In this document: positions 1-64,000 of the stretch, piece after piece
Position numbering within the stretch: the first letter of the stretch is position 1
How the letters are laid out: the number at the start of each line of letters is the position of its first letter
Assembly (NCBI RefSeq): GCF_041600255.1
Contig: NZ_JBFIKK010000001.1
Coordinates: forward strand, 564-64,563
Direction: 5' to 3'
Length of the DNA stretch: 64,000 bases
Source: Nocardioides sp.
GTDB taxonomy: Bacteria; Actinomycetota; Actinomycetes; Propionibacteriales; Nocardioidaceae
The notes under the pieces: model-generated
The model's database searches: none
The model's input: the letters and a program-made list of their open reading frames with translations, nothing else
What the model was told of the DNA's origin: nothing
Made by a program: the position numbers and the translations under genes

Positions 1-1
1 C

Positions 2-127
2 CGCGGCCGCGCCATGCTGCGCAGCGCCCTCTCCCACCGCGCGCCCGGTGAGGGCCGAGCGCGCTACTCCGGCCCGGCCGTCGAGACGTGCGGGCCGTCC
101 CTGGCCCCGACGGGGCGCGACGGATGA
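2..127 (+). CDS. sigE: ECF RNA polymerase sigma factor, SigE-like (3' end only, truncated by window edge)
   Basis: Frame 2 reads RGRAMLRSALSHRAP..., an ECF region-4 end. Its TGA (125-127) overlaps the ATG of a zinc anti-sigma gene (ATGA), followed by htrA, which is the conserved actinobacterial order. Confidence 0.6.
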   Translation, partial: RGRAMLRSALSHRAPGEGRARYSGPAVETCGPSLAPTGRDG

Positions 128-642
128 TCGGACACCTCGGCGCGCGCGTCAGCGCCCTCCTCGACGGCCAGCTCTCCGCTGCCGAGACCGAGCGCGCCTG
201 GGCGCACGTGCACGCCTGTCACCAGTGTCGCGACCGGGTCGAGCACGAGGGCTGGGTGAAGACCCAGCTGGCCGGGCTCGCGCCGACCGGCGGACACGCG
301 CCGGAGCACCTCAAGGGCGCCCTGCTCGGGGGACCCGGGGGCTGGGCAGCGGCGTCGCCCACCCTGCCCGCGGACGGTGCCTCGCGGGCACGCGCGTACG
401 GCGGGGTCGTCGCCCTGGGCAGCGGCGCGGTCGGTGCGGCGGTGCTGGGGGTGCTGGCGCTCGGCACGGCCCCGGCGGACGTGTCGCCGGCCGAGCGGCG
501 TACGCCGGCGACGCAGCTGGTCCGGCCGGCCACCACGTTCGTGCCGGTCCTCGGCCCGACCGCCCGTCCGACTGGCCAGTCGACGGGCCAGTCGACCGGC
601 CAGCCGGCTCCCGGGGACCGGCTCCGACCGAGCACCCCCTAG
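124..642 (+). CDS. rseA: Zinc-binding anti-sigma factor (zf-HC2, RseA-like) with one TM helix
   Basis: HLGARVSALLDGQL...HVHACHQC (HxxxCxxC ZAS motif), hydrophobic segment GAVGAAVLGVLAL, ATGA coupling to the upstream sigma gene. Confidence 0.85.
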   Translation: MIGHLGARVSALLDGQLSAAETERAWAHVHACHQCRDRVEHEGWVKTQLAGLAPTGGHAPEHLKGALLGGPGGWAAASPTLPADGASRARAYGGVVALGSGAVGAAVLGVLALGTAPADVSPAERRTPATQLVRPATTFVPVLGPTARPTGQSTGQSTGQPAPGDRLRPSTP

Positions 643-675
643 GCCCGGTTTCGTGCGGTGGGTCAAGATGGTCAG

Positions 676-1962
676 GTGAGCCACGACGACGACCAGCCCA
701 CCCAGCCGCTCAGCTGGGTGCCGCCCACGACGCAGCCGCTGCCGGGCAGCTGGTCCGGGTTTCCCCCGGCGGGACCGGCGACGCAGCAGGTCACGCAGCA
801 GCCGGGTCAGCACCCGGGGCAGCACCTTGGGCCGAACGGGGCGCCGTCAGGACGATCGGCCCGAGGCGTGCCCGGCTGGACCTGGCCGGCCGTGGCCGTC
901 CTCGCCCTGGTGCTGGGCCTGGTCGGCGGGGTCGTCGGCGGGCTCACCTACGACACGGTGACCGAGGCGCAGAACCCGGGCGCAGTGAGCTCCGGTCTCA
1001 ACGGCGTCGACACCGTCTGGGTGCCGCCGCTGGAGCAGGACAACGGTTCGATCGCGGCCGTGGCGCAGACCCTGCTGCCCAGCACCGTCCAGATCGCCGC
1101 CGAGTACGACGGGGACTCCGCCGGCGCGACCGGCTCGGGCTTCGTGCTCGACCGGCAGGGTCACGTGATCACCAACAACCACGTGGTCGCGCAAGCGGCG
1201 GCCGACGACGGCCTGATCGAGATCGTCGACCACGACGGCAACCGCTACGAGGCGTCGGTCGTCGGTCGCAGCACCGTCTACGACCTGGCCGTGCTGTACG
1301 CCGACGGCGTCAAGCAGCTCGAGCCGGCCGCCCTGGGCGCGTCGCAGACGCTGCGGGTGGGGGAGTCCGTGGTCGCGTTCGGTTCCCCGCTCGGCCTGAG
1401 CTCGACCGTCACCTCCGGCATCGTCAGCGCTCTGCGCCGACCCGTCACCACGGGCGACGAGAACAACGAATCCTCCTACATCAACGCCGTGCAGACCGAC
1501 GCCGCCATCAATCCGGGCAACTCCGGCGGGCCCCTGGTGAACCTTCGCGGCCAGGTCGTGGGCGTGAACTCCGCGATCGCCACCACCGGTGGCGGGCGTG
1601 CCGAGGCCGGCAACATCGGTGTCGGGTTCGCGATCCCGATCGAGCAGGTGCGGATCACCGCCGACCAGATCCTGCGCACCGGCAAGGCGCGCTACCCGGT
1701 GATCGGTGCCAAGGTGCGCACCGGCCGCGACGACGGCGTCGGGGCCGAGGTCGACGAGGTGCTGCCCGGGACCCCGGCCGAGAAGGGCGGGCTGGTCAAG
1801 GGCGACATGATCACCGAGGTCAACGGTGAGCGGGTCACCGACGGGATCGCGCTGATCGTCTCGATCCGCTCGCACCAGCCGGGAGAGACCCTGGAGTTCA
1901 CCGTGCAGCGGGGCGGCCGCGAACTGACGATCTCGGTGGAGCTGGGCTCCGAGGTCGGCTGA
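676..1962 (+). CDS. htrA: HtrA/DegP-like membrane-anchored serine protease with PDZ domain
   Basis: TM helix, TNNHVV, DLAV, QTDAAINPGNSGGPL, C-terminal PDZ (PAEKGGLVKGDMITEVNG). Start GTG 676 is uncertain. Confidence 0.95.
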   Translation: MSHDDDQPTQPLSWVPPTTQPLPGSWSGFPPAGPATQQVTQQPGQHPGQHLGPNGAPSGRSARGVPGWTWPAVAVLALVLGLVGGVVGGLTYDTVTEAQNPGAVSSGLNGVDTVWVPPLEQDNGSIAAVAQTLLPSTVQIAAEYDGDSAGATGSGFVLDRQGHVITNNHVVAQAAADDGLIEIVDHDGNRYEASVVGRSTVYDLAVLYADGVKQLEPAALGASQTLRVGESVVAFGSPLGLSSTVTSGIVSALRRPVTTGDENNESSYINAVQTDAAINPGNSGGPLVNLRGQVVGVNSAIATTGGGRAEAGNIGVGFAIPIEQVRITADQILRTGKARYPVIGAKVRTGRDDGVGAEVDEVLPGTPAEKGGLVKGDMITEVNGERVTDGIALIVSIRSHQPGETLEFTVQRGGRELTISVELGSEVG

Positions 1963-2193
1963 TCAGGAGTCGCTCTCGACGTACGGGTGCTGGTCCACGA
2001 AGGTGCGGGTCTCGGCGTACATCCGCTGGATGAACTCCTCGAGCTGGCTCGACTCGACCCGCCACTGACCCCGTCCGCCGATCTTGATCGCCGGCAGGTC
2101 GCCGCGGCGGACGAGCGCGTAGACCTGCGCGCTGGAGGTGTTGAGCACCTCGGCCACGTCGGCGAGGGTCAAGAAGCGTGGGCTGCCGGACAT
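1963..2193 (-). CDS. Small excisionase-like HTH (HTH_17) DNA-binding protein
   Basis: FLTLADVAEVLNTSSAQVYALVRRGDLPAIKIGGRGQWRV pattern. Confidence 0.9.
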   Translation of the reverse strand: MSGSPRFLTLADVAEVLNTSSAQVYALVRRGDLPAIKIGGRGQWRVESSQLEEFIQRMYAETRTFVDQHPYVESDS

Positions 2194-2308
2194 GGCCCCA
2201 TGTTCGCACCTTCCACCGGCTGATCCGGTTCACCCACTCCGGACGCTGTGGAGGACGTCCTGTGGACCGCCGTGTGCCTGCGCCGGGTCCGGCCTGCATG
2301 ATGGGCGC

Positions 2309-2944
2309 GTGGTCAGGAACTCGGGAACTCCCACCTCATCGTCGACTCCACCTGCGCTGCGGGTGCGCGCGCCCGGCTGGCGCGACCCCCGCCTATGGGT
2401 CGGCCTGCTCGTCGTCACGCTCTCCGTGGTCCTGGGCGCACGCGTCGTCGGTGCTGCCGACCGGACGATCGAGGTCTGGTCGGTCGCCGGCGACCACGTC
2501 GAGGGCGACGTGCTGGCGCCGGAGGACCTCGTCGTCGCGCGGGTGCACCTCGCCGAGGCGTCCGCGGGCTACCTGCGGGCTCAGGAGCAGCTCCCGGCCG
2601 TGATCAGGCTGACCCGGGCCGTGGCGGACGGCGAGCTGCTGCCGCGGGCGGCCGTGGGGGCCGAGGAGAGCGGCGACGAACGGCTCCGGCTCCCGATCGC
2701 CGTCGACGCTCACCTGGTGCCACCGTCGGTGGCCGCCGGGTCGGTCGTGGACGTCTACCTCGAGTCGGGTCGACCGGCGCTGTCCTCGGTGCCGGTCGTG
2801 GAGTCCCCGGCCCTGGACGCCGGCTTCGCCGCCACCGGGCGCCGACAGCTGGTGCTGGCCGTGGACGAAGGCGCGGCCCATCGCTTCTTCCGCCTCCTGG
2901 GCTCGCTCGACCAGCCCACCCTCACCGTGGTCCGGCGGGGATGA
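2309..2944 (+). CDS. SAF-domain membrane protein (CpaB/RcpC-like)
   Basis: N-terminal TM after WRDPRLWVG, SAF-like VWSVAGDHVEGDVL...LTRAVADGELLP, C-terminal VGSVVDVY motif. CATGAT -10 box just upstream of GTG 2309. Confidence 0.75.
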   Translation: MVRNSGTPTSSSTPPALRVRAPGWRDPRLWVGLLVVTLSVVLGARVVGAADRTIEVWSVAGDHVEGDVLAPEDLVVARVHLAEASAGYLRAQEQLPAVIRLTRAVADGELLPRAAVGAEESGDERLRLPIAVDAHLVPPSVAAGSVVDVYLESGRPALSSVPVVESPALDAGFAATGRRQLVLAVDEGAAHRFFRLLGSLDQPTLTVVRRG

Positions 2945-4236
2945 GCGTGCCCGCACGTCCGGTGGTGGTCCTCGTCGTCGCCAGTGGCGCCGCCTGGGAG
3001 TCCGACGCCCTGGGCCGTCTGAACGAGGAGCGCGGGATCGTGGTGCTCAAGCGGTGCGTGGACGTCGCCGACCTCCTCGCCGCCTCCAGTGCCGGCCAGG
3101 CCGACGTGGCCGTGCTGGGTCTGGAGTCGCCCGGGCTCGACCGCTCCGCCATCGACCTCCTGCGCCGGCACGGCGTCCGGCCCGTGCTGGTGCTGCCGGG
3201 CACGGTCGACGAGGAGCCGGCCCGGTTGCGGGCTGCGAGGATCGGCGTCTCCGCCCTGGTCCCGGCCACCGATCTGACGGGTCTCGTCGCCGCCGTGATC
3301 GGCCCCGGGGACGACCCGGCGTATCCGGCCGGTGCGGAGCCGCCCGCCCGAGCGGACCCGGACCCGTCCGACGCCGCCGGGCCGCGCGGCCGGGTGATCG
3401 CCGTGTGGGGTCCGGCCGGAGCTCCCGGCCGGACCACCGTCGCCGCCGGCCTCGCGGCCCTGCTCGCGGCCCGGGGGAGGGCGACCACGCTGGTCGACGC
3501 CGACCCGTACGGCGGGTCCGTGGCGCAGCAGCTGGGCATCCTGGACGAGGTGTCCGGACTGCTGGCGGCCGCTCGCCTCGCGGGCACCGGCGCGTTCGAC
3601 GAGCACGGGCGCACCCTGCCGCGCCGGATGAACAGCCGGCTGGCCGTGGTGACCGGGCTGCCGCGGGCCGACCGGTGGGTGGAGGTCCGCCCCGGCGTGC
3701 TCGAGGCCCTGCTGGACGATGCCGCCGGCCGCGGGGACGTCCTGGTGGACACCGGCTTCAGCATCGAGGACGAGCCCGGCGCCGAGTTCGGCGCCCGGCC
3801 CGGCCGCAACCACCTGACGCTGACGGCGCTGGCGAGGGCCGAGGAGGTGGTGGTCGTGGGCAGCGCCGATCCGGTCGGGCTCTCCCGACTGGCCCGGGGT
3901 CTCGTCGAGCTCCGCCCGGTCGTCGAGGGCACCCCGGTACGCGTGGTCGTGAACCGGATGCGGCCGTCCCTGGGCTGGTCGGAGAAGGAGATCGCCGGCA
4001 TGGTCACCGGCTTCCTGCGGGTGGCGGACGTGCACTTCCTGCCCGAGGACCGCGCCAGCGTGGATCGCCAACTGCTCGCCGGTCAGACCCTGGCCGAGGC
4101 CGGGGATTCGGCGCTGGGGCGCGCGCTCGACCGGGTGGTCGACGTGGTCGCTCCGGGCTCTCTGCCCTCGCCGGCGGACCGCGCCGCCCGTCGCCCGCTC
4201 AGGCGGCGAACAGCAGGTACAGCCCACCGACGGTGA
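2941..4236 (+). CDS. CpaE/TadZ/Ssd-like MinD-family P-loop protein with degenerate N-terminal receiver domain
   Basis: ATGA overlap with the SAF gene; VIAVWGPAGAPGRTT deviant Walker A; LVDADPYGG; LVDTG; receiver-like N-terminus. Confidence 0.8.
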   Translation: MSVPARPVVVLVVASGAAWESDALGRLNEERGIVVLKRCVDVADLLAASSAGQADVAVLGLESPGLDRSAIDLLRRHGVRPVLVLPGTVDEEPARLRAARIGVSALVPATDLTGLVAAVIGPGDDPAYPAGAEPPARADPDPSDAAGPRGRVIAVWGPAGAPGRTTVAAGLAALLAARGRATTLVDADPYGGSVAQQLGILDEVSGLLAAARLAGTGAFDEHGRTLPRRMNSRLAVVTGLPRADRWVEVRPGVLEALLDDAAGRGDVLVDTGFSIEDEPGAEFGARPGRNHLTLTALARAEEVVVVGSADPVGLSRLARGLVELRPVVEGTPVRVVVNRMRPSLGWSEKEIAGMVTGFLRVADVHFLPEDRASVDRQLLAGQTLAEAGDSALGRALDRVVDVVAPGSLPSPADRAARRPLRRRTAGTAHRR

Positions 4237-5542
4237 AGGCGATCATCGCGACGAGCAGGGAGAGTTGGCCGGTCAGCTGGTGGCGCTTGGGCAGCAGCTG
4301 GATCGCCCGTTCGTGGGCGGCGACCACGCCCACCACGTGTCCGAGCACCACCGCGACCACCTTGAAGTTCGCCAGCAGGGTCGGGTGGTAGGAGAGCCAG
4401 TAGTTGACGCTCCAGTCGCCGGTGCCGAGCAGGTTGCTGCCGTCGCCCAGCGGGTCGCTGGCCTGGATCAGCGTCTGCTGGCCGACCTCGAAGAGGTAGG
4501 TCAGGTAGTGGGCGAAGATGTAGCCCACGACGATCGGCACCACCGAGTGCGCGAAGAGGTCGGGCAGGTCCACCCGCCGGGTCGCCTTGTCCACGCCGGT
4601 CAGCATCGAGCCCAGGGCGAAGACCAGCCCCACGCCGGCGCAGAAGACCAGCAGCGCGAGGTTGTTGGCGACGTCCGCGAGCCAGCCGTGGTCCCGGAAG
4701 GCCGGGGTGTTCTGCAGGAAGCGCACCCAGGCGTTGGAGTCCCGGAACGAGTCGAAGGCGGTGCTCCCGAACAGCACGCTGACCACGGCGAGCAGGCCCG
4801 GCCCCACCTCGACGGTGTCCAGGTTGGCCTGCGGGCTACGGAGCACGAGCATGCCGTCGCGGCGCCCCCAGACCGACATCTTCGCGACCAGGCTCGAGTA
4901 GACCTCGAACGGGTCGCCGCGCTCGTAGAAGCGGCTGCCGAAGAGGGCGCCGCCCAGCAGCATCACCGCGAGGTACACCGCGCACCAGAGCCGGACGGCA
5001 TCCAGCTCGGTCTTGTAGGGGAAGACCAGCTCGAACCACACGAACGCGAAGAGCCCGAGGGCCGCCGGCCAGTAGCCGAGTCGCTCGGGGTAGGTGAACA
5101 CGCCGCGGTCGGGGTCGCTGCCCGACAACCGGGCGAAGAGCAGGTTGATCGTCCGGACCGGGCTGATGGCCTTCCAGACCGGTCCGAGCAGCAGCGAGAG
5201 CGGCACCAGGCCGACCCACCACCAGACGAAGAACATCCCGAAGAACGGGTTGGTGAGCAGGTCCTGGCCGAGCAGGGCCGCGACGGCGGCGTACGCCGTG
5301 ATCGCGAGGCCGAGGGCACGCAGCAGCATTCGGAAGGCCGCCGAGTCGACGATCCGGGTGGTGCCCGGAAGGACGACCCCGCCGGCGGCTCCGGCATACC
5401 GCGGCGAGCGCCAGGCGACCGCCAGCACGATGAACGAGACCGTGAGCGCCGCGACAGCGCCGGCGATGGCCAGCTCGGGGGAGAGCGGGAGGTCCTTGGC
5501 GCCGCCGATGCCGTGGGCCCCGGTCAGCCGGTCGGGCGACAC
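4199..5542 (-). CDS. Conserved polytopic membrane protein (AHGIGG..DLP family), function unknown
   Basis: About 10 hydrophobic helices; N-terminal AHGIGGAKDLPL; His-containing motifs FAHSVVPIVVGYIFAHYL and GHVVGVVAAHER. Confidence 0.8.
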   Translation of the reverse strand: MSPDRLTGAHGIGGAKDLPLSPELAIAGAVAALTVSFIVLAVAWRSPRYAGAAGGVVLPGTTRIVDSAAFRMLLRALGLAITAYAAVAALLGQDLLTNPFFGMFFVWWWVGLVPLSLLLGPVWKAISPVRTINLLFARLSGSDPDRGVFTYPERLGYWPAALGLFAFVWFELVFPYKTELDAVRLWCAVYLAVMLLGGALFGSRFYERGDPFEVYSSLVAKMSVWGRRDGMLVLRSPQANLDTVEVGPGLLAVVSVLFGSTAFDSFRDSNAWVRFLQNTPAFRDHGWLADVANNLALLVFCAGVGLVFALGSMLTGVDKATRRVDLPDLFAHSVVPIVVGYIFAHYLTYLFEVGQQTLIQASDPLGDGSNLLGTGDWSVNYWLSYHPTLLANFKVVAVVLGHVVGVVAAHERAIQLLPKRHQLTGQLSLLVAMIAFTVGGLYLLFAA

Positions 5543-5543
5543 G

Positions 5544-5906
5544 TCAGCGGACTTCGAGCTGGACGATCGTCCTGGCCGGCGAGTGCGACTCGATGTCGAC
5601 GACGCCAGGGGTCTGGATGGTCAGCTTCAGCGTGGTCGTGCCCGCGCCGTACTCCAGCTGCTGCTCCGGGCTGGAGTGCACGTGCAGCTCGCCCGCGGTG
5701 TCGGACTTCACCACCAGCTCGATCGGCGTGCCGGCCTCGATCTGGACCCGCTCGCCGTTGGGGGTCACGGAGCCGTCGGAGAAGGTGATCTCGATCGTCT
5801 GACGCTCGGGAGGGGCGCTGTCCGATGGTCCTGGGGACTCGCTGCACCCGGTGCTCAGGATGAGGGGGAGGGCGATGATCGCCGCTGCTGCCAGCAGTCG
5901 CCGCAT
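5544..5906 (-). CDS. Lipoprotein with cupredoxin-like fold
   Basis: Signal peptide with lipobox LSTG-C; GELHVH and DIESH motifs; directly upstream of the membrane protein gene (1-bp gap). Confidence 0.75.
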   Translation of the reverse strand: MRRLLAAAAIIALPLILSTGCSESPGPSDSAPPERQTIEITFSDGSVTPNGERVQIEAGTPIELVVKSDTAGELHVHSSPEQQLEYGAGTTTLKLTIQTPGVVDIESHSPARTIVQLEVR

Positions 5907-6035
5907 GTCGGGGGTTCCTGTCGATCGCTCGTGAGGGTGGGCAGGCGCCCGGGTGGACCGGCGCCTCTGCCAGAATCCCATGTGACACAACCTCTCGGGC
6001 CGCCACCCCGGCCGCACGCGACGAAAGGGCTCCGG

Positions 6036-7511
6036 ATGACCGACCGGCTCCGACCGCGGGACCTGGCCTTCCTCGCCGCGGAGTCTCCCTCGACGCCTGC
6101 GCACAACGCCACGGTCGAGATCTTCGACCCCGGCGACTCGGGGTTCGACTACCGGCGTTTCCTCGACCTCGTGCAGGACCGCATCTCCTTCGCGCCCCGC
6201 TACCGCCAGCGGCTGCAGGCCGTGCCCGGGCGCCTCGCGAACCCGGTCTGGGTCGACGACGTCGACTTCGACCTGAGCTACCACGTACGCCGCTCCGCCC
6301 TGCCGCGACCCGGGTCGCTCGACCAGCTGCGCGAGCTGGTCGGCCGGATCGTGTCGCGCCCGCTGGACCGCAACCACCCGCTGTGGGAGATGTACTTCGT
6401 GGAGGGGCTGGCCGACGGCCGGGTCGCCCTGCTCTCCAAGTCCCACCAGGCCCTCGTCGACGGCGTGCACACCGTCGACCTCGGCCAGGTGCTGCTCGAC
6501 GTCACGCAGACCCCGAAGGAGCTCGGCGGCGACCAGTGGCGTCCGCGCAGCCCGGTCAGCCCCCTGCAACTGCTCACCGGCGCGGTGCGGGACTCGGTGA
6601 CGAGCTCCACCACGACGCTCGACACCGTGCGCAGCAACGCCGAGGCGGTCCTGCGGACGGTGGAGTCCGCCAGCCACCGCACCAACCGGGTCGTCAGCGC
6701 CCTCACCGGCAGGGACCCCGAGCGTGAGTCGCCGATCAGCGGCACGCTGTCCCAGCAGCGCCGGATCGTCGTGCTCCGCACCGACCTGGCCGACTACCGC
6801 ACGGTCCGCGACGCCCACGGCGGCACCGTCAACGACGTCATCCTCGCCGCCGTCACCGGAGCGTTGCGGGGCTGGCTGATGACCCGCACCGAGTCCCTCG
6901 GCGGCCTGCGCCAGCTGCGCGCGGTGGTGCCGGTCTCGGTGGTCGACAAGGAGCTCGAGGCGACCTCGCTGGGCAGCCAGATCGCTGCCCACTTCGTCGA
7001 CCTGCCGATCGGCGAGGCCAGCCCGGTGGTCCGCCTGCACCAGGTGTCCTACTCGTTCCAGGTGCACAAGGAGACCGGTCGCGGCGTGGCGGCCAATCGG
7101 CTGGCGGGGATCGCCGGGTTCGCGCCCACGACGTTCCACGCCATCGGCGCCCGGGTGGCCGCCGACGAGGCCCGCCGGCGCGGCTTCCAGCTCAGCGTCA
7201 CCAACGTGCCCGGCCCGCAGTCGCCGCTGTACGCCGCCGGCGCCCGGATGACCGAGACCTACCCGGTCCCGCCGCTGCTGCCCGGGCACGCCCTGGCGAT
7301 CGGCGTCACGTCGTACGACGGTGGCGTGTTCTACGGCATCACCGCCGACCGGGACCTGCTGCCCGACGCCGACCTGCTCGGGCCCTGCCTGCGCGAGGCG
7401 TTGGACGAGCTGCTCGACACGGCGACCGGCGCCCGACCGAAGGTTCCGCGCGGTCGCAAGCGGGTCCCGGCCAAGCCGCGCGCGACGGCGCGCAGGACGG
7501 TGACGGACTGA
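6036..7511 (+). CDS. Wax ester synthase/diacylglycerol acyltransferase (WS/DGAT, Tgs3-like)
   Basis: DLAFLAAE, RPLDRNHPLWEMYFVEGL, KSHQALVDG, TVNDVILA, VTNVPGPQ. Confidence 0.95.
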   Translation: MTDRLRPRDLAFLAAESPSTPAHNATVEIFDPGDSGFDYRRFLDLVQDRISFAPRYRQRLQAVPGRLANPVWVDDVDFDLSYHVRRSALPRPGSLDQLRELVGRIVSRPLDRNHPLWEMYFVEGLADGRVALLSKSHQALVDGVHTVDLGQVLLDVTQTPKELGGDQWRPRSPVSPLQLLTGAVRDSVTSSTTTLDTVRSNAEAVLRTVESASHRTNRVVSALTGRDPERESPISGTLSQQRRIVVLRTDLADYRTVRDAHGGTVNDVILAAVTGALRGWLMTRTESLGGLRQLRAVVPVSVVDKELEATSLGSQIAAHFVDLPIGEASPVVRLHQVSYSFQVHKETGRGVAANRLAGIAGFAPTTFHAIGARVAADEARRRGFQLSVTNVPGPQSPLYAAGARMTETYPVPPLLPGHALAIGVTSYDGGVFYGITADRDLLPDADLLGPCLREALDELLDTATGARPKVPRGRKRVPAKPRATARRTVTD

Positions 7512-7921
7512 TGGCCGAGCGCATCTACGTGCCCCTGACCTCGACCGGCCTGGCGGCCCTGGTGGCCGAGGGACGTCTCGGCGGGCCGTTGCGCGCCCAC
7601 GCCGTCACCGACGAGCTGCGCTCGGAGTGGAGCGACGGCGATGACGAGGGCTGGGAGTACGCCGCCCTGATGGCGGCCGCGGGCAGCTGCCGGGGACTGC
7701 GCGGAGCAGGCGATCGACCGCGACGCTACGTGCTGGCCGCCGACGTGCCGTCGGTGAGCCCGGTGGCGGGCGAGGACCCCACGCTGGTCGACGTGGCCGC
7801 GGACGTGCCGTGGAAGAACGTGGCGGCCCTGCACGCGGACACCGAGGACCGTCCCGACGACGCCGACGAGGACGACGACCTGGCGTGGTTCGCCACCCAG
7901 GAGATCCAGCACCTGCTCTAG
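7511..7921 (+). CDS. Conserved actinobacterial protein (DUF6912-like)
   Basis: RIYVP..., AHAVT..LR, RRYVLAADV, C-terminal DLAWFATQEI; coupled to WS/DGAT. Confidence 0.75.
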   Translation: MAERIYVPLTSTGLAALVAEGRLGGPLRAHAVTDELRSEWSDGDDEGWEYAALMAAAGSCRGLRGAGDRPRRYVLAADVPSVSPVAGEDPTLVDVAADVPWKNVAALHADTEDRPDDADEDDDLAWFATQEIQHLL

Positions 7922-7983
7922 GTCGTCGTCGAACGCCTGCGGCTGCTTGGAGTCCGCCGGGCAGGTCTGACACGATCGCGTCC

Positions 7984-9608
<1,625 letters not shown>

Positions 9609-9612
<4 letters not shown>

Positions 9613-9708
9613 CCTGCCAGTTTCGGTTGTTGAAAGGCCGCTGACCTGCCACTTGTGGTTGTACAGATGCCGCCGACCCGTCAACCACAAGTGACGGGTC
9701 GGCGGCAT
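9609..9708. repeat. REP-like cluster: direct and inverted copies of a ~21-nt CTGACCTGCCACTTGTGGTTG motif
   Basis: CTGACCTGCCA at 9609 and 9641; inverted copy CAACCACAAGTGACGGGTCGG at 9682-9702. Confidence 0.7.
9667..9708. terminator. Perfect 17-bp hairpin between convergent pruA and OYE genes (probable bidirectional terminator)
   Basis: ATGCCGCCGACCCGTCA-accacaag-TGACGGGTCGGCGGCAT. Confidence 0.75.
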
Positions 9709-9724
9709 TGGCCGTCTCTGGGGG

Positions 9725-10798
9725 TCAGGCGGAGAGGGCCGGGTAGTCGGTGTAGCCCTCCGCGCCGCCGCCGTAGAACGTGGCCGGGTTCGGCTCGTTC
9801 AGCTCCGCATCGCCGGCCCACCGCGCGGGCAGGTCCGGGTTGGCGATGAAGAGGCGGCCCACGGCCACGGCGTCGGCCTTGTCGTCGTCCAGGATCGCCT
9901 GGGCGCTCTCCCGGGTGGTGACCGAGGCGAACCCGTCATTGGCGATCACGACGCCGCCGAAGTTCTTGCGCAGCCGCTGCGTGAGCTCCGCGTACGGGTC
10001 GGCCAGGATGCTCAGGTAGGACAGCCCCAGGGGAGCGATGCCCTCGAGGAGCGCGTCGTACGTCGCCTGTACGTCGGCCGGGTCGTCCTCGGTGGCGCCC
10101 TGGATGTTGTGGGCGGGCGAGATCCGAATGCCCACCTTGTCGGCACCGATCGCGTCGATGATCGCGCGGGTGACCTCGATGCCGAACCGGGCCCGGTTGG
10201 CGGGAGAGCCGCCGTAGAGGTCGGTGCGGTGGTTGGCGCCCGGAGCGAGGAACTGGTGGATCAGGTACCCGTTCGCTGCGTGCACCTCGACGCCGTCCAG
10301 GCCGGCCTCCATGGCGCTGCGCGCGGCGTGCACGTAGTCGGAGATCACCGCGGGGATCTCGGCGAGGTCGAGTGCTCGGGGGGTGGCGTGGGGCTGCATG
10401 CCGTCGGTCGTGAAGATCTCGCCGGGTGCCTGCAGCTGGCTCGGGGCGATGCTCTCGAGGCCGTGCTTGCTGTCCGGGTGGGCGATCCGGCCGACGTGCA
10501 TCAGCTGGACGACGATACGTCCGCCGCGCGCGTGGACGGCGTCGGCGACGCGGCGCCAGCCGGCGATCTGCTCGGGGGTGTGGATGCCCGGGGTGAACGG
10601 GTAGCCCTGGCCGATCGCGCTGGGCTGGGTGCCCTCGCTGATGATCAGGCCGGCCGTCGCCCGCTGGGCGTAGTACTCGACGGCGAGGTCGCCCGGGACG
10701 CCCTGCTCGTCTGCCCGGTTGCGGGTCAACGGCGCCATCACGAGGCGGTTGTCGAGCTGCAACGACGGGGTGGCGAGGGCGTCGAAAAGGTCAGGCAT
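9725..10798 (-). CDS. Old Yellow Enzyme / alkene reductase (NemA-like)
   Basis: NRLVMAPLTRNRA, YYAQRA, EVHAANGYLIHQFL, NHRTDLYGGS, GRLFIANPDL, TFYGGGAEGYTDYP. Confidence 0.95.
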   Translation of the reverse strand: MPDLFDALATPSLQLDNRLVMAPLTRNRADEQGVPGDLAVEYYAQRATAGLIISEGTQPSAIGQGYPFTPGIHTPEQIAGWRRVADAVHARGGRIVVQLMHVGRIAHPDSKHGLESIAPSQLQAPGEIFTTDGMQPHATPRALDLAEIPAVISDYVHAARSAMEAGLDGVEVHAANGYLIHQFLAPGANHRTDLYGGSPANRARFGIEVTRAIIDAIGADKVGIRISPAHNIQGATEDDPADVQATYDALLEGIAPLGLSYLSILADPYAELTQRLRKNFGGVVIANDGFASVTTRESAQAILDDDKADAVAVGRLFIANPDLPARWAGDAELNEPNPATFYGGGAEGYTDYPALSA

Positions 10799-10818
10799 GT
10801 GGGGCTCTCCTCCAGTTG

Positions 10819-10832
10819 GTTCAAAGCTGAAC
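10819..10832. promoter_or_regulatory. Palindrome GTTCA-N4-TGAAC just upstream of the OYE gene (possible repressor operator)
   Basis: Exact inverted 5-mers about 20 nt upstream of the OYE start codon; cognate regulator not identified. Confidence 0.35.
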
Positions 10833-10962
10833 GACGGGAGAACGGCCGCCGGGGGGCGTGGCATTCCGAACGGAGCCCGTTTGTGAGTCAGGTCTCCGTC
10901 ACCTGACCACCACCGTCCGCCGCCGACGGTGAGGCGGGAGCGCTGGGGCAGAATCGGCCACG

Positions 10963-11181
10963 ATGACACCGTCGATCCTGCCCCAGCTGGTGGCACTGCA
11001 CATGGGTGCGCTGCATCCGGTCGAGCAACTGCTCGTGCTGCTGCTCGCCTTCGGGCCCTTCGTGGTGCTGGGGGTCCTGATCGCCGTACGACGCGGCCAG
11101 GACGCCGCAGACGAACTCCCCGAGGAGCGCCCCGACGGGGACGTCGACCAGGGACCGGCCGAGGGTCAGCTCGACAGGTAG
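10963..11181 (+). CDS. Small membrane protein
   Basis: LHMGALHPVEQLLVLLLAFGPFVVLGVLIAVRR: one TM helix plus acidic tail; CAGAAT -10-like box upstream. Confidence 0.65.
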   Translation: MTPSILPQLVALHMGALHPVEQLLVLLLAFGPFVVLGVLIAVRRGQDAADELPEERPDGDVDQGPAEGQLDR

Positions 11182-11654
11182 GCCCGCCCGGTCCGGTTCT
11201 CGGACTTCAGCGCCTTGAGCAGCAGGTCGGAGACCAGGCCCTCGATCTTCCCTCCGACCAGCGGGATCTTCACCGTGATGTCGAGCTCGACCGTCTCGCT
11301 GACGGTGCCGCCGGACTCGGTGAGCACCGCGGTTCCCGAGATCTCGCCCGGCTTGCCGGGGATGGTCACCCGGATGTCCGCCTTCGCGGGGCTGCTCCAC
11401 CGCTCGTGCTGGACGATGTTGATCTCGTCGCCGACGAACTTCTTGGCGAACGACGGGATGCCCTCGGCCGCCTGGACCTGGTCGATGGTGACCTCCATCC
11501 CTCCAGCAGCGGCCTCACCGTCGATCGTGATCGTCTGGCGCAGCACCTCCTGGTCCTGGCAGACCTGCTCACGGAAGGCCGGGTCGGCCAGCATCGCGGC
11601 CACCTCGTCCAGCGAGGCCTGGTAGGTCAGGGTGTGGCGCAGTCGCTTGGTCAT
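11166..11654 (-). CDS. DUF2505 family (START/SRPBCC-like) protein
   Basis: MLADPAFRE..., GKPGEISGT, VKIPLVGGKIE; paralogue of the adjacent gene. Confidence 0.85.
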   Translation of the reverse strand: MTKRLRHTLTYQASLDEVAAMLADPAFREQVCQDQEVLRQTITIDGEAAAGGMEVTIDQVQAAEGIPSFAKKFVGDEINIVQHERWSSPAKADIRVTIPGKPGEISGTAVLTESGGTVSETVELDITVKIPLVGGKIEGLVSDLLLKALKSENRTGRAYLSS

Positions 11655-12136
11655 CGGTTGTTCTCCTCCAGCCAGGCGACGCCGACCGTGTGCTCGGTGT
11701 CCATCCCGCTCCGGATCTTCTCCGCCAGCAGCTTCTCGAGCTTGCCGCCGATCAGCGGGACCTTCACCTTGACCTCGAGCTCCACGATCTCCACGGTCCG
11801 GCTCCCCTCGGGGCGCAGCGTGATCGTGCCGGAGATGTCGGACGGCTTGCCGGGTGCCTCGATCTTGAGCGTGCCGCCGGTGGTGTCGGCCCACTCCTCG
11901 CGCTGGATGGCGCGGGTGGCGTCCCCGGCGAAGGTGCGCGCGAAGCTGGGCAGGTCGTCGGTGCGCTGCTGCTGGTCGATGACCAGGGAGAAGCCGCCGC
12001 CTTTCCGGGTCAGCTCGACCTCGGCCGAGATGACGTCCTGGGCGGCGCAGACGCGCTCGCGGTAGTCGGCGTCGGACAGCATCGCGAACACCTGGTCCGG
12101 GCTGGCGTCGTAGGACAGTTCGTGTCGGAACTTCAT
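11651..12136 (-). CDS. DUF2505 family (START/SRPBCC-like) protein
   Basis: YDASPDQVFAMLSDADYRE, GKPSDISGT, VKVPLIGGKLE. Confidence 0.85.
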   Translation of the reverse strand: MKFRHELSYDASPDQVFAMLSDADYRERVCAAQDVISAEVELTRKGGGFSLVIDQQQRTDDLPSFARTFAGDATRAIQREEWADTTGGTLKIEAPGKPSDISGTITLRPEGSRTVEIVELEVKVKVPLIGGKLEKLLAEKIRSGMDTEHTVGVAWLEENNR

Positions 12137-12179
12137 GGCATGCATCATGGCCCAGACCGGACGACTAGCGTGCACGCCC

Positions 12180-12983
12180 ATGAGTGAAACGTTCGTGTCC
12201 TTCGGTGAGCAGGGCGCCCAGCTGACCTACGGCAGCTACCTGCGGCTTCCCCAGCTGCTCGACTCCCAGCACCTGGAGTCGGACCCGCCCGCCCACGACG
12301 AACTGCTGTTCATCACGATCCACCAGGTCTACGAGCTGTGGTTCAAGCAGCTGCTGCACGAGGTGGCGGCCGCCCGCGACGCGATGAGCGGCTCGGTGGA
12401 GGGTCGGACCCTGTGGTGGGCCCAGCACCTGCTGGCCCGGGTGCACGTCATCGAACGCATCCTGGTCCAGCAGGTCGACGTGCTGGAGACGATGACCCCG
12501 CAGGACTTCCTGGAGTTCCGGCAGCGGCTGGCTCCGGCCAGCGGTTTCCAGTCGGTGCAGTTCCGCGAGCTGGAGTTCCTCTCCGGCGCCAAGGACCCCT
12601 CTTACGTCGAGAAGTTCCGCGGGCTGACCGAGCAGGAGCAGGCCCGACTCGCGCGCCGACTCGAGGAGCCGTCGTTGTGGGACGCGTTCGTCGACGTCCT
12701 GCGAGCCGAGGGCTTGCCGGCCGAGAACGACGAGCAGATCTCGCAGTCCGTACGGACCGCCGCCCACGACCGTTCGCAGCACGCCGTGGTCTGGGCGCTC
12801 GCCGAGGCGTTGCTGCAGCACGACGAGCTCGCCGCGAGCTGGCGGGCCCGGCACGTGGTGATGGTCGAGCGGATGATCGGTGCCAAGTCCGGCACCGGAG
12901 GCTCCAGCGGCGCGGGCTACCTGCGCTCCCGGCTGCCGCTGCAGTACTACCCGCTGCTGTGGCAGCTGCGCTCGGAACTGTGA
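12180..12983 (+). CDS. kynA: Tryptophan 2,3-dioxygenase
   Basis: YGSYLRLPQLL, HDELLFITIHQVYELWFK, ASGFQSVQFRELE, VERMIGAKSGTGGSSG. Confidence 0.97.
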   Translation: MSETFVSFGEQGAQLTYGSYLRLPQLLDSQHLESDPPAHDELLFITIHQVYELWFKQLLHEVAAARDAMSGSVEGRTLWWAQHLLARVHVIERILVQQVDVLETMTPQDFLEFRQRLAPASGFQSVQFRELEFLSGAKDPSYVEKFRGLTEQEQARLARRLEEPSLWDAFVDVLRAEGLPAENDEQISQSVRTAAHDRSQHAVVWALAEALLQHDELAASWRARHVVMVERMIGAKSGTGGSSGAGYLRSRLPLQYYPLLWQLRSEL

Positions 12984-13046
12984 CGGACGGGGCGCAGGGG
13001 GTGGCCCGTGTTGTGGACGTCACATGCGGGGTCCTAGGGTCGAGGG

Positions 13047-16000
13047 GTGTCAACGACGACGCTCGATCAGGACAAAGCTGACCTCATTGCGAAGGCGATC
13101 GACCTGGCCCTGGCCGGCCGAGGTTCCGGTGGCCCGCCCCACGACACCGTGGGCGCCCTCATCAGGGCCTACTACCGCCATGTCGCGCCCGAGGACGTGT
13201 GCGACCGCGGCGAGGCCGACGTGTACGGCGCGGTCGCGTCGCACTGGAGGCTCGCCGAGAACCGCCCCCAGGGGCGGGCGATGGTCCGGGTGTTCACCCC
13301 GAGCCTGGGTGAGAACGGCTGGTCGGCCGTCGGTCACTCGGTGGTCGAGGTCGTCACCGACGACATGCCCTTCCTGGTCGACTCGCTGACCATGGAGCTG
13401 TCGCGCCAGATGCGCGACGTGCACGCGGTGATCCACCCGCACTTCGACGTAACCCGCGACATCACCGGCGCCCTGCAGAGCGTGACGCCGATCTCCGACG
13501 GTTCGCTGGAGCCCGAGGGCGACGCCATCCGGGAGTCGTGGATGCACGTCGAGATCGACCGGATCCGCGACACCGACGACGTGACCGAGATCGAGCAGGC
13601 CGTGCAGCGCGTCCTGCGCGACGTCCGGGAGGCGGTCGAGGACTGGGAGAAGATGCACGCCCAGGTCCGCGAGATCGTCGAGGAGCTCGAGACCGACCCG
13701 CCGGACCTGGACCCGGACGAGATCCGTCAGGGCCGCGAGCTGTTGACCTGGCTCGCCGACGACCACTTCACCTTCCTCGGCTACCGCGAGTACCGCCTCG
13801 AGCGGGACGGCGACGACGAGCTGCTGCGTGCCCTGCCGGGCACCGGTTTCGGGATCCTGCGGGCCGACCAGGACATGTCGTCCTCGTTCGGCAAGCTGCC
13901 CGCGGTCGTCAAGGCCAAGGCGCGGGAGAAGACCCTGCTGGTCCTCGCGAAGGCGAACTCGCGGGCCACCGTGCACCGCCCCGCCTACCTGGACTACGTG
14001 GGGGTCAAGAAGTTCGAGAACGGCGAGGTGGTGGGGGAGCGTCGCTTCCTGGGCCTCTTCTCGAGTGCCGCGTACACCGAGTCGCTGACCCGGATCCCGC
14101 TGCTGCGGGAGAAGGCCGCCGAGGTGCTCAAGCGCACCGGTTTCGACCCCCGCAGCCACGCCGGCAAGGCGCTGATGGACACGCTCGAGACCTACCCGCG
14201 TGACGAGATGTTCCACACCCCGGTCGACGAGCTCGCCCCGATGGCCGAGGCGGCCATGCACGCTCGGGCGCGCCGCCAGGTCCGGATGTTCATCCGCCGC
14301 GACACCTACGGCCGCTATGTCTCGGTGCTCGTCTACCTGCCCCGGGACCGGTACAACACCACCGTCCGGGAGCGCTTCTCCGAGATCCTCAAGGAGCGGC
14401 TCGGCGGCGAGAACGTCGAGTTCACCGTGCGCGTCAACGAGTCGACCACGGCCCGGGTGCACTTCGTGGTGCACCCGCCCAAGGGCACCCCGATCGCGGA
14501 GGTCGACTCCGCGGACCTCGAGCGGCGCCTGACCGAGGCCTCCCGCTCGTGGCGCGACGACTTCGTGACCGCCGTGATGGCCGAGTACGGCGAGGAGTCC
14601 GGTGCCGTGCTCGGGCGCCGGTACGTCGACTCGCTGCCGGAGGCGTACAAGGAGGACTTCTCCGCCCGGACCGGTGCGATCGACCTGGGTCGGCTGGAGG
14701 CGATCGAGGGGGACGAGGGCATCGACCTCTCGCTCTACGAACAGCTGGACGCCGGTCGGGGTGAGGCCCGCCTCAAGGTCTTCCGGGTCGGCCCTCCGCT
14801 GTCGCTCTCGGAGATCCTGCCGATGCTCTCCTCGATGGGGGTCGAGGTCGTCGACGAGCGGCCCTACGAGCTCGAGGGGCTGGGTCGACCGACGTACATC
14901 TACGAGTTCGGCCTGCGCTACGGCAAGGCCCTGCCGATGCGCTCGCGCGAGCTGTTCCAGGACGCGCTGCGTGCGGTCCGCGACGGCTTCAACGAGACCG
15001 ACGGCTTCAACGCGCTGATCCTGGGCGCCGGGATCACCTGGCGTCAGGCCACGGTCCTGCGCGCCTATGCCAAGTACATGCGCCAGGGGAACTCGCCCTT
15101 CGCCCTCGACTACATCGAGGAGGCGTTGGCCAACAACGTCGACATCACCGGCCTGCTGGTGAAGCTCTTCGAGGCCAGGTTCGACCCGGGCAGCAACGGC
15201 CTCGCGGCCGACGCCGAGGCGCGCACGGCGCGCGTGGAGCAGGTCGAGGAGCGGCTCGCCCGCGCCCTCGACGCGGTGGAGAGCCTGGACCACGACCGGA
15301 TCCTGCGGGCCTACCTGACGCACATCCGGGCGACCCTGCGCACGAACTACTTCCAGCCCGACACCGACGGCTCCACCAAGACCTACATGTCGTTCAAGCT
15401 CGACACGTCGGCCATCCCCGACCTGCCCGAGCCGCGGCCGCAGTTCGAGATCTTCGTCTACTCGCCCCGCGTCGAGGGCGTGCACCTGCGCTTCGGCGCG
15501 GTCGCCCGGGGAGGCCTGCGCTGGTCGGACCGACGCGACGACTTCCGCACCGAGGTGCTCGGTCTGGTCAAGGCACAGATGGTCAAGAACACCGTGATCG
15601 TGCCGGTGGGTGCCAAGGGCGGGTTCTTCTGCAAGCAGCTCCCCGACCCCTCCGACCGTGACGCATGGCTCGCCGAGGGCGTGGCCTGCTACACGACGTT
15701 CATCTCCGGGCTGCTCGACATCACCGACAACCTCGTCGACGGCGAGACGGTGCCGCCCTCGGCGGTGGTGCGCCACGACGGGGACGACTCCTACCTGGTG
15801 GTCGCGGCCGACAAGGGCACCGCGACCTTCTCCGACACCGCCAACGCGATCGCCCAGAAGTACGGCTTCTGGCTGGGCGACGCCTTCGCCAGCGGTGGTT
15901 CGGTGGGCTACGACCACAAGGCGATGGGGATCACCGCCCGCGGCGCGTGGGTCTCGGTGCAGCGTCACTTCCGCGAGCGCGGCATCGACTGCCAGCACGA

Positions 16001-17912
16001 GGACTTCACCTGTGTCGGCATCGGCGACATGTCCGGAGACGTCTTCGGCAACGGCATGCTCTGCTCCGAGCACATCCGACTGGTGGCTGCCTTCGACCAC
16101 CGCCACATCTTCGTCGACCCGACGCCGGACGCGGCGACGTCGTACGCCGAGCGCAAGCGGCTCTTCGAGCTTCCCCGCTCCAGCTGGGAGGACTACGACG
16201 CCTCGCTGATCTCCGAGGGCGGCGGGGTCTTCCCGCGTTCGGCCAAGTCGATCCCGCTGAACAAGGCGATGCGCAAGGCTCTCGGGATCCCCGACGACGT
16301 CAGCGCGATGACGCCGGCGGAGCTGATGCGGGCGATCCTCAAGGCGCCGGTCGACCTGCTCTGGAACGGCGGCATCGGCACCTACGTGAAGGCGGCGTCC
16401 GAGACCCATGCGGACGCCGGCGACAAGGCCAACGACGCGATCCGGGTCGACGGCGCCGAGGTCCGGGCCAAGGCGGTCGGCGAGGGCGGCAACCTGGGGC
16501 TGACCCAGCTCGGCCGGATCGAGTACGCCGCCAGTGGCGGCCGGATCAACACCGACTTCATCGACAACTCCGCCGGCGTCGACACCTCCGACCACGAGGT
16601 GAACATCAAGATCCTGCTCGACCGGGTGGTCAAGGACGGTGACCTGACCGGCAAGCAGCGCAACCAGATCCTGGTCGAGATGACCGACGAGGTCGCCCAG
16701 CTCGTGCTCCGCGACAACTACGAGCAGAACCTCGCCCTGGCCAACGCGGCCGCGAACGCAGCGCCGCTGCTGCACGTGCACGAGGACTGGATCAAGCGCC
16801 TGGAACGTCGCGGGGTGCTCAACCGCGAGCTCGAGGGGCTGCCGAGCAGCAAGGAGATCCGCCGCCGGATGGACGCCGGTCAGGGCCTGACGATGCCCGA
16901 GCTCTCGGTCCTGCTGTCCTGGACCAAGATCGTGCTGGCCGAGGAGCTCATCGACTCCGACCTGCCCGATGACCCGTACCTCGACATCGACCTGCGCGCC
17001 TACTTCCCGACGCCGATCCGGGAGGGGTTCGAGACGCAGATCGTCCAGCACCCGCTGCGCCGCGAGATCATCGTGACCCAGGTCGTCAACGACCTGGTCA
17101 ACGGTGCCGGGATGACCTACTGGCCGCGTCTGGCCGGGGAGACGGGCTCGACGTCAGCCGAGCTGACCCGGGCCAACTTCGTGGCGCGGGAGATCTTCGG
17201 GTCACTGCCGATGCGCGAGCGGATCGCCGAGCTCGACAACGTCCTCGACGCCTCGGTCCAGACCCGGATGCGCCTGGAGATGCGCACGCTCGTGGAGCGG
17301 GCCTCCCGGTGGCTGGTCACCAACCGCCGCCCTCCGCTCGACAGCCAGGCCACGGTCGACTTCTTCCGCGAGCCGGTGCAGCAGGTCATCGCCCAGCTGC
17401 CCGACCTGATGACCGGTCGCGAGCTCACCTCCTTCCACCAGCGTCGGGACTCCTTGACGGCGCAGGGGGTCGACGAGGAGCTGGCCACCCAGGTCGGGGT
17501 GCTCGAGCCGGCGTACATGCTGCTCGGGCTGATCGAGATCGCCGTCCGCGACGAGCGCGACCCGGCCGAGGTGGCGCGCCTGCACTTCGCGCTGGCCGAG
17601 CGGCTGGGTCTGCCGGCGCTGGTGGGCCGGATCCTGGCGCTGCCCCGGGAGGACCGCTGGCAGACGATGGCCCGTGCGGCGCTGCGCGACGACCTGCACG
17701 CGGTCCACGCCCAGCTCACCGGCCAGGTGCTGCGGGCGTCCTCGGACGACGACTCGATCACGGCCCGGATCGCGGCCTGGGAGGACGGTGACTCGGTGGT
17801 GGTGAGTCGGGCCGCGGCCACCCTGGAGGAGATCTGCGCCGACGAGCACGCCGATCTGGCCCGGATGTCGGTGGGGCTGCGAGTCGTGCGCGGACTTCTG
17901 GCCAGCGCCTGA
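13047..17912 (+). CDS. gdhB: Large (~1600 aa) NAD-specific glutamate dehydrogenase
   Basis: DDMPFLVDS, ARGGLRWSDRRDDFRTEVLGLVKAQMVKN, VAADKGTATFSD, GYDHKAMGITARGAW, GDMSGDVFGNG. Confidence 0.97.
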   Translation: MSTTTLDQDKADLIAKAIDLALAGRGSGGPPHDTVGALIRAYYRHVAPEDVCDRGEADVYGAVASHWRLAENRPQGRAMVRVFTPSLGENGWSAVGHSVVEVVTDDMPFLVDSLTMELSRQMRDVHAVIHPHFDVTRDITGALQSVTPISDGSLEPEGDAIRESWMHVEIDRIRDTDDVTEIEQAVQRVLRDVREAVEDWEKMHAQVREIVEELETDPPDLDPDEIRQGRELLTWLADDHFTFLGYREYRLERDGDDELLRALPGTGFGILRADQDMSSSFGKLPAVVKAKAREKTLLVLAKANSRATVHRPAYLDYVGVKKFENGEVVGERRFLGLFSSAAYTESLTRIPLLREKAAEVLKRTGFDPRSHAGKALMDTLETYPRDEMFHTPVDELAPMAEAAMHARARRQVRMFIRRDTYGRYVSVLVYLPRDRYNTTVRERFSEILKERLGGENVEFTVRVNESTTARVHFVVHPPKGTPIAEVDSADLERRLTEASRSWRDDFVTAVMAEYGEESGAVLGRRYVDSLPEAYKEDFSARTGAIDLGRLEAIEGDEGIDLSLYEQLDAGRGEARLKVFRVGPPLSLSEILPMLSSMGVEVVDERPYELEGLGRPTYIYEFGLRYGKALPMRSRELFQDALRAVRDGFNETDGFNALILGAGITWRQATVLRAYAKYMRQGNSPFALDYIEEALANNVDITGLLVKLFEARFDPGSNGLAADAEARTARVEQVEERLARALDAVESLDHDRILRAYLTHIRATLRTNYFQPDTDGSTKTYMSFKLDTSAIPDLPEPRPQFEIFVYSPRVEGVHLRFGAVARGGLRWSDRRDDFRTEVLGLVKAQMVKNTVIVPVGAKGGFFCKQLPDPSDRDAWLAEGVACYTTFISGLLDITDNLVDGETVPPSAVVRHDGDDSYLVVAADKGTATFSDTANAIAQKYGFWLGDAFASGGSVGYDHKAMGITARGAWVSVQRHFRERGIDCQHEDFTCVGIGDMSGDVFGNGMLCSEHIRLVAAFDHRHIFVDPTPDAATSYAERKRLFELPRSSWEDYDASLISEGGGVFPRSAKSIPLNKAMRKALGIPDDVSAMTPAELMRAILKAPVDLLWNGGIGTYVKAASETHADAGDKANDAIRVDGAEVRAKAVGEGGNLGLTQLGRIEYAASGGRINTDFIDNSAGVDTSDHEVNIKILLDRVVKDGDLTGKQRNQILVEMTDEVAQLVLRDNYEQNLALANAAANAAPLLHVHEDWIKRLERRGVLNRELEGLPSSKEIRRRMDAGQGLTMPELSVLLSWTKIVLAEELIDSDLPDDPYLDIDLRAYFPTPIREGFETQIVQHPLRREIIVTQVVNDLVNGAGMTYWPRLAGETGSTSAELTRANFVAREIFGSLPMRERIAELDNVLDASVQTRMRLEMRTLVERASRWLVTNRRPPLDSQATVDFFREPVQQVIAQLPDLMTGRELTSFHQRRDSLTAQGVDEELATQVGVLEPAYMLLGLIEIAVRDERDPAEVARLHFALAERLGLPALVGRILALPREDRWQTMARAALRDDLHAVHAQLTGQVLRASSDDDSITARIAAWEDGDSVVVSRAAATLEEICADEHADLARMSVGLRVVRGLLASA

Positions 17913-17936
17913 TCCGTGCGGCGATACGCTCGCCCC

Positions 17937-19343
17937 ATGACAGACCTGAGCCGGGCCGGGGTGGCCGAGATCGTCCGACTCACCTCCGCCGGAGACCTGA
18001 CCGCGCGCGTCGTCGTCGACGAGGCCCTCGATCGCATCGAGGCCGGCGACCGCACGCTCAACGCGTTCTCCCGGGTGCTGGCCGACGAGGCGCGTGCTGA
18101 GGCGTCGGCGCGCGACGAGTCGGTGGCGAGCGGGGAGACGCCCGGTCCGCTGCACGGCGTACCGATCGTGATCAAGGAGGAGATCGACGTCGCGGGGACG
18201 GTCACCACCTTCGGTGGCGATGCCAACACGACGCCGGCCCGGGCCGACTCCGAGATCGTCCGTCGCCTGCGCGAGGCCGGAGCGGTGATCGTCGGCAAGA
18301 CCACGATGCCCGAGTTCGGGGCGTTCCCCTTCACCGAGTCCGACAGTCGCGGCATCACCCGCAACCCCTGGGACCCCGACCGCACCCCCGGCGGCTCCTC
18401 GGGCGGTACGGCGGCCGCGGTCGCCTCCGGCATGGTCCCGATCGGGATCGGCGGCGACGGGGGTGGCTCGATCCGGATCCCGTCGGCCAGCTGCGGCCTC
18501 TTCGGCCTCAAGCCCCAGCGCGGCCGGGTGACCACCGCGCCGTACCCGCACCTGTGGTGGTCGCTGGGCACGACCGGCCCGCTGTCCCGGTCGGTCCTGG
18601 ACAGCGCGATGGTCTACGACGTGATCCGCGGGAACGTCGACTCCGACCTCTACCGGGCCGGGGAGGCGCCCTCGTTCGTGGAGGCGGCCGGTCGTGAGCC
18701 CGGGCGGCTGCGCATCGGCTGGTCCACCACCCCGGTCACCCGTGGGGTGAAGCCGGACCCGCAGCACGTGCGTGCGGTCCAGGACACCGCGACGCTGCTG
18801 GCCGAGCTCGGCCACGACGTCGTGGAGATCAACCCGCGCTACCCCGACCCGAGTGCGGCGTTCGTGCCCCAGTTCTTCGCCGGCATCCGCAGCGAGGCCG
18901 ATGCGGTCGAGCACTTCGACCGCCTCGAACGACGGACCCGGGAGACCTACCGCCTGGGCGCCTGGGTCCGGCCCAGGGTGCGCGAGTGGGCGCTGTCGGA
19001 GACCGAGAAGATCGCCCGGAAGGCCAACCGGATCTTCGACCAGTGCGACGTCCTGCTGACCCCGACCACCGCCCACCGCCCGCCCGCCGTCGGTCGGCTG
19101 GGCCGGGTGGGCACGGTGCGTGCCTCGCTGCGCTCGATGCCCTCGATCGCCTACGCCGCGCTGTGGAACGTGGCGGGGAACCCGGCCGCCGCCGTCCCGT
19201 GCGGTCTCGGCACGGACGGGCTGCCGCTGTCGGTCCAGCTGGTCGGGCGCACCGACGACGAGGCCACCCTCTTCTCGCTCTCGGCCCAGATCGAACGGGC
19301 CCGGCCGTGGCCGCTCGTGGCGGGCGAGGCGAGCATCGGATAG
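17937..19343 (+). CDS. Amidase signature family enzyme
   Basis: GPLHGVPIVIKE, PGGSSGG, GGDGGGSIRIPS Ser-cisSer-Lys signature. Confidence 0.95.
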   Translation: MTDLSRAGVAEIVRLTSAGDLTARVVVDEALDRIEAGDRTLNAFSRVLADEARAEASARDESVASGETPGPLHGVPIVIKEEIDVAGTVTTFGGDANTTPARADSEIVRRLREAGAVIVGKTTMPEFGAFPFTESDSRGITRNPWDPDRTPGGSSGGTAAAVASGMVPIGIGGDGGGSIRIPSASCGLFGLKPQRGRVTTAPYPHLWWSLGTTGPLSRSVLDSAMVYDVIRGNVDSDLYRAGEAPSFVEAAGREPGRLRIGWSTTPVTRGVKPDPQHVRAVQDTATLLAELGHDVVEINPRYPDPSAAFVPQFFAGIRSEADAVEHFDRLERRTRETYRLGAWVRPRVREWALSETEKIARKANRIFDQCDVLLTPTTAHRPPAVGRLGRVGTVRASLRSMPSIAYAALWNVAGNPAAAVPCGLGTDGLPLSVQLVGRTDDEATLFSLSAQIERARPWPLVAGEASIG

Positions 19344-19351
19344 GAGGGGCG

Positions 19352-20074
19352 ATGGCCGCGATCGAGGTGCGAGGCCTGGTCAAGACCTACGGCGCCCTGC
19401 GCGCGGTCGACGACGTCTCCTTCAGCGTCGCCGAGGGTGAGTTCTTCGGCATCATCGGGCCGAACGGCGCCGGCAAGACCACCGTCCTGGAGCTGGTCGA
19501 GGGGCTGCGGGCGCCCGACTCGGGGGAGATCCGGGTGCTCGGCCAGAAGGTGCGTCCGCGCAACGCTGCCCTGATGCCCCGGATCGGCGTCCAGCTGCAG
19601 GCCTCGTCGTTCTTCGAGCGGCTGACGGCCCGCGAACAGATCCGCACCTTCGCGGCGTTGTACGACGTCTCGACGGCCCGCGCCGACGCGTGGCTGGAGC
19701 GGGTCGGGCTCGTGGAGAAGGCCGGCACCCGGGTCGAGGATCTCTCCGGCGGCCAGGCGCAGCGACTCTCGATCGCGTGCGCGCTGGTCCACGATCCCGA
19801 GCTGGTCTTCCTGGACGAGCCCACCGCCTCGCTCGACCCGCAGGCGCGGCACAACCTGTGGGACCTGCTGCGCGGGATCCAGCACGCGGGTCGCACGGTG
19901 GTGCTCACGACGCACTACATGGAGGAGGCCGAGGCCCTCTGCGAGCGGATCGCGCTGATGGACCAGGGTCGGATCCTCGAGCTCGACTCGCCGCGCGCCC
20001 TGATCGAACGACTCGGGGTGGAGAGCCTGGACGACGTGTTCCTCGAGCTGACCGGACGGGCGTACCGGACATGA
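19352..20074 (+). CDS. ABC-2 type exporter ATP-binding subunit
   Basis: GPNGAGKTT, LSGGQ, FLDEP, TTH. Confidence 0.95.
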   Translation: MAAIEVRGLVKTYGALRAVDDVSFSVAEGEFFGIIGPNGAGKTTVLELVEGLRAPDSGEIRVLGQKVRPRNAALMPRIGVQLQASSFFERLTAREQIRTFAALYDVSTARADAWLERVGLVEKAGTRVEDLSGGQAQRLSIACALVHDPELVFLDEPTASLDPQARHNLWDLLRGIQHAGRTVVLTTHYMEEAEALCERIALMDQGRILELDSPRALIERLGVESLDDVFLELTGRAYRT

Positions 20075-21138
20075 GCACGCGCGCCTTCACGAGCCTCTCC
20101 CGGGCGATCCTGCTCGGGTTCCTGCGGGACCGGTCGGCGGTCTTCTTCGCGGTGATCTTCCCGCTGATGTTCCTGGTGCTCCTCGGCTCCATCTTCAGCG
20201 ACCAGCGCCAACCCCGGGTCGAGCTCCTCGAGATCGGTTCGGTCGCCCTCTTCGACGCACTGCCCGCGCAGGCCAGGTCGGAGTTCGAGACCGCCTTCGA
20301 CGTGCGCAGGGTCGACGACCGGGAGGAGGCGCTGGCCGCGGTCCGCTCCGGAGATGCCGACGTGGCCGTGGAGATGCAGGGCGAGCGGCTGGTCGCGCAC
20401 TACACCCAGACCGACCCGGTCCGGGCCGCGATCACCCAGGGCACCCTGCGGGCGTTCGTGGACGGCGCCAACCTGGCCCTCAGCGGGACCCCGCCGCGCT
20501 TCTCCCTGGAGACCCGCTCGGTGGAGGACGACTCGCTGCAGGCGATCCAGTTCGTGACCCCCGGGCTGCTCGGCTGGGCGGTGGCGATGAGTGCCAGCTT
20601 CGGCGCGGCCGCCACCCTGCAGGGCTGGCGGCAGAGCAAGCTGTTGCGACGCATCCAGCTCGCGCCGGTCTCCACCCGGACCGTGGTGGCGGCCCGGGTG
20701 GGGGTCACGGTCGCGGTCGCCCTGGGGCAGATGGCGCTCTTCCTGGCCCTCGGGGTGGCGGCCTTCGGGCTCGAGCTCACCGGGGCGTGGCCGGCGGCGA
20801 TCCCGCTGCTGGTCGTCGGCACCCTGTGTTTCATGGCCGTGGGGCTGCTGGCGGGTGCGGTCACCAGGACGGCGGAGGGGGCGGTGAACATGGCCAACTT
20901 CTTCGTGCTGCCGATGGCCTTCCTCAGCGGCTCGTTCTTCCCGCTCGACGTCGCCCCGCGGTGGCTGCAGACGATCTCGCAGGTGATGCCGCTGCGCCAC
21001 CTCAACGACGGGATGCTCGACGTGATGGCCCGTGGTGAGGGGGCGGGAGCCGTGTTGGTGCCGATCGGCATCCTGACCGTCTTCGCGACCGTGATCACGC
21101 TGCTCGCGGCCCGGCTCTTCCGGTGGGAAGCCACCTGA
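20071..21138 (+). CDS. ABC-2 type exporter permease
   Basis: Six-TM pattern with extracellular loop, FLSGSFFP, PLRHLNDG; ATGA-coupled to the ATPase gene. Confidence 0.9.
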   Translation: MSTRAFTSLSRAILLGFLRDRSAVFFAVIFPLMFLVLLGSIFSDQRQPRVELLEIGSVALFDALPAQARSEFETAFDVRRVDDREEALAAVRSGDADVAVEMQGERLVAHYTQTDPVRAAITQGTLRAFVDGANLALSGTPPRFSLETRSVEDDSLQAIQFVTPGLLGWAVAMSASFGAAATLQGWRQSKLLRRIQLAPVSTRTVVAARVGVTVAVALGQMALFLALGVAAFGLELTGAWPAAIPLLVVGTLCFMAVGLLAGAVTRTAEGAVNMANFFVLPMAFLSGSFFPLDVAPRWLQTISQVMPLRHLNDGMLDVMARGEGAGAVLVPIGILTVFATVITLLAARLFRWEAT

Positions 21139-22013
21139 TGGGGCTGCTGTTCCAGACGCCGCGCGCCCGCGTGCAGCGCGTCGTACGCCGGCTGCGCGGC
21201 GGGCCCAGCCCGCTGGCGGGGCGCACCGTGATGATCACCGGCGCCTCCTCGGGCATCGGCGAGGCGACCGCGCACGCGGTCGCGCGGGTCGGCGGTCACG
21301 TGCTGCTGGTGGCTCGCCGGGCCGACGAGCTGGCCCGGGTCCGCGACGCGATCGAGGCGGACGGGGGGCGCGCCTCGGCGTACACCTGCGACCTGACCGA
21401 CCTCGAGGCCGTCGACGCCCTGGTCGAGCGGGTGCTCGCCGAGCACGGCGCGGTCGACCACCTGGTCAACAACGCCGGCCGGTCGATCCGGCGCTCGCTG
21501 CACCTGAGCCACGACCGCTTCCACGACTTCGAACGGTCGATGGCGATCAACTACTTCGCCCCGGTCCGGCTCACCATGGGGCTGCTGCCGGCGATGCGCG
21601 CGCAGCGCTTCGGGCACGTGGTCAACATCGTCACCTGGGGCGTGCAGATCAAGGCGCCCAAGTTCGCGGCGTACATCGCCTCCAAGACGGCCCTGGACAG
21701 CTGGTCCCGGGTCGCCTCGCGGGAGGCGTACGGCGACAACGTCACCTTCACCAACATGCGCTTCGCGCTGGTGCGTACGCCGATGGTCGCGCCGACCGAG
21801 GCCTACGCCCGGATGCCCGCCGCCACGCCCGAGCAGGCCGGTGCCCGGGTGTTGCGGGCGCTGGAGGACCGCCCGGTCACGGTCAACGGGTGGCCGGGTC
21901 GGATCGGGGAGTGGGCGAACCTGCTCGCGCCGCGGTTGAGCGACGCGCTCTTCTGGCGCTCCGACCGCGCCTTCCCGGACTCGGCGGCAGCCCGCGGCGA
22001 CCGGCCCACCTGA
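21138..22013 (+). CDS. Short-chain dehydrogenase/reductase (fatty acyl-CoA reductase-like)
   Basis: ITGASSGIG, NNAGRSIRR, YIASK. Confidence 0.9.
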   Translation: MGLLFQTPRARVQRVVRRLRGGPSPLAGRTVMITGASSGIGEATAHAVARVGGHVLLVARRADELARVRDAIEADGGRASAYTCDLTDLEAVDALVERVLAEHGAVDHLVNNAGRSIRRSLHLSHDRFHDFERSMAINYFAPVRLTMGLLPAMRAQRFGHVVNIVTWGVQIKAPKFAAYIASKTALDSWSRVASREAYGDNVTFTNMRFALVRTPMVAPTEAYARMPAATPEQAGARVLRALEDRPVTVNGWPGRIGEWANLLAPRLSDALFWRSDRAFPDSAAARGDRPT

Positions 22014-22041
22014 CCCGGGCCGCCCGGCCGAGCAGGCTCGG

Positions 22042-22950
22042 TCAGCTGGCCTTCTTCTTGGCGGCGGTCTTCTTGACCGGCTTCTTGGCGCTCTTCTTGG
22101 CGGCCGCCTTCTTCGCCGGCTTCGCGTCCTTCTCGTCCTTCGCGTCCTCGTCGTCCGGCTTCTCGCCGCGGGCGGTCTTGGCCGCGTCCACGGAGCGCTG
22201 CAGCGCGGCCAGCAGGTCGACCACCTCGCCCGAGGACTTGGTCGAGGTGGCGGTGCGCTTGACCTCGCCGCCCTCGATCTTGGCGGTGACCAGGGCCTCG
22301 ACGGCCTCGGCGTAGTCGTCCTCGAACTCGGTCGCGTCGAAGTCGCCGGCCAGGGTCTCGACGAGCATCTTCGCCATCTTCACCTCGGCGTCCTTGACCT
22401 CGCCGGCCTCGACGCTGAAGTCCGGGGTGCGGATCTCGTCGGGCCACATCATCGTCTGCAGCACGATCACGTCCCCGTTGTCGGTGGAGCGCACGCGCAG
22501 CACGGCGACACTGGTGCGCTGGCGCAGCGCGACGGTCACCACGGCCATCCGGTCGGCCTCGACGAGGGCCTGGCGCAGCAGCGCGTAGGGCTTGGCGCCG
22601 GTCTTCTCGGGCTCGAGGTAGTAGCTCTTCTCGAAGAGCATGGGGTCGATCTGGTCGCTCGGCACGAACTTCTCCACCGCGATCTCCCGCGAGGACGTCG
22701 AGGGGAGCTCGGCGAGGTCGTCGTCGGTGAGGATGACCATCTCGCCGTCCTCGGTCTCGTAGCCCTTGGCGATGTCGGCGTAGGGGACCTCCTCGCCGTC
22801 GATCGAGCAGATCCGCTGGTACTTGATCCGGCCGCCGTCCTTGGCGTGCACCTGCCGGAACGAGACGTCGTGCGACTCGGTCGCCGAGTAGAGCTTCACC
22901 GGGACGTTCACCAGCCCGAACGACACCGAGCCCTTCCAGATCGCACGCAC
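22042..22950 (-). CDS. ku: Ku NHEJ DNA end-binding protein
   Basis: RAIWKGSVSFGLVNVPVKLY, IAKGYE, VVDLLAALQRS, basic PAKKAAAKK tail. Confidence 0.97.
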   Translation of the reverse strand: MRAIWKGSVSFGLVNVPVKLYSATESHDVSFRQVHAKDGGRIKYQRICSIDGEEVPYADIAKGYETEDGEMVILTDDDLAELPSTSSREIAVEKFVPSDQIDPMLFEKSYYLEPEKTGAKPYALLRQALVEADRMAVVTVALRQRTSVAVLRVRSTDNGDVIVLQTMMWPDEIRTPDFSVEAGEVKDAEVKMAKMLVETLAGDFDATEFEDDYAEAVEALVTAKIEGGEVKRTATSTKSSGEVVDLLAALQRSVDAAKTARGEKPDDEDAKDEKDAKPAKKAAAKKSAKKPVKKTAAKKKAS

Positions 22951-23004
22951 GCGGCTTGCCTCTCTCTCGACGGACCTCAGTTCCTCTTCGGACAGGATGT
23001 ACCC

Positions 23005-23964
23005 ATGCGCCCGATGCTCGCCACCCGAGGCACCCACGTGCCCACCGGCCCGGAGTGGTCCCACGAGGTCAAGTGGGACGGCATGCGCATCCTGGCCGAC
23101 GTCCGTCCCGACGGGGTCCGGCTCACCTCCCGCAACGAGAACGACGTCACGGTCACCTTCCCCGAGCTGCACGCGCTGGCCGGTCGGGACCTGCTCCTGG
23201 ACGGCGAGGTGGTGGCCTTCGCCGACGGCGTGCCGAGCTTCGGGGCGCTGGCCGAGCGGATCCATGTGCACTCCGCCCGCCGGGCCGCCGTGATGGCCCA
23301 GGCGCAGCCGGTGACCTTCCTGATCTTCGACCTGCTCCGGCTGGACGGTCGCGACCTGACCGGGGAGCCGTTGGCGAAGCGGCGCGAACTGCTCACTGGG
23401 CTGGGGCTGACCGGGCTGGGGCTGGCCGGGGACCACTGGCACGTGCCCGACGCGTACGACGACGGCGACATGCTCTTCGAGGCCACCCTCCAGCAGGGCC
23501 TGGAGGGGATCGTCAGCAAGCGGCTCTCCTCGCGCTACCACCCCGGCCGGCGCAGCCCGGACTGGTTGAAGTTCCCGCACCGCCGGCGCTCGTCGTACGT
23601 CGTGGGCGGCTGGCGTGCGGAGACGGGCTCGGACCACCGGCGGGGGGCCCAGCGGCTGGGCGCCCTGCTGGTCGGCGAGCCCACCCCGGACGGGCTGCTC
23701 TACCGCGGTCGGGTCGGCAGCGGGATCGCGGGCGCCCGCGGACCCCAGCTGCTGGCCCTGCTCGAGCCGCTGGCGCGCGCCTCGTCGCCGTTCGCCGACG
23801 AGGTCCCGCGGGTCGACGCGACCGGCACCCACTGGGTCGACCCGTCAGTTGTGGTTGATGTCGAGGCGCTCGGTCTGTCGACCCAGCAGCGGTTGCGGCA
23901 GCCGTCGTACCGCGGGGTGCGCAGCGACCTCGACCCGGCCGACCTGATCGAGGAGCACCGATGA
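23005..23964 (+). CDS. ligD: LigD ATP-dependent ligase domain (stand-alone)
   Basis: RPMLAT, EVKWDGMR, LDGEVV, EGIVSKR, WLK, YRGRVGSG, LRQPSYRGVRSD. Confidence 0.92.
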   Translation: MRPMLATRGTHVPTGPEWSHEVKWDGMRILADVRPDGVRLTSRNENDVTVTFPELHALAGRDLLLDGEVVAFADGVPSFGALAERIHVHSARRAAVMAQAQPVTFLIFDLLRLDGRDLTGEPLAKRRELLTGLGLTGLGLAGDHWHVPDAYDDGDMLFEATLQQGLEGIVSKRLSSRYHPGRRSPDWLKFPHRRRSSYVVGGWRAETGSDHRRGAQRLGALLVGEPTPDGLLYRGRVGSGIAGARGPQLLALLEPLARASSPFADEVPRVDATGTHWVDPSVVVDVEALGLSTQQRLRQPSYRGVRSDLDPADLIEEHR

Positions 23965-24857
23965 GCGAGGTCCGTGTCGACGTCGACGGTCGCACGCTGT
24001 CGATCAGCAACCTGGACAAGGTGCTCTACCCGCGCATCGGCACCACCAAGGGCGAGGTGCTCAACTACTACGCCCGGGTGTCGCCGGTCCTGCTGCCGCA
24101 CCTGAAGGACCGGGCCGTGACCCGGATCCGGTGGCCGCACGGCGTGCAGGGCGACAGCTTCTTCGAGAAGAACGCGCCGGCCGGCACACCGTCCTGGGTG
24201 CGCACCGTCACGGTGCCGACGACCGGCTCCCGCGCGCCGTCGAAGAACGGCGACACCCTGGTCTTCCCGATCGTCGACGACCTCGCCACCCTCACCTGGA
24301 TGGTGAACCTGGCCGCGCTCGAGCTGCACGTGCACCAGTGGACGGTCGGGCGCAACGGAGACCCGCGCAACGCGGACCGTCTGGTGATCGACCTCGACCC
24401 GGGGGAGCCGGCAGGGCTGCACGAGTGCTGCGGGGTGGCCCTGCTGGTGCGCGACAAGCTCGCCGAGCGCGGGTACGACGCCCGCCCGGTCACCAGCGGC
24501 AGCAAGGGCCTGCACCTGTACGCCGACCTGCCCGGCCGGATGCCGTCGGAGGAGGCGACCGCGCTGGCCAAGGAGGTGGCCGAGGAGCTGCAGGGTGAGC
24601 ACCCCACGCTGGTGACCGCCACGATGACCAAGGCACGACGAGGCGGGAAGGTCTTCCTCGACTGGTCGCAGAACGCCGGCTCCAAGACGACCATCTCGCC
24701 GTACTCCCTGCGGGGGCGCGAGCGGCCGACGGTGGCCACGCCGGTCTCCTGGGCCGAGGTCGAGGAGGGGGCGGAGGATCCGCTGGGCCTCGAGCAGTTC
24801 GGCTTCGAGCAGGTCCTGGAGCGCGTCGACGAGCTGGGCGACCTCTTCGCCTCCTGA
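23961..24857 (+). CDS. ligD: LigD polymerase (primase-polymerase) domain (stand-alone)
   Basis: SNLDKVLYP, TKGEVLNYY, RLVIDLDPG, TSGSKGLHLY, KVFLDWSQN. Confidence 0.92.
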   Translation: MSEVRVDVDGRTLSISNLDKVLYPRIGTTKGEVLNYYARVSPVLLPHLKDRAVTRIRWPHGVQGDSFFEKNAPAGTPSWVRTVTVPTTGSRAPSKNGDTLVFPIVDDLATLTWMVNLAALELHVHQWTVGRNGDPRNADRLVIDLDPGEPAGLHECCGVALLVRDKLAERGYDARPVTSGSKGLHLYADLPGRMPSEEATALAKEVAEELQGEHPTLVTATMTKARRGGKVFLDWSQNAGSKTTISPYSLRGRERPTVATPVSWAEVEEGAEDPLGLEQFGFEQVLERVDELGDLFAS

Positions 24858-24977
24858 CCCCACTCGCCGCCGCCGTTTGTTACCGCTTTGTGGATTTCAC
24901 GTGGACGGGGTGTGGTCGGCGTCCCACTAGCGTTCTTCCCAAGCCGAAGGCACTCGGTGGCGACACCTTGCACGGCA

Positions 24978-25082
24978 CGATCGACGCGTTCGTCTCTGGG
25001 GGGAGCGGGCGGTCGGTCGGAGGAATCAGAGCGATCCGAACGCATCTGGAGGGAGGCGTTCGGATCGCTCTTCCGTTTTCCT
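24978..25082 (+). other. Two consecutive hairpins with near-identical G-rich apical sequences, followed by a U-rich run, upstream of the response regulator
   Basis: Stem 24978-25019 (with G-U pairs) and perfect 16-bp stem 25028-25043/25056-25071; apical TCTGGGGGGAG and TCTGGAGGGAG; TTCCGTTTTCC follows. Confidence 0.5.
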
Positions 25083-25112
25083 GCTGCACGGCATCGCGAG
25101 AGGAGATCCACC

Positions 25113-25904
25113 ATGGAGTCGACAATGCTGGGCGGCGCCGTGGCTCTCGCGCCGCAGGACCGTGTCGGACATGCCACGGAGGTGGCCGACGAGACCCCTA
25201 TGCTCGACCTCATGGGACAGCGCGTACTCGTGGTCGAGGACGAGGAGGACATCGCCTTCCCCCTCGTGCGGACCCTCGAACGTGAGGGTTACGAGGTCGA
25301 GTGGGTCGACAGCGGCCAGAAGGCTCTCGACTCGCTGAAGGCGCTGCCCGCCTCGCTGATGATCCTGGACCTCGGTCTCCCCGACTTCGACGGTCTCGAG
25401 GTGTGCCGACGTGCCCGCGACAGCGGCTACGAAGGCGCCATCATGATCGTCACCGCCCGTGCCGGCGAGCTCGACCGGGTCGTCGGGCTCGACTACGGCG
25501 CCGACGACTACCTCTCCAAGCCCTTCGGTCTCGCCGAGCTCCAGGCGCGCGTGCGCGCCCTGCTGCGGCGTACGACGGGTGCCGGACCCGCGGCCCCCGA
25601 GAGCTCCGACGGTCTGCGCATCGACGTGGAGTCGCGACGGGTCTGGTCGGGGCAGGCCGAGGTGAACCTGACCGGCAAGGAGTTCGACCTCCTCGCCATC
25701 CTGCTCGCCGACCGCGACAAGGTCGTCTCCCGGGAACGTCTGATGGCCGAGGTCTGGGACGAGCACTGGTTCGGTTCGACGAAGACGCTCGACGTCACGC
25801 TGGGGCGCCTGCGTCACAAGCTCGAGGACGTCGGGGTGAAGGAGCGGATCGTGGCGGTTCGAGGCGTGGGTTTCCGCCTCGAGGGCGACCCCGCCCATGC
25901 GTAA
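25113..25904 (+). CDS. OmpR/PhoB-family response regulator
   Basis: LVVEDE, ILDLGLPD, GADDYLSKPF, LTGKEFDLL, wHTH; AGGAG RBS before ATG 25113. Confidence 0.95.
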   Translation: MESTMLGGAVALAPQDRVGHATEVADETPMLDLMGQRVLVVEDEEDIAFPLVRTLEREGYEVEWVDSGQKALDSLKALPASLMILDLGLPDFDGLEVCRRARDSGYEGAIMIVTARAGELDRVVGLDYGADDYLSKPFGLAELQARVRALLRRTTGAGPAAPESSDGLRIDVESRRVWSGQAEVNLTGKEFDLLAILLADRDKVVSRERLMAEVWDEHWFGSTKTLDVTLGRLRHKLEDVGVKERIVAVRGVGFRLEGDPAHA

Positions 25905-27108
25905 GCGGCTGACCCTGGCCTTCATCGTCCTCACGGTGCTTGCCCTCTTCACCGCCGGGTTCATCCGGACGTTCATCCTGCGCGACCTGATCCGTGAGCA
26001 GGAGGCTGCGCACGTCCGGCAGGAGAGCTCGCTGATCGCGGAGATCGTCGCCGACCGGCAGTCCGGCGGCGGGTCAATCGACAAGAACTTCCTCAAGGGG
26101 CTGGTGGGCCCGGACAGTCGCCTGGTGTTCAAGGCCGACGGCCAGCGCCCGGTCGTCGTCAAGGGCGCCGACTACCGGGGCGTGGACGGCGCCGGCGACC
26201 CGCTCTCCACCACCGTCGAGACGTACGGCGCCACCGTCACCGTCTCCCAGTCCGGCTCGGTCTCCCGGCAGATCCTGATGCGCAACATCGGGTCGATGCT
26301 GCTGGTCTACTTCCTGATCGCGATGCTGGCCGGCGCCATCGGCTACCTGTTGGCGCGCCGGCTCTCGAAGCCGTTCCGGGAGCTGGCCTCTGCGGCCGCC
26401 GCCCTCGGGCGCGGGCGGTTCGACCTGGAGCTGCCGAACAGCCGGATCCCGGAGGCCCGGGCGATCGCCCAGGCGCTGGGCACCAGCGCCGGCCAGCTGG
26501 AGGACCGGCTCCGGCGCGAGCGGGAGTTCGCCGAGCACGCCTCGCACGTCCTGCGCAGCCCGCTGACCGGGTTGCGGCTCGAGCTGGAGGACCTCACGAT
26601 GCGCGGCGACGTGCCCGAGGAGGCGCAGCAGGCTGCGGAGCGGGGGATGGCGACGATCGACGAGATGGACACGGTGGCCGGCGAGCTGGTGGAGATGTCG
26701 CGCAGCGGGATCCTGGTGGCCGGCTCCGAGCTGCCGTTGGTCGAGCTGGCCACCCAGCTCGCCCAGCGCTGGGCGGACCGGCTGGCGTCGCGCAACCGCA
26801 CCCTGACCGCCTCCGCCGAGGGCGATCTGTCGCTCTCCTACACCCCGGGTCCGGTGGAGCACGTCTTCGACCTGGTGATGGCCGAGGTGTTCCGCCGGGG
26901 GACCGGGCCGGTGCACATCGTCTACCGGGGACAGGAGGGCGGGCACCTGCGGATCAAGATCGCGGCGCTGGGGCGCACCTCCGACCTGACCGGGTCCGAG
27001 CCGGAGACCCGGCTGCAACAGGCTCGCGCCGTGGTCGAGGCGCTCGGTGGCCGGATCAACGGCCACGACCCTGCGCACGGCCTGGAACTCCTGCTGCCGC
27101 GTCGTTGA
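25897..27108 (+). CDS. Membrane sensor histidine kinase-like protein (HAMP + HisKA, degenerate ATPase domain)
   Basis: Two TMs, HAMP, ASHVLRSPLT H-box; no recognisable N, G1 or G2 boxes. Confidence 0.85.
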   Translation: MRKRLTLAFIVLTVLALFTAGFIRTFILRDLIREQEAAHVRQESSLIAEIVADRQSGGGSIDKNFLKGLVGPDSRLVFKADGQRPVVVKGADYRGVDGAGDPLSTTVETYGATVTVSQSGSVSRQILMRNIGSMLLVYFLIAMLAGAIGYLLARRLSKPFRELASAAAALGRGRFDLELPNSRIPEARAIAQALGTSAGQLEDRLRREREFAEHASHVLRSPLTGLRLELEDLTMRGDVPEEAQQAAERGMATIDEMDTVAGELVEMSRSGILVAGSELPLVELATQLAQRWADRLASRNRTLTASAEGDLSLSYTPGPVEHVFDLVMAEVFRRGTGPVHIVYRGQEGGHLRIKIAALGRTSDLTGSEPETRLQQARAVVEALGGRINGHDPAHGLELLLPRR

Positions 27109-27130
27109 CGCGTCCAGCAGACTGGTGGCC

Positions 27131-27928
27131 ATGACTGACCTTCCGGCGGGCCGCCCCGTGGAGACCTGGCTGACCGACATGGACGGTGTCCTCGTGCACG
27201 AGGACGTCCCGATCCCCGGCGCGAAGGAGTTCATCGAGGCGCTCAAGGCGTCCGGCCTCGGCTTCCTGGTGCTGACCAACAACTCCATCTTCACCCCGCG
27301 CGACCTGCGGGCCCGACTGCTCAGCAGCGGGATCGACGTACCCGAGGAGGCGATCTGGACCTCGGCGCTGGCGACCGCGCAGTTCCTGGTCGAGCAGCGC
27401 CCGCGCGGCACGGCGTACGTCGTGGGCGAGTCGGGGCTGACCACGGCGCTGCACGACATCGGCTACGTGATGACCGACCGCGACCCGGACTACGTGGTGC
27501 TGGGGGAGACCCGGACCTACTCGTTCGAGGCGATCACGACCGCGATCCGACTGGTGGAGAAGGGGGCGCGCTTCCTGGCCACCAACCCCGACGTCAGCGG
27601 CCCGAGCGTGCACGGCACGCTGCCGGCGACCGGGTCGGTGGCGGCGCTGATCGAGACCGCGACCGGTCGCAAGCCGTACTTCATCGGCAAGCCGAACCCG
27701 TTGATGATGCGCAGTGCCCTGAACCGCCTCGACGCGCACTCCGAGACCACCGTGATGGTGGGCGACCGGATGGACACCGACATCAAGAGCGGGCTGGAGG
27801 CGGGCCTGCGGACGGTGCTGGTGATGGGCGGCTCGACGCGGGAGGACCAGATCGAGATGTTCCCCTACCGGCCGACGATGGTGGTCGACTCGGTGGCGGA
27901 CCTGGTCGACACCGTCGGCAGGGACTGA
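27131..27928 (+). CDS. HAD-IIA hydrolase (NagD-like)
   Basis: DMDGVL, LTNNS, ATNPD, GKPNP, GDRMDTDI. Confidence 0.95.
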   Translation: MTDLPAGRPVETWLTDMDGVLVHEDVPIPGAKEFIEALKASGLGFLVLTNNSIFTPRDLRARLLSSGIDVPEEAIWTSALATAQFLVEQRPRGTAYVVGESGLTTALHDIGYVMTDRDPDYVVLGETRTYSFEAITTAIRLVEKGARFLATNPDVSGPSVHGTLPATGSVAALIETATGRKPYFIGKPNPLMMRSALNRLDAHSETTVMVGDRMDTDIKSGLEAGLRTVLVMGGSTREDQIEMFPYRPTMVVDSVADLVDTVGRD

Positions 27929-27979
27929 ACCCCGCTCGAGCACGCGCCCGAGGCTCCTTGAATCTTCACCGACCAGGGG

Positions 27980-28007
27980 TCAAGGTCGGCTCCTGGGCCA
28001 CCGATGT
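27980..28007 (+). promoter_or_regulatory. Putative sigma28 (FliA/WhiG)-type promoter TCAAG-N15-ACCGATGT
   Basis: Both boxes and the 15-nt spacing recur exactly at 28249; resembles the TAAA(G)-N15-GCCGATAA class. Confidence 0.55.
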
Positions 28008-28063
28008 GTCCGGTGGAGGGAGGCAGTCGATGCCTCCGGCGGAACAGGTTCTGGGAGGTCCTG

Positions 28064-28219
28064 ATGACGCAGGCACAGTTGCTCGACATGCTCGATCTGG
28101 TCGCGATGAGTCTCTGCTCCTCGTGTGGCGAGGCCGTCGGCCAGTTCCGTGGAGATCCGTCGCTGTGGGTGCACCTGCCCAGCGACGACGGCTCCTGGCT
28201 CGGGCCGATCCGGGACTGA
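28064..28219 (+). CDS. 51-aa CxxC...WxH microprotein, copy 1
   Basis: MTQAQLLDMLDLVAMSLCSSCGEAVGQFRGDPSLWVHLPSDDGSWLGPIRD; GGGAGG RBS; paralogous to 28338-28511. Confidence 0.75.
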   Translation: MTQAQLLDMLDLVAMSLCSSCGEAVGQFRGDPSLWVHLPSDDGSWLGPIRD

Positions 28220-28248
28220 TCGCCGTGACCACCTTTTTACTTTCAGAT

Positions 28249-28276
28249 TCAAGGTCTTCGGGCTGGGGACCGATGA
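28249..28276 (+). promoter_or_regulatory. Putative sigma28 (FliA/WhiG)-type promoter TCAAG-N15-ACCGATGA
   Basis: Second copy, identical boxes and spacing, 62 nt upstream of microprotein 2. Confidence 0.55.
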
Positions 28277-28337
28277 ACAGGGTGAGCGGGGAGCACACCA
28301 GCACCCCACCGGGAGCCATGTCCGTAGGGGAGTCCTG

Positions 28338-28511
28338 ATGACTCAGGAGAAGCTTGTCGAACTGCTTGATCTGACCCAGGTCAGCGTCTGCGCCGTCTGC
28401 GGCCAGGCGGTCGCCCAGTCCAAGCGTGACGAGACCGTGTGGCTGCACATCCCGAACGGCGGCTGCGAGTGGCTGTTCCCGCCGCACCGGGGTGTGCGCG
28501 AGCGTCACTGA
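28338..28511 (+). CDS. 57-aa CxxC...WxH microprotein, copy 2
   Basis: MTQEKLVELLDLTQVSVCAVCGQAVAQSKRDETVWLHIPNGGCEWLFPPHRGVRERH; GGGGAG RBS; 21 of 48 aligned residues identical to copy 1 without gaps. Confidence 0.75.
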   Translation: MTQEKLVELLDLTQVSVCAVCGQAVAQSKRDETVWLHIPNGGCEWLFPPHRGVRERH

Positions 28512-28518
28512 CGCCCCC

Positions 28519-28569
28519 GCGACGTGACAGCGACGTCCTCGCGACGCGCTGACGACGGCCCCTCGACAG
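28519..28569 (+). promoter_or_regulatory. Five heptamer direct repeats at 11-bp period (putative SARP operator)
   Basis: GCGACGT-N4-GCGACGT-N4-GCGACGC-N4-ACGACGG-N4-TCGACAG; CGAC cores at 28520, 28531, 28542, 28553, 28564. Confidence 0.7.
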
Positions 28570-28634
28570 TCGTCCTGCTTTCTTCGGAGTGACCGTGCGC
28601 ATGGGATGCGCGGCGCAACGAAGGGAGCATCGAC

Positions 28635-29795
28635 ATGTCCGATCCAGGCTCGAAGGGTGACTTCGCCACTCCGTCGGGCGACGCCGCGCAGTCCGACGAA
28701 ACGGCCGGCACCGCGTTCTCGACGCCGCCCGACTCGTCCAGCGCCGCCGAGCAGGCGGCCTTCACGCTCGACGCCCAGTCGATGGGCGGGGTGAGCACCC
28801 AGCTCCTCGACACGCACGCCGCCCTCGAGGACGCCCTGCACCGTCAGGAACGCTCGACGAAGGGCGCCCACAGCATCGAGTCGCTCAGCGACCTCGGCGG
28901 CATGGCCAACGTCCAAGGTGTGGCCATCGGGCTCGGTTCGCCCGGCGACGGCCCTCCCGGCGAGCCGACGCTGAACGTCTACGTCGCCGAGCGGACCTCG
29001 GTCGAGCGGGTGCGCGAGGTGGTGGTCGACGGCCTCGGCGTCCAGTCCGCGGGCGACATCAAGATGACGGTCCGGCGCTCCGGCCAGTTCGACGCCCAGC
29101 CGCACCGGTTCCGGATCCGACCGGCTCCCGGCGGAGTCTCTGTCGGGCACGTCAAGGTGACCGCGGGGACGCTCGGCTGCCTCAGCATCGGACGCAGCTC
29201 GCCGCGCAACTCGCGACTGTTGATGCTGTCCAACAACCACGTCCTGGCGAACTCCAACAACGCCGTGTACGGCGACAGCATCATCCAGCCCGGTCGCTAC
29301 GACGGTGGTTCGCACCCCGGCGACCAGGTGGCGATCCTGGAGCGATTCGTGCCCATCCAGTTCGGCGGCGGCACCAACTACGTGGACGCCGCCACCGGGT
29401 GGTGCTGGCCCGACCGGGTACGCCGCGAGCTGATCTACCCCTACGGCAGCGGGTTCGCGTTGTACCGGATCGGCAGTAACCCGGTCTACCCGCAGCTCGG
29501 CTGGCTGGTCGGGAAGTCGGGTCGGACCACCCAGCTGACCCAGGGCCGCATCGTGTCGGTGAACTGGTCCGGTTGGGTCAACTACGGGGTCGGGTACGGC
29601 TGGTTCGTCGGCCAGATGGTCGTGCAGGGCGGCAGCGGCGACTTCTCGGCAGGCGGTGACTCGGGTTCGGTGATCTGGAAGTGGGAGTCCGGGCTGCCTC
29701 CCACGGGCTTGCTCTTTGCCGGCGGTGGTGGCTACACGATCGCCAGCCCGATGCCGTGGGTGACCTATCTGCTCGACATCAACCTCTACACCTGA
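28635..29795 (+). CDS. Cytoplasmic trypsin-fold (S1, NAL1-like) serine protease with N-terminal regulatory domain
   Basis: GGVSVGH..TAGTLGC, LSNNHVL (His), YVDAA (Asp), GGDSGS (Ser), GKSGRTT, GLLFAG; no signal peptide; AAGGGAG RBS. Confidence 0.88.
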   Translation: MSDPGSKGDFATPSGDAAQSDETAGTAFSTPPDSSSAAEQAAFTLDAQSMGGVSTQLLDTHAALEDALHRQERSTKGAHSIESLSDLGGMANVQGVAIGLGSPGDGPPGEPTLNVYVAERTSVERVREVVVDGLGVQSAGDIKMTVRRSGQFDAQPHRFRIRPAPGGVSVGHVKVTAGTLGCLSIGRSSPRNSRLLMLSNNHVLANSNNAVYGDSIIQPGRYDGGSHPGDQVAILERFVPIQFGGGTNYVDAATGWCWPDRVRRELIYPYGSGFALYRIGSNPVYPQLGWLVGKSGRTTQLTQGRIVSVNWSGWVNYGVGYGWFVGQMVVQGGSGDFSAGGDSGSVIWKWESGLPPTGLLFAGGGGYTIASPMPWVTYLLDINLYT

Positions 29796-29904
29796 GGCGG
29801 TGCGCACCGTGCTCGTCCGGGCGGCAACCCAGGCTTGGTCCGCCCGGTCGGCGCTAGCATCGAACCGGGCTTGCTTGTCCACGGCCGCAGGGAGGTGATG
29901 GTCC

Positions 29905-30237
29905 GTGACGGACTTCGAGGATCCGCTCCAGGGTGGCGAGGACGCTGCCCTTCCGCACCGCCCACCGCCGTCTGGTGCCGCGTCCGCCGAGGATGAGCTC
30001 CTCGAGCGTCACCGGGCGGACCTGCTCACCGTGCCCGGCGTGACGGCCGTATGGTCCGGGCTGACCTCGACGGGGGCGGTTGCCGTCTTCGTCGGCGTCA
30101 CGGATCCGTCGGCACGCGACCGGCTGCCCCGCTCGCTGGAGGGCCTGCCGGTGGAGGTGGTCGACGTGCCCGGCGGGTTCGTCGCCCTGGCCGACGGTGA
30201 CCGGCCCGCCGAGCCACCCCCGTCGGAGTGTCAATAG
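29905..30237 (+). CDS. Small protein resembling a stand-alone NAL1-type protease N-terminal domain
   Basis: LLTVPGVTAVWSG...AVFVGV...LPRSLEGLPVEVVDVPGGFVAL; GGGAGG RBS. Confidence 0.7.
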   Translation: MTDFEDPLQGGEDAALPHRPPPSGAASAEDELLERHRADLLTVPGVTAVWSGLTSTGAVAVFVGVTDPSARDRLPRSLEGLPVEVVDVPGGFVALADGDRPAEPPPSECQ

Positions 30238-30349
30238 CGTGGATGCGCCATGGACGGAGGCGCCCCCGTTCGTCAGGATGAGGTGCAGCGCCGTCCAATG
30301 CTCGTGACTCGGATGCGGGCCGGAGGCGGCGCGGACGGGGGCAGTCCCG

Positions 30350-31168
30350 ATGGTCTCGCCCGGGGGCGCAGACACGTCGATCTCCGTGCTCGGCGGGTTC
30401 GACGTGCTCTCAAGGGGAGAGCGGCTGAACCTACCGGAGGCCGTGCAGCGCATGCTGGGCTTCCTGGCCGTGACCGGGAAGCGGCAGTGCCGCAGCACGG
30501 TGGCGGGCCGGTTGTGGCCGCTCATCGGTGAGGCGCGCGCGCAGGGCAACCTGCGCACCGCGCTCTGGCAGCTCCGGCGGACCGATCTCGACGTGGTCCG
30601 CGCCGTCCGGGACCAGCTCTGGCTCAGCGAGGACGTGGCGCTGGACTTCCGCGCGATGACCGAGCAGGCCTGGGGCGTGCTGAGTGGGGACCTCAGCGCG
30701 ACCGACGTTCTCGGCCTCTCGCTGCCGCTGTTCCAGGCGGATCTGCTGCCGGACTGGGACGAGGACTGGCTGCTGATCGAACGCGAACGACACCGCCAGC
30801 TGCGCCTGCACGCGCTGGAGGCCGTCAGCCACCGCCTGGTTGAGCTCGGACGACACGCCCTGGCAGCCGAGGCGGCGTACGCCGCGATCACGGTCGAGCC
30901 GCTGTGCGAGTCGGCCCACCGGACGCTGGCGCAGGTGTTCCTGGCCGAGGGCAATCCGACCGAGGCGCTGCGGCAGTTCGAGCTCTACCGCGCACTGTTG
31001 GACGACGAGACCGGGTACGGCCCGACCGACGCGTTCGTCGCGTTGATCACTGCGCCCAGGCGGCCCCGCGGGACCGAGGTCAGGCTGATGAGCTCCGGCC
31101 GCTGGCGGCCGCGGGACGCCGGCGGGCCGACCGGGGGTCGCCAGGTGACGAAGCCCGGCGGGCCGTGA
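30350..31168 (+). CDS. Small SARP/AfsR-family activator (wHTH + BTAD)
   Basis: ISVLGGF, AGRLWP...GNLRTALWQLRR, DLLPDWDEDWLLIERER, EPLCESAHRTL, GNPTEALRQF. Confidence 0.92.
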   Translation: MVSPGGADTSISVLGGFDVLSRGERLNLPEAVQRMLGFLAVTGKRQCRSTVAGRLWPLIGEARAQGNLRTALWQLRRTDLDVVRAVRDQLWLSEDVALDFRAMTEQAWGVLSGDLSATDVLGLSLPLFQADLLPDWDEDWLLIERERHRQLRLHALEAVSHRLVELGRHALAAEAAYAAITVEPLCESAHRTLAQVFLAEGNPTEALRQFELYRALLDDETGYGPTDAFVALITAPRRPRGTEVRLMSSGRWRPRDAGGPTGGRQVTKPGGP

Positions 31169-31271
31169 GCGCGCGGCGGCCGTTCTCCACAGATTGAACC
31201 CCGCCCTTGTCGGGTAGGGCCATGCCAGCACTACGGTGCTGACAGGAACCTCACTCGGGACAGGGACCGTC

Positions 31272-32525
31272 ATGGCCATCACGCATGCCGAGGCGCACGT
31301 CGCCTTGGTCGAGCAGCTCGACCACCACGTCCGCCTGCGGGTGCGCACCGAGGGTGTCGACCCCCAGCGGGACGCCGTCCTCGTCCGCCGGATCGCCGAG
31401 ACCGTGGTCCGCGACCACGACGAGCGCAGCCTGACCGGCGCCGTGGCGCCCGTCCGCGACGTCGACGCGGTCGTAGGGGAGCTCGTCGCCCGGGTCTCCG
31501 GCTTCGGGCCGCTGCAGCAGTTCCTCGACGATCCGGAGGTCGAGGAGGTCTGGATCAACGATCCGAGCCGGGTCTTCATCGCTCGCAACGGCCGGCACGA
31601 GCTCACCCATCTGATGCTGAGTGCCGCCCAGGTGCACGAGCTGGTGGAGCGGATGCTGAAGTCCAGCGGACGTCGGATCGACATCAGCCAGCCGTTCGTC
31701 GACGCGATGCTGCCCGAGGGCCACCGCCTGCACGTCGTGCTCGAAGGCATCAGCCGGGGGTTCTCGGCCGTCAACATCCGCAAGTTCGTGCTGCGCGCAG
31801 CCCGGCTCCAGGACCTGGTCGAGCTGGGCAGCCTCACCCCGCGAGCCGCCGCTTTCCTGGAGGCCTCGGTCCGGGCCGGCCTGAACATCCTGGTGGCGGG
31901 CGGTACCCAGGCAGGCAAGACCACCCTGCTGAACTGCTTGGCCGCCGCCATCCCGGGCGGCGAACGGGTGGTGTCCGCAGAGGAGGTCTTCGAGCTCCGC
32001 TTCCCGCACCCGGACTGGGTGCCGTTGCAGACCCGTCAGTCCGGGCTCGAGGGCACCGGCGAGATCAGGTTGCGGGACCTGGTCAAGGAGAGCCTCCGCA
32101 TGCGCCCGAGCCGGATCATTGTCGGCGAGGTCAGGGCCGAGGAGTGCCTGGACCTGCTGCTGGCCCTGAACTCCGGGCTTCCCGGCATGTGCACGCTGCA
32201 CGCCAACAGCGCCCGCGAGGCCTTGGTGAAGATGTGCACCCTGCCGTTGCTGGCCGGGGAGAACATCTCGGCGAAGTTCGTCGTTCCGACGGTGGCCGCC
32301 TCCGTCGACCTCGTCGTCCACCTCGGCGTCGACCACCACGGCATCCGCCGGGTCAACGAGATCGTGGGCGTCTCCGGACGGGTGGAGAACGACGTCATCG
32401 AGACCTCCCCGATCTTCGTCCGTGGGGGTGGGGAGCTTCGCCGTGGCGGTGGATTCCCACCTCGGCCCGAGCTCTACGAGCGCACCGGCACCGACGTCCT
32501 CCGGCTGCTGAACGAGTCGTCCTGA
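31272..32525 (+). CDS. tadA: Tad pilus assembly ATPase CpaF/TadA
   Basis: FGPLQQFLDDPEVEEVWIN, AGGTQAGKTT, LRMRPSRIIVGEVR, TLHANS. Start uncertain (31236-31272). Confidence 0.95.
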   Translation: MAITHAEAHVALVEQLDHHVRLRVRTEGVDPQRDAVLVRRIAETVVRDHDERSLTGAVAPVRDVDAVVGELVARVSGFGPLQQFLDDPEVEEVWINDPSRVFIARNGRHELTHLMLSAAQVHELVERMLKSSGRRIDISQPFVDAMLPEGHRLHVVLEGISRGFSAVNIRKFVLRAARLQDLVELGSLTPRAAAFLEASVRAGLNILVAGGTQAGKTTLLNCLAAAIPGGERVVSAEEVFELRFPHPDWVPLQTRQSGLEGTGEIRLRDLVKESLRMRPSRIIVGEVRAEECLDLLLALNSGLPGMCTLHANSAREALVKMCTLPLLAGENISAKFVVPTVAASVDLVVHLGVDHHGIRRVNEIVGVSGRVENDVIETSPIFVRGGGELRRGGGFPPRPELYERTGTDVLRLLNESS

Positions 32526-33379
32526 TGGGGGCGCTCGTCGGACTGGGCGTGGGGGTCGGCCTGCTGCTCGTCTGGTCGGCGTTCGCGCTGCCCCGACCGC
32601 CGCACGCGCCACGCGGACGCCTCGGAGGCCTGCAACGGCGGCTGGCCCGAGCCGGGCTCGCGCACGTCCCGCCCACCGGTCTGCTGTTGACCTGTGGGCT
32701 CCTGGCCCTGGTCTGCGCCGTCCTGGTCCAGGCGGTGTCGGGAACGGCGACCGTGTCGCTGGCGTTCGGTGTGCTCGCGGCGTACCTGCCGCTCGCGGTG
32801 ATCGATGCGCGCGGGCGCCGACGGCAGCGCGAGTTCGCGGAGGTCTGGCCCGAGGCGGTCGACAACCTGGCCTCCGCCGTGCGCGCCGGCCTCTCGCTCC
32901 CGGAAGCAGTCGTCGGACTGGCCGCTCGTGGGCCGGCACCGTTGCGGCCCGCGTTCGAGGAGTTCGGCCTCGACTACCAGGTGTCCGGCCGGTTCTCCGA
33001 AAGCCTGGACCGGCTCAAGGAGCGACTCGCGGACCCGGTCGGTGACCGGGTGATCGAGGGTCTCCGGATCGCCCGTGAGGTCGGCGGCGGCGAGCTGGGT
33101 CACCTGCTACGGAACCTCTCCGGCTACCTCCGCGACGAGGCGCACACCCGCGGCGAGCTCGAGTCGCGGCAGTCGTGGGCGATCAACGGGGCGCGCCTCG
33201 CCGTCGCGGCGCCGTGGCTCGTGCTGCTCTTCATGTCCCTGCAGTCCGAGGTGATCCACCGGTACGCCTCCTTCGGGGGTGCCGTGGTGCTCGCCGTCGG
33301 TGGCGCAGCCTGCGTCGTCGCGTACCGGCTCATGATGCGCATCGGTCGACTGCCGGTCGAGCAGCGGATCCTGTCGTGA
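32525..33379 (+). CDS. tadB: Tad inner-membrane platform protein TadB (T2SSF)
   Basis: WPEAVDNLASAVRAGLSLPEA, TM helices, coupled to tadA. Confidence 0.9.
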   Translation: MGALVGLGVGVGLLLVWSAFALPRPPHAPRGRLGGLQRRLARAGLAHVPPTGLLLTCGLLALVCAVLVQAVSGTATVSLAFGVLAAYLPLAVIDARGRRRQREFAEVWPEAVDNLASAVRAGLSLPEAVVGLAARGPAPLRPAFEEFGLDYQVSGRFSESLDRLKERLADPVGDRVIEGLRIAREVGGGELGHLLRNLSGYLRDEAHTRGELESRQSWAINGARLAVAAPWLVLLFMSLQSEVIHRYASFGGAVVLAVGGAACVVAYRLMMRIGRLPVEQRILS

Positions 33380-34296
33380 CGCCGGCCCACTGGGGCGCCC
33401 TCGCCGGCGGTTGTCTGGCTCTGGGAGTCCTGCTGTCCGGCTCCCGGATCCATGCGCTGCGGCGGCCGCAACTGCGCCTGCGGGTCCTGCCCTACGTCCG
33501 GGACCTGCCGACCGCGACCGGATCGTCCCCGGCCGTGGTGGCAACTCGCGGCGTCGTGGGACCGGCTCTGGCCGCGGCAGCGTCGACGGTGGAGCGGCTG
33601 GTGGGCGGCTCCGCCTCGGTACGCCGCCGGCTGCAGCGGGCGGGCCTGGACCGCAGTGTGCACGAGTTCCGGATCGAGCAGGTGATCTGGGGGGTGGTGG
33701 CCTTCGGTGCCGCCGCGGCCTACGGCGTCCTGCGATCGTTGTCGGACCCCGGGGCGGTCGTCTCGTCGGCGGTGCTCAGCTGCTTGGCGTTCGTCGGCGG
33801 CGTTCTCGCCCGCGACCATCACCTCACGTCGCAGGTGAAGCAGCGCGAGCGACAGATCCTCGCCGAGTTCCCGACGTTGGCCGAGCTGCTCGCCCTGGCC
33901 GTCGCCGCGGGGGAGAGCCCGGTCGGTGCGCTCGATCGCGTCGTACGTCGCAGCGGCGGCGTGCTGTCGCAGGATCTGGCCCAGGTGCTGGCCGATGTGC
34001 GGACCGGCGACCCGGTCGGGCCGGCGTTCGACCGGATGGCCTCGGCCAGCGGCCTGCCGCTGGTCTCGCGCTTCGCCCAGGGCATCGCGGTGGCCATCGA
34101 GCGGGGCACCCCGCTGGCCGACGTCCTGCACGCCCAGGCCGCCGACGTGCGTGAGGCGGGGCGCCGCGAGCTGATCGAGGTGGCGGCCCGTCGTGAGGTC
34201 CTGATGATGGTGCCGGTCGTCTTCCTTGTCCTCCCCGTGACGGTGCTGTTCGCGCTCTGGCCCGGCGTCGTCGGCCTGCACCTGACCACCCCCTGA
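33376..34296 (+). CDS. tadC: Tad inner-membrane platform protein TadC (T2SSF)
   Basis: EFPTLAELLALAVAAGESP, ERGTPLADVL, C-terminal MVPVVFLVLP. Confidence 0.9.
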   Translation: MTPAHWGALAGGCLALGVLLSGSRIHALRRPQLRLRVLPYVRDLPTATGSSPAVVATRGVVGPALAAAASTVERLVGGSASVRRRLQRAGLDRSVHEFRIEQVIWGVVAFGAAAAYGVLRSLSDPGAVVSSAVLSCLAFVGGVLARDHHLTSQVKQRERQILAEFPTLAELLALAVAAGESPVGALDRVVRRSGGVLSQDLAQVLADVRTGDPVGPAFDRMASASGLPLVSRFAQGIAVAIERGTPLADVLHAQAADVREAGRRELIEVAARREVLMMVPVVFLVLPVTVLFALWPGVVGLHLTTP

Positions 34297-34338
34297 TCGC
34301 TCCACCGCCCTGCCCTCTCGGAAGAACGGAACCCCTCC

Positions 34339-34539
34339 ATGAGCCACTTGATGCTCCTCGCCACCCACCTGCACCTGGCCGCGACCCGACGCCTCGAGCA
34401 CCGCGACGAGCGGGGGGACGTGCCCGGATGGGTGCTGATCACCGTGATGACCGCGGGGCTGGTGATGGTGATCTGGGGCGTGGCCAAGGGCGAGCTGTCG
34501 GCGATGTTGAGCGACGCGCTCGGCTCGGTACGTCGCTGA
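34339..34539 (+). CDS. flp: Flp-type pilin
   Basis: 66 aa, class III leader ending RDERG, followed by hydrophobic DVPGWVLITVMTAGLV; located in the tad cluster. Confidence 0.8.
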   Translation: MSHLMLLATHLHLAATRRLEHRDERGDVPGWVLITVMTAGLVMVIWGVAKGELSAMLSDALGSVRR

Positions 34540-34543
34540 GCTC

Positions 34544-34927
34544 GTGGGCGCCCGTCGCGACGACCGCGGCGCCGCGGTCGTCGACTTCGTCCTCGTCCTG
34601 GTGGTGCTCGTCCCGCTGTTCCTGGCAATCCTCCAGGTCGCGCTGGTCCTGCATGTCCGCAACACGCTGGCCTCGGCGGCCGCCGAAGGGGCGCGGTACG
34701 CCGCCACCGCCGATCGCGATCCCGCCGACGGAGCGTCGCGGACCCGGGAGCAGGTCAGGGGAGCACTTCCCGGCAGGTTTGCCGACGACATCTCTGCCAG
34801 ACACGTCCTCATCGGCGGCTCTCCGGCGGTCGAGGTGACGGTGCGGGCGGTCGTGCCCGCCCTGGGGCTGGGTGGACCGTCGATCGCGCTGGACGTCTCC
34901 GGTCACGCGATCGAGGAGACACCGTGA
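34544..34927 (+). CDS. tadE: TadE-like pseudopilin
   Basis: DDRG|AAVVDFVLV, AAAEGARYAA. Confidence 0.85.
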   Translation: MGARRDDRGAAVVDFVLVLVVLVPLFLAILQVALVLHVRNTLASAAAEGARYAATADRDPADGASRTREQVRGALPGRFADDISARHVLIGGSPAVEVTVRAVVPALGLGGPSIALDVSGHAIEETP

Positions 34928-35403
34928 GGCGGCCGCGTGGGCGGGCCGCCGGGCGGGCGGCTGGGCGAGCCGACGAGTCCGGCAGCGCGGTCGTCGAGTT
35001 CATCTGGCTGGGCCTGCTGCTGCTCGTTCCCCTGCTCTGGATCGTGATCTCGGTCTTCGAGGTGCAGCGCGGGGCCTTCGCGGTCAGTGGTGCGGCCCGG
35101 GCGGCGGGGAGGGCGTACGTGCTGGCGGCCGACGACGGGCAGGGCGAGCAGCGGGCTCGCGCCGCCGCGCGGCTCGCGCTGGCGGACCAGGGGCTGGCCG
35201 AGGACTTCGACCTGCGGGTGAGCTGTACGCCGTACCCCCAGGACTGCCATGCGGGCACCTCGGTGGTGACGGTGGTGGTCGCCTCCCGGGTGAACCTGCC
35301 GCTGCTGCCCTCGGCGCTGGGTGGCTCGTCGCCGTCGTTCGCCCTCGACGCCACCCACACGCTGCCGGTCGGACGGTTCCAGGAGCGTCATGAGCAGCGC
35401 TGA
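34924..35403 (+). CDS. TadE/TadF-like pseudopilin
   Basis: DESG|SAVVEFIWL, AARAAGRA. Confidence 0.85.
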   Translation: MRRPRGRAAGRAAGRADESGSAVVEFIWLGLLLLVPLLWIVISVFEVQRGAFAVSGAARAAGRAYVLAADDGQGEQRARAAARLALADQGLAEDFDLRVSCTPYPQDCHAGTSVVTVVVASRVNLPLLPSALGGSSPSFALDATHTLPVGRFQERHEQR

Positions 35404-35854
35404 GCAACCCCGTCGACGCTGCCGCGACGAGGCCGGCCAAGTGGCCCTGCTGATCGTCGGGCTCGCCACGGTGCTGGCGATGACGGTCGCGGTCGTGGTG
35501 GACGCGTCCGCGGCGTACCTGCAGCGCCAGAGCCTGGACACGCTGGCCGACAGTGCCGCGCTGGCTGGCGCCGACCTGGCCGCCACCGGTGAGGAGACGT
35601 ACGTCGACGGGCTGGCCGCCGATCGGCTCGCGCTGGACGCGGAGCTGGCGCGAGCCGGCGTACGGGACCACCTGGCCGCCACGGGTGCCCATCGGGCCTA
35701 CCCCGGGCTGAGCTGGGTGGTGACGGTGGATGCCGCGACGTCCACCGTCACCGTGCGACTGCGCGCACCGCTGGACCTGCCGCTGACCGTCCCCGGCTCG
35801 CCGACGCGAGCGGTGGTGGCAGCGACCGGGTCCGCGGTCGTCAGCCCTTCGTAA
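35390..35854 (+). CDS. TadG-like pseudopilin
   Basis: DEAG|QVALLIVG, VVVDASAAYLQRQSLDTLADSAALAGA. Confidence 0.85.
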   Translation: MSSAEQPRRRCRDEAGQVALLIVGLATVLAMTVAVVVDASAAYLQRQSLDTLADSAALAGADLAATGEETYVDGLAADRLALDAELARAGVRDHLAATGAHRAYPGLSWVVTVDAATSTVTVRLRAPLDLPLTVPGSPTRAVVAATGSAVVSPS

Positions 35855-35972
35855 CCTTCTTCGACCAGATGCCGGCGCCGCGGCCGACGGCGTCGGTGTA
35901 GGAGTGCGACTCCTCGGTCTCGGCGTTGTAGGTGCTGCCGAAGACCTCGAAGTGCGCCCCCGCGTCCCGCGA
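35841..35972 (-). pseudogene. In-frame 43-codon segment paralogous to the C-terminus of the upstream secreted protein
   Basis: After the TGA of 35973-36593, the same frame reads SRDAGAHFEVFGSTYNAETEESHSYTDAVGRGAGIWSKKVTKG*, versus ...ESYHIYEDAIGKPGHGIGVWTKKLRVG*. Confidence 0.65.
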
Positions 35973-36593
35973 TCAGCCGACGCGCAGCTTCTTGGTCCAG
36001 ACGCCGATCCCGTGGCCCGGCTTGCCGATCGCGTCCTCGTAGATGTGGTAGCTCTCGAAGTTCTCCGGGTCCGCGGGGTCGTGGGTGGCTGCGTAGGCCA
36101 CCGAGCGGAGCTGGACCGTCTTCGGGTCCTTCAGGCAGGAGCGCGGGACCACCACGGTGAGGCGGTCGGTCTGCTTGCTGATGGTCAGGTCGAGTCCGCG
36201 GCAGCGCACGGGCCTGCCCTTCGTGCCGAGCGTGACCTCGCGAGCACCGTCCGCGGTGCGCGAGACAGTGGCGAAGTACGACGCCTTGTTCGTCCGCAGC
36301 TGCGACATCAGGTACAGGAAGTCCGAGCTCAGGTCGAGCTCGCGGTAGACGGTCGTGATCGTCACGGCCTTCTTGGAGTGCTGGACGACCTGCTTGACGA
36401 CATCGACGTCCGGCTGGGTGCCGGTGGCCTCCCACGACCCAGAGTCGGTCTCCTCGTCGTACTTCTGCTCCCAGGTGTCGCCGGCGCCGTCGCGCAGGGT
36501 CTGGGTCTGGGCGTGTGCGGAGACCGCGGGAGCGAGCAGGGCGGTGGCAGCGACGACGGCCACGAGGGCAGCGCGCAGCGAGTGGGTGTTCAT
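35973..36593 (-). CDS. Secreted protein of unknown function
   Basis: Sec signal peptide (SLRAALVAVVAATALLAPAVSAHA|Q), D..GD motif, VVVPRSCL..P..V. Confidence 0.8.
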   Translation of the reverse strand: MNTHSLRAALVAVVAATALLAPAVSAHAQTQTLRDGAGDTWEQKYDEETDSGSWEATGTQPDVDVVKQVVQHSKKAVTITTVYRELDLSSDFLYLMSQLRTNKASYFATVSRTADGAREVTLGTKGRPVRCRGLDLTISKQTDRLTVVVPRSCLKDPKTVQLRSVAYAATHDPADPENFESYHIYEDAIGKPGHGIGVWTKKLRVG

Positions 36594-36746
36594 GTGGGTG
36601 TTCCTTCGAAGGGCGCCCCGAATGGCGCGTGCCGGAGGAATCTAGACCACGGGGGTGTCGTTCACAGCGCGCGGACCGAATTGTTACGAGCGTCGTGGGT
36701 CAGCTCCAGGCGTGCAGGCCCTCGATCGCCGCGGATCGGGCGGAGA

Positions 36747-37418
36747 TCAGGCCTCGGCAGCGGTCCGGATCCAGGTGGCGCGTACGACGACGTTCGACTG
36801 GTAGCCGCCCTTCGCTGCGTCGTACGCGCCACCGCAGGTCACCAGATTGAGGCTTCGGCCGCGCTGCGCCGCGTAGACCCGGCGCGCGGGGAACTCGGCG
36901 TTCGGGTAGGTCCGCACCGACGCCACTCGGAAGTACGCCGTCCGGCCGTCCTCGAGCGGCACGACGACCCGCGCCCCGATGGCCAGCGAGCCCAGCCGGT
37001 GGAACACCGCGGGGCCGTCCGCGGAGTCGACGTGGCCCAGGATCACCGCCGACCCCGGCTCGCCCGGGTGCGTGCCCAGCCGGAACCACCCCGCCTGCGA
37101 CGGGTCGGCGGGCACCTGCACGGTCCCGTCGCGGCGCAGTCCGAGCTCACCGAGGTCGGTCACGACACCGATCGTGGGGATCTCCAGCGCCACGGGCCGC
37201 GCGGGCGGCTGGGTGGTCTCGGGCGTCACGGACGCAGGGGACGGAGCTGCTGGCGACCCGGCCAGCGAGGGCAGGTCGGCGGTGCGGGCGTCGGCGGCGG
37301 TGCGGGCGTCGTCGGCGGCGCTGGCCCACATGACGAGGAAACCCGCGCCCAGCAGGGCCAGGAGGGCAGCAAGGACCAGCCAGCCGACGCGTCCGTGCGC
37401 CGGCTGGTCGGTGGTCAT
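36747..37418 (-). CDS. Class F sortase
   Basis: N-terminal TM, GWF..GTHPGEPGSAVILGHVDS, F..L..L, LNLVTCGG (TC), YQSNVVV. Confidence 0.93.
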   Translation of the reverse strand: MTTDQPAHGRVGWLVLAALLALLGAGFLVMWASAADDARTAADARTADLPSLAGSPAAPSPASVTPETTQPPARPVALEIPTIGVVTDLGELGLRRDGTVQVPADPSQAGWFRLGTHPGEPGSAVILGHVDSADGPAVFHRLGSLAIGARVVVPLEDGRTAYFRVASVRTYPNAEFPARRVYAAQRGRSLNLVTCGGAYDAAKGGYQSNVVVRATWIRTAAEA

Positions 37419-38494
37419 CGTCGGGCGGCGCGCACGACCGCGAAGCGGCGCGACCCACGGAAGGCGGCCGCGCCGGCCGCCATCAGGGTCACGATCGCCA
37501 GGCCGAACCACAGGTTCGGCCCGAGCTCGCCCTCGTGAGCGCGCCCCGTCTCCGGGTGGCCGTCGGGCACGACCGGGTCGCGGCCGTCGTCGGTCCGGCC
37601 GCCGTCCTCGCTGCCGCCGTCCTCGCTGCCGCCGCCCGCGCCACCGGCGCTGCCGTCGGCCCCGTCACCGCCCCCGCTGCCGTCCCCGCCGCCGCCCCCG
37701 CTGCCGTCCCCGTCGTCCCCGTCACTGGGCGAGGCCGTGGCGCTCGGGAACGCGGTCGAGGTGGCTGAGGCGGTCGAGCTCGGGGTCACGGTGTCGCAGG
37801 TGGGGCTGGTGATCGTGTTCGTGTCGAGCGAGACCGAGCCGTTGCGGGCCAGCACCCGACCCTCGACGTCGGTGCCGGTGTCGAGGGTGATGCTGGTCAG
37901 GGCGATCAGCGTGCCCACGAAGTCGGTGTCCGTCCCGAGGGTGGCCGAGCTGCCCACCTGCCAGAAGACGTTGCAGGCCTGCGCCCCGCCGACGAGGGCG
38001 ACGGTGCTGCTGCTGGCCGTGATCAGCGTCGAGCCGGCCTGGAAGATGAAGACCGCGTCGGGGTCACCTTCGGCGTCGAGGGTCACCGTTCCGGTCAGGG
38101 ACATGGAGCTCGACGACTGGTACACGCCGGCTTGGAGCGCCTGGCCGCCGAGATCGACGCCCGTCTGGTCCACGACCGGGCTGCGCCCCGCCGCGTCGTC
38201 GTACGCCGTGGTGAGGTCGTCCTGGGCCTGCATCGCCACCGCATCGGAGGCGTGGATCTCCCCGTTGGTGACCTGCGCGGGCGGGAACCCCGAGATCGCC
38301 GTGCCGGGGCTGACCCCCACGTCGCCGGAGATCGCCGACGGGCCGGTGTTGGTGACGGCCGAGCCGGCCAGGACCGCGAAGGACGTGGCGGTGCCCAGGC
38401 CGACGGGTGCCTGGGCCGCCTGCGCCGACCCAGCGGACACCAGCACGAGACCCAGGGCGGACCCGAGCACGGAGACAGAACGAATCAAGGTCAT
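37415..38494 (-). CDS. Ice-binding-like (DUF3494/IBP-1) protein with C-terminal sortase sorting signal
   Basis: Signal peptide; [56 protein letters not shown]; acidic Gly linker; VPDGHPETG + TM + RR tail. Confidence 0.92.
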
Positions 38495-38644
38495 GGGGGG
38501 ACTCCGAACAGATCCGGAGCGGGGGGATGGGCCCGAGGAAGGCCTGGTACGGAGTCCGGGTGCCGCGAGCCTACTCCTACCGGCGGCTGGAGACCCAGAG
38601 CCGGGTTTTTCCGGGCTCCCGTCGTGCCGGTAGTCTCGACTCTC

Positions 38645-39763
38645 GTGGCAGGACGCGATTACGACCAAGAGATCAAGGCGCTTCAGGCGACCATGCACAC
38701 GATCGAGCAGGTCCTCGACGTGGAGGCCATGCGCAAGGAGATCTTCGACCTCGGCGACCAGGTCGCCGCGCCCGACCTGTGGGACGACCAGGAGAACGCC
38801 ACCCGGGTGACCGGCCGGCTCTCGATGCTGCAGGGCGAGGTCGATCGCTTCACGGCACTGCTCTCCCGGATCGACGACCTCGCGATCATGGTCGAGCTCG
38901 GCCAGGAGGAGGGCGATGCGGACGCCCTCGAGGAGGCCGACCGCGAGCTGGAGAAGATCAAGGTCGCCGTCGAGCGGCTCGAGGTCCGCACCCTGCTCAA
39001 CGGCGAGTACGACGCCCGCGAGGCGCTGGTCAGCATCCGCGCCGGCGCCGGTGGCGTCGACGCCGCGGACTTCGCCGAGATGCTGATGCGGATGTACATC
39101 CGCTGGTCCGAGCAGCACAACTACCCGGTCGAGGTCTTCGAGACCTCCTACGCCGAGGAGGCCGGGCTCAAGTCGGCCACCTTCGCCATCCACGCGCCGT
39201 ACGCCTACGGCACCCTCTCGGTCGAGGCCGGCACGCACCGGCTCGTCCGGATCAGCCCGTTCGACAACCAGGGCCGCCGCCAGACCAGCTTCGCCGCGGT
39301 CGAGGTCGTCCCGGTGCTGGAGCAGACCGACGAGATCGAGGTCCCCGACGAGGAGATCCGCGTCGACGTCTACCGCTCCGGTGGTCCGGGTGGCCAGTCG
39401 GTCAACACCACCGACTCCGCGGTCCGGCTCACCCACATCCCCACCGGCACGGTGGTCAGCTGCCAGAACGAGAAGAGCCAGCTGCAGAACAAGGCCAGCG
39501 CCATGGTGGTGCTCAAGGCCAAGCTGCTCGCTCGCAAGAAGGCCGAGGAGAAGGCGCACCTCGACGGGCTCCGTGGCGACGTCCAGGCCTCGTGGGGCGA
39601 CCAGATGCGCAACTACGTGCTGAACCCCTACCAGGTCGTCAAGGACCTGCGGACCGGCTTCGAGGCGGGCAACCCGTCCGCGGTGTTCGACGGCGACCTC
39701 GACGGGTTCCTCGAGGCTGGCATCCGGTGGCGCCGAGGCGCGGACAGGGCCGAGGACAACTAG
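38645..39763 (+). CDS. prfB: Peptide chain release factor 2 (no frameshift)
   Basis: [25 protein letters not shown] (SPF), [10 protein letters not shown] (GGQ), WGDQMRNYV. Confidence 0.98.
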
Positions 39764-39812
39764 GTCCCCGGCCCTGTCGGCAGCCTGTCTCAGCAGGCGG
39801 TGACGATCCGCG

Positions 39813-42365
39813 TCAGCGGGCCCTCACCTTGTTGGACACCCGGCTCCACGGGCTCCAACCCTCGGCGTTCTTCGCCTTCATCACGAAGCGCCACGTGCCC
39901 CCCTTCAGGTTCATCTGCACGGCGCGGGAGCTCGGTGAGAGCATCCGGGTCTTCGCCTTCTTGACGATCTTGCCCCGCTTGATCTTGTGGGCCCAGACCT
40001 TGTATCCGGTGATGGCAGCGCCACCGTCGGCCACCGGGGGAGCCCAGCGGGCGATCGCCGTCTTCTTGCCACCCGGCTTGCCGCTCTTCGCCTTCTTCAT
40101 CCGAGGAGCGTCCGGGTTGGTGGCCGGGACGACCACGTCGACGGTCGCCATCGGGCCCTCGCCCTCGGCGTTGACCGCGGCGACCCCGATCTCGTACGTC
40201 GAGCCCCGGCTGAGCCCGGTCAGGGTGACACCGGGGCTGTCCGGTCCGACCGAGCCCAGGTAGAGGTCGTTCACGTAGATCCAGTACTCGCTGACCTCCT
40301 GACCGCCGTCGTCGGCGGGAGGAGACCAGGTCAGGTCCACCTCGCCGGCGTCGGCGCGCAGGTCGGCCGCGAGGTCCTGGACCAGACCCGGGACCGTGTA
40401 GAACGTGGTCTCCGCTGACTCGGCCGGGCCTGCGCCGATCCCGTTGACCGCCCGGACCGCGAGGGTGTGCTCGTGGCCGCTCAGCCCGGTGAAGGTGTGC
40501 TCACCGGAACCACCGGCGGCCACGAACGACCCGCCGTCGACCGACACCTGGTAGCCGGTGATCGGGCTGCCGCCGTCCGAGGAGGGGGGCGACCAGCTGA
40601 TCGTGGCCTCGTCGAGGCTCTCCTGCACCGCCGAGACCGAGGTGGGCGCACCCGGGTAGTCCTTCGTCGTGGCGTTGCCGCCGGCCGAGGGACCGGTGCC
40701 GACCGCGTTGTAGGCGGCCACGGCCAGGGCGTACGTCTCTCCGGGCGCCAGACCGGTGAACGTGTACGACGAGGCGCCGGGGCCGACGTCGGTCGGGGAG
40801 CCGTCGATGCTCACGGTGTAGCCGGTGATGGCGCTACCGCCGTCGCTGGCAGGCGGGGACCACTGGATGGTGGCCTCGAGCGCATCGGTCGGCGTGGAGG
40901 TGGAGACGCTCTGGGGAGCGTCCGGCTCCGTGGCGATGTCCGAGCACGGACCGGTCAGGCTGAGCGTGTACATGCCCAGGCTGCCGTAGTCGTTGTAGCC
41001 GGTGATCGGGTCGCCCGTGCCGATGCCGTCGACCTGTGCGTAGTAGACGCCGCTCGACACCGTGTGGGTGATCGAGGCGTCCATGCCGCTGGCGATGTCC
41101 GGGGGACTGGCGGTGCCCGAGGTCGGGTTGTCGATGGCGACCAGGCCGCCCGACGAGTTCAGCAGCCTGAGCTCGATGTCGAGGTTCGGGCTGAAGGGTG
41201 CGCCGTCGGCGGCCAGGGTGATCTCACCGTTGCACTGACCGATCAGGAAGACGTCCTTGTCCTCGCGGGTCGAGATGTACGCCGGCCCCGTCGGCAGCTC
41301 GTCGGCGGCGGTACCCACGGTGCCGCCGGCCTCGTCCGCCCGCTGCGGCAGACCGTAGGTGGTCATCACGGCGAGGTCGTCCTGCTGGTTGTTCGCGCCG
41401 GCGTACTCGCCCTTGCTCCAGTGGACGACCGGCCGGTAGTAGCCGACGCCCATGATCGGCGCCCAGTTGGCGTGGCCGGTGTCGTAGCCCTCGCTGGCGT
41501 TGCCGTCGTGCAGCAGGTTCAGGTTGTGGCCGACCTCGTGGGTGGCGGCCTCGGCGATGTTCTTCGCGTCGTTCCCGAGCAGGTGGGGGAAGACCCAGGC
41601 CGGTGAGTACTGGGAGTTCCCGACCAGGTTGAAGACGCCGACGAAGGCGACCCCACCACAGGAGTTGCCGCAGATGGAGCCGGCCGCCTGGGTGCTCGGC
41701 GAGATCAGTGCCCGGCTGCCGTAGAGCTGGTCGCTGCCGTCGGAGCGGTGCAGGGCCGCCTCGCCCGGGTCCTCGGTGGTGACGTCCACGTCGAACGGGG
41801 CGAAGTCCTCGGCCACGCGGTCGAAGACACTCTGGATCAGGGTGCGCTCGGTGGTGTTGAAGGTGGTGCCGTCACCGTCAATGGTGAAGGGCGGGTGGTA
41901 GCCCGAGGCGACGCCGTAGGAGCTGTTCCACACGGTGCCGGAGACGACGTGGCCGTCGAAGTCCAGGAAGATCGTCCGCTGGGACCCGGGCTTCGAGTGG
42001 AGCTTGAAGGTGTCCTCGAGCGGGTAGTTCGCCGTGTCCGGCGCGGAGGCGGCGGGCGACCTCGTGGGCAGCGGGTCCTTGTAGAGCAGACGCCCGGAGG
42101 GGTCCACCCACACGGCGGAGTCCGAGAGCAACAGGTCGCGCAGTCGCGCGGAGCTCATGTCGTTGATCTGGGCGGCCGTGGCGAGGTCGGTGCCCAGTCC
42201 TCGTACCGCGGCGCGTCCGTTGGCGGGGGCGGGCAGCAGGTCACCTTCGGCTGCCGGCTCGGCGGGGGCGGGGGCGGAGGCACCGGCGGGCACGAAGCCC
42301 GTGGCGCTCGCCGCCAGGGCGAGGGTCAGGGCGGCGCTCACGAGCCGCCCGGGATGCAGTTTCAT
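39813..42365 (-). CDS. Secreted metzincin-type zinc metalloprotease with PPC-like domain and four FN3 repeats
   Basis: Signal peptide; LHSKPGSQRTIFLDFDG; HEVGHNLNLLHD; WAPIMG Met-turn; PDAP/PGAP...W.PP..DGG..ITGY FN3 repeats. Confidence 0.88.
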   Translation of the reverse strand: MKLHPGRLVSAALTLALAASATGFVPAGASAPAPAEPAAEGDLLPAPANGRAAVRGLGTDLATAAQINDMSSARLRDLLLSDSAVWVDPSGRLLYKDPLPTRSPAASAPDTANYPLEDTFKLHSKPGSQRTIFLDFDGHVVSGTVWNSSYGVASGYHPPFTIDGDGTTFNTTERTLIQSVFDRVAEDFAPFDVDVTTEDPGEAALHRSDGSDQLYGSRALISPSTQAAGSICGNSCGGVAFVGVFNLVGNSQYSPAWVFPHLLGNDAKNIAEAATHEVGHNLNLLHDGNASEGYDTGHANWAPIMGVGYYRPVVHWSKGEYAGANNQQDDLAVMTTYGLPQRADEAGGTVGTAADELPTGPAYISTREDKDVFLIGQCNGEITLAADGAPFSPNLDIELRLLNSSGGLVAIDNPTSGTASPPDIASGMDASITHTVSSGVYYAQVDGIGTGDPITGYNDYGSLGMYTLSLTGPCSDIATEPDAPQSVSTSTPTDALEATIQWSPPASDGGSAITGYTVSIDGSPTDVGPGASSYTFTGLAPGETYALAVAAYNAVGTGPSAGGNATTKDYPGAPTSVSAVQESLDEATISWSPPSSDGGSPITGYQVSVDGGSFVAAGGSGEHTFTGLSGHEHTLAVRAVNGIGAGPAESAETTFYTVPGLVQDLAADLRADAGEVDLTWSPPADDGGQEVSEYWIYVNDLYLGSVGPDSPGVTLTGLSRGSTYEIGVAAVNAEGEGPMATVDVVVPATNPDAPRMKKAKSGKPGGKKTAIARWAPPVADGGAAITGYKVWAHKIKRGKIVKKAKTRMLSPSSRAVQMNLKGGTWRFVMKAKNAEGWSPWSRVSNKVRAR

Positions 42366-42442
42366 GGGGTCTCCTCCGAGGTGTGGTGCACATCACGCTA
42401 GAGAGGAAACCGTTCGGAGGTGGTGGAACGCCGGAAGTACTG

Positions 42443-43069
42443 CTACTCGCTGGCCGCCTGGGCCGCAAGGACGCACCACCGACCGGCCAGATCCAGCACG
42501 TCCGGGCCACGCGACTCGACCGAGCAGGAGAGCCAGGCGGCGCCGAAGAGTCCGTGGAAGGAGACCGTGGAAATTCGCCCCTCGGTGCAGCGCACGGCCA
42601 CCGACGGCGCACCGAAGGCGGGCGCGCCCTTCACCTTCGCACAGCCCTCGCCGGTGCGCGCCGCACGGGCCAGATCGCGGGCCAGGTCGCGGGCGCGGGC
42701 GGGGGTGACCGGGGGAGCGAAGACCCAGGCCCGCGCCACGGTGGCGTCCTCGGTCCGCCACGTGCAGGAGAACTCGTGCGCCACGTCCTTGGTGCCGTCC
42801 ACGACCCGGGCCCGTTCGCCGTTGTCGTAGGAGGTCGCCTTCGTCACGGGCGAATCGAGCAGCTCCGCCACCTCGGTGTCGGCGATCGCCTCGCAGAACG
42901 GCCCGCGGACGCCGGTCAGCGACTCGGTCGCGAACGACTCCAGGGGGGTCGCCGGCGTCGACACCGCCACCGGATCGGGGGCGTCGTCGCCGCTGCAGGC
43001 GACGAGCGCCGGGGTCAGGCTGAGCACGACCGCCACGAGACCGGCCCGCGCGTGTGTGGCGAGGGACAT
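42443..43069 (-). CDS. Lipoprotein of unknown function
   Basis: Lipobox LVA-C; several conserved-looking Cys (GPFC, SCTW, WLSCSV, RWC). Confidence 0.75.
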
Positions 43070-43136
43070 GACCGACAACATACGACCCGCGGTGCACCTC
43101 CCGAACGAGCTGGGTCCCTCGACTACCGTTCATCGA

Positions 43137-43826
<690 letters not shown>

Positions 43827-43889
43827 GCGACCGACCCAGCAACGACCCGAGAACCGTCCCGAGAACCGCGAAGAGAGCCTCCACTCCTC

Positions 43890-44801
43890 ATGCAGCTGCG
43901 TTACGTCTTCACCGAGCTCGGCCAGGGATTGCGCCGCAACCTGTCCATGCACATGGCGGTGATCCTCACCCTCTTCGTCTCGCTGACCCTGGTCGGGATG
44001 GGGGTCCTGCTCAACCAGGAGGCCGACCGGACGGCCGAGCAGTTCGGCAACGAACTGCAGATCACGGCGTACTTCTGCAAGGCCAGGGACGACAACCCGG
44101 CCTGCACCGGCGAGGTGACCGACGCCCAGAAGGCTGCCATCACCAAGGTGATGGAGAACAACCCCGAGGTGCGCTCCTTCGAGTTCGAGAGCCAGGAGGA
44201 GGCGCTCGAGCGGGTCAAGGAGCAGCAGGACCCCGAGCTGTTCAGCGGCCCCAACCCGCTGATGACCGCCGAGGACCTGCACGAGTCGGCCCGGATCACG
44301 CTGAAGGACCCCGAGGAGTACGCCGGCATCCAGAGCGCGCTGATCGGCCTCGACGGCGTCTCCGGGATCCAGGACCTGCACGAGGAGCTCCAGCCGATCT
44401 ACAGCTCGATCAAGTGGCTCCAGCGCGGCGCCTTCTTCACCGCCGCCTGTCTGGTGCTGGCCGCGCTGCTGCTCGTCGGCAACACCATTCGGCTGGCCGC
44501 GTTCGCCCGTCGCCGCGAGATCGGGATCATGCGGCTGGTGGGCGCCTCCACGCTCTACATCGCGCTGCCGTTCCTGCTGGAGGCGCTGGTGACCGCGCTG
44601 CTCGGCGTACTGCTCGCCGCGGGAGCCCTTGGCGGCTTCATGTACTTCGTGGTCGAGCGGCACCTGGTGACCGAGTTGCGGTTCATCCCGTGGGTGGGTC
44701 TGCCCGACTATCTGCTCGCGCTGGCCGTGATCGGGGTGGTCGGGCCACTGCTCACGCTGGCGCCGACACTCGTGCTGACCCGCAAATACCTCAAAGTCTG
44801 A
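43890..44801 (+). CDS. ftsX: Cell division permease FtsX
   Basis: GLRRNLSM, NTIRLAAFARRREIGIMRLVGAS. Confidence 0.96.
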   Translation: MQLRYVFTELGQGLRRNLSMHMAVILTLFVSLTLVGMGVLLNQEADRTAEQFGNELQITAYFCKARDDNPACTGEVTDAQKAAITKVMENNPEVRSFEFESQEEALERVKEQQDPELFSGPNPLMTAEDLHESARITLKDPEEYAGIQSALIGLDGVSGIQDLHEELQPIYSSIKWLQRGAFFTAACLVLAALLLVGNTIRLAAFARRREIGIMRLVGASTLYIALPFLLEALVTALLGVLLAAGALGGFMYFVVERHLVTELRFIPWVGLPDYLLALAVIGVVGPLLTLAPTLVLTRKYLKV

Positions 44802-44855
44802 GTCCCACGCGTTACCGTCGGTGAGTTCACTTCCCCGAACACCTAAGGCAGACCG

Positions 44856-46106
44856 GTGCGCTTCTTCCCTCGTACCGCGCGTCCGCGCCTGGTGGCAGCC
44901 CTCGCGGCCGCTGCCCTGGCGATCGGCGCGGCGGCCGTCCCGCTGGCTCACGCCGACGACCTCAAGGACAAGCAGAAGCAGGTCCAGGGCCAGATCGAGT
45001 CGGTCCACGACGACCTCGACGAGTCCAGCGCGCGCCTGAGGAAGGCGGCCGGCCAGCTCGAGGCAGCCCGGGCCCAGTTCGCGAGCGCGAAGGCAGACCT
45101 CGACGTCGCCCGCGCCAAGCTCGGTGCGGCCCGGACCCTCGACCGGCAGATGCAGGCCAAGCTCGAGGTGGCCGAACAGCGCCTGGAGGCCGCCCGCGCG
45201 GACCTGCGCAACGGCCGGCTGGAGACCGAGGACCAGCGCCAGCAGGTCACCGACACGATCGTGACCATCTACGAGCAGGGCGACCCGCAGCTGCTGGCCT
45301 TCGCCTCGCTGCTCGGCTCCCGCACCCCTGCCGACCTGATGCGCCGGATGGAGGCCCGCGACGCGCTGGTCAGCCGGGAGTCCCGGGTCTACAACGACCT
45401 GCGTGCCGCCGAGGTGCTGCTCGAGGTCCGGGAGGACCAGGTCAAGGCCGCCAAGAAGCAGGTCGCGGTCCAGCGCAAGCAGGCCGCCGCCCACCTGGTC
45501 ACGATGAAGTCGTTGCACGAGCGCACCCAGAAGGCCCGCGCCGCCGTACGGACCGTCGTGCAGACGCGGCGCTCGGCCCGGCAGGCTGCGGTCCGGGCGA
45601 AGAAGGCGGACATGGCCGCTCTCGCCCGGCTGAAGAAGCGCGAGGAGCAGATCCGACAGCAGATCCTGGAGGCGGCTCGCAAGGCGCGTGGCGGCTACCG
45701 CGGGGCGACCGGCGGCTTCCTGGACCGGCCGGTGAACGGGTCGATCACCTCGCCCTACGGCTACCGGGTCCACCCGATCTACAACTACTACGGCCTGCAC
45801 GACGGGACCGACTTCGGCGGCGGCTGTGGAGCGCCGCTCAAGGCGGTCGCCAGCGGCACGGTGATGACCCGGTACTACTCCTCGGTCTGGGGCAACCGGC
45901 TCTACCTCAATCTCGGCCAGGTCAACGGCAAGAACCTCACGGTGATCTACAACCACGCCTCCAGCTACCGGTTCGGGTCCGGGCAGGCGGTCAAGCGCGG
46001 CGAGACCGTCGGGTACGTCGGCTCCACGGGTTGGTCGACCGGCTGCCACCTGCACTTCACCGTGCTCGTCAACGGTCGCCCGGTCGATCCGGCCAACTGG
46101 TTCTGA
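44856..46106 (+). CDS. Secreted coiled-coil M23 peptidoglycan endopeptidase
   Basis: Signal peptide, long coiled coil, ITSPYGYR.HP, HDGTDF, YNH, STGCHLHF. Confidence 0.93.
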   Translation: MRFFPRTARPRLVAALAAAALAIGAAAVPLAHADDLKDKQKQVQGQIESVHDDLDESSARLRKAAGQLEAARAQFASAKADLDVARAKLGAARTLDRQMQAKLEVAEQRLEAARADLRNGRLETEDQRQQVTDTIVTIYEQGDPQLLAFASLLGSRTPADLMRRMEARDALVSRESRVYNDLRAAEVLLEVREDQVKAAKKQVAVQRKQAAAHLVTMKSLHERTQKARAAVRTVVQTRRSARQAAVRAKKADMAALARLKKREEQIRQQILEAARKARGGYRGATGGFLDRPVNGSITSPYGYRVHPIYNYYGLHDGTDFGGGCGAPLKAVASGTVMTRYYSSVWGNRLYLNLGQVNGKNLTVIYNHASSYRFGSGQAVKRGETVGYVGSTGWSTGCHLHFTVLVNGRPVDPANWF

Positions 46107-46137
46107 ACTCGGTTGCCGCTCCTGAGACACTGAGCGC

Positions 46138-46614
46138 ATGGCGAAGGAGCAGGGCCGCAAGAACGTCGCGCAGAACAAGAAGGCGCGTCACGACTACCTC
46201 ATCGAGGACACCTACGAGGCGGGGATGGTGCTGGTCGGCACCGAGGTGAAGTCCCTGCGGATGGGACGCGCCTCGCTGGTGGACGGCTTCGTCGACATCG
46301 ACGGCCACGAGGCGTGGTTGCACGGGGTGCACATCCCGGAGTACGCCCAGGGCACCTGGACCAACCACTCCGCACGCCGCAAGCGCAAGCTCCTGCTCAA
46401 CCGGGCCGAGATCGACAAGATCGAGCGCCGGGTCAACGAGAAGGGCCTGACGATCGTCCCGCTCGCCATCTACTTCGTGGACGGGCGGGCCAAGATCGAG
46501 ATCGCGCTCGCCAAGGGCAAGAAGTCGTGGGACAAGCGGCACGCGCTCGCCGAGCGGCAGGCCAACCGGGAGACCGAGCAGGCGGTCGGCCGCCGGCTCA
46601 AGGGCATGGAGTGA
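46138..46614 (+). CDS. smpB: SsrA-binding protein
   Basis: [38 protein letters not shown]. Confidence 0.98.
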
Positions 46615-47489
46615 CCGCAGGGGTCGAGGACTTCTGGCGCGGACTCGGCCTTCCCGGCCTCTTCGACGTGCACGTCCACTTCCTGCCGGAGAACATCCAG
46701 GCAAAGGTGTGGGCCCAGTTCGACCAGGCGGGGCCGAAGATCGGACGCGACTGGCCGATCCGCTACCGCGGCAGTCATGCCGAGCGGGTCGAGCAGCTGC
46801 GGGCGATGGGCGTCCGGCGCTTCTCGGCCCTGCCGTACGCGCACCGGCCCGGCATTGCGGGCTACCTCAACGACTGGGCCCGGGGCTTCGCGCACGACGT
46901 GCCCGAGTCGCTGTGGTCGGCGACGTTCTACCCCGAGCCGGAGGCCGCGACGTACGTGCCCGAGCTGGTGGCTGCTGGGGTCGAGGTCTTCAAGATCCAC
47001 GTGCAGGTGGGCGAGTTCCACCTCGACGACCCCCTGCTGGACCCGGTGTGGGGCACGCTCGAGGACGCCGGCACGCCGATCGTCATCCACGCCGGCTCCG
47101 GGCCGGTGGGCAACGCGTTCACCGGGCCGGACCCACTGCGTCGGGTGCTGGAACGCTTCCCGCGGCTGACGGCGGTGGTCGCGCACATGGGTGCGCCCGA
47201 GTACGCCGAGTTCCTGGACCTCGCCGAGACCTACGCGCGCACCCACCTGGACACCACGATGGTGTTCACCGACTTCTTCGACGCCGACGGCGGCTACCCC
47301 GCCGAGCTGCTGCCGCGGATCGCGGACCTGCAGGAGAAGGTGCTGCTGGGCAGCGACTTCCCGACGATCCCCTACCCGTACGTCGAACAGCTCGAGGGGC
47401 TCGCCCGACTCGGCCTCGGAGACGACTGGCTCCGGGCGGTCTGCTGGGGCAACGGCGTCCGGCTGTTCGGGGCCTCTCGCCGAGGCTGA
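46611..47489 (+). CDS. Amidohydrolase_2 family metal-dependent hydrolase
   Basis: [28 protein letters not shown]. Confidence 0.9.
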
Positions 47490-47560
47490 GGGGCTGCCGT
47501 GCGGGCAAACGGTTCGGCTTCTGCGGCCCGGGCCCCTAGACTGGGGGGTACAACTCAAGA

Positions 47561-47931
47561 GGGGCTGATCGGTTTCGACTTGGGACGTTAGTTCCAGGGG
47601 AAGCGGGTCGAGGAGCCAGCGTCATCTCGTAAACGATCGCTGGAAAAATATAACTGCCGACAACAATCGCAGTAACTTCGCTCTCGCTGCCTGAGCAGTG
47701 ATCGAAGGGTCAGACCGGGCATCCGTCTCCGTCCCGGACCCTGGCCTCATCTAGGAGACTTGCTGATCAATTCCTGTCACGAGGATTGATCGGGACTTTT
47801 TCGTGGCTGAGCCTGTCGGCGACGTGTCTGTGCGAGCGCCGGGGCCGAGAAAAGCGACAACACGGACTGCACCCGGAGAAGACCTGGTTCGACGCTCGAG
47901 GACGCGGGTTCGATTCCCGCCAGCTCCACCA
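47561..47931 (+). ncRNA. ssrA: tmRNA; tag (A)ADNNRSNFALAA* encoded at 47656-47694
   Basis: 5' GGGGCTGATCGGTTTCGAC; 3' GGGTTCGATTCCCGCCAGCTCCACCA; tag ORF ending ALAA; lies next to smpB. Confidence 0.97.
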
Positions 47932-47979
47932 GCACCGCCGGTCCCGATGGTTCGCCATCGAGAGCCAGCCCTCTTGAAA

Positions 47980-48014
47980 CGAGAGCCGTCCCGACACCGT
48001 CGGGGCGGCTCTCG
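47980..48014 (+). terminator. Hairpin downstream of ssrA
   Basis: CGAGAGCCGTCCCGAC-acc-GTCGGGGCGGCTCTCG. Confidence 0.65.
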
Positions 48015-48147
48015 TGCTGTTCGTACTCCAGTGGTCCTGCGCGACGCGACGCCGCTTCCCGGAAACGCGCAGCATCGGCAGGTGATCCTTTACTGATGTG
48101 ACGAGGGCCATATACGTTCGAATGACTGCCCTCAACCAAGGAGCATC

Positions 48148-50022
48148 ATGAAAAGACCAAATCGCAAGACGGCCATCGCCGCGCTGTGTGCAGTCGGACT
48201 CATCCTCTCGGTACCCGGCGCCGCGACCGGACACCCCGGTCACGACGTCGCCTCGGATGGTGGCGTCGCGACGGGCGCAAAGGAACGCAACGCTCACCAG
48301 CACGGGGAGACCGACGGCCACCTGCCGCCGAGCAGCACGACCAACATTGACGTCGTGAGCAGACTGAAGCTGAAGAACGTGGTCCCCGAGAAGATCGCCG
48401 ATGTCGGTGTGCTGGGTGACTACGCCTATCTCGCGGCGTGGGGCGCGCGGACCTGCAAGTACAACGGCATCCATGTCGTGAACATCGCCGACGTGGAGAA
48501 CCCCGAGGAGGTCGCCTTCATCGGAGCCAAGCAGGGCAGCTACCCCGGCGAGGGGATCCAGGCCCTGTCCATCGACACCCCGAAGTTCAGCGGGGACATC
48601 GTGGTGAGCAACAACGAGAAGTGCAACGTCAACGCCGGCTTCGGCGGGATGAACATCTACGACATCACCAACCCCGAGCACCCGACCCCGCTCGCCGAGG
48701 GCTTCGGCGACGAGGACGTCAACGGCCAGGGAAAGAAGAGCGCCCACCAGACCCACAGCGTCTTCGCCTGGGACGCCGGCGCCAAGGCGTACGCCGTCAT
48801 GGTCGACAACGAGGAGGCCAGGGACGTCGACATCGTCGACATCACCAACCCCAAGAAGCCGAAGTTCATCGCCGAGTACGACCTCTACGAGGAGTTCCCG
48901 CAGATCGGGCAGGCGGCACCCTCCAACCTGCGCGAGATCTTCCTGCACGACATGGTGGTCAAGGAGATCGACGGAAGCCAGGTCATGCTCCTGTCGTACT
49001 GGGACGGCGGCTACGTGAAGATCGACGTCACGGACCCCCTGAACCCCCAGTACCTGGGTGACACCGACTTCGCAGCCGTCGACCCGGAGGCTGCCGAGAG
49101 TGGTTTCACGGTTGCTCCTGAGGGCAACGCCCACCAGGCCGAGTTCACGATGAACAACGACTACGTCGTCGGAGCGGACGAGGACTTCGGCCCCTACGCC
49201 CTCACGGCCAGCAATGTCGACGACGGCACGTCGATCAACGCCAGCCAGGGCAGCGACACCACGAAGCTGCCGGAGGGCGAGACCATCACCGGTGAGTCGG
49301 TCTTCTTCGGCCGGGGCTGCAACGGCGACGCCAACGCCGGCCCGGGTGACGGCACGCAGATCGCGGTCGTCGAGCGCGGGCTGTGCACCTTCACGGAGAA
49401 GGTGTCCAACGTGATCAGCGCCGGGGGTTACTCCGCTGTGCTGATCTTCAACCGCACCGGCACCGACGGGTGTGACAGCTCACTCGGCATGAGCGTCGCC
49501 GGCGACATCCCGACGTTCGGTGTGGCGCCGCGCAGTCAGGGCTTCGCCATCTTCGATGCGGCCTACAGCAATGCCGACTGCCTGGCCGGCACAGGCGCCT
49601 CCGTGGTGTCTCCGGCGCCCGTGGGCACCCTGGGTGACACGCTGACCTTCTCGTCGTACTTCGACGGTTGGGGCTACGTGCACCTGTTCGACAACTCGGA
49701 CGGCAAGATGACCGAGCTCGACACCTACGCCGTCCCGGAGGCGCACGATCCGGCCTACGCAAGTGGCTACGGCGACCTGTCGGTGCACGAGGTGGCGACC
49801 TCGCAGGCGGATGCCAACCGTCTCTACTTCTCGTACTACGCGGCCGGTTTCCGGGTCGCGGAGATCATCGGCGGGGAGATCGTCGAGAAGGGTCACTACA
49901 TCGCTCCGGAGGGCAACAACTTCTGGGGAGTGGAGGTCTTCACGAAGGACGGTCAGGAGTACGTCGCCGCCTCCGACCGGGACAACGGCCTGTGGATCTT
50001 CAAGTACACGCCGTCACCCTGA
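48148..50022 (+). CDS. Secreted LVIVD-repeat beta-propeller protein with inserted PA domain
   Basis: Signal peptide; repeats such as IHVVNIADVENP, MNIYDITNPEHP, IVDITNPKKP, KIDVTDPLNP; PA motif IAVVERGLCTFTEK. Confidence 0.8.
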   Translation: MKRPNRKTAIAALCAVGLILSVPGAATGHPGHDVASDGGVATGAKERNAHQHGETDGHLPPSSTTNIDVVSRLKLKNVVPEKIADVGVLGDYAYLAAWGARTCKYNGIHVVNIADVENPEEVAFIGAKQGSYPGEGIQALSIDTPKFSGDIVVSNNEKCNVNAGFGGMNIYDITNPEHPTPLAEGFGDEDVNGQGKKSAHQTHSVFAWDAGAKAYAVMVDNEEARDVDIVDITNPKKPKFIAEYDLYEEFPQIGQAAPSNLREIFLHDMVVKEIDGSQVMLLSYWDGGYVKIDVTDPLNPQYLGDTDFAAVDPEAAESGFTVAPEGNAHQAEFTMNNDYVVGADEDFGPYALTASNVDDGTSINASQGSDTTKLPEGETITGESVFFGRGCNGDANAGPGDGTQIAVVERGLCTFTEKVSNVISAGGYSAVLIFNRTGTDGCDSSLGMSVAGDIPTFGVAPRSQGFAIFDAAYSNADCLAGTGASVVSPAPVGTLGDTLTFSSYFDGWGYVHLFDNSDGKMTELDTYAVPEAHDPAYASGYGDLSVHEVATSQADANRLYFSYYAAGFRVAEIIGGEIVEKGHYIAPEGNNFWGVEVFTKDGQEYVAASDRDNGLWIFKYTPSP

Positions 50023-50041
50023 GGTAGGCACTGCACCACCC

Positions 50042-50076
50042 GCGATGGCCCGGACCCAGGTGGTCCGGGCCATCGT
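50042..50076 (+). terminator. Hairpin after the LVIVD gene
   Basis: GCGATGGCCCGGACC-caggt-GGTCCGGGCCATCGT. Confidence 0.7.
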
Positions 50077-50121
50077 GCTGCCCGGATCGCTCCGCGGCCA
50101 GTGGTGACCCAGGAGGCTGGC

Positions 50122-50149
50122 TTGAGTCCGGGGCTTGCGCAACCGATAG
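50122..50149 (+). promoter_or_regulatory. Possible third sigma28-type promoter TTGAG-N15-ACCGATAG
   Basis: Same 15-nt spacing and -10 box as the 27980 and 28249 motifs; intergenic, 40 nt before a small ORF. Confidence 0.4.
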
Positions 50150-50189
50150 AGGGGGTGCGCGGAGGGCGCACTGAGGGAGGGAACGGTCG

Positions 50190-50381
50190 ATGGTGCCGAG
50201 CGTGGCGCAGTTCGACAAGGTCAGGGTCGTGCGGGTGGCCACCGTGCTGCTGCTGGCCGTGATGCTCGGCTTCTGGGGCGTGAGCCTCGCGCAGTCGGCC
50301 TGGTCGGACGTGGTGATGAGTCCGCTGGCGTGCCTGCCGGCCGTGCTGCTGTGGTTCCGCGTGGAGACCGGTCGCCTCTAG
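50190..50381 (+). CDS. Small two-TM membrane protein
   Basis: 63 aa, two hydrophobic segments, GAGGGAGGG RBS region. Confidence 0.55.
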   Translation: MVPSVAQFDKVRVVRVATVLLLAVMLGFWGVSLAQSAWSDVVMSPLACLPAVLLWFRVETGRL

Positions 50382-50391
50382 GTCGCCGCGG

Positions 50392-50748
50392 CTACGCCAC
50401 CGGGAAGGCGAGTGCCATCAACTGTCGCACCTCGACATGGCGGGTGAGGAACGCGCGCTCGTCGTACCTCTTGCGGCGCAGCCAGCCGGTGACCTCGTCG
50501 TTGCACTTGCTGGCATTGCACGACGCGCAGGCGGGGGCGATGTTGTCGAGCGTGTAGCGGCCGCCCCGCGAGATCGGCAGCACGCAGTCGCGCTGCAGCG
50601 GCTTGTCGGTGACACCGCAGTAGGCGCACCCACCCCACGCCTCCTGGAGCGCGGCCCACTGGGCGGCGCTCAGATCGTGCTCGACGCTGTCCATCCGGCG
50701 CTTGCGGCGACGGGCGTACCGCGCCGTGCGCGCTCCGGGGGCTGCCAC
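50392..50748 (-). CDS. Small HNH-family protein (His replaced by Cys variant)
   Basis: CAYCG...LQRDCVLPISRGGRYTLDNIAPACASCNASK. Confidence 0.85.
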   Translation of the reverse strand: MAAPGARTARYARRRKRRMDSVEHDLSAAQWAALQEAWGGCAYCGVTDKPLQRDCVLPISRGGRYTLDNIAPACASCNASKCNDEVTGWLRRKRYDERAFLTRHVEVRQLMALAFPVA

Positions 50749-50780
50749 CGGGCCAGCCTAGGCCGTCCTATCCTGAGCGC

Positions 50781-51067
50781 GTGGACCTGGAGTTCAGTGG
50801 CGAGGTGTGCTTCTGGCGCGGCCCGTCGCCGTTCCACTTCGTCACCGTTCCCGAGGACGAGAGCGCGGAGCTCAAGGCGCTGTCCGCGGCCGTCACCTAC
50901 GGCTGGGGGATGATCCCGGTCGAGGTCCGGTCGGCGCGACGCGCTGCACGACGTCGTTGTTCCCGAAGGACGGCGGATACGTCGTCCCGTTGAAGAACCT
51001 GCTCCGCCACGGTGAGGGGATCGAGGTCGGCGACACCGTCACGATCCGGCTCGCCGTCGACGTCTGA
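50781..51067 (+). pseudogene. DUF1905 family gene, frameshifted
   Basis: MDLEFSGEV..WRGPSPFHFV...GWGMIPVEVR continues in another frame as GATRCTTSLFPKDGGYVVPLK; one base is missing at 50930/50931. Confidence 0.75.
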
Positions 51068-51101
51068 GCCCGGTGTCGGCTCCCGGGCCTACGCTCGTCG
51101 C

Positions 51102-52208
51102 ATGGCAGCCGTCCATCAGTTGAGCCGTGCCGAGGCCCGCCGGATCGCCGTCGCCGCCCAGCTGCTCACCGCGGAGCGACCCACCGACCTGGTCGAGACG
51201 GTGCGCCGGCTCTCGCTGCTCCAGATCGAGCCCACGAGCGCCGTCGCGCCGAGCGCCGAGCTGGTGCTCTGGAGTCGGCTCGGCTCGGCGTTCGACCCGC
51301 GGGAGCTGTGGGCCGCGGTCGACGAGCAGCGTCTGATCGAGCTGGACCAGCGGCTGCTCGTGCCCGAGGACATCGCCCTCTTCCGCGCCGAGATGGCGGC
51401 CTGGCCGGGCGTGGGGGAGCTGCGCGACTGGCAGGAGCGCCAGCGCGAGTGGCTCCGCGCCAACAACGACTGTCGTCGCGACATCCTCGAGCGGCTGCGC
51501 GCCGACGGCCCGCTGCCGATGAGCGAGCTGCCCGACACCTGCGTCGTCCCCTGGCAGTCGAGCGGGTGGAACAACAACCGCAACCTCCGGATGATGCTCG
51601 ACCGGCTGGTGCAGCGCGGTGAGGTGGCGGCGGCCGGCGGCACCGGCCGGGCCCGGCTCTGGGACCTCGCCGAACGGATCTACCCCGACGACCCGGTGCC
51701 CTCGCTGGAGGAGGCCGCCCGGTTGCGGGCGGAGCGTCGCCTCGGAGCGCTCGGGATCGCGCGCGCCAGGACCGCCAAGCTGCCCTTCGAGCCGGTCGAC
51801 GTCGGCGAGGTGGGGGAGCCGGCCGTGGTCGAGGGTGTCCGCGGCCAGTGGCGGGTCGACCCGGCCCAGCTCGGTCGCCCCTTCGAGGGCCGGGCGGCGC
51901 TGCTCTCGCCGTTCGACCGCTTGATCGCCGACCGCAAGCGGATGGACGAGCTCTTCGAGTTCGACTACGTCCTGGAGATGTACAAGCCCGCTGCGCAGCG
52001 GGTGTGGGGCTACTACGCCCTGCCGATCCTGTACGGCGACCGGCTGGTCGGGAAGCTCGACGCCACCGCCGATCCGGACGCCGGCGAGCTCCGGGTGTCC
52101 GCGATCCACCAGGACGCGCCGTTCGATCGGGCGACGGCTGTCGCGGTCGAGGGCGAGATCCGTGATCTGGCCACCTGGCTCGACCTGACGCCGGTGCTGC
52201 CCGACTGA
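51102..52208 (+). CDS. YcaQ/AlkZ-family winged-helix DNA glycosylase-like protein
   Basis: LLQIEPTSAVAPSAELVLWSR, RLWDLAERIYP, LLSPFDRLI, EMYKPAAQRVWGYYALPILYGD. Confidence 0.88.
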   Translation: MAAVHQLSRAEARRIAVAAQLLTAERPTDLVETVRRLSLLQIEPTSAVAPSAELVLWSRLGSAFDPRELWAAVDEQRLIELDQRLLVPEDIALFRAEMAAWPGVGELRDWQERQREWLRANNDCRRDILERLRADGPLPMSELPDTCVVPWQSSGWNNNRNLRMMLDRLVQRGEVAAAGGTGRARLWDLAERIYPDDPVPSLEEAARLRAERRLGALGIARARTAKLPFEPVDVGEVGEPAVVEGVRGQWRVDPAQLGRPFEGRAALLSPFDRLIADRKRMDELFEFDYVLEMYKPAAQRVWGYYALPILYGDRLVGKLDATADPDAGELRVSAIHQDAPFDRATAVAVEGEIRDLATWLDLTPVLPD

Positions 52209-52322
52209 GCCCCGCAGTTCCGTCCGGGCCAGACGAACCAGGAGAAATGACCCGTTCTGCTCACAGACCCGGCCCGGTGGGGGAGCGCATGCTCGAAGGA
52301 GTCGACCTCTTCGGGAGGGCCC

Positions 52323-53285
52323 ATGGCGACCCTGCTCGCCCCACCAGGACCGGTGCCGGCCGCGGTCACCCGCGACCTCGACCGGCTGGACGCCGCGCTG
52401 GACGACCAACTGCCCGCCAAGACGGCCGACAACCTGCTGATCGGCACCTGGAACCTGCGCGCCTTCTCCGACCTGACCCCGAAGTGGCAGTCCGGCGCCG
52501 GGGACAGCCCCAAGCGCGACTGGCACGCGCTGTCCTGCATCGCGGCGGTGATCGACCGCTTCGACGTGACGGCCATCCAGGAGAGCCGTCGCAACACCAC
52601 CGCGCTGTTCGCACTGCTGGGGCGGCTCGGACCGCGGTTCAAGGTGCTCGCCTCCGACGTCACCGAGGGTGGCCCCGGCAATGGGGAACGGTTGGCCTAC
52701 ATCTACGACAGCGACCGGGTCCAGCCCTCGGGATTGGTGGGTGAGCTGGTGCTCCCGAAGGGGACCAGCAGCGAGGTGGACCAGTTCGCCCGGACGCCGT
52801 ACGCCGCCGGCTTCGTCCGGGGTGAGACCGACTTCATCCTGACCACCGTGCACGTGCTCTGGGGGTCCTCGCCCCGGGACCGGATCGGGGAGCTGACCGC
52901 GTTCGTCGAGTGGATGCGCACCTGGGCCGAGCGGCCCGACGACTGGAACCACAACCTCCTGGTGCTCGGCGACTTCAACCTCGACCGGATGGGCGACCCC
53001 CTCTTCGACGCCTTCGTGTCGACCGGGCTGTGGCCTCCGGCCGAGCTCAACGACGTACGCCGGACCATCTTCGACTCCGGCGAGGAGCACCACTTCTACG
53101 ACCAGATCGCCTGGTTCAGCGACCCGACCCGGCCCGACATGCCCTCGCTCCTCGACGGCCTGACCTACACCGGCCGGGGTGGCTCGTTCGACTTCGTGCC
53201 GCTCGCCCTGCAGGGGCTGACCAAGGCCCAGCTCTCCTGGCGGATCAGCGACCACTACCCGCTCTGGGTGGAGTTCACGGTCTGA
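52323..53285 (+). CDS. Endonuclease/exonuclease/phosphatase (EEP) family protein, cytoplasmic
   Basis: GTWNLRAF, AIQE, RTPY, VHVLWG, GDFN, YDQI, ISDHYP. Confidence 0.9.
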   Translation: MATLLAPPGPVPAAVTRDLDRLDAALDDQLPAKTADNLLIGTWNLRAFSDLTPKWQSGAGDSPKRDWHALSCIAAVIDRFDVTAIQESRRNTTALFALLGRLGPRFKVLASDVTEGGPGNGERLAYIYDSDRVQPSGLVGELVLPKGTSSEVDQFARTPYAAGFVRGETDFILTTVHVLWGSSPRDRIGELTAFVEWMRTWAERPDDWNHNLLVLGDFNLDRMGDPLFDAFVSTGLWPPAELNDVRRTIFDSGEEHHFYDQIAWFSDPTRPDMPSLLDGLTYTGRGGSFDFVPLALQGLTKAQLSWRISDHYPLWVEFTV

Positions 53286-53313
53286 CCCGAGGCGCTGCGG
53301 ATAACCTGCCGGG

Positions 53314-53733
53314 ATGACTAGCGGCTGCGTCTTCTGCGCGATCGTCTCCGGCGACACCCCGGCCGACGTGGTGCTTGACGAGCCCGAGCTGGTCGCCTTC
53401 CTGGACCAGCGCCCGGTGTTCAAGGGGCACACGCTGCTCGTGCCCCGCGAGCACGTCGAGACCCTGCCCGACCTGCCCGCGGAGCAGCGCGACGGGTTCC
53501 TGGCCGCAGCCCAGCGGCTGGCGACCGCGATGGTCGAGGGGCTGGGCGCGCAGGGCAGCTTCGTCGCGATGAACAACACGGTCAGCCAGTCCGTGCCGCA
53601 CCTGCACCTGCACGTGGTGCCCCGCACCAAGGGCGACGGACTGCGGGGCTTCTTCTGGCCACGGCAGAAGTACGCCGACGACGCCGAGCGAGCGGCCTAC
53701 GCCGGCGAGCTGCGGCGGACGCTGACCGGCTGA
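53314..53733 (+). CDS. HIT family nucleotide hydrolase
   Basis: CVFCAI, GHTLLVPREH, QSVPHLHLHVVPR. Confidence 0.95.
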   Translation: MTSGCVFCAIVSGDTPADVVLDEPELVAFLDQRPVFKGHTLLVPREHVETLPDLPAEQRDGFLAAAQRLATAMVEGLGAQGSFVAMNNTVSQSVPHLHLHVVPRTKGDGLRGFFWPRQKYADDAERAAYAGELRRTLTG

Positions 53734-54773
53734 GGGTCCTCGAGCAGCGACGGTACGGCGACCGGCTGCTCGATCAGGTGCGGTCGACCCCCCAGGTGGT
53801 TGCCGGTGCCCCAGGCGGCGATCCACACGGCCGCGACCCCGATCACGATGCCGCCCAGGGCATCGACCGAGTAGTGCCAGCCCAGGTAGACGGTGGCGAG
53901 GGTGGTCAGGGCCAGGAAGACCCAGCCGCTGACGCGGATCCACGTGGCCAGGCCGAGCAGGTGCGCCATCAGCACCATCGTCACCACGATGGCCACGTGC
54001 AGCGAGGCGAACGCCGCGATCGGCTGCACCGCCCCCACGGCCCACGGGTCGGCGAGCATCTCGGCGCGCCCCTCCAGCATCGACGTCTGCAGGGACCCGA
54101 CGTAGGTGGCCGGTAGGTCGTCGAAGCGCTCAGGCGTGGCGTAGATCGGCCCGAGTGAGGGCACCAGGAAGTAGGTCAGCATCCCGATCGCCCAGTTCAG
54201 TGCCAGCGCGGTCACGTACCAGGCTGTCGCGGCGATCCGACGGGTCCAGATCAGGGCGATGGCCAGGGTGATCGGGATCAGCGCCAGCCAGGCGACGTAC
54301 ACGACGGAGAGGACGTGGGCCGCCCAGCCGGTCCCGAGCAGGTCGTGCAGGACCGCGGCGGGGTCGTGGCCGAGCCAGAGCGCTCGGTCAACCCGGTCCA
54401 GGGGGCGGTCCCACAGGTCGCGGTTGACGAAGGGGATGTAGCTCTTCAGGTTCCGGAAGGCCGAGTTGCAGAGGTAGGACACGGCCATCCCGGCCAGCGC
54501 GAAGCGCAGGTAGGTGCTCGGCCAGCGCTCGTGCGCCACGACGCGGGCGGTCTCGAACAGGCCTCGGGGGGTGCGCCAGCTGCGGGCGACGGTGCGCGGC
54601 ACGACGTCGGCGAGGAAGGCGAGCACGATGATCGCCGGCACCTGCAGGTACGTCGGACCGGCCACCCCGTCGGGGTCGCGCACCGGCAGACGGTAGCTCC
54701 ACGCGATCCAGAGGGTCGCCACGACGAGGACGGCCACGACGAGTGCCGCGAAGCGGAAGTTGGGTCTGCCCAC
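53697..54773 (-). CDS. PAP2-like (AUR1/IPC synthase-type) membrane protein
   Basis: FRNLKSYIP, PSLGPIY, AAFASLH, TVYLGWHYSVD. Confidence 0.85.
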   Translation of the reverse strand: MGRPNFRFAALVVAVLVVATLWIAWSYRLPVRDPDGVAGPTYLQVPAIIVLAFLADVVPRTVARSWRTPRGLFETARVVAHERWPSTYLRFALAGMAVSYLCNSAFRNLKSYIPFVNRDLWDRPLDRVDRALWLGHDPAAVLHDLLGTGWAAHVLSVVYVAWLALIPITLAIALIWTRRIAATAWYVTALALNWAIGMLTYFLVPSLGPIYATPERFDDLPATYVGSLQTSMLEGRAEMLADPWAVGAVQPIAAFASLHVAIVVTMVLMAHLLGLATWIRVSGWVFLALTTLATVYLGWHYSVDALGGIVIGVAAVWIAAWGTGNHLGGRPHLIEQPVAVPSLLEDPQPVSVRRSSPA

Positions 54774-54893
54774 CCCAGCAGGCTACCCACTCGGTGCCCC
54801 GGCCCGGGCGTGCCTCGGGTGCGCGGCGGTCCTAGAGTGTCTGCGATCGCGAGACGGTGCGGGAACTCCCGCCGGTGACGAGGAGACAAGATC

Positions 54894-55649
54894 ATGGGTC
54901 GTTTTGACGGACGCGTTGCAGTCATCACCGGAGCCGCGCGCGGCATCGGCTTCGGCACCGCCCAGCGGTTCGCGGACGAGGGCGCCGCGGTGGCCATCAT
55001 CGACCTCGACGAGAGCGCCGCCATCGAAGCCGCCGGTCGCCTGGGCACCAAGGCCATCGGGATCGGCTGCGACGTCGCCGACGCGACCTCGGTCGACGCC
55101 GCGATCGCCCGCGTGGTCGAGGAGCTCGGCGGGATCCACATCCTGGTGAACAACGCCGGCATCACCCGCGACAACCTGCTCTTCAAGATGTCCGAGGACG
55201 ACTGGGACATGGTGATGAACGTCCACCTCAAGGGCGCGTTCCTGATGACGAAGGCCGCCCAGAAGCACTTCGTCGAGCAGAAGTACGGCAAGATCCTCAA
55301 CCTCTCGAGCGTCTCCGCGCTCGGCAACCGCGGCCAGGCGAACTACTCGGCCGCGAAGATGGGCGTGCAGGGCTTCACCCGCACCCTGGGCATCGAGCTG
55401 GGCCCCTACGGGATCAACGCCAACGCGATCGCTCCGGGCTTCATCGCCACCGAGATGACCGACGCCACGGCTGCGCGCCTGAAGATCGACGTGGACGAGT
55501 TCCGCAAGATGAACGCCGAGGCCAACCCGGTACGCCGGGTCGGCCACCCCGAGGACATCGCTGCTGCGGCCGCGTTCCTGTGCAGCGACGAGGCGTCGTA
55601 CATCACCGGCCAGACGCTGTACGTCGACGGTGGCGCCAAGCTCGGCTGA
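54894..55649 (+). CDS. fabG: 3-oxoacyl-ACP reductase
   Basis: TGAARGIG, NNAGITRD, GQANYSAAK, NAIAPGFI, YITGQTLYVDGG. Confidence 0.9.
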   Translation: MGRFDGRVAVITGAARGIGFGTAQRFADEGAAVAIIDLDESAAIEAAGRLGTKAIGIGCDVADATSVDAAIARVVEELGGIHILVNNAGITRDNLLFKMSEDDWDMVMNVHLKGAFLMTKAAQKHFVEQKYGKILNLSSVSALGNRGQANYSAAKMGVQGFTRTLGIELGPYGINANAIAPGFIATEMTDATAARLKIDVDEFRKMNAEANPVRRVGHPEDIAAAAAFLCSDEASYITGQTLYVDGGAKLG

Positions 55650-55752
55650 TCTGCCGAGCCGGCAGGCGGGTCCACCGGGCGCGCCTGCCCCGCGGCGCCG
55701 ACCGTGCGCCGCACACTTGATCCATCACGAACATCCCCTGATCGGAGCCCCC

Positions 55753-56754
55753 GTGCGTCGCGTTCGTCTGTCTGTGGCCGTCCTTCTCTCCGCCAGCCTC
55801 CTCCTCGCCGGGTGCAGCAAGGACGACGCCGAACCGTCGTCCGCGCCCACCCAGGAGGTGGAGGAGAGTGAGACGATCCCGGCCACCTGGCCGCTGACCG
55901 GCCTGGAGGCCACGGGCAAGGAGAACCCGTCGCGCAAGCACCCGGTGCTGGTCACGAAGATCGACAACACCTCCTCGAGCGCTCCGCAGGTCGGGCTGGG
56001 CAAGGCCGACCTGGTCGTCGAGGAGCTCGTGGAGGGCGGGTTGACCCGCCTGGCCGCCTTCTTCTACTCCGACCTTCCCGACAAGGTCGGACCGGTCCGG
56101 TCGATGCGGGCCAGTGACATCGGCATCGTCTCGCCGGTCGACGGTGCGGTGGTGACGAGTGGGGCTGCCGGCGGCACCATCGCCCGGATCCGGGACGCGG
56201 GCATCCCGTTCTTCCAGGAGGGCGCGGAGGGTCTGTACCGCGCCAGCGACCGCCGCGCGCCGTACAACGTCTTCGCGAACCTGGGCGACGTCGCCTCGGC
56301 GATCAAGCAGAAGTCCCTGCGGCCGGACGACTACCTGCCGTGGGGCGAGGCGGCCGACCTGCCGAAGGGGCAGAAGGCCCGCACGATCGCGGCGCGCTTC
56401 TCCGGTGGCCACACCACGAACTGGAGCTACCGCAAGGGCGGCTACGTCAACGAGAACAGCCACGCCGCGGCCGGGGACGAGTTCCCGGCCGACACGGTGC
56501 TGGTGCTGCGGGTGCGCGTCGTCGACGCCGGCTACCGGGACCCGGCCGGGAACTTCGTGCCCGAGACCGTGCTGACCGGGCGCGGCCAGGCGATGCTTTT
56601 CCACGGTGGCCGCCTGGTCCGGGGCACGTGGAAGAAGGCCGGCCTCGACGCTGCGTTGACGCTGTCGACGAAGGCCGGCGAGCTGGTCGTGCCGGCCGGC
56701 CACGTCTGGATCGAGCTGGTCCCGGCCGAGGACGGCGACGTCACCTACCGGTAG
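55753..56754 (+). CDS. DUF3048 family lipoprotein
   Basis: Lipobox LAG-C; WPLTG, KIDN, PQVGL..ADLVVEELVEGGLTR, GPVRSMR, APYN. Confidence 0.9.
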   Translation: MRRVRLSVAVLLSASLLLAGCSKDDAEPSSAPTQEVEESETIPATWPLTGLEATGKENPSRKHPVLVTKIDNTSSSAPQVGLGKADLVVEELVEGGLTRLAAFFYSDLPDKVGPVRSMRASDIGIVSPVDGAVVTSGAAGGTIARIRDAGIPFFQEGAEGLYRASDRRAPYNVFANLGDVASAIKQKSLRPDDYLPWGEAADLPKGQKARTIAARFSGGHTTNWSYRKGGYVNENSHAAAGDEFPADTVLVLRVRVVDAGYRDPAGNFVPETVLTGRGQAMLFHGGRLVRGTWKKAGLDAALTLSTKAGELVVPAGHVWIELVPAEDGDVTYR

Positions 56755-56782
56755 GTCGACCCGGCGCCTCCGGGCGCCGAGC

Positions 56783-57472
56783 TCACTGCTGGGGGATCTC
56801 CACCCCGGGCAGCTCCACGCCGGAGGCCGCGAGCGCCTGGAAGCCGGCCAGGATGAAGCCGATGGCGGTCTCCACCCGGGCGGCGGCGGCGTTCGGGTCC
56901 GGGGCACTGGAGACCGACTCCCCGGCCGAGGACATCGCGCCGAAGAAGATCCGGGCGAACGTCTGCAGCATGTCCTCGTCCAGGTTCCAGGCACCCGCGG
57001 TCAGCACGGCGCGGACGATGTCGAGGACGTTCGAGAACGTCGAGCGCTCCTCCTGCTCGCGGTAGCGCTCGTAGCCGAGGACCGCGGGCCCTTCCTGGAT
57101 CACGATCCGGCGGTAACCGGGCTCCTGGACCACGGCGAGGAAGGCGCGAAGCCCGGCCCGGGCCTTCTCCCAGGGGTCGGGCTGGTCCTGCAGGGACTGC
57201 TGGATCGCCTTGGAGGCGGTGCTCTCGACGCGCTCGAAGACGGCCTCGAAGAGCGCCTGCTTGCCACTGAAGTGGTGGTAGAGCGCTCCCTTGGTCACGT
57301 CGGCGCCGGCCACGATCGCGTCCAGGGACGTGGAGGCGTACCCGTGCGTGGTGAAGAGCTCCTCGGCGACGTCGACCAGCGCGTTCTTGGTCGACGCCGA
57401 GTACTGCTGCCGACGACTGCTGCCCCCCTGGGGGACCTTGGGCACGAGGCGGGACACCGAGGATCTGCTCAT
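56783..57472 (-). CDS. TetR-family regulator
   Basis: GYASTSLDAIVAGADVTKGALYHHFSGK. Confidence 0.95.
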   Translation of the reverse strand: MSRSSVSRLVPKVPQGGSSRRQQYSASTKNALVDVAEELFTTHGYASTSLDAIVAGADVTKGALYHHFSGKQALFEAVFERVESTASKAIQQSLQDQPDPWEKARAGLRAFLAVVQEPGYRRIVIQEGPAVLGYERYREQEERSTFSNVLDIVRAVLTAGAWNLDEDMLQTFARIFFGAMSSAGESVSSAPDPNAAAARVETAIGFILAGFQALAASGVELPGVEIPQQ

Positions 57473-57532
57473 CCCGCGAGTCTAGGGCGACGTTCGGGCA
57501 CGGGTGACGGGGATCACCGGGGCGGAGGTTTG

Positions 57533-57579
57533 CATACCGAAAGTATGGGGGATTACTCTCGGTACGTACCAACGGTATG
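57533..57579. promoter_or_regulatory. Three TAC-N5-GTA inverted repeats between the divergent tetR and hypothetical gene (putative TetR operators)
   Basis: CATACCGAAAGTATG (57533-57547), TACTCTCGGTA (57554-57564), CGTACCAACGGTATG (57565-57579). Confidence 0.6.
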
Positions 57580-57606
57580 TGCGTGAGAGACAAAGGAGTC
57601 CCCCCC

Positions 57607-58170
57607 ATGAGCTGGACGAACTTCCAGAACCGCGGAGAAGTCCTCCGTGCCGTCATCGCCACTGCCGACGCCCGCCGGGACGGAGTCCTTCCCCTGGACG
57701 TCGACGGAGTTGCCGAGACCTTCGGCGACGCCATGACCCTTCTCGGGGCCCTGCAACTGCGCTGGCACACGCGTCTCGCCGGCCGCATCGAGCAGGAGTT
57801 GATGCACCAGCCGATGAACCTCGAGGAGGCCGTCATCGCGGCGTGGCACGCCACCGCCGACGAACTGCCGGGCATCCTCGCGATCGTCGACCACTACCGC
57901 GCCGAGCCGATCGACAACGAGATGGCCCTCGCCATGCTCAAGTCGGCGCACAACGAGCACCTGCTGCTGGCCGTGATGGCCGGCAAGGGCAGCCTCGAGG
58001 ACGAGGCGGCCGCCCGGGCAGGAGCCCAGCTCGAGGCCAAGGCACGCGCCACGCACGTGCCCACGCCGCACGCCTCGGTGGCGCGGATCCCGCAGGGTGG
58101 ACGCCACGCGGCGCACACCCACCACGTCCGGCTGATGTTCGACCGCCTCAAGGCGGTGCTCGCAGCCTGA
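57607..58170 (+). CDS. Conserved hypothetical protein (TetR C-terminal-like helical)
   Basis: AAAGGAG RBS, actinobacterial codon usage, LLGALQLRWHTRLAGRIE motif. Confidence 0.75.
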   Translation: MSWTNFQNRGEVLRAVIATADARRDGVLPLDVDGVAETFGDAMTLLGALQLRWHTRLAGRIEQELMHQPMNLEEAVIAAWHATADELPGILAIVDHYRAEPIDNEMALAMLKSAHNEHLLLAVMAGKGSLEDEAAARAGAQLEAKARATHVPTPHASVARIPQGGRHAAHTHHVRLMFDRLKAVLAA

Positions 58171-58179
58171 CCCCGGACC

Positions 58180-58257
58180 ACAGCCCCGGTGCCGACGCAC
58201 CCCTCCCTCCCAGCGGCCCTCCCACCGCGACCCCCTCCGCGTCGACACCGGGGCTGT
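58180..58257 (+). ncRNA. Candidate C-rich structured RNA / terminator with four CCUCC motifs
   Basis: 18-bp stem with one mismatch enclosing CCCCTCCCTCCC, a GCGG/CCGC hairpin with CCCTCCCA loop, and CCCCCTCC. Confidence 0.4.
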
Positions 58258-58290
58258 TCCCATTTCCGGGGGCCGGGCCATGATGGGGCC

Positions 58291-58860
58291 ATGACCGAAC
58301 CGTGGGGTGGCGTGCAGGCCGGCATGCTCCTGGTGGCCACGCCCGCGCTCCAGGACCCGAACTTCGCCGACACGGTGGTCCTGCTGCTCGACGTCGACGA
58401 CAACGGAGCCCTCGGCGTCGTCCTGAACCGCCCCTCCGGTGTACCCGTGGCAGAGGTGCTGGCCGGCTGGGCGGACGCTGTCGCGGAGCCCGACGTGCTC
58501 TTCCACGGTGGTCCGGTCAGCACGGAGGGGGCGCTCGCGGTGGCCCTGCTCCGCAGTGACGACGACGTGCCGGTCGGCTTTCGGGAGGTCAGCGGCCTGC
58601 TCGGCATCGTCGATCTCGACACCCCGACCGAGCTGGTCGACGGAAGCCTCAGCGGGCTGCGGATCTTCGCCGGCTATGCCGGCTGGGGGGTCGACCAGCT
58701 CGAGGGCGAGATCCGCGAGGGCAGCTGGTACGTCGTACCCGGGGAGGCCGCCGACATCTTCCGCGACGACCCCACCGGCCTGATCCGTGACGTGCTGCGT
58801 CGACAGCCCGGCGAACTCGCGTGGCACTCCACACGTCCGGCCGACCCCGACCTCAACTGA
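58291..58860 (+). CDS. YqgE/AlgH family protein
   Basis: LLVATP.L.DPNF..TVV, GVVLNRP, GGPV, FAGYAGW..DQLEGEI..GSW. Confidence 0.93.
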   Translation: MTEPWGGVQAGMLLVATPALQDPNFADTVVLLLDVDDNGALGVVLNRPSGVPVAEVLAGWADAVAEPDVLFHGGPVSTEGALAVALLRSDDDVPVGFREVSGLLGIVDLDTPTELVDGSLSGLRIFAGYAGWGVDQLEGEIREGSWYVVPGEAADIFRDDPTGLIRDVLRRQPGELAWHSTRPADPDLN

Positions 58861-58877
58861 CGCGCCACTGAACTACA

Positions 58878-59171
58878 GTGGTCCCCGTGACCAGCATCGG
58901 ATTCTCGCCCGGCCTCAAGGTCGACGAAGACGTCCGTGAGGACCGTCGCACCGTCCCCACCGACGATGGCGACCACGAGCGTTTCTCGCACTTCGTCGAC
59001 AAGCACAAGCTCACCGAAGCGATGGTGATGGGCACCTCCGTGGTCGCCCTGTGCGGCAAGGTGTGGGTGCCCAGCCGTGCCCCGGAGAAGTTCCCGGTCT
59101 GCCCGGAGTGCAAGGAGATCTGGGAGTCGATGAACCCCGGTGGCGATGGCGACGGGAACTCCGACGCGTGA
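58878..59171 (+). CDS. DUF3039 family protein
   Basis: GDHERFSHFV, VALCGKVWVPSR, PVCPECKEI. Confidence 0.93.
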   Translation: MVPVTSIGFSPGLKVDEDVREDRRTVPTDDGDHERFSHFVDKHKLTEAMVMGTSVVALCGKVWVPSRAPEKFPVCPECKEIWESMNPGGDGDGNSDA

Positions 59172-60967
59172 CGGGACGGCCTGACGCCGCTCCTCTCACG
59201 CCCGCACTTCCTCCGGCCTGGCCGGAGCGTGCTGCCTGGGGCACGGCCCCGTCACTGCGTGCGTGGCAGACAGCGGCCATGGAGCAGTACTTCTCCGCTC
59301 ACCCGCGCGACTTCCTCGCCGTCGCCACCCCCGGAGCCGGCAAGACGACCTTCGCGCTCTCGGTCGCGGCCGAGCTGCTCGGTCGACGCATCGTCGACCG
59401 GATCACGGTCGTCGCCCCCACCGAGCACCTCAAGCTCCAGTGGGCCGAGGCGGCCGCGCGGGCCGGGATCCCGATCGACCCGACGTACTCCAGCGGCAAG
59501 GGCAAGACGTCGCAGGACTACGTCGGCATCGCGGTGACGTACGCCGGCGTCGCGGTCAACCCGTTGGCCATGCGGATCCGCACCGAGAACTTCAAGACCC
59601 TCGTCATCCTCGACGAGGTGCACCACGCCGGCGACGCGCTGTCCTGGGGGGAGGGGGTCCGGGAGGCGTTCGAGCCCGCCACTCGGCGCCTGGCGCTGAC
59701 CGGGACGCCGTTCCGTTCCGACGTGAACCCGATCCCCTTCGTCACCTACGCGCCCGGCGCCGACGGCGTTCCGCGTTCGGTCGCCGACTACACCTACGGC
59801 TATGCCCACGCGCTGGCCGACCACGTGGTCCGCCCGGTGCTGTTCATGGCCTACTCGGGTGAGATGCAGTGGCGAACCCGCGCCGGGGACGAGATCACCG
59901 CCCGACTCGGCGAGCCGCTCACCAAGGACCTGACCAACCAGGCGCTGCGCACGGCGCTGGACCCCTCCGGGTCGTGGATCCCCTCGGTGCTGGCGGCGGC
60001 GGACAAGCGGCTCTCGGAGGTGCGCCGCCACGTCCCCGACGCCGGTGGGCTCGTCATCGCCACCGATCAGGACGACGCCCGGGCCTATGCGAAGGTGCTG
60101 CGTCAGATCACGGGCGAGGCCCCGACCGTCGTGCTCTCCGACGAGAAGCTGGCCTCGAAGAAGATCACCGCCTTCACCGAGAGCACCGATCGGTGGATGG
60201 TCGCGGTCCGGATGGTCTCCGAGGGCGTCGACGTGCCGCGGCTGGCTGTCGGCGTCTACGCCACCACGACGTCCACGCCGTTGTACTTCGCCCAGGCGAT
60301 CGGCCGGTTCGTTCGCGCCCGTGGCCGAGGCGAGACGGCGTCGGTCTTCCTGCCCTCGGTGCCCAACCTGCTCGGTCTGGCCACCGAGATGGAGGTCGAG
60401 CGCGACCACGTGCTCGGCCGCCGGATCACCGACGAGGACGACATCTTCGCCGCCGAGCAGGACCTGCTCAACCAGGCGCAGGCGGGGGAGTCGGCCTCCG
60501 GGGACGAGATGCTGGTGCCGTTCGAGGCGCTGGGCTCGGAGGCCCGGTTCGACCGGGTGCTCTTCGACGGCGGCGAGTTCGGCCACGCCGGTGAGGTGCA
60601 GGTCGGCTCGGAGGAGGAGATGGACTTCCTCGGGATCCCGGGGCTGCTCGAGCCGGCGCAGATGCGTGAGTTGCTCCAGCAGCGGCAGAGCGACCGGGCG
60701 AAGAAGCAGAAGGCGGCGGGGCCGAAGCAGTCCGAGCCGGACACGGTCGCCGAGGTGTCCACCCACGAACAGCTCGCCGTGCTGCGTCGTGAGCTCAATG
60801 GGCTGGTCGCGGCCTGGCACCACCGCACGGGGCAGGCCCACGGGATCACCCATGCGGCCCTGCGCAAGGAGTGCGGCGGGCCACCGGCGGCGGTTGCCTC
60901 GGCAGAGCAGCTGCACGAGCGGATCAACCGAGTCCGGGAATGGGCGGCGACCCGCAAGTCGTCCTGA
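59168..60967 (+). CDS. SF2 DEAD/DEAH-box helicase (conserved actinobacterial)
   Basis: ATPGAGKTT, DEVHH, LTGTPFRSD, MVSEGVDVP, QAIGRFVR. Confidence 0.93.
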   Translation: MTGRPDAAPLTPALPPAWPERAAWGTAPSLRAWQTAAMEQYFSAHPRDFLAVATPGAGKTTFALSVAAELLGRRIVDRITVVAPTEHLKLQWAEAAARAGIPIDPTYSSGKGKTSQDYVGIAVTYAGVAVNPLAMRIRTENFKTLVILDEVHHAGDALSWGEGVREAFEPATRRLALTGTPFRSDVNPIPFVTYAPGADGVPRSVADYTYGYAHALADHVVRPVLFMAYSGEMQWRTRAGDEITARLGEPLTKDLTNQALRTALDPSGSWIPSVLAAADKRLSEVRRHVPDAGGLVIATDQDDARAYAKVLRQITGEAPTVVLSDEKLASKKITAFTESTDRWMVAVRMVSEGVDVPRLAVGVYATTTSTPLYFAQAIGRFVRARGRGETASVFLPSVPNLLGLATEMEVERDHVLGRRITDEDDIFAAEQDLLNQAQAGESASGDEMLVPFEALGSEARFDRVLFDGGEFGHAGEVQVGSEEEMDFLGIPGLLEPAQMRELLQQRQSDRAKKQKAAGPKQSEPDTVAEVSTHEQLAVLRRELNGLVAAWHHRTGQAHGITHAALRKECGGPPAAVASAEQLHERINRVREWAATRKSS

Positions 60968-60998
60968 CCTGCGGCCACCTGCACCTAGACTCGCGAGC

Positions 60999-61634
60999 AT
61001 GGCCGCCGAGACCTCCCAGACGCTCGATCGCGGCCTCCGGGTCCTCGATGTCCTCGCCGGTACGCCGGGCGGGCTCACCGTCACCGAGCTCGCCTCGAGG
61101 CTCGAGGTGAACCGGACGGTCGTCTACCGACTGATCAGCACGCTCGAGCAGCACGGCCTGATCCGCAAGGACGCCCGAGGGCGCCTGCACGTCGGGCTCG
61201 GCGTCCTGCACCTGGCCTCGGCGGTGCAACCAGTGGTGCGCGACCTCGCCGTGCCGGTGCTGCGAGGGTTGGCCGAGGAGGTGGGGTGCACTGCGCACCT
61301 CACGGTCGCGGACGGTGACGAGGCGCTGGCGCTGGCCGTGGTCGAGCCGTCGTGGACGGACTTCCACGTGAGTTATCGGGTGGGTTCCCGCCACCCGTTG
61401 AGCCAGGGGGCGGCGGGCAAGGCGATCCTGCTGGGGCGCGAGCCCGAGATGGTCGACTTCGCGACGACCGAGGGCGAGCTCCAGCCGGGCGCCCGCGGGC
61501 TGGCGGCGCCGGTTCGTGGTGTGGAGGGCCTGGAGGCGAGCGTCGGCATCGTGACGCTCGGGCCGCTCGACGTCGAGGTCGCGGGGCCGTTGGTGGCCAC
61601 GGCGGCGGCCGAGGTGGCCGTGCGGTTGAAGTGA
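60999..61634 (+). CDS. IclR-family regulator
   Basis: SQTLDRGLRVL, NRTVVYRLISTLEQHG, GAAGKAIL, LAAPV. Confidence 0.92.
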   Translation: MAAETSQTLDRGLRVLDVLAGTPGGLTVTELASRLEVNRTVVYRLISTLEQHGLIRKDARGRLHVGLGVLHLASAVQPVVRDLAVPVLRGLAEEVGCTAHLTVADGDEALALAVVEPSWTDFHVSYRVGSRHPLSQGAAGKAILLGREPEMVDFATTEGELQPGARGLAAPVRGVEGLEASVGIVTLGPLDVEVAGPLVATAAAEVAVRLK

Positions 61635-61663
61635 CGGGCTGGGGTGTGTGCGATCGGGTGTCG

Positions 61664-61822
61664 GATTCACTGGTTAACCTGTGAATCTTCCGAGTTGAGC
61701 GCGCGTAGAGGCGCGCTGCGGTCCCATGCGCCCCATACGTCACGTCGAACATGGGAAACCCGCACTTCACCCGGGGAGTTATCTGGGTGAAGTGCGCAAT
61801 TCACTGGTTAACCAGTGAATCC
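61664..61822. repeat. Cluster of AT-richer palindromes (REP/BIME- or MITE-like)
   Basis: ATTCACTGGTTAACCAGTGAAT perfect 22-bp palindrome (61799-61820), one-mismatch copy (61665-61686), and a CGCACTTCACCCGG/CTGGGTGAAGTGCG stem (61761-61796). Confidence 0.75.
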
Positions 61823-62302
61823 CCCCTCCTCCACCGCCAGCGGCAGCACCCGGTACGGCACCTGCGTCGCCAGCGCGATCACGGTGGAGGAGCGCACGAT
61901 GACCGGGTTCTTCAACACCTGGTCGATCACCCGCTGCAGATCGGTGTTGGACCGCGCCACCACTCGCGCCCACATGTCGCCCGCGCCGGTGATCGTGTGC
62001 GCCTCCAGCACCTCGGGGATCGACGCCAAGTGCGCGCCGACTGCGTCGTGACCGCCCGGCCGGCCCTCGCGCCCGCCGGTGTCCTGGCGGATCTCGAGGG
62101 TCAGGAACGCCGTCACCGGATAGCCCAGCGCCTCGGGGGAGAGCTCCGGGCCCCACCCCGTGATCACCCCACGCTGGGTCAGCTTGTCGAGCCGGGCCTG
62201 GACCGTCCCGCGAGCGACGCCGAGCCGCCGCGACGCCTCCAGGACGCCGATCCGGGGGTCGTTGGCGAAGAGTTCGATCAATCTGCCGTCGAGATCGTCC
62301 AT
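61808..62302 (-). CDS. Lrp/AsnC-family regulator
   Basis: MDDLDGRLI, LGVARGTVQARLDKL, PEVLEAHTITGAGD; divergent from hppD. Confidence 0.95.
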   Translation of the reverse strand: MDDLDGRLIELFANDPRIGVLEASRRLGVARGTVQARLDKLTQRGVITGWGPELSPEALGYPVTAFLTLEIRQDTGGREGRPGGHDAVGAHLASIPEVLEAHTITGAGDMWARVVARSNTDLQRVIDQVLKNPVIVRSSTVIALATQVPYRVLPLAVEEGGFTG

Positions 62303-62329
62303 CAGCCACCCCTCTGGTGAGCACATTGA

Positions 62330-63619
<1,290 letters not shown>

Positions 63620-63630
63620 TCCCACCGCAA

Positions 63631-63664
63631 CGACGGGCACCCTCCACTCGGCGGGTGCCCGTCG
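63631..63664 (+). terminator. Hairpin after hppD
   Basis: CGACGGGCACCC-N10-GGGTGCCCGTCG. Confidence 0.65.
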
Positions 63665-63687
63665 CGGCGTTCGGGCATGATCTGCGG

Positions 63688-64000
63688 ATGGCGACCTACC
63701 TGGCCTTCCTGCGCGCGATCAACCTCGGTGCCAGGCGCCGATTCGGCAAGGACGACCTCGCCGCCGCCGTCGAGCGAGCCGGTTTCACCGAGGTGGCGAC
63801 CCACCTCAACACCGGCAACGTCCGCCTCGTCTCCACGCTGCGCTCGACGGCCCGGGTGGAGGAGGTGCTCGAGACGGCGTTCCTCGCCGACCGCGGCTTC
63901 GAGGTCCCGACGATCGTGCTGACCCCCGGTGAGCTGGCCGAGGTGGTCGCCGACGCGGAGACCCTCGCCGACGGTCACGCCGGCAAGCAGTTCGTGTCGT
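63688..64000 (+). CDS. DUF1697 family protein (5' part, truncated by window edge)
   Basis: YLAFLRAINLG, V.THLNTGNV, RGFEVPTIV. Confidence 0.85.
   Translation, partial: MATYLAFLRAINLGARRRFGKDDLAAAVERAGFTEVATHLNTGNVRLVSTLRSTARVEEVLETAFLADRGFEVPTIVLTPGELAEVVADAETLADGHAGKQFVS

Follow-up and report, generated by a model that had tools for sequence, protein, structure and literature searches.

Five open reading frames (ORFs) of shared orientation lie between a HAD-IIA/NagD-like gene, which ends at 27928, and tadA, which starts at 31236, in the 64-kb stretch of DNA analysed here (the window), and they raise the question of whether all five genes act as a single system. In order, they encode two microproteins (mp1 and mp2), a protease, a small protein that we call the partner and a SARP regulator. 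The first-pass annotation had read the whole set as a self-contained regulated proteolysis circuit. The sequence features on which that reading was based were all found to be present, and only the coordinates required slight correction: position 27958, which had been given as the start, belongs to a long ORF that is spurious and begins there, and the true start of mp1 is at 28064. Our analysis points to a smaller unit. With a probability of roughly 0.55, the window contains a mobile three-gene cassette, inserted in a hypervariable slot beside the tad pilus genes, that encodes a SARP-induced intracellular NAL1-type protease regulated by a trans-acting, pro-domain-like paralogue.

The first two genes, mp1 (51 aa, CxxC...WxH; 28064-28219, + strand) and mp2 (57 aa; 28338-28511, + strand), are paralogues with 44% identity (E = 1e-17) and four invariant residues (C18, C21, W35 and H37); only three potential zinc ligands are conserved. 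Each gene is preceded by its own copy of a bipartite motif, TCAAGGT-N14-CCGATG, with identical spacing in both copies (27980-28007 and 28249-28276, + strand), and the motif is kept upstream of the orthologues of both genes in the related locus L094. The AT-richer stretch noted previously is a real drop in GC content (0.63 versus approximately 0.70 around it) and corresponds to the spacer between the two genes. The mp1 orthologue in the relatives L093 and L094 is 90% identical, with 11 synonymous versus 5 non-synonymous codon differences (GC3, 0.85), and the mp2 orthologue of cassette-less relatives (P0121) is 88% identical, with 13 synonymous versus 8 non-synonymous differences (GC3, 0.84). 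As judged from these comparisons, mp1 and mp2 are real, selected and lineage-specific genes.

The direct adjacency and co-orientation of the microprotein genes in the window, together with their selection and conserved upstream motif, would suit a role as sensors, substrates or SARP ligands of the protease module, as had been proposed. However, the comparative data largely refute such a five-gene circuit, which we now consider extremely improbable. Three relatives (L093, L094 and L100) retain both microprotein genes without the protease, partner or SARP, and in L094, unrelated genes (SNase, GNAT and a 468-aa ORF) spanning 3 kb lie between mp1 and mp2. Conversely, microprotein homologues are absent from approximately 95 other protease loci. 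A search of 1.84 billion cluster representatives yielded five matches to the microprotein family, one of which is a repetitive 371-aa protein and probably spurious, versus >6369 homologues of the protease. The microproteins were therefore rejected as components of the system.

The boundaries of the remaining part are sharp. In blastn comparisons with the syntenic relatives, homology stops at 28504-28515, just past mp2, and picks up again at 31183, 15 nt past the SARP stop codon. The window-specific segment thus delimited (28512-31182, unstranded; approximately 2.67 kb) consists of one repeat array and the genes for the protease, partner and SARP. This 2.7-kb segment is missing from L093, L094 and L100 despite the synteny, and other genes fill the same site, such as a DUF4157/eCIS_core gene in L094 and two small, unrelated ORFs in L100. 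We regard the cassette as a unit because homology ends at its edges and because the three relatives hold other genes there. Its three genes are separated by gaps of 109 and 112 nt, and those for the protease and partner form a putative operon. In two unrelated genomes, that of the window and that of locus L095, the cassette lies directly beside tad secretion/pilus genes. The circuit originally envisaged is retained in part: a discrete block is formed by the NAL1-like protease, the free copy of its N-region, the SARP and the 11-bp repeats, and the microproteins lie outside of it.

The protease (386 aa; 28635-29795, + strand; GC3, 0.91) begins with an acidic disordered tail bearing F-x-x-P...E-x-A-A motifs (residues 1-54), which is followed by a helix (residues 55-70), an alpha/beta N-domain (residues ~90-150), a flexible junction (SGQFDAQ/PHRF, residues 151-161) and a catalytic domain of chymotrypsin fold with H202, D251 and S343. 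These three residues are invariant in an alignment of 16 sequences; in a larger alignment of 81 sequences, H202 and S343 are invariant and D251 is found in at least 90%. When the AF2 model (pLDDT, 84.9; pTM, 0.86) was compared with the PDB by Foldseek, the best 34 matches all belonged to rice NAL1, with E-values of 4e-17 to 1e-11 over ~390 aligned columns, and alpha-lytic/SGPB-type proteases ranked next (E ~1e-11). The Pfam Nal1_C model weakly matches 14 of the 16 relatives, and the score of the window protease (16.7 bits) is under the threshold of 26.1. No hydrophobic N-terminus, signal peptide, transmembrane segment or Tat motif was detected in the 81 family proteases, and no Sec/Tat signal or hydrophobic N-terminus was detected in 60 partners. 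The protease is thus probably cytoplasmic, as judged solely from the missing export signals, and the earlier description of a signal-less trypsin-fold protease with a complete triad is well founded.

The partner (110 aa; 29905-30237, + strand), whose gene is preceded by a ribosome-binding site (GGGAGG) 9 nt upstream, had been suspected to resemble the N-domain of this protease. The resemblance was undetected by pairwise BLAST and by a shallow profile comparison, but became clear with deep profiles: hhalign comparison of 59 partners with 81 protease N-regions gave a probability of 96-97% (E = 2e-9 in local and 3e-10 in global mode), and the homology takes in the tail motif. In addition, the partner HMM directly matches the N-domain of a Bacillus homologue (E = 7e-6). 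On this profile evidence, the partner is a free paralogue of the N-terminal tail and N-domain of the protease. Its AF2 model, built on three sequences and with a core pLDDT of ~84, shows a helix-hairpin-helix-strand order that matches protease residues 55-148. The best meaningful Foldseek matches of this model were to the alpha-lytic protease pro region (2pro, 3pro and 4pro; probability, 0.97-1.0), with a weak E-value of ~0.01 and an rmsd of ~3 Å over 62 residues, and the predicted fold thus resembles one domain of that pro region. Most partners end at, or a few residues from, a TGxIDA[LQY] sequence that aligns with the protease junction SGxFDAQ. The conserved end motif in the window is GGFVAL, beyond which there is a 15-aa extension; in the window's subclade the partner runs 10-15 aa past the junction-like motif and is therefore no simple mimic of a cleaved product. 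Most family members lack this extension.

The likeness of the partner to the alpha-lytic pro region, and the rank of secreted alpha-lytic/SGPB proteases directly after NAL1 in the catalytic-domain comparison, suggest a different reading: the enzyme would be a protease of the secreted alpha-lytic type whose pro region is split, with the partner and N-domain jointly serving as foldases, and its role would be extracellular, either lytic or nutritional, perhaps following non-classical export. The tail motif common to both proteins could serve as a recognition signal, and the adjacent tad genes in the two unrelated genomes would also fit. However, we consider this reading quite unlikely in view of the consistent lack of export signals in both protein families, the fact that the best structural relative over the full length is the cytosolic/nuclear NAL1, and the presence of the tad locus without the cassette in close relatives.

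The association between the protease and partner extends far beyond the window. Among the 70 informative loci (protease loci with room downstream), 63 have the partner gene downstream of the protease gene on the same strand, with a median gap of 197 nt; in two of the exceptions, L019 and L035, a transposase-like ORF lies just 3' of the protease gene. Free partners were also found beside distant protease homologues on plasmids of Rubrobacter (E = 1e-15) and B. cereus (E = 2e-9), and the protease homologues are distributed patchily across phyla. PADLOC models matched no component, NCBIfam gave no match in the protease, partner or microproteins, and a literature search found no description of the protease/partner pair, in agreement with the previous statement that no described system of this composition was known; the pair is widespread in bacteria. 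The surroundings of the pair are diverse. In a clade of approximately 12 loci, it retains stable synteny with genes of a housekeeping type (catalase, for example), and other protease loci are flanked by PIN/Phd toxin-antitoxin genes, a KAP NTPase and STAND/AAA_16 proteins. On a Rhizobium plasmid, a distant homologue adjoins a radical SAM protein and a HEXXH peptide-modification protein.

This distribution bears on another possibility, namely that the cassette is a toxin-antitoxin-like or anti-phage system in which the protease would be a latent effector with toxic activity, inhibited stoichiometrically by the partner, and proteolysis would be unleashed once the partner is lost or displaced. 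The hypervariable slot with its DUF4157/eCIS_core protein in relatives, the defence-type flanking genes, the plasmid-borne pairs and the patchy spread are all compatible with this idea, as is the tight inhibition suggested by the predicted pro-region-like fold. We nevertheless regard it as unlikely. Besides the negative PADLOC result, a viral contig collection gave only three weak matches, all of them partial and with 33-39% identity, the links to neighbouring genes are anecdotal, and the clade in stable synteny with catalase-type neighbours does not fit; moreover, dedicated activators with long repeat arrays, as described below, are atypical of defence systems.

The third gene of the cassette encodes, as had been noted, a small SARP activator (272 aa; 30350-31168, + strand); it has an OmpR-type DNA-binding domain and a BTAD. 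The Pfam BTAD score is 58 bits (cut-off, 22; E = 1.9e-15), and a profile of five orthologues of this subfamily matches residues 44-280 of AfsR (PDB 8hvr; E = 1.3e-13), that is, the whole of the AfsR SARP domain, with the DNA-binding domain included. The long start of the gene is judged to be correct because three N-terminal residues (G15, G16 and F17) never vary. In seven independent loci (among them L001, L018/L020, L022, L028/L029, L095 and L098), a SARP of this subfamily adjoins the pair, located upstream, downstream or divergently. However, only approximately one-tenth of the protease loci with full flanks contain a SARP; in the rest, the adjacent regulator is of the OmpR or LuxR type, or there is none. 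Since most protease-partner loci lack it, the SARP is an accessory regulator of one subclade. Together with the exclusion of the microproteins, this reduces the supposed five-gene system to a two-gene core, the protease and partner, with an exchangeable regulator.

An array of direct repeats with an 11-bp period (core nCGACG, up to six copies; 28508-28573, + strand) is located 62-127 nt upstream of the protease ATG. The four best copies, three GCGACG and then one ACGACG at exact 11-bp spacing, occupy 28519-28557, and weaker copies on either side widen the array to its full length. In a pattern search, the window gave one match versus 0 in 100 shuffles, and the array, already recognized in the first-pass annotation, is the only one of its kind in the 64 kb. 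It begins where homology to the cassette-less relatives stops. SARP sites are direct repeats at 11- or 22-bp spacing (PMC10936776), and the array is presumed to be the SARP binding site and the promoter of the protease operon, although a promoter scan found nothing and no clear -10 hexamer is present 8 bp past the last repeat. Repeats of 11-bp periodicity precede the protease operon in each of the six SARP-linked loci with readable upstream DNA (the window, L001, L018, L028/L029, L098 and L095; the L022 sequence ends too early upstream). Their motifs vary from one locus to another, and L095 contains as many as 11.2 copies.

The classical targets of SARPs are biosynthetic clusters (PMC10936776). 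This would fit a role in peptide maturation, in which the SARP is a pathway-specific activator and the protease cuts a signalling or bioactive peptide out of the partner or another precursor; the C-terminal extension of the partner in the window's subclade could be the part cleaved off, and the neighbours of the Rhizobium homologue are of a suitable kind. This role seems very unlikely, however, as the partner folds into a domain with homology to the N-domain of the enzyme and is not a leader-core peptide, most family members have no extension to be removed, and the pair is not accompanied by conserved modifying enzymes or exporters.

We therefore return to the mobile cassette with a trans-regulated intracellular protease, which would operate as follows. 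The small SARP would bind to the 11-bp array upstream of the protease gene and activate transcription of the protease-partner operon. The protease would be an intracellular NAL1-type S1 enzyme, in which an acidic tail and an N-domain akin to a pro-domain precede a catalytic domain whose His-Asp-Ser triad is intact. The co-transcribed partner (~100 aa), the end of which corresponds to the junction between the N-domain and catalytic domain, may dock in trans on the catalytic domain in the manner of the alpha-lytic pro region, placing the GxFxA[LQ] strand at its C-terminus within the substrate cleft or close to it. Such docking could govern how a self-compartmentalising, NAL1-like protease folds, how it assembles into oligomers or how active it is. 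The analogy to NAL1 and Ssy5 leads us to favour cleavage of a regulatory protein at a specific site over bulk degradation.

Among known systems, alpha-lytic protease and its S1E relative SGPB match the catalytic domain in fold (E ~1e-11), and one domain of the alpha-lytic Pro region matches the modelled partner. The Pro region is a foldase and inhibitor whose C-terminal strand occupies the active site. The correspondence of the partner C-terminus to a pro/mature-type junction would fit a Pro-like foldase or inhibitor. However, alpha-lytic protease carries a signal peptide for secretion, and its Pro region is made as a fusion and later cleaved off, whereas in the window one pro-like domain is fused (its cleavage is putative), the second is a separate gene, and no export signal is present. 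Another relevant enzyme is the yeast signalling protease Ssy5 (MEROPS S64), because 15 of the 16 protease family members give weak Peptidase_S64 matches (best E = 2e-4), all under the Pfam threshold. Ssy5 is not known to have a free paralogous domain. In contrast to the separately encoded partner, the prodomain of Ssy5 is made in one polypeptide with the enzyme, and the proteasome removes it. As described in PMC6761765, Ssy5 is an intracellular chymotrypsin-fold protease kept inactive by its non-covalently bound prodomain.

The best structural match of the modelled protease is rice NAL1 (PDB 7y77, 8hau and 8pmg; PMC12012508), with a TM score of 0.54-0.61. Both enzymes are signal-less trypsin-fold proteases with a His-Asp-Ser triad, in which a tail is followed by a small alpha/beta domain and then by the catalytic domain, but they share only 16-18% sequence identity. 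ATP binding and a hexameric cage, as in NAL1, are putative for the window protease. Furthermore, NAL1 has neither a separately encoded copy of its N-domain nor SARP control, and the host of the window protease is bacterial. As for the regulator, the window SARP shares its OmpR-type DNA-binding domain and BTAD with other small SARPs (the AfsR SARP domain, ActII-ORF4 and RedD), and target-like direct repeats at 11-bp spacing are present. Known small SARPs control biosynthetic gene clusters and usually have two or three repeats in their targets; the presumed target of the window SARP, whose host belongs to a lineage outside Streptomyces, is a protease operon, with up to 6 repeat copies in the window and 11 in Agromyces.

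In the genome, which has a GC content of ~70%, five co-oriented genes lie on the forward strand between a two-component pair and a HAD-IIA/NagD-like hydrolase gene (end 27928) on the upstream side and tadA (start 31236) on the downstream side. They encode two paralogous CxxC/WxH microproteins, mp1 (28064-28219, 51 aa) and mp2 (28338-28511, 57 aa), a protease (28635-29795, 386 aa), a small protein termed here the partner (29905-30237, 110 aa), and a SARP (30350-31168, 272 aa). This layout agrees with the first-pass annotation, which had proposed that all five form one circuit; its coordinates required a single correction, the start at 27958, which belongs to a spurious ORF. The AT-richer stretch that it described was confirmed and corresponds to the mp1-mp2 spacer. 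Rfam gave no match in the locus, and the folding of the two intergenic gaps was unremarkable (z-scores of 0.11 and -0.66); we therefore recognize no RNA element. NCBIfam yielded no meaningful match for the five proteins, the single sub-threshold TPR match on the SARP being spurious.

The comparison with close relatives that had been proposed as a check on the five-gene circuit separated the five genes into two groups. Three relatives (L093, L094, and L100) are syntenic with the window, with identities of 84% for the response regulator, 77% for the kinase, 92% for the HAD hydrolase, and 89% for TadA. All three retain both microproteins and lack the protease, the partner, and the SARP. Their homology to the window extends up to 28219, then covers 28242-28504, and begins again from 31183. 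These breakpoints define a window-specific cassette at 28512-31182, made up of an 11-bp repeat array, the protease, the partner, and the SARP, in place of which L094 contains a DUF4157/eCIS_core gene and L100 contains two unrelated ORFs; in L094, 3 kb of genes (SNase, GNAT, and a 468-aa ORF) also separate mp1 from mp2. The HAD-tadA interval is a hypervariable slot beside the tad genes (27929-31235 in the window), which is occupied by four different gene sets in the four related genomes, namely the SARP cassette, the SNase, GNAT, 468-aa ORF, and DUF4157/eCIS_core set, a further eCIS_core/YkuD set, and small unknown ORFs, with mp1 and mp2 as the constant components. In two unrelated actinobacteria, the cassette borders directly on tad/Flp pilus genes; in the window it lies upstream of tadA (31236 onward), and in Agromyces (L095, 1-2709) it lies downstream of tadE/tadG-like genes. 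This link perhaps reflects only the variable flanks of tad islands, because the close relatives contain tad genes without the cassette.

The microproteins were correctly described as paralogues, each with its own upstream motif. They are 44% identical to each other (E = 1e-17), share the same ribosome-binding-site and start context, and are both preceded, about 57-62 nt 5' of the start codon, by TCAAGGT-N14-CCGATG (27980-28007 and 28249-28276), which is kept in orthologues and may represent an alternative-sigma promoter or an operator. Only two relatives were found in a search of 5.8 billion proteins, and a complete HMMER search against 1.84 billion cluster representatives gave five matches, one of which, a repetitive 371-aa protein, is probably spurious; two of the five (P0121 and P0126) were placed on the long contigs L093, L094, and L100. 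Synonymous codon differences in the relatives exceed non-synonymous ones (11 versus 5 for mp1 and 13 versus 8 for mp2; GC3 of ~0.85), and both genes are under purifying selection. L093 also contains a third, partial mp2 copy (P0122, 14137-14349), in which the C-terminal 45 residues are joined to an unrelated N-terminus, just 3' of a 45-nt tadA-homologous fragment (14115-14159). This arrangement resembles the scar of a rearrangement and points to the 3' end of mp2 as a recombination junction. No microprotein homologues were detected in the other protease loci. Thus, the five-gene circuit has the adjacency of the genes within the window in its favour, but the relatives keep mp1 and mp2 without the cassette and other protease loci do without microproteins, and we consider that the microproteins are very improbable components of the system.

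The protease was predicted from the outset to be a signal-less trypsin-fold enzyme with a complete catalytic triad, and this prediction holds. H202, D251, and S343 are invariant in an alignment of 16 sequences; in one of 81 sequences, H202 and S343 are invariant and D251 is present in at least 90%. In the confident AlphaFold2 model (pLDDT 84.9, pTM 0.86), residues 1-54 form a disordered acidic tail and residues 55-70 a helix, followed by an alpha/beta N-domain of small size (~90-150), a low-confidence linker (151-155), and a double beta-barrel catalytic domain. When this model was compared with the PDB using Foldseek, rice NAL1 accounted for every one of the best 34 matches (TM 0.54-0.61 over ~390 aligned columns, E = 4e-17 to 1e-11), with the N-region of the protease included in the alignment, followed by secreted alpha-lytic/SGPB-type proteases (E of about 1e-11); a sequence search of the PDB returned nothing relevant. 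Because of these matches and of a domain order that follows the description of NAL1, the model supports the designation 'NAL1-like' at the level of fold and architecture, with a sequence identity of only 16-18%. The Nal1_C profile (PF25819) scored below threshold on the window protease (16.7 bits versus a cut-off of 26.1); it matches 14 of 16 relatives, with E-values down to 8e-6, and about a quarter of the homologues listed already carry it as a precomputed annotation. Peptidase_S64, the Ssy5 family, gave 8.3 bits (E = 0.91) against a cut-off of 23.6, below the gathering score, and weak matches in 15 of 16 relatives (best E = 2e-4 among 16 members); the protease is accordingly not assigned to S64.

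The protease has more than 6369 homologues, which come from Actinomycetota, Chloroflexota, and other groups. Alphaspiravirus yamagawaense (HE681887.1, NC_043427.1), an archaeal virus of Aeropyrum pernix, encodes a putative serine protease with 44% identity around the catalytic His (residues 160-255). The closest genomic homologue (79% identity) is found in an Acidimicrobiia MAG (L001, 7890-8251) and has an apparent frameshift in the N-terminal tail, where the family-typical start MSSSGSENQFETP is out of frame with the remainder of the gene, which is an assembly error or a sign of a pseudogene. The fold resemblance and the tad adjacency in two genomes would suit a secreted enzyme of the alpha-lytic type whose pro region is split. 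However, none of 81 proteases or 60 partners has a hydrophobic N-terminus, a transmembrane segment, or a Tat motif, and the absence of an export signal makes this explanation unlikely.

The protease and the partner form a recurrent pair. We examined 93 protease loci drawn from genomes and metagenomes; scanning genome contigs with the single protein had found 2 loci only. Among the 70 loci with at least 700 nt of downstream sequence, 63 contain a ~100-aa partner homologue on the strand of the protease gene and no more than 1.2 kb downstream of it. Two of the seven exceptions, L019 (ORF at 3041-4330) and L035 (ORF at 2214-3377), have, in the partner's place just 3' of the protease gene, an ORF that we call transposase-like from its sequence alone and that would account for the missing partner; in a third (L085), the partner is on the opposite strand. 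In another locus, L064, the protease profile matched several neighbouring stretches (3690-4853, 5005-5901, and 5986-7059), which look like tandem paralogues and are followed by a single partner gene. Distant protease homologues are similarly accompanied on plasmids, by a free 77-aa partner downstream in Rubrobacter (E = 1e-15) and by a free 76-aa partner upstream in Bacillus cereus (E = 2e-9), where the partner HMM also matches the N-domain of the protease itself (E = 7e-6).

Both plasmid pairs (L102 in B. cereus and L103 on plasmid 2 of Rubrobacter radiotolerans) adjoin a sulP sulfate permease gene, with a carbonic anhydrase gene also beside the pair in Bacillus; the association could be fortuitous or could reflect transfer as a block. 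All-against-all clustering of the neighbouring ORFs revealed lineage synteny, such as a catalase gene in one clade, and no third universally conserved gene. The SARP-linked loci likewise have no extra component in common; S8 peptidases adjoin L018 and L098, and a fragment of each was compared without a cross-match. A literature search and searches of annotation and defence libraries found no description of the pair or of the SARP-linked cassette, in line with the first-pass annotation, to which no described system of the five-gene composition was known. The two-gene core is widespread and apparently undescribed.

The variable-island and plasmid context could point to a toxin-antitoxin-like or defence module. 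None of the five proteins matched any defence-system model in PADLOC-DB v2 (E <= 0.1), a check that the first-pass annotation had suggested, and the pair stands in stable synteny in one clade; such a module seems rather unlikely, if the least unlikely of the alternatives. A role in peptide maturation is suggested for one branch by plasmid p4 of Rhizobium ruizarguesonis (L101, 1312-4861), where a 330-aa distant protease homologue (N-domain and catalytic domain) is encoded directly 3' of a radical SAM protein and a HEXXH putative peptide-modification protein. For the system as a whole, however, peptide maturation is doubtful, slightly more so than secretion, because the partner is folded and is paralogous to the N-domain of the enzyme itself.

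This relationship, which the first-pass annotation had recognized as a resemblance, became evident only because deep alignments were used. Pairwise BLASTP between the partner and the protease gave no match, and hhalign with profiles of 5 and 16 sequences aligned the correct region without significance. With 59 partners and 81 protease N-regions, hhalign reached a probability of 96-97% (E = 2e-9 in local and 3e-10 in global mode), and the global alignment also pairs a tail motif, F-x-x-P...E-x-A-A, of the two proteins. The core of the partner model (pLDDT ~84) has the helix-hairpin-helix-strand order of protease residues 55-148. The model was built from a shallow alignment, since a word-indexed homologue search gave 3 proteins; in Foldseek, its best meaningful matches were to the alpha-lytic pro region in 2pro, 3pro, and 4pro, with a probability of 0.97-1.0 but an E of only ~0.01 (62 residues at an rmsd of ~3 A). 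The C-terminus of most partners coincides with, or lies a few residues from, a TGxIDA[LQY] / GGFxA[LQ] motif, which aligns with the N-domain/catalytic-domain junction of the protease (SGxFDAQ/PHRF); in the window's subclade, an extension of 10-15 aa follows.

The third gene of the cassette encodes a SARP-family protein, with an OmpR-type winged-helix domain followed by a BTAD, as the first-pass annotation had stated. The BTAD scored 58 bits against a Pfam cut-off of 22.1, and a profile of five orthologues matched the SARP domain of AfsR along its entire length (residues 44-280), covering the DNA-binding domain and the BTAD (E = 1.3e-13); the profile was required, as the single sequence gave no match in the PDB. 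A public annotation (P0132) starts the protein later, giving 238 aa. The 272-aa start is more likely to be correct, because the shorter form loses residues (encoded within 30350-30451) that align with the first strand of the DNA-binding domain, which is conserved and includes the invariant G15, G16, and F17.

Downstream of the mp2 stop codon lies the 11-bp-period array noted from the sequence, which consists of nCGACG cores at exact 11-bp spacing, with the four best copies at 28519-28557 and weaker ones out to 28508-28573. The pattern appeared in 0 of 100 shuffles and occurs once in the 64 kb; TRF did not call it, because only 6 of the 11 bases per unit are conserved. No convincing -10 element was found at the expected 8 bp downstream of the 3' repeat in the window, and a promoter and terminator scan of the locus detected nothing. 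SARPs of the same subfamily adjoin the pair in the window, L001, L018/L020, L022, L028/L029, L095, and L098, in upstream, downstream, or divergent positions. Wherever the upstream DNA of these loci could be read (L022 is truncated on that side), the protease operon is preceded by repeats with an 11-bp period: cores of the CGACG type in the window, in L018, and less regularly in L001, TTGAC x3 in L028/L029, three copies in L098, and 11.2 copies of the unit CGCCGCGGTAG between the SARP and protease genes of the Agromyces binzhouensis contig (L095, 3814-3936). Typical SARP boxes are far shorter than this last array. The repeats match the published geometry of SARP sites, in which direct repeats are spaced at 11 or 22 bp (PMC10936776).

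The SARP is nevertheless not a general member of the system, as the five-gene proposal would have it. It is present in only 3 of the 34 loci with full flanks on both sides, and no additional SARPs emerged when the metagenome loci were searched with iterated profiles. Elsewhere, an OmpR-type regulator gene lies directly upstream of the pair (Thermomicrobiales), a LuxR-type gene about 1.1 kb upstream (Cellulomonas), or a DeoR gene upstream that is possibly part of a neighbouring operon (Nonomuraea). Therefore, the SARP is an accessory regulator of one subclade.

The best-supported reading, to which we assign a probability of about 0.55, is that of a SARP-induced intracellular NAL1-type protease with a partner acting in trans. 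We infer that the SARP would bind the repeat array and induce the protease-partner operon, and that the partner, a free copy of the tail and pro-domain-like N-domain of the enzyme, would bind the catalytic domain and act as an inhibitor, a foldase, or an assembly subunit, like the alpha-lytic Pro region. A site-specific signalling role is favoured for the protease by analogy, because NAL1 and Ssy5 both cleave regulatory proteins. More tentatively, NAL1-type intracellular proteases gated in trans by a free paralogue of their own pro-domain-like N-region, under interchangeable SARP, OmpR-type, or LuxR-type factors, may constitute a widespread, undescribed regulated-proteolysis switch of bacteria (Actinomycetota, Chloroflexota, and Bacillota plasmids), equivalent in prokaryotes to, and perhaps ancestral to, the NAL1 and Ssy5 signalling proteases of plants and fungi. 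If so, the enzyme could be a signalling protease that cuts a regulator or a latent suicide effector; the hypervariable slot and the plasmid-borne relatives leave room for a conflict or defence function.

In plants, NAL1 is a protease of agronomic importance whose control by its N-terminal domains is still under study. The bacterial family is large and has the N-region also as a separate, presumably co-transcribed protein; it would provide a simple genetic and biochemical system for this question and a concrete candidate for where proteases of the NAL1 and Ssy5 types arose among prokaryotes. SARPs are normally tied to antibiotic gene clusters; the one described here is apparently dedicated to a protease operon, and the unusually long 11-bp arrays are suited to the study of SARP-DNA recognition.

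Four known systems come closest: NAL1, the alpha-lytic protease together with its Pro region, Ssy5, and the small SARPs. NAL1, in which an N-terminal domain and a small ATP-binding domain accompany the serine protease domain, forms a hexameric cage (PMC12012508). Its fold and domain order appear, from the model, to be common to the bacterial protease (tail, small alpha/beta domain, and protease domain), but the window protease falls below the Nal1_C threshold. Alpha-lytic protease follows the same logic of a pro-domain partner; however, alpha-lytic (S1E) enzymes are made as secreted precursors with a signal peptide, a feature absent from the protease and the partner. Ssy5 is comparable as an intracellular protease under the control of its prodomain. 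Small SARPs share the OmpR-type DNA-binding domain and BTAD of the cassette SARP. What appears to be new here is a putatively pro-domain-regulated S1 protease whose pro-domain-like module is duplicated as a separate gene.

Follow-up and report, generated by a model that had tools for sequence, protein, structure and literature searches.

A lineage-restricted pair of small CxxCG protein genes under purifying selection, each preceded by a putative sigma-28-type promoter

Introduction

The haloarchaeal C(P)XCG micro-proteins (HVO_0758, HVO_2753 and Brz among them) and the zinc-ribbon mini-proteins are soluble, stand-alone proteins of 50-70 aa, and the C(P)XCG proteins have two motifs and four Cys. 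LysW, a zinc-ribbon amino-group carrier of about 54 aa, has four Cys together with a C-terminal acidic tail of the EDWGE type and is encoded with the LysX/ArgX ATP-grasp ligases. The anti-sigma-28 factor FlgM, whose gene is transcribed from a sigma-28-dependent promoter, is a protein of about 97 aa that is intrinsically disordered or helical and has no Cys. Several of the haloarchaeal C(P)XCG micro-proteins affect motility or biofilm (PMC10716476, PMC11241148), and not every micro-protein that carries two C(P)XCG motifs binds zinc (PMC11241148).

The cataloguing of sigma-28 (WhiG/FliA) targets in non-model Actinomycetota has only just begun. The consensus described for actinobacterial WhiG2 is a -35 element T(A/C)AA, a spacer of N16 and a -10 element GCCGATAA, and that for WhiG1 is CTCA-N16-17-GCCGAACT; conservation is strongest at the central CGA (PMC12871210, PMC8325347). 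In Rubrobacter and Actinoplanes, the known targets of WhiG include pilus genes (PMC8325347), and the cognate anti-sigma factor of actinobacterial WhiG1 has been reported as unknown (PMC12871210). In the paper text searched, neither zinc proteins nor small proteins are mentioned among the described classes of WhiG/FliA targets.

Here we describe two small genes in a stretch of actinobacterial DNA of 64,000 nucleotides (hereafter the window). A sequence-only reading of the window had singled them out as a tandem pair of unannotated microproteins with conserved Cys, His and Trp, real and under selection, and had proposed that they bind zinc or act in redox chemistry. We followed up that reading with orthologue comparisons, database and structure searches, and an alignment of the upstream DNA of all related modules.

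Results

Two small genes and their coding signals

Both genes lie on the + strand, with their ATG codons 274 bp apart:

28053-28058, + strand, copy-1 ribosome-binding site GGGAGG, 5 nt before the ATG and unchanged in the related loci L001 and L005
28064-28219, + strand, copy 1 (c1-type) ORF with an ATG start, encoding an acidic 51-aa product (pI 4.15), MTQAQLLDMLDLVAMSLCSSCGEAVGQFRGDPSLWVHLPSDDGSWLGPIRD
28327-28332, + strand, copy-2 ribosome-binding site GGGGAG, 5 nt before the ATG
28338-28511, + strand, copy 2 (c2-type) ORF with an ATG start, encoding a 57-aa product with a basic C-terminal tail that carries His50, MTQEKLVELLDLTQVSVCAVCGQAVAQSKRDETVWLHIPNGGCEWLFPPHRGVRERH

Positions, lengths and spacing agree with the sequence-only reading, which had also noted a ribosome-binding site for each ORF. 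Its ungapped alignment of the two products, with 21 of 48 residues identical, was reproduced by BLASTP (44% identity, 73% positives, E 1e-17), and the corresponding 144 nt of DNA are 63% identical. It had also observed that the mechanical ORF list misses both true starts, and that list indeed runs both ORFs further upstream, to versions of 71 aa from 28004 and 128 aa from 28125. Its description of the pair as unannotated holds for this ORF list only, because NCBI/UniRef/Logan already list predicted proteins identical to the 51- and 57-aa products, on a 66,202-bp contig. GC content by codon position is 0.65/0.48/0.85 in copy 1 and 0.71/0.43/0.84 in copy 2, and the surrounding real genes have a GC3 of 0.86-0.98; in this actinobacterial chromosome, where the segment is about 70% GC, the pattern of both ORFs is the coding signature of the genome.

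Orthologues were taken from three related MAGs (loci L001/L003, L002 and L005), and a more distant branch is represented by loci L004, L006 and L007. The sequence-only reading had named a lack of homologues as evidence that would count against it, and relatives were found; it had also proposed a Ka/Ks comparison between the two copies, which we ran, and the resulting dN of 0.45 and dS of 0.71 are near saturation and say little either way. Orthologue comparisons were therefore used in its place. Copy-1 orthologues have a dN/dS (NG86) of 0.09-0.11 and copy-2 orthologues one of 0.10-0.22, with values of 0.27-0.37 in the distant branch. Orthologues differ chiefly in the third codon position of the + frame (for instance, counts of 6/3/17 and 5/2/17 over the three positions), and ORF length, ribosome-binding site and start are conserved among relatives. 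Such low dN/dS values in three lineages argue for genuine genes, and both ORFs are almost certainly real protein-coding paralogues under purifying selection.

Family distribution and conserved residues

The family to which the two products belong is very small. Among 5.8 billion clustered proteins, a profile search retrieved about 10 members, all from uncultured Actinomycetota, and HMMER run exhaustively on 1.84 billion representatives returned only 4 true relatives; a further sequence from that run, P0006, is a CxxCG-repeat protein and a spurious match. In a GTDB scan, one of 185,579 species carries the family, namely the uncultured Actinomycetota MAG MFD01275.bin.1.41. The window sequence itself is present in marine and estuary metagenomes, and the hosts of the family are a few uncultured actinobacterial MAGs from soil, estuary and marine habitats. 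No relatives were retrieved from JGI metagenome contigs (two scans), viral contigs, plasmids or phages.

Searches of both peptides against Pfam, NCBIfam, PHROG and PADLOC yielded no family match. With Pfam opened to E <= 10, the best match was DUF7576 at E 0.007, which lies below the cutoff of that family and covers the knuckle only, and ADD_ATRX was also sub-threshold; a resemblance to Trm112/YcaR was dropped for want of any Pfam support at E <= 10. Rfam contains nothing that matches the region. A cluster look-up grouped copy 2 with low-GC proteins of 525 aa (P0012-P0015), a clustering artefact since the sequences are unrelated.

In the alignment of 11 sequences, Q3, C18, C21, G22, D31, W35, H37, P39, W45 and P48 are invariant, giving the signature Q-x14-CxxCG-x8-D-x3-WxHxP-x5-WxxP; the conserved Cys, His and Trp of the sequence-only reading (C18, C21, W35 and H37) are thus kept in 11/11 members. 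Across branches the N-terminus varies most, and it is least conserved in the distant branch; within the c1 and c2 types the predicted LLDxLDL helix at this end is conserved. The distant members are singletons that resemble copy 2, with a basic tail of the form P-x-H50-x-x-VR-x-R, and from this alignment copy 1 is taken to be the derived, acidic, tail-less paralogue. Neither product has an evident TM segment or signal peptide, and the family is a lineage-restricted orphan of small (50-57 aa), soluble cytoplasmic proteins.

Predicted fold and candidate metal site

Two AF2 runs were made, one per copy, on alignments of 5-6 sequences, and the models are of moderate confidence with disordered C-terminal thirds. 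The pLDDT is 77.9 for copy 1 and 69 for copy 2, and reaches 80-88 across residues 11-40. The two models share one topology, a helix at residues 3-9 followed by strands at 12-18, 24-28 and 35-37, which places CxxCG at the first hairpin turn and W35 and H37 on the third strand. As predicted, this helix with a three-stranded sheet and a CxxCG hairpin has the geometry of a zinc knuckle. A thioredoxin-like fold was not predicted for either copy.

Searches against known structures gave no significant match, with a best E of at least 0.46 by sequence against the PDB and E values of at least 1 by Foldseek against the PDB. The only resemblances, all non-significant, are to CxxCG knuckles and ribbons, namely the ATRX ADD domain, RpoP, L32 and L37e (E 0.5-7) and LysW; a further weak sequence match in the PDB is to a dimeric miniaturised rubredoxin (E 8.5).

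The family has a single CxxCG (C18, C21), and a second knuckle is found in 0/11 members. It had been suggested in the sequence-only reading that an extra Cys in copy 2 could complete a C2HC site. This Cys43 is restricted to the copy-2 orthologues, while His50 is more widely shared, being common to copy 2 and the distant singleton branch, which favours His50 over Cys43 as the candidate fourth ligand. His50 is absent from copy 1, a point against a four-ligand site in that copy. The metal would be held by C18, C21 and H37 plus either H50, in the ancestral or copy-2 form, or D31. Judging from the invariant residues and the models, we give even chances to the proposition that the family proteins bind a structural metal ion, which would probably be zinc.

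Upstream promoter-like elements and leaders

We aligned the upstream DNA of all modules, with L006 and L007 read directly. A footprint of the form TCAA-N16 (N15 once)-[AG][CT]CGA[TA] is present 77-93 nt before the start in 9/9 modules from six loci in three deeply diverged lineages, among them copy-1, copy-2 and distant-singleton modules. TCAA and CGA are invariant in every aligned module. Besides the SD sequence and the start codon, this footprint is the sole upstream feature common to all module types, the rest being unalignable. The elements and leader hairpins of the two window copies are as follows:

27980-28007, + strand, copy-1 promoter-like element, TCAA (27980-27983)-N16-ACCGATGT (28000-28007), 84 nt upstream of the ATG
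28019-28037, + strand, copy-1 5'-UTR hairpin GGAGGCA-gtcga-TGCCTCC, with the stem kept in L001/L005 and differing loop or stem sequence
28249-28276, + strand, copy-2 promoter-like element, TCAA (28249-28252)-N16-ACCGATGA (28269-28276), 89 nt upstream of the ATG
28286-28309, + strand, candidate copy-2 5'-UTR hairpin GCGGGGAGC...GCACCCCAC, found in 3 orthologues, which is weak evidence

A stricter pattern, TCAAG-N14-17-CCGAWG, occurs 3 times in the 64-kb window against an expectation of 0.25, and two of the three occurrences are these sites. Chance would produce the loose published pattern about 0.0024 times in a 120-nt region, and since the footprint recurs in three independently diverged lineages it is not a chance occurrence.

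The footprint matches the WhiG2 consensus and overlaps that of WhiG1. Published criteria for sigma-28 promoters call for T(A/C)AA-N16-GCCGA(TAA) within 200 bp upstream, with at most one mismatch in the -10 element and an intact CGA, and the sites at 27980-28007 and 28249-28276 both fall within them (PMC12871210). A scan for sigma-70 promoters and intrinsic terminators found neither, and no WhiG/FliA sigma factor gene was seen among the window ORFs scanned. A search of RNA runs returned none in which the region occurs. From the sequence match, we lean slightly towards regarding the upstream element as a promoter of the sigma-28 (WhiG/FliA) type.

The same footprint could also be the mark of an ECF-type sigma factor or of a site for a transcription factor. 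Some other regulator (an ECF-type sigma factor or a DNA-binding protein) would then own the motif, and the proteins would be stress, redox or metal-responsive microproteins in which CxxC acts as a redox switch or contributes to a dimer-bridged Fe/Fe-S or zinc site. ECF promoters have a -10 element built on CGT/CGA and a spacer of 16-17 nt, and the -10 elements here do depart from GCCGATAA at their first and last positions. The presence of only two invariant Cys and one invariant His would suit an intermolecular site, and the weak match to a dimeric miniaturised rubredoxin also speaks for this alternative. Against this, the -35 element is TCAA in 9/9 modules, which fits T(A/C)AA of WhiG2 and not the 'AAC' core of ECF promoters, the spacing and CGA core fit the sigma-28 search criteria (PMC12871210), and the predicted fold is not the thioredoxin-like one. 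We therefore consider control by another regulator unlikely, if still worth weighing, and retain a sigma-28-type promoter as the preferred reading of the element.

The blocks that are conserved between genomes run from the promoter-like element to the stop codon, and the genes downstream are often convergent; because of these boundaries, each small gene appears to be an independent unit. The leader hairpins are compared across three sequences per set, which hold no statistically usable covariation, and the CCUCC arm of the copy-1 hairpin could instead pair with the SD sequence. The start codon of copy 2 lies inside a 6-bp palindrome (28333-28348).

Genomic context and variable cargo

In the window, genes for Ku, LigD, a response regulator, a histidine kinase and a HAD-IIA phosphatase (to 27928) precede copy 1 and copy 2, and these are followed by an S1-like protease, a 110-aa ORF, a BTAD protein, tadA (31236-32525), tadB/C and tadE. 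Comparison by blastn divides the region into three conserved blocks, the first extending up to the end of copy 1, the second covering 28242-28504 (a 264-bp unit of promoter and copy 2, matching L002 9909-10167), and the third being the tad block from 31183. The sequence separating these blocks differs from genome to genome, and in the window the part after copy 2 comprises:

28512-31182, cargo that varies between strains, lying between copy 2 and the tad block and outside the conserved unit
28635-29795, strand not given, S1-like protease, matching phrog_20754 at E 2e-39
29905-30237, strand not given, 110-aa ORF, within the variable cargo
30350-31168, strand not given, BTAD protein (BTAD/SARP-like gene), within the variable cargo

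A distance of 3 kb, occupied by an SNase-like gene, a GNAT gene and a 468-aa HNH-like gene, separates the two copies in L001 and L002, where DUF4157/eCIS_core genes follow copy 2. L005 carries a tandem pair with a GNAT remnant before it and an SNase gene after it, and the distant members occur singly, with Band_7, glyoxalase and WS/DGAT genes around them. The tandem arrangement emphasised in the sequence-only reading is thus not a defining feature of the family. At L001 the tad genes are missing within 10 kb, and an extra, truncated third copy of copy 2 stands at a scrambled junction; tad adjacency is also lost in the distant branch. A metagenome contig of another sample diverges from the window at 28514, 3 nt past the copy-2 stop.

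The protease, the BTAD gene and the 110-aa ORF occur in the window only and are absent from all related loci. The sequence-only reading had offered the SARP and the protease as partners for a pull-down, an idea that lacks comparative support, and we rejected a functional link to the protease, the BTAD gene or tad because none of them is conserved with the small genes. The tad operon of the window has no motif of the T(A/C)AA-N16-GCCGA type. No meaningful repeats were found that would make the copy modules MITEs or terminal-repeat units. The neighbours give no functional clue, and no neighbour defines the family. Since the small genes persist as the cargo changes, their behaviour is that of core genes at the edge of a cargo hotspot.

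The same surroundings allow the genes to be read as accessories of a mobile or defence island (a small antitoxin, an immunity protein or a recombination anchor), their conservation being explained by a flanking hotspot with nuclease, HNH-like, GNAT, DUF4157 toxin-like and protease genes. The content of the cargo between and after the copies is indeed different in every genome, and both the truncated third copy at the L001 rearrangement junction and the strain-level breakpoint just past the copy-2 stop favour this reading. However, the small genes persist through these changes, and the distant members are singletons amid ordinary metabolic genes. Moreover, the phage, plasmid and viral-contig collections contain no homologues, PADLOC and PHROG gave no hits, and no integrase or transposase lies nearby, which makes an island function improbable.

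Less likely still would be a pair of RiPP precursor peptides, with the LLDxLDL helix as leader, the part rich in Cys, Trp and His as core, and the neighbouring protease as the maturation enzyme. In favour are their size, the conservation of the helical N-terminus within c1/c2 and, in the window, the protease gene that follows copy 2; Cys, Trp and His are also residues that are often cross-linked in RiPPs. Nevertheless, the protease is missing from all relatives, LanM/KC, YcaO, radical SAM, P450 and lasso B/C maturases are absent in five contexts, and the neighbourhoods of the window, L001, L002, L005 and L007 have no enzyme in common. Conservation also extends along the whole chain and is highest in the predicted folded sheet (pLDDT 80-88), and the supposed leader is least conserved in the distant branch and is followed by no hypervariable core. 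We regard a RiPP precursor role as highly improbable.

That the ORFs are no genes at all, but chance products of a GC-rich sequence or regions conserved on account of an RNA or DNA element or of the long antisense ORF at 27966-29882, can for practical purposes be set aside: GC-rich genomes do yield many spurious ORFs and the mechanical list has overlapping ORFs in other frames, but the concentration of substitutions at codon position 3 of the + frame, the low dN/dS in three lineages, the conserved length, ribosome-binding site and start, and the lack of an Rfam match in the region all speak against it, and the antisense ORF of 638 aa and the other overlapping ORFs are GC artefacts.

Discussion

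The comparison of paralogues and orthologues, module by module, can expose a small gene and its regulatory signal together, and here the footprint conserved nine-fold would tie the family to a regulon of the sigma-28/WhiG type. Under the model we put forward, each gene would form its own transcription unit of promoter, structured leader of about 55 nt, SD sequence and ORF. Given a sigma-28-type promoter, the proteins would be made when the sigma-28 (WhiG/FliA) factor is active, which in Actinomycetota would mean a motility, pilus, development or c-di-GMP programme. Within that programme they would act as small protein-binding regulatory or adaptor modules, although this part of the model is doubtful and we propose it as a possibility. 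Copy 1 and copy 2 may also pair as a heterodimer, a hint we take from the constant co-occurrence of an acidic, tail-less and a basic-tailed paralogue in the window lineage. As a whole, the chain that makes these single-knuckle, metal-stabilised proteins members of a sigma-28-type regulon with a regulatory or adaptor role is tentative, and we put it somewhat short of an even chance.

A bolder form of this model, which we consider very unlikely, would make the family a new class of single-knuckle, sigma-28-dependent metalloproteins that feed back on the sigma-28 programme. If true, a heterodimer of copy 1 and copy 2 could, for example, have the sigma factor, RNA polymerase or the pilus ATPase as its binding partner, and the family would be a lineage-specific functional analogue of FlgM.

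The result is a verified microprotein family that is under selection, has a compact signature and is described in no database. Its practical impact is limited, given that the genomes are few and uncultured and that function is inferred.

Comparison with known systems

With regard to regulation, the promoter-like motif common to the family genes resembles that of predicted members of the WhiG/FliA (sigma-28) regulon, and in the window lineage the family genes adjoin a type IVc (tad) pilus locus, which recalls the pilus targets of WhiG. FlgM is likewise a small cytoplasmic protein with its own gene under a sigma-28-type promoter, as is proposed for the family. The family was nevertheless rejected as FlgM, with no Pfam match at E <= 10, and its distribution is far too narrow for a general partner of WhiG1.

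LysW was the top Foldseek match of both models, although this match is non-significant (E about 1, TM-score 0.40-0.43). The two resemble each other in size and in an N-terminal CxxC hairpin, and LysW is acidic, as is copy 1. An assignment of the family to LysW was rejected, since the four-Cys ribbon, the acidic acceptor tail and an ATP-grasp neighbour are all absent. RiPP precursors share with the family short ORFs, a paralogue pair and the content of Cys, Trp and His; the family differs from them in its folded prediction, in the absence of maturases and in a pattern of conservation that is not that of leader and core.

The C(P)XCG micro-proteins and zinc-ribbon mini-proteins share with the family their size and their soluble, stand-alone nature, and the micro-proteins further share the CxxCG knuckle at a beta-hairpin turn and a presumed regulatory or protein-binding role. 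They differ in that their two motifs supply four Cys, whereas the family has one knuckle together with His37, His50 or Asp31, and they come from a different phylum, with no significant similarity in sequence or fold. Tested for membership of the zinc ribbon / C(P)XCG class, the family was found to lack both the second knuckle and significant similarity to any known zinc-ribbon family. In its working the family would be closest to the zinc-knuckle micro-proteins, yet it has no detectable homology to them, and it is an orphan family of single-knuckle microproteins.

Chromosomal setting and gene starts

Downstream of ftsE/ftsX, the window carries smpB and the tmRNA gene (46126-46614 and 47561-47931), the latter encoding the tag ADNNRSNFALAA. 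These are housekeeping genes in an ordinary chromosomal setting, which confirms that the window is neither plasmid nor phage. The mechanical ORFs of Ku and of the HAD-IIA phosphatase upstream of copy 1 are probably too long at the N-terminus. The Ku ORF (22042-23832) encodes 596 aa and places the Ku domain at residues 304-486; its counterparts in relatives have 294 aa. The HAD ORF (27047-27928) encodes 293 aa versus 267 aa in relatives and likely has its true start near 27131 (MTDLPAGRPVETW...).

Leaders and upstream DNA of the two copies

A hairpin was found in the predicted 5' leader of each microprotein gene:
28019-28037, copy-1 leader hairpin
28286-28309, copy-2 leader hairpin

One arm of the copy-1 hairpin, CCUCC, may act as a competitor of the Shine-Dalgarno sequence, and the copy-2 start codon lies inside a perfect 6-bp palindrome, TCCTGAtgacTCAGGA (28333-28348). 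Drawn from few sequences, these elements suggest possible translational control. The sequence CCTTGAATCT (27956-27965) points to the HAD gene from a position immediately 5' of the copy-1 promoter; its reverse complement is identical to AGATTCAAGG, the copy-2 -35 region (28245-28254), a match that may be due to chance.

Variable DNA downstream of copy 2

A strain-variable segment separates copy 2 from tadA, and a contig of another metagenome begins to diverge from the window at 28514:
28512-31182, cargo segment
29905-30237, 110-aa ORF within it

The segment encodes an S1/trypsin-like protease, the 110-aa ORF and a 272-aa BTAD-only protein, none of which is present in L001, L002 or L005, the loci with orthologues of both copies in related metagenome-assembled genomes. 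The protease is cytoplasmic, with a GDSGS motif, and matched phrog_20754 ("protease", E 2e-39) and, weakly, Nal1_C.

At L001 10212-14349, two convergent DUF4157/eCIS_core toxin-like genes (435 and 793 aa) come after copy 2, the longer of them with additional YkuD and Peptidase_C15-like parts. Next in order are a piece of the sequence upstream of tadA, a fragment of tadB/C and, at 14217-14342, a truncated third copy of copy 2 with 94% nucleotide identity, miscalled as the 70-aa database protein P0004. The tad operon is not at this locus. For L001 10212-14349 there are two readings: a hotspot of rearrangement or an assembly chimera.

At 90% identity, the window's copy 2 falls into a cluster whose representatives are unrelated lysine-rich database proteins of 304-525 aa (P0012-P0015); the grouping is an artefact of how the database was clustered and does not reflect a fusion.

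A 468-aa gene upstream of copy 2

One further gene directly precedes the copy-2 promoter in L001 and L002:
L001 8490-9896, 468-aa gene (same in L002)

The 468-aa protein has no Pfam match at E < 0.01. Its C-terminus bears, by eye, an HNH-like motif, DIDHVVPF...HHRVKTHRGH, that recalls actinobacterial DUF222/REP13E12-type proteins.

Follow-up and report, generated by a model that had tools for sequence, protein, structure and literature searches.

Introduction

Small SARPs such as ActII-ORF4, DnrI and RedD recognize TCGAG-type heptamer repeats, usually two to three copies of TCGAGxx, in antibiotic biosynthetic clusters. Phased direct repeats of 11 bp are also bound by OmpR/PhoB regulators, an example being the PHO boxes of PhoP/PhoB-type proteins, which consist of variable numbers of 11-nt direct-repeat units arranged as core plus extension.

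According to the published rule for SARP targets, the direct repeats have a spacing of 11 or 22 bp, and 8 bp separate the 3'-most one from the −10 element (PMC10936776). The box seen in the AfsR complex overlaps the −35 element and spacer, and the first 8 bp of every 11-bp repeat are contacted by one protomer (PMC10936776). The 'shell' genes listed for extracellular contractile injection system (eCIS) loci also include regulators with a BTAD domain (Geller et al. 2021, PMC8213781).

Here we analyze a phased repeat array in a 64-kb window, the whole stretch of Nocardioides sp. DNA under study, together with the genes around it (Table 1). Comparison of sequences suggests that this array is probably the activating operator of a promoter serving a protease operon, which consists of the protease gene and the gene of a 110-aa partner, and that it is bound by the SARP encoded at 30350-31168.

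Table 1. Features of the array, the predicted promoter and the neighboring genes (positions in the window)
Feature	Position	Strand	Basis or remark
57-aa ORF with CxxC...C...H	28338..28511	+	GC1/2/3 0.71/0.43/0.84, coding-like
Six-unit direct-repeat array, period 11 bp, candidate SARP operator	28509..28574	+	Read from sequence
Unit 1, TGACGcccccg	from 28509	+	
Unit 2, CGACGtgacag	from 28520	+	
Unit 3, CGACGtcctcg	from 28531	+	
Unit 4, CGACGcgctga	from 28542	+	
Unit 5, CGACGgcccct	from 28553	+	
Unit 6, CGACAgtcgtc	from 28564	+	
Candidate extended −10: TG (28576-77), c, TTTCTT (28579-84)	28576..28584	+	Position
Inverted repeat GCGCAT-ggg-ATGCGC in presumed 5' leader	28597..28611	+	Read from sequence; weak evidence
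Shine-Dalgarno GGGAG of protease gene	28623-28627	+	
Predicted target gene: NAL1-like chymotrypsin-fold serine protease, 386 aa	28635..29795	+	Motifs, family profile
110-aa ORF, co-conserved protease partner	29905..30237	+	tblastn; GC3 0.85
Small SARP-family regulator, 272 aa, OmpR-type wHTH + BTAD	30350..31168	+	Candidate array binder; Pfam, profile, AF2 model

Extent and significance of the repeat array

Read directly from the forward strand, CGAC starts at 28520, 28531, 28542, 28553 and 28564 in exact 11-bp steps, in agreement with the preliminary description, which also gave the correct distance of 65 nt between the array and the protease ATG (the last heptamer ends at 28570 and the ATG is at 28635). 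Its account of five heptamers with 4-nt spacers has to be amended in unit size and in number: the repeat stands, but the conserved part of each unit is a 5-nt core (5 of 11 positions), and a sixth unit with TGACG lies in phase at 28509, so that the array extends over 28509-28574 and comprises 6 x 11 bp (66 bp). The cores follow the pattern YGACR, with TGACG at 28509, CGACG at 28520, 28531, 28542 and 28553, and CGACA at 28564; GACG forms an in-phase run of five beginning at 28510. Unit 1 overlaps the TGA stop codon of the 57-aa ORF.

The array is genuine and not random. No other place in the 64-kb window has a run of at least four exact copies of a 4-mer with period 10 or 11, the period-9 and period-12 runs there being codon-phased, and no further three-unit array was found elsewhere in the window when one mismatch was allowed. 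CGAC is a common word (the sixth commonest 4-mer in the window), and in a genome of 71% G+C the array might have arisen by chance or through base composition; extrapolated to a genome of 8-10 Mb, the per-window figure comes to about 0.1 such runs per period. The per-window figure is, however, an analytic expectation of only 9e-4 per period per window for a run of any 4-mer; none of 300 third-order Markov simulations contained a five-run at period 10 or 11, the sixth unit falls in phase, and the pattern recurs at two related protease loci (L081 and L044). Chance is effectively refuted because in a third locus, L082, the cores are perfectly conserved while the spacers have diverged, and we regard it as a negligible explanation.

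The regulator encoded at 30350-31168

The preliminary description took the product of 30350-31168 for a SARP, and the domain evidence bears this out. The protein has a Pfam BTAD domain at residues 117-232 (E=1.9e-15; score 58 bits, cut-off 22.1) and no match to Pfam Trans_reg_C. A phmmer search of the PDB with the single sequence gave no match, a profile being required: the profile of the subfamily (34 homologs) matched the SARP domain of AfsR (8hvr_I) with E=1.2e-12 over residues 8-237. The AF2 model (pLDDT 90) has TM scores of 0.66-0.72 to AfsR in transcription initiation complexes and was matched to EmbR by Foldseek with E=4e-7 to 8e-7; the superposition covers 237-239 columns with AfsR and 244-245 with EmbR, the N-terminal domain included. 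An OmpR-type winged-helix domain contiguous with the BTAD domain is therefore recognized through the profile and the superposition despite the missing Trans_reg_C match, and the product is a genuine small SARP.

The sequence upstream of the SARP gene itself (30226-30290 in the window, 2040-2100 in L082) retains TCAATAGC...CCAT(A/G)GACG...ATGAGGT in both. In the protease-less orthologs (L167:4885-4950, L168 and L170) the SARP gene is preceded by TGACG-N6-AGACG and then cacnATAGnA. The motif before the SARP gene may be an autoregulatory half-site.

The protease cassette and its surroundings

The gene behind the array does encode a protease, as the preliminary description had it, and its product can be assigned to the NAL1-like, chymotrypsin-fold serine proteases: the catalytic His lies in LSNNHV and the Ser in GDSGS, and the family profile matches rice NARROW LEAF 1 (E=2e-5) and Streptomyces griseus proteases. 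Homologs of the partner ORF were found by tblastn directly 3' of the protease gene in 34 of 80 loci from several phyla. The protease family is scattered over Actinobacteria, Proteobacteria, Cyanobacteria, Acidobacteria and others. Together the protease and a partner of ~100-140 aa form a two-gene cassette, patchy across at least five phyla (28635-30237 in the window; L001-L086) and frequently with transposase or toxin-antitoxin genes close by (L085, L086 and L077). No signal peptide was found in the cassette, and PADLOC and NCBIfam scans of the protease, the partner, the SARP and the 57-aa ORF gave no defense system and no named family.

The window is chromosome-like actinobacterial DNA of marine-metagenome origin. 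Genes for HtrA, WS/DGAT, aldehyde dehydrogenase, NAD-GDH, amidase, SDR, Ku, LigD, an OmpR-type response regulator and histidine kinase pair and a HAD hydrolase precede the array in this order, and the SARP gene is followed by TadA/TadB/TadC-like genes and, further on, by FtsE/FtsX, an M23 peptidase and SmpB. Between the HAD hydrolase gene and the 57-aa ORF lie ~410 bp of non-coding DNA with lower G+C (27929-28337). The 57-aa ORF has no family matches and no homolog at any related locus, and is probably a neighbor outside the protease module.

A 553-nt estuary-metagenome contig (run X5) agrees with the window as far as 28514, right where the array begins, and then continues into unrelated sequence. 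The 30-nt continuation is absent from the window, and no clean insertion boundary is demonstrable. This divergence and the upstream non-coding tract of lower G+C hint that the array, protease, partner and SARP gene form an inserted module. Population variants in metagenome runs X2-X5 were considered as additional footprints and dropped as too noisy.

Conservation of the array at protease loci

The closest locus, L082, has the same gene order as the window, with a protease 90% and a SARP 67% identical, and carries six units. Between the two loci the cores are identical at 30 of 30 positions and the spacers at 21 of 36 (Fisher p=4e-5), and third codon positions of the protease gene are 72% identical; judged from these substitutions, the array is under selection. 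At L081 (protease 83%, SARP 42% identical) the SARP gene lies upstream, not downstream, and six units are kept with a spacing of 11-12 bp. The SARP gene of L044 (Streptomyces sp. NBC_00090), whose product is 42% identical, comes after the protease gene.

Arrays of at least three units stand upstream of the protease gene in four of the five loci with a SARP homolog (the window, L082, L081 and L044), compared with one of the 81 protease loci without one (L077; p≈1e-5). The two departures are L001, which has a SARP homolog yet only two TAACG units, and L077, where the array is present and no SARP is encoded within 13 kb. On this distribution, phased (C/T)GACG arrays track the SARP homolog and not the protease as such. 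The preliminary description named absence of the array upstream of orthologous protease genes as a refutation; the array is present there, with conserved cores, in L082 and L081, and this comparison therefore does not refute an operator.

L044 contains three arrays of three TGACG units (5787-5819, 8209-8241 and 9428-9460), located before the protease gene, a ferritin-like gene (PF12902) and an Amidase_2 gene. Each is followed 3 nt later by TAGGCT, TACCTT or TAGCGT. Grouped around one SARP gene, these arrays would make up a compact predicted regulon.

Other protease loci have different upstream arrangements. In L171 (protease 70% identical, no SARP) the upstream region contains four copies of ATCTGACTC with an 18-bp period (~1090-1165), and in L083 (Cellulomonas cellasea) the protease gene and a gene for a GerE-type regulator point away from each other. 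The protease cassette seems to have been rewired to different regulators by lineage.

Arrays at other loci of the SARP subfamily

An independent set of 80 loci (L087-L166, 339 kb) was obtained by scanning metagenomes with the SARP alignment, the loci being chosen only by homology to the subfamily (40-51% identity). A strict search for three (C/T)GAC(G/A) units at period 11 gave 31 hits in 26 of these loci, compared with zero to four at other periods from 8 to 14, and the same search of the 81 protease-only loci (898 kb) gave two hits (p=2e-7). When 5-mers with at least three copies at period 11 were counted de novo, only TGACG (20 loci) and GTGAC (19 loci) recurred; no 5-mer array was recurrent in the 80 loci at period 10. 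A hexamer of the form nAnnnT follows the third unit by 3-4 nt in 34 of 38 non-identical arrays, the rate at every other offset being at most 5%. This geometry of the subfamily arrays agrees with the rule for SARP targets given in PMC10936776. The consensus of the subfamily is GTGACG, from which the CGACG cores of the window differ.

It is also conceivable that the array is read by some other direct-repeat binder, with the SARP as a mere neighbor. The candidates are the OmpR/PhoB-type response regulator (24888-25904) with its kinase (25897-27108), whose genes lie 2.6 kb upstream of the array and whose relatives bind repeats of the same 11-bp phase, or another factor. The array without a nearby SARP in L077 would speak for a different binder. 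The response regulator is disfavored because neither L081 nor L044 has the pair, and among the SARP loci with arrays a single one does; array-bearing loci have no regulator in common except the SARP, and de novo recurrence of the motif is tied to loci of the SARP subfamily. Another co-inherited binder is conceivable, since possession of the SARP was the criterion by which the SARP loci were chosen. Taking these points together, we consider a binder other than the SARP unlikely.

In the subfamily, arrays precede not only the SARP gene itself but also divergent and downstream genes. They belong to soil-metagenome small SARPs and comprise three to four copies of GTGACG-N5 in exact 11-bp phase adjoining the SARP gene, for example L092:2317-2343 and 2586-2612, L095:3884-3910, and L098:3048 and 5823. 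The genes behind them encode the SARP, tail-sheath-like proteins (TYPGVYIEEIPSG...) and proteins of 56-77 aa. ORFs with a contractile tail-sheath N-terminus (TYPGVYIEEIPSGV...) begin ~30-75 nt after arrays in L092, L093, L134, L161 and L091, which suggests that this SARP subfamily may drive contractile-injection-system operons. In our literature search we found no description of an operator for eCIS BTAD regulators, and nothing relevant on a GTGACG SARP box or a SARP-eCIS operator. The window itself has no sheath genes and no homologs of the L167 operon. The 56-77-aa family has a 'VVRAW...R.RI' motif and adjoins these SARP genes, often directly behind an array (L097:~1267-1494, L119, L157, L159, L168:4582-4812(-) and L170:4595-4828(-)). 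Against expectation, no array of at least three units was found at L167, L168 and L170, which hold the closest SARP orthologs unlinked to a protease (59-64% identity).

The recognition helix of the window SARP carries the motif LRTALWQ (Q74 = 30569-30571), as do those of L082 and the closest orthologs. Nearly all GTGACG-type members of the subfamily have LW(R/K) at this place, and the residue equivalent to Q74 in AfsR is R92, which contacts a base. Whether CGACG or TGACG is recognized may depend on residue 74. L081 is not a neat fit to this idea, having LWR and mixed C/T cores.

Phased arrays in viral contigs

At least 117 loci in viral contigs contain four phased YGACG units and have no SARP or protease homolog, and the bare phased pattern is therefore not specific to SARPs. 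The viral arrays were rejected as relatives of the array in the window. These contigs (L174-L290; e.g., L175, L177, L181, L188, L200, L252 and L256) have 4-8 phased 11-bp units; a recurrent type of high G+C consists of repeated CCGACGCAnnnn followed by CAAAGAAGAA, and in other types TTGACGATnnn or TCGACGAnnnn is followed by runs of GGAAGGGAAAGG. Given the lack of both homologs, other proteins probably use these arrays as operators or iterons.

The frequency of 11-bp phased (C/T)GACG arrays in viral contigs without SARPs raises the question of whether the array in the window could stem from a phage or mobile element, as a repeat of the iteron or centromere type that serves replication, partition or packaging and has no part in transcribing the protease gene. 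The protease cassette looks mobile in its patchiness across phyla, and the X5 contig diverges exactly at 28514, both of which would suit such an origin. Viral arrays are, however, mostly perfect tandem 11-mers, whereas the array here keeps only its 5-nt cores; it has no Rep, Par or phage gene within ±5 kb, as an assignment to iterons or parC would call for, and in all related loci the arrays are oriented and spaced relative to the downstream gene. An iteron-like origin therefore seems very improbable to us.

Predicted promoter geometry and proposed mechanism

The distance from the end of heptamer 6 (28564-28570) to TTTCTT (28579-28584) is exactly 8 bp, and the six units have the 11-bp period of SARP boxes. 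The candidate extended −10 of the window, TGcTTTCTT, has the counterparts TGgTTTCGT in L082 and TGcTTGATT in L081. The hexamers of these three loci are without the near-invariant A at position 2, in which only L095 and L112 resemble them among the 38 subfamily arrays. A consensus scan of the region gave no sigma-70 −35/−10 pair and no terminator; the absence of such a pair is as expected for an activator-dependent promoter. The predicted transcription start site is at ~28590-28592, which would give a leader of ~45 nt with a short hairpin and the Shine-Dalgarno sequence. A look through RNA-seq runs turned up none that contains the sequence of the window or of the L044 locus.

Hairpins of differing sequence occupy the same place in the leaders of L082, L081, L085, L086 and L001. 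The leader hairpin had no alifold consensus and no energy excess (z=0.21). TTCTTCG (28580-86), which overlaps the −10-like hexamer, can pair with CGAAGGG in the Shine-Dalgarno region (28619-25; MFE −22.8 kcal/mol), enclosing the GCGCAT/ATGCGC hairpin.

The SARP might bind the array in a role other than that of a plain activator, with the array serving as a repressing or roadblock site against read-through, or with the promoter lying elsewhere. The hexamer at the −10 position is a poor one, read-through from the 28338-28511 ORF is possible because the array abuts its stop codon, and the MFE fold includes the TTCTTCG pairing with the Shine-Dalgarno region, which would require a start site upstream of 28580. 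Against such a role, the spacing between array and hexamer is kept in 34 of 38 subfamily arrays and the combination of TGn with a T-rich hexamer in L082 and L081, while the upstream 57-aa ORF is not conserved together with the array and the anti-Shine-Dalgarno pairing is not kept in L081. That the characterized SARPs are activators (PMC10936776) also counts against it. A role other than activation is in our judgment as improbable as a different binder.

The proposal of the preliminary description that the array is the operator of the SARP at 30350 is strengthened by comparative genomics (conservation, co-occurrence of array and SARP, and promoter geometry), with the motif and copy number changed as described above. 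We infer binding, activation rather than repression, the start site and the role of the extra units; the operator inference is supported because the array is conserved, the regulator has the SARP fold, arrays and SARPs co-occur, and the spacing from array to hexamer is fixed in the subfamily.

In a model drawn from the AfsR-afsS complex, one SARP protomer would occupy each 11-bp unit, and adjacent protomers would line up along a single face of the helix. The protomers on units 5 and 6 (~−41 to −19 from the predicted start site) would replace the missing −35, as in the afs box, and could dock sigma region 4 and the RNAP core ('sigma adaptation'). Such docking would let RNAP use the weak extended −10 TGcTTTCTT (28576-28584). 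Units 1-4 may be extension sites that take up more protomers, for higher occupancy or contact with the alpha-CTD. The earlier suggestion that five copies bring about cooperative, switch-like activation is speculation.

Implications

The locus offers a concrete predicted triplet of regulator, operator and target, through which SARP control would extend beyond antibiotic clusters to a NAL1-like protease cassette. With the subfamily box (three to four copies of GTGACG-N5 and a −10 hexamer 3-4 nt on), regulons of small SARPs should become predictable from sequence, including some contractile-injection-system operons that were known before only by a nearby BTAD gene. The length of six units would also make this a natural system for SARP polymerization on DNA beyond the dimer of the AfsR structure.

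It is possible, if doubtful as a whole, that these observations join into a single reading. The array would then be the longest known contiguous SARP operator (six sites, ~−84 to −19), and the regulator would represent an uncharacterized, widespread small-SARP subfamily whose (G)(T/C)GACG-N5 boxes serve non-antibiotic cassettes, namely NAL1-like proteases, contractile-injection-system sheath operons, cell-wall amidases and small 'VVRAW' proteins. Protease, partner, SARP and operator would travel as a self-contained mobile module with regulation of its own, and the exchange of R for Q at Q74 would retune recognition from TGACG to CGACG.

Comparison with known systems

The closest described counterpart is AfsR on the afs box of the afsS promoter (Streptomyces coelicolor; PDB 8HVR, 8K60; PMC10936776), with which the regulator shares the wHTH + BTAD fold. 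The afs box resembles the array in its 11-bp direct repeats (~8 conserved and 3 free positions), with the proximal repeat a few bp before a weak −10, a putative one in the window, and no usable −35. AfsR, however, is a large SARP with NOD and TPR domains that binds two repeats of unlike sequence, whereas the window has a small SARP of 272 aa (~23% identity), six contiguous repeats with a (C/T)GACG core, and a protease as target.

ActII-ORF4, DnrI and RedD are similar in being small SARPs of ~270 aa with heptamer-like repeats in 11-bp phase and a regulator gene adjoining the targets; their repeats overlap the −35, with 8 bp between the 3' repeat and the −10, an arrangement that is predicted for the window as well. 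The window differs from them in having no biosynthetic cluster, another core and six repeats, and in coming from an uncultured marine actinobacterium. The eCIS loci have members of the same SARP subfamily (40-51% identical) beside tail-sheath-like genes preceded by three copies of GTGACG; the window differs in having no sheath gene. PHO boxes share with the array an OmpR-type wHTH reader and a variable number of 11-bp units. PhoP and PhoB, in contrast, have a receiver domain, are phosphorylated and read another motif, and no association of the array here with a response regulator was found.

Set against these systems, the sequence evidence gives good support to a known kind of switch, with no new mechanism; what would be new is the longer array, the core motif and the non-antibiotic target.

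Follow-up and report, generated by a model that had tools for sequence, protein, structure and literature searches.

The small gene at 29905..30237 on the forward strand of a 64,000-nucleotide stretch of DNA from Nocardioides sp. (the window; GC about 70%) encodes an ancient stand-alone paralogue of the non-catalytic N-terminal domain of the serine protease encoded directly upstream of it. This protease resembles rice NAL1, and small genes of the same family adjoin such proteases in a broad range of bacteria. The small protein most likely acts on the protease in trans.

The small gene, its family and its predicted fold

The gene starts with GTG, codes for 110 aa and is preceded, 8 nt 5' of the start codon, by the Shine-Dalgarno-like sequence GGGAGGTG (29890..29897, forward strand), recognized by direct reading of the DNA. 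Its GC content by codon position (.83/.54/.85) follows the coding pattern, and a 366-aa antisense ORF that overlaps it lacks codon GC of the coding type. Two metagenomic proteins are homologous to the product over its full length at 65-71% identity, and an AF2 model built from a 51-sequence alignment has a mean pLDDT of 83.6, with values of 93-95 over residues 31-90. Given the Shine-Dalgarno site, the codon-position GC, these close homologues together with others across phyla, and a confidently predicted fold with a core pLDDT above 90, the ORF is a real gene.

An exhaustive profile search against 1.8 billion representatives recovered 235 relatives at E <= 1e-3, mostly of 70-135 aa, which sets the size of the family at a minimum of 235 representatives at 50% identity. 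A profile word search returned 155 further clusters, in which every named member is a 'hypothetical protein' and none carries a Pfam domain. Neither the small protein nor 51 members of its family had a meaningful model match in Pfam, NCBIfam or PADLOC, the small protein matching no N-domain model in Pfam, and a PDB sequence search with the family profile gave chance-level matches only (E >= 0.8). The result is a newly defined, previously unannotated and still unnamed protein family, whose members are conserved partners of NAL1-like proteases. Three matches of the profile were treated separately: the 584-aa repeat protein P0160 fits the Pfam model FeS_assembly_P and may be unrelated, and P0189 and P0234 were set aside as low-complexity repeats.

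In the AF2 model the small protein comprises a helix (residues 28-41), two strands (46-53 and 59-65), a second helix (68-73) and a third strand (81-87), followed by the sequence GGFVAL. No regular structure is predicted for residues 1-27 (pLDDT 59-77), which form a moderately conserved tail containing G-E-D-A-A-L-P. Conservation within the family peaks in the folded core, which the AF2 model and the hhalign alignment to protease residues 82-155 place at residues 28-96 (29986..30192, forward strand). In 58 of 190 family members the chain stops one residue after the motif G-x-h-x-A, and in 147 within five residues of it. As many members stop 1-5 residues past this motif, the C-terminus of the family lies at a domain boundary; the protein of the window continues for a 15-residue tail.

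Foldseek searches with the small model identified the alpha-lytic protease pro region (PDB 2PRO, 3PRO, 4PRO; Pfam PF02983) as its best fold match, chains 2pro, 3pro and 4pro accounting for seven of the nine best PDB matches (probability 0.98-1.0, E 0.01-0.09, 61-65 columns, rmsd 2.1-3.7 A). No NAL1 chain was among the best 50 matches, where a 65-residue core compared with 400-residue chains may rank poorly. We rejected homology to these pro regions at the sequence level, as hhalign of the small family against 22 Pro_Al_protease-bearing precursors from related genomes gave a Prob of 0.2% and Pfam no match. The resemblance holds at the fold level only and is weak, yet it is suggestive, because the alpha-lytic pro region is itself non-catalytic and has an S1 protease as its target, on which it can also work in trans, serving both as foldase and as inhibitor.

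Relationship to the N-domain of the NAL1-like protease

The upstream gene (28635..29795, forward strand) encodes a NAL1-like cytoplasmic S1 serine protease of 386 aa, as evidenced by its catalytic residues and by both sequence and fold matches to NAL1. H202 (in SNNHV), D251 (in YVDAA) and S343 (in GDSGS) are invariant in the protease family, and no signal peptide was found in the protein. Rice NAL1 is its top PDB match by sequence (E 1.4e-5), and its 34 best Foldseek matches are all NAL1 (E 3.7e-11 to 2e-7, about 390-420 columns), the likeness to the rice protein (PDB 8PMM, 8PMG, 7Y77; PMC12012508) extending over the whole length at an identity of about 16-18%. The match to Pfam Nal1_C (16.7 bits, E 0.004) lies under the cut-off of 26.1. 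For the catalytic domain, alpha-lytic protease and the streptogrisins follow after NAL1 (Foldseek E about 1e-6), a relationship that hhalign supports for the C-terminal half of the protease with a Prob of 93%. The family comprises more than 6,000 clusters and has members in Actinobacteria, Beta- and Alphaproteobacteria, Cyanobacteria, Acidobacteria, Planctomycetes and Chloroflexi.

The chain of rice NAL1 is divided into an N-terminal region, an 'ATP-binding domain' (here ABD; residues 89-172) consisting of four strands, one curved helix and two ATP-holding loops, and the protease domain (PMC12012508). In the NAL1 trimer the ABD of each subunit packs against the protease domain of the next, and an N-terminal strand joins two trimers into a hexameric cage, the hexamer being needed for activity (PMC12012508). 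Like NAL1, the bacterial protease has a small alpha/beta domain directly before the catalytic domain. This N-domain spans residues ~82-156 (28878..29102, forward strand) and is predicted to fold as helix-strand-strand-helix-helix-strand (helix 81-92, strands 93-100 and 111-117, helices 123-133 and 137-141, strand 144-148); the AF2 model of the entire protease is of moderate confidence (mean pLDDT 65.9), reaching about 87-90 over most of residues 90-150 and less in the 101-110 loop. From its position in the chain and the full-length Foldseek alignments we infer that the N-domain probably corresponds to the NAL1 ABD.

It is this domain, as delineated by hhalign and AF2, that the small protein duplicates. 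A preliminary description of the window had claimed, from the letters of the DNA, that the small protein follows the same pattern as the protease N-domain. Between the two single sequences this does not hold, as the best BLASTP match has an E of 1.2 and falls outside the N-domain likeness; between family profiles it is significant. With alignments of 76 small proteins and 86 proteases, drawn from 84 loci, hhalign matched the small family to the protease family with a Prob of 94.4% (E 8.7e-8, 106 columns). When restricted to the core, it matched residues ~37-96 of the small protein to ~82-155 of the protease with a Prob of 95.0% (E 3.7e-8). The controls were clean: the Prob was 0.05% for the catalytic half of the protease and 0.1% for a reversed profile, and in 99 of 100 shuffles of the columns the score stayed at or below 17, the real alignment reaching 55.9. 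The lone outlier among the shuffles (133 bits over 5 columns) was inspected and set aside as a numerical artefact. The three motif pairs that had been singled out earlier, PGVTAVWSG/ANVQGVAIG, AVFVGV/LNVYVA and VPGGFVAL/RSGQFDAQ, coincide exactly with columns paired by hhalign. Direct HMMER searches with the small-family profile also hit protease N-domains, namely that of L066 from Pirellulaceae (E 4.9e-7) and those of a second protease subfamily described below (L090, E 4.9e-5; L089, E 1.5e-4).

The predicted structures agree with the profiles. The order of secondary-structure elements, helix-strand-strand-helix-strand, is equal in the models of the small protein and the N-domain, the latter being distinguished by two insertions: the Gly/Pro-rich loop GLGSPGDGPPGEP between strands 1 and 2, and an additional helix ahead of the final strand. 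The similarity of the profiles and the shared topology of the folds thus bear out the proposal that the small protein is a stand-alone copy of the N-domain. As to its age, with the small-family profile the convergent small proteins of the second subfamily score 1e-10 to 5e-13, as against about 1e-4 for the N-domains of their own proteases, which implies that the duplication is an old event that preceded the divergence of the subfamilies. The N-terminal tails of the small protein and the protease (F-x-x-P, E-x-A-A), when compared alone, gave a non-significant hhalign Prob of 0.3%; the idea that the small protein additionally copies the N-terminal exchange strand of the NAL1 type was kept as speculation only. 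The two loops of the NAL1 ABD hold ATP-Mg with the basic residues R120, R122, K123 and K139. In the small protein, the short loop GLTSTGA contains no basic residue and a basic cluster is not evident.

The domain is also seen in other settings. The small-family profile matches the apparently secreted S1 protease P0273 (E 1.2e-4 against 1.8 billion proteins), and P0246 has three N-terminal copies of the domain ahead of its protease domain; the motif LP..LEGLPVEV of the small protein, a putative NAL1-type motif according to the preliminary description, is also present in the N-domains of both. More generally, in P0273, P0246, P0150, P0175 and P0139 the ~65-residue domain occurs either as one to three N-terminal copies in apparently secreted S1 proteases or as two to four tandem copies alone, and some of the proteins that consist solely of such tandem copies carry signal peptides.

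Conservation of the gene pair and the proposed role of the small protein

The small gene lies directly 3' of the protease gene and on the same strand in 79 of 85 loci, of which 84 are assessable (the sequence of locus L034 ends too early for the small gene to be assessed). At least six phyla contribute to these loci, namely Actinobacteria, Proteobacteria, Cyanobacteria, Acidobacteria, Planctomycetes and Chloroflexi. With start codons of our own choosing, the gap between the two genes ranges from -4 to about 390 nt and is typically 10-130 nt; in the window it measures 109 nt, and promoter and terminator scans found nothing between the two genes. The genome of the window has a single copy of each gene. 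Of 81 relatives, five carry the protease, and exactly these five also have a stand-alone small gene next to it. The protease is present without a detectable small gene in five clear cases, three from Actinomadura (L043, L062, L072) and two from Streptomyces, which argues that the partner is not universally required. At the locus of Streptomyces sp. NBC_00090 (L048), where the partner gene was undetected, two NAL1-like protease genes lie in tandem (1750-3651 and 3812-5140), and a proteobacterial locus (L068) has two copies of the small gene (5239-5523 and 6605-6952) downstream of one protease. Clustering of all ORFs of the 84 loci revealed no third conserved gene, only synteny at the genus level. 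In four of the five carriers among the 81 relatives, which are same-genus genomes (L087, L088, L089 and L090), the protease belongs to the second subfamily and the small gene is convergent with it on the opposite strand; in L087, for instance, the protease gene ends at 2710 and the small gene occupies 2723-3016 on the reverse strand, so that the 3' ends are 12 nt apart. That the two genes stay neighbors despite this change of orientation speaks for a functional link independent of co-transcription.

As the small protein has no catalytic part and its gene is kept beside that of the protease, it most likely binds the catalytic domain in trans, although binding, its site and the direction of its effect are features that we infer. 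A trans-acting role fits the near-obligate adjacency across phyla in two gene orientations, and, by analogy, would fit what the N-terminal elements do in NAL1 (PMC12012508). On balance we lean toward a scenario in which the N-domain paralogue, once bound, controls assembly or activity of the protease, with negative regulation favored as the direction. The small protein would here be a minimal alpha/beta module of ~65 residues, with a helix, two strands, a helix and a strand leading to the G-x-h-x-A motif, and would end at the point where the chain of the protease passes from the N-domain into the catalytic domain. Its docking surface is probably the site on the catalytic domain that is normally filled by an N-domain, either the subunit's own or that of a neighboring subunit, and docking would set the assembly state of the oligomeric protease or access to its active site. 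Such a prodomain-like cap could keep the protease inactive until its removal. Several observations weigh against this reading: the protease already has an N-domain of its own in cis, which makes it less obvious why another copy would be needed; NAL1 is missing from the best 50 matches that Foldseek gave for the small model; the alpha-lytic pro region is matched weakly (E 0.01-0.035), with no support from profiles; and the ATP-binding loops of NAL1 probably have no counterpart in the small protein. That the protease gene comes first, followed by the small gene with its own Shine-Dalgarno site, is not by itself a sign of an inhibitor.

The direction of the effect is best discussed against the alternative that the small protein is an obligate subunit or activator in a hetero-oligomeric cage, where it would fill sites of the N-domain type or bridge two rings and be needed for active assembly. 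Strict co-occurrence is consistent with this, as is the close co-directional spacing in most loci, which suggests co-transcription, and NAL1 activity indeed needs higher-order assembly through N-terminal elements. However, the convergent arrangement in the second subfamily implies separate transcription, which would be unusual for stoichiometric subunits and points instead to a dosage under separate control; certain members of the protease family work in the absence of the small protein; and the small protein probably has no equivalent of the loops that in NAL1 stabilize the productive contacts between subunits of the trimer. For these three reasons we favor a negative regulator over an obligate structural subunit, and regard the latter as unlikely.

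A second alternative takes the small protein for a folding chaperone acting in trans after the manner of the alpha-lytic pro region, needed for folding of the catalytic domain and then degraded. It draws on the pro-region chains that head the Foldseek matches at probabilities of 0.98-1.0, and on the relationship of the catalytic domain to the alpha-lytic and streptogrisin proteases noted above by both Foldseek and hhalign. Against it stand the Foldseek E-values of only 0.01-0.035, the absence of profile similarity to Pro_Al_protease-bearing precursors (0.2%), and the fact that an N-domain with this fold is already part of the protease chain. The two systems further differ in that the alpha-lytic pro region is covalently attached in a secreted precursor and is auto-cleaved, whereas the small protein is cytoplasmic and has a gene to itself, and the NAL1-like protease retains its own N-domain. 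We judge this alternative improbable, and give a similarly low probability to the notion that the small protein is a substrate, decoy or adaptor, which is cleaved by the protease or brings substrates to it without regulating its assembly. The linkage of the genes would suit any physical partnership, and the disordered, moderately conserved N-terminal tail of ~27 residues (pLDDT 59-77) might be taken to speak for such a role; nevertheless, it has no specific support and conservation is strongest in the core rather than at a candidate cleavage site. Finally, despite the non-significant pairwise BLASTP result and the readiness with which high-GC DNA yields long spurious ORFs such as the antisense frame in the window, it is very improbable that the similarity is convergent or compositional, or that the ORF is a chance frame whose adjacency means nothing, in view of the cross-phylum conservation, the confident fold, the clean profile controls, the direct HMMER matches to N-domains and the co-occurrence of the pair in five of five cases among the 81 relatives.

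Negative regulation in trans by a copy of the N-domain would have parallels in other protease families. Stand-alone inhibitors homologous to propeptides are known in MEROPS family I9, where yeast PBI2 and Pleurotus POIA1 act on subtilases, and in family I29, where CTLA-2 and BCPI act on papain-like proteases. The small protein resembles these in being a free paralogue of the protease's own N-terminal non-catalytic domain, which in their case acts on the mature enzyme in trans; they belong, however, to other protease clans and folds, and for the small protein inhibition is a candidate role only. To our knowledge, none of the I9 and I29 inhibitors shares an operon with its target. The arrangement by which a free paralogue of the N-terminal domain acts on the enzyme is thus already known from these propeptide-like inhibitors, whereas the small family, its association with NAL1-like proteases and its occurrence in many phyla seem not to have been described before: full-text literature searches on NAL1 yielded no publication on NAL1-type proteases from bacteria, nor on a partner protein, and no free copy of the ABD is known for NAL1. 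Proteases of the NAL1 type are known almost only through the rice yield gene, while their bacterial relatives number in the thousands. That nearly all of the bacterial loci (79 of the 84 assessable) come with a dedicated small partner copying the assembly domain provides a concrete experimental handle on these enzymes. Likewise, the fold-level link that the models suggest between the NAL1 'ATP-binding domain' and the alpha-lytic pro region would bear on the evolution and control of this protease lineage.

A more far-reaching reading, which we consider possible though doubtful, is that the pair is a widespread and horizontally mobile two-gene switch, in which the small protein, as a dedicated prodomain-like cap, keeps a cytoplasmic NAL1-type cage from assembling itself, and the cap's loss frees the protease in response to stress, for suicide or for defence. 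Loss of the cap could come about through degradation or through separate transcriptional control. As in type II toxin-antitoxin systems, a potentially harmful enzyme is combined with a small partner in a two-gene module that is patchy among close relatives (5 of 81 genomes), but the small protein is without a DNA-binding part and the partner gene is downstream or convergent. The toxin-antitoxin analogy drawn in the preliminary description accordingly found no direct support, PADLOC having no match for the protease, the small protein or the neighboring SARP regulator. If the switch were true, the NAL1 protease family would gain its first known trans-regulator in the small protein, and the pair would represent a new kind of toxin-antitoxin-like module.

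Genomic surroundings of the pair

In the window the pair is followed by a gene for a SARP/BTAD transcriptional regulator (30350..31168, forward strand; BTAD E 1.9e-15), which belongs to the local context and lies outside the universally conserved unit, and then by a Tad/Flp pilus locus (31236-35400) that begins with a TadA-type ATPase at 31236. The same regulator gene, at 68% identity, also lies 3' of the pair in the closest metagenomic relative (L003); in Agromyces a BTAD regulator and a Tad locus lie 5' of it. The association of SARP and Tad genes with the pair is lineage-specific. The Tad/Flp locus adjoins the regulator, protease and partner genes both in the window and in Agromyces binzhouensis (L004:1-2709), with a different order of the blocks. 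On the other side of the pair, just 5' of the protease gene, the window contains a run of GCGACG-like heptamers with a spacing of about 11 nt (28519-28569), and two short forward-strand ORFs with CxxC motifs (28004-28511) are situated between a HAD-family gene and the protease.
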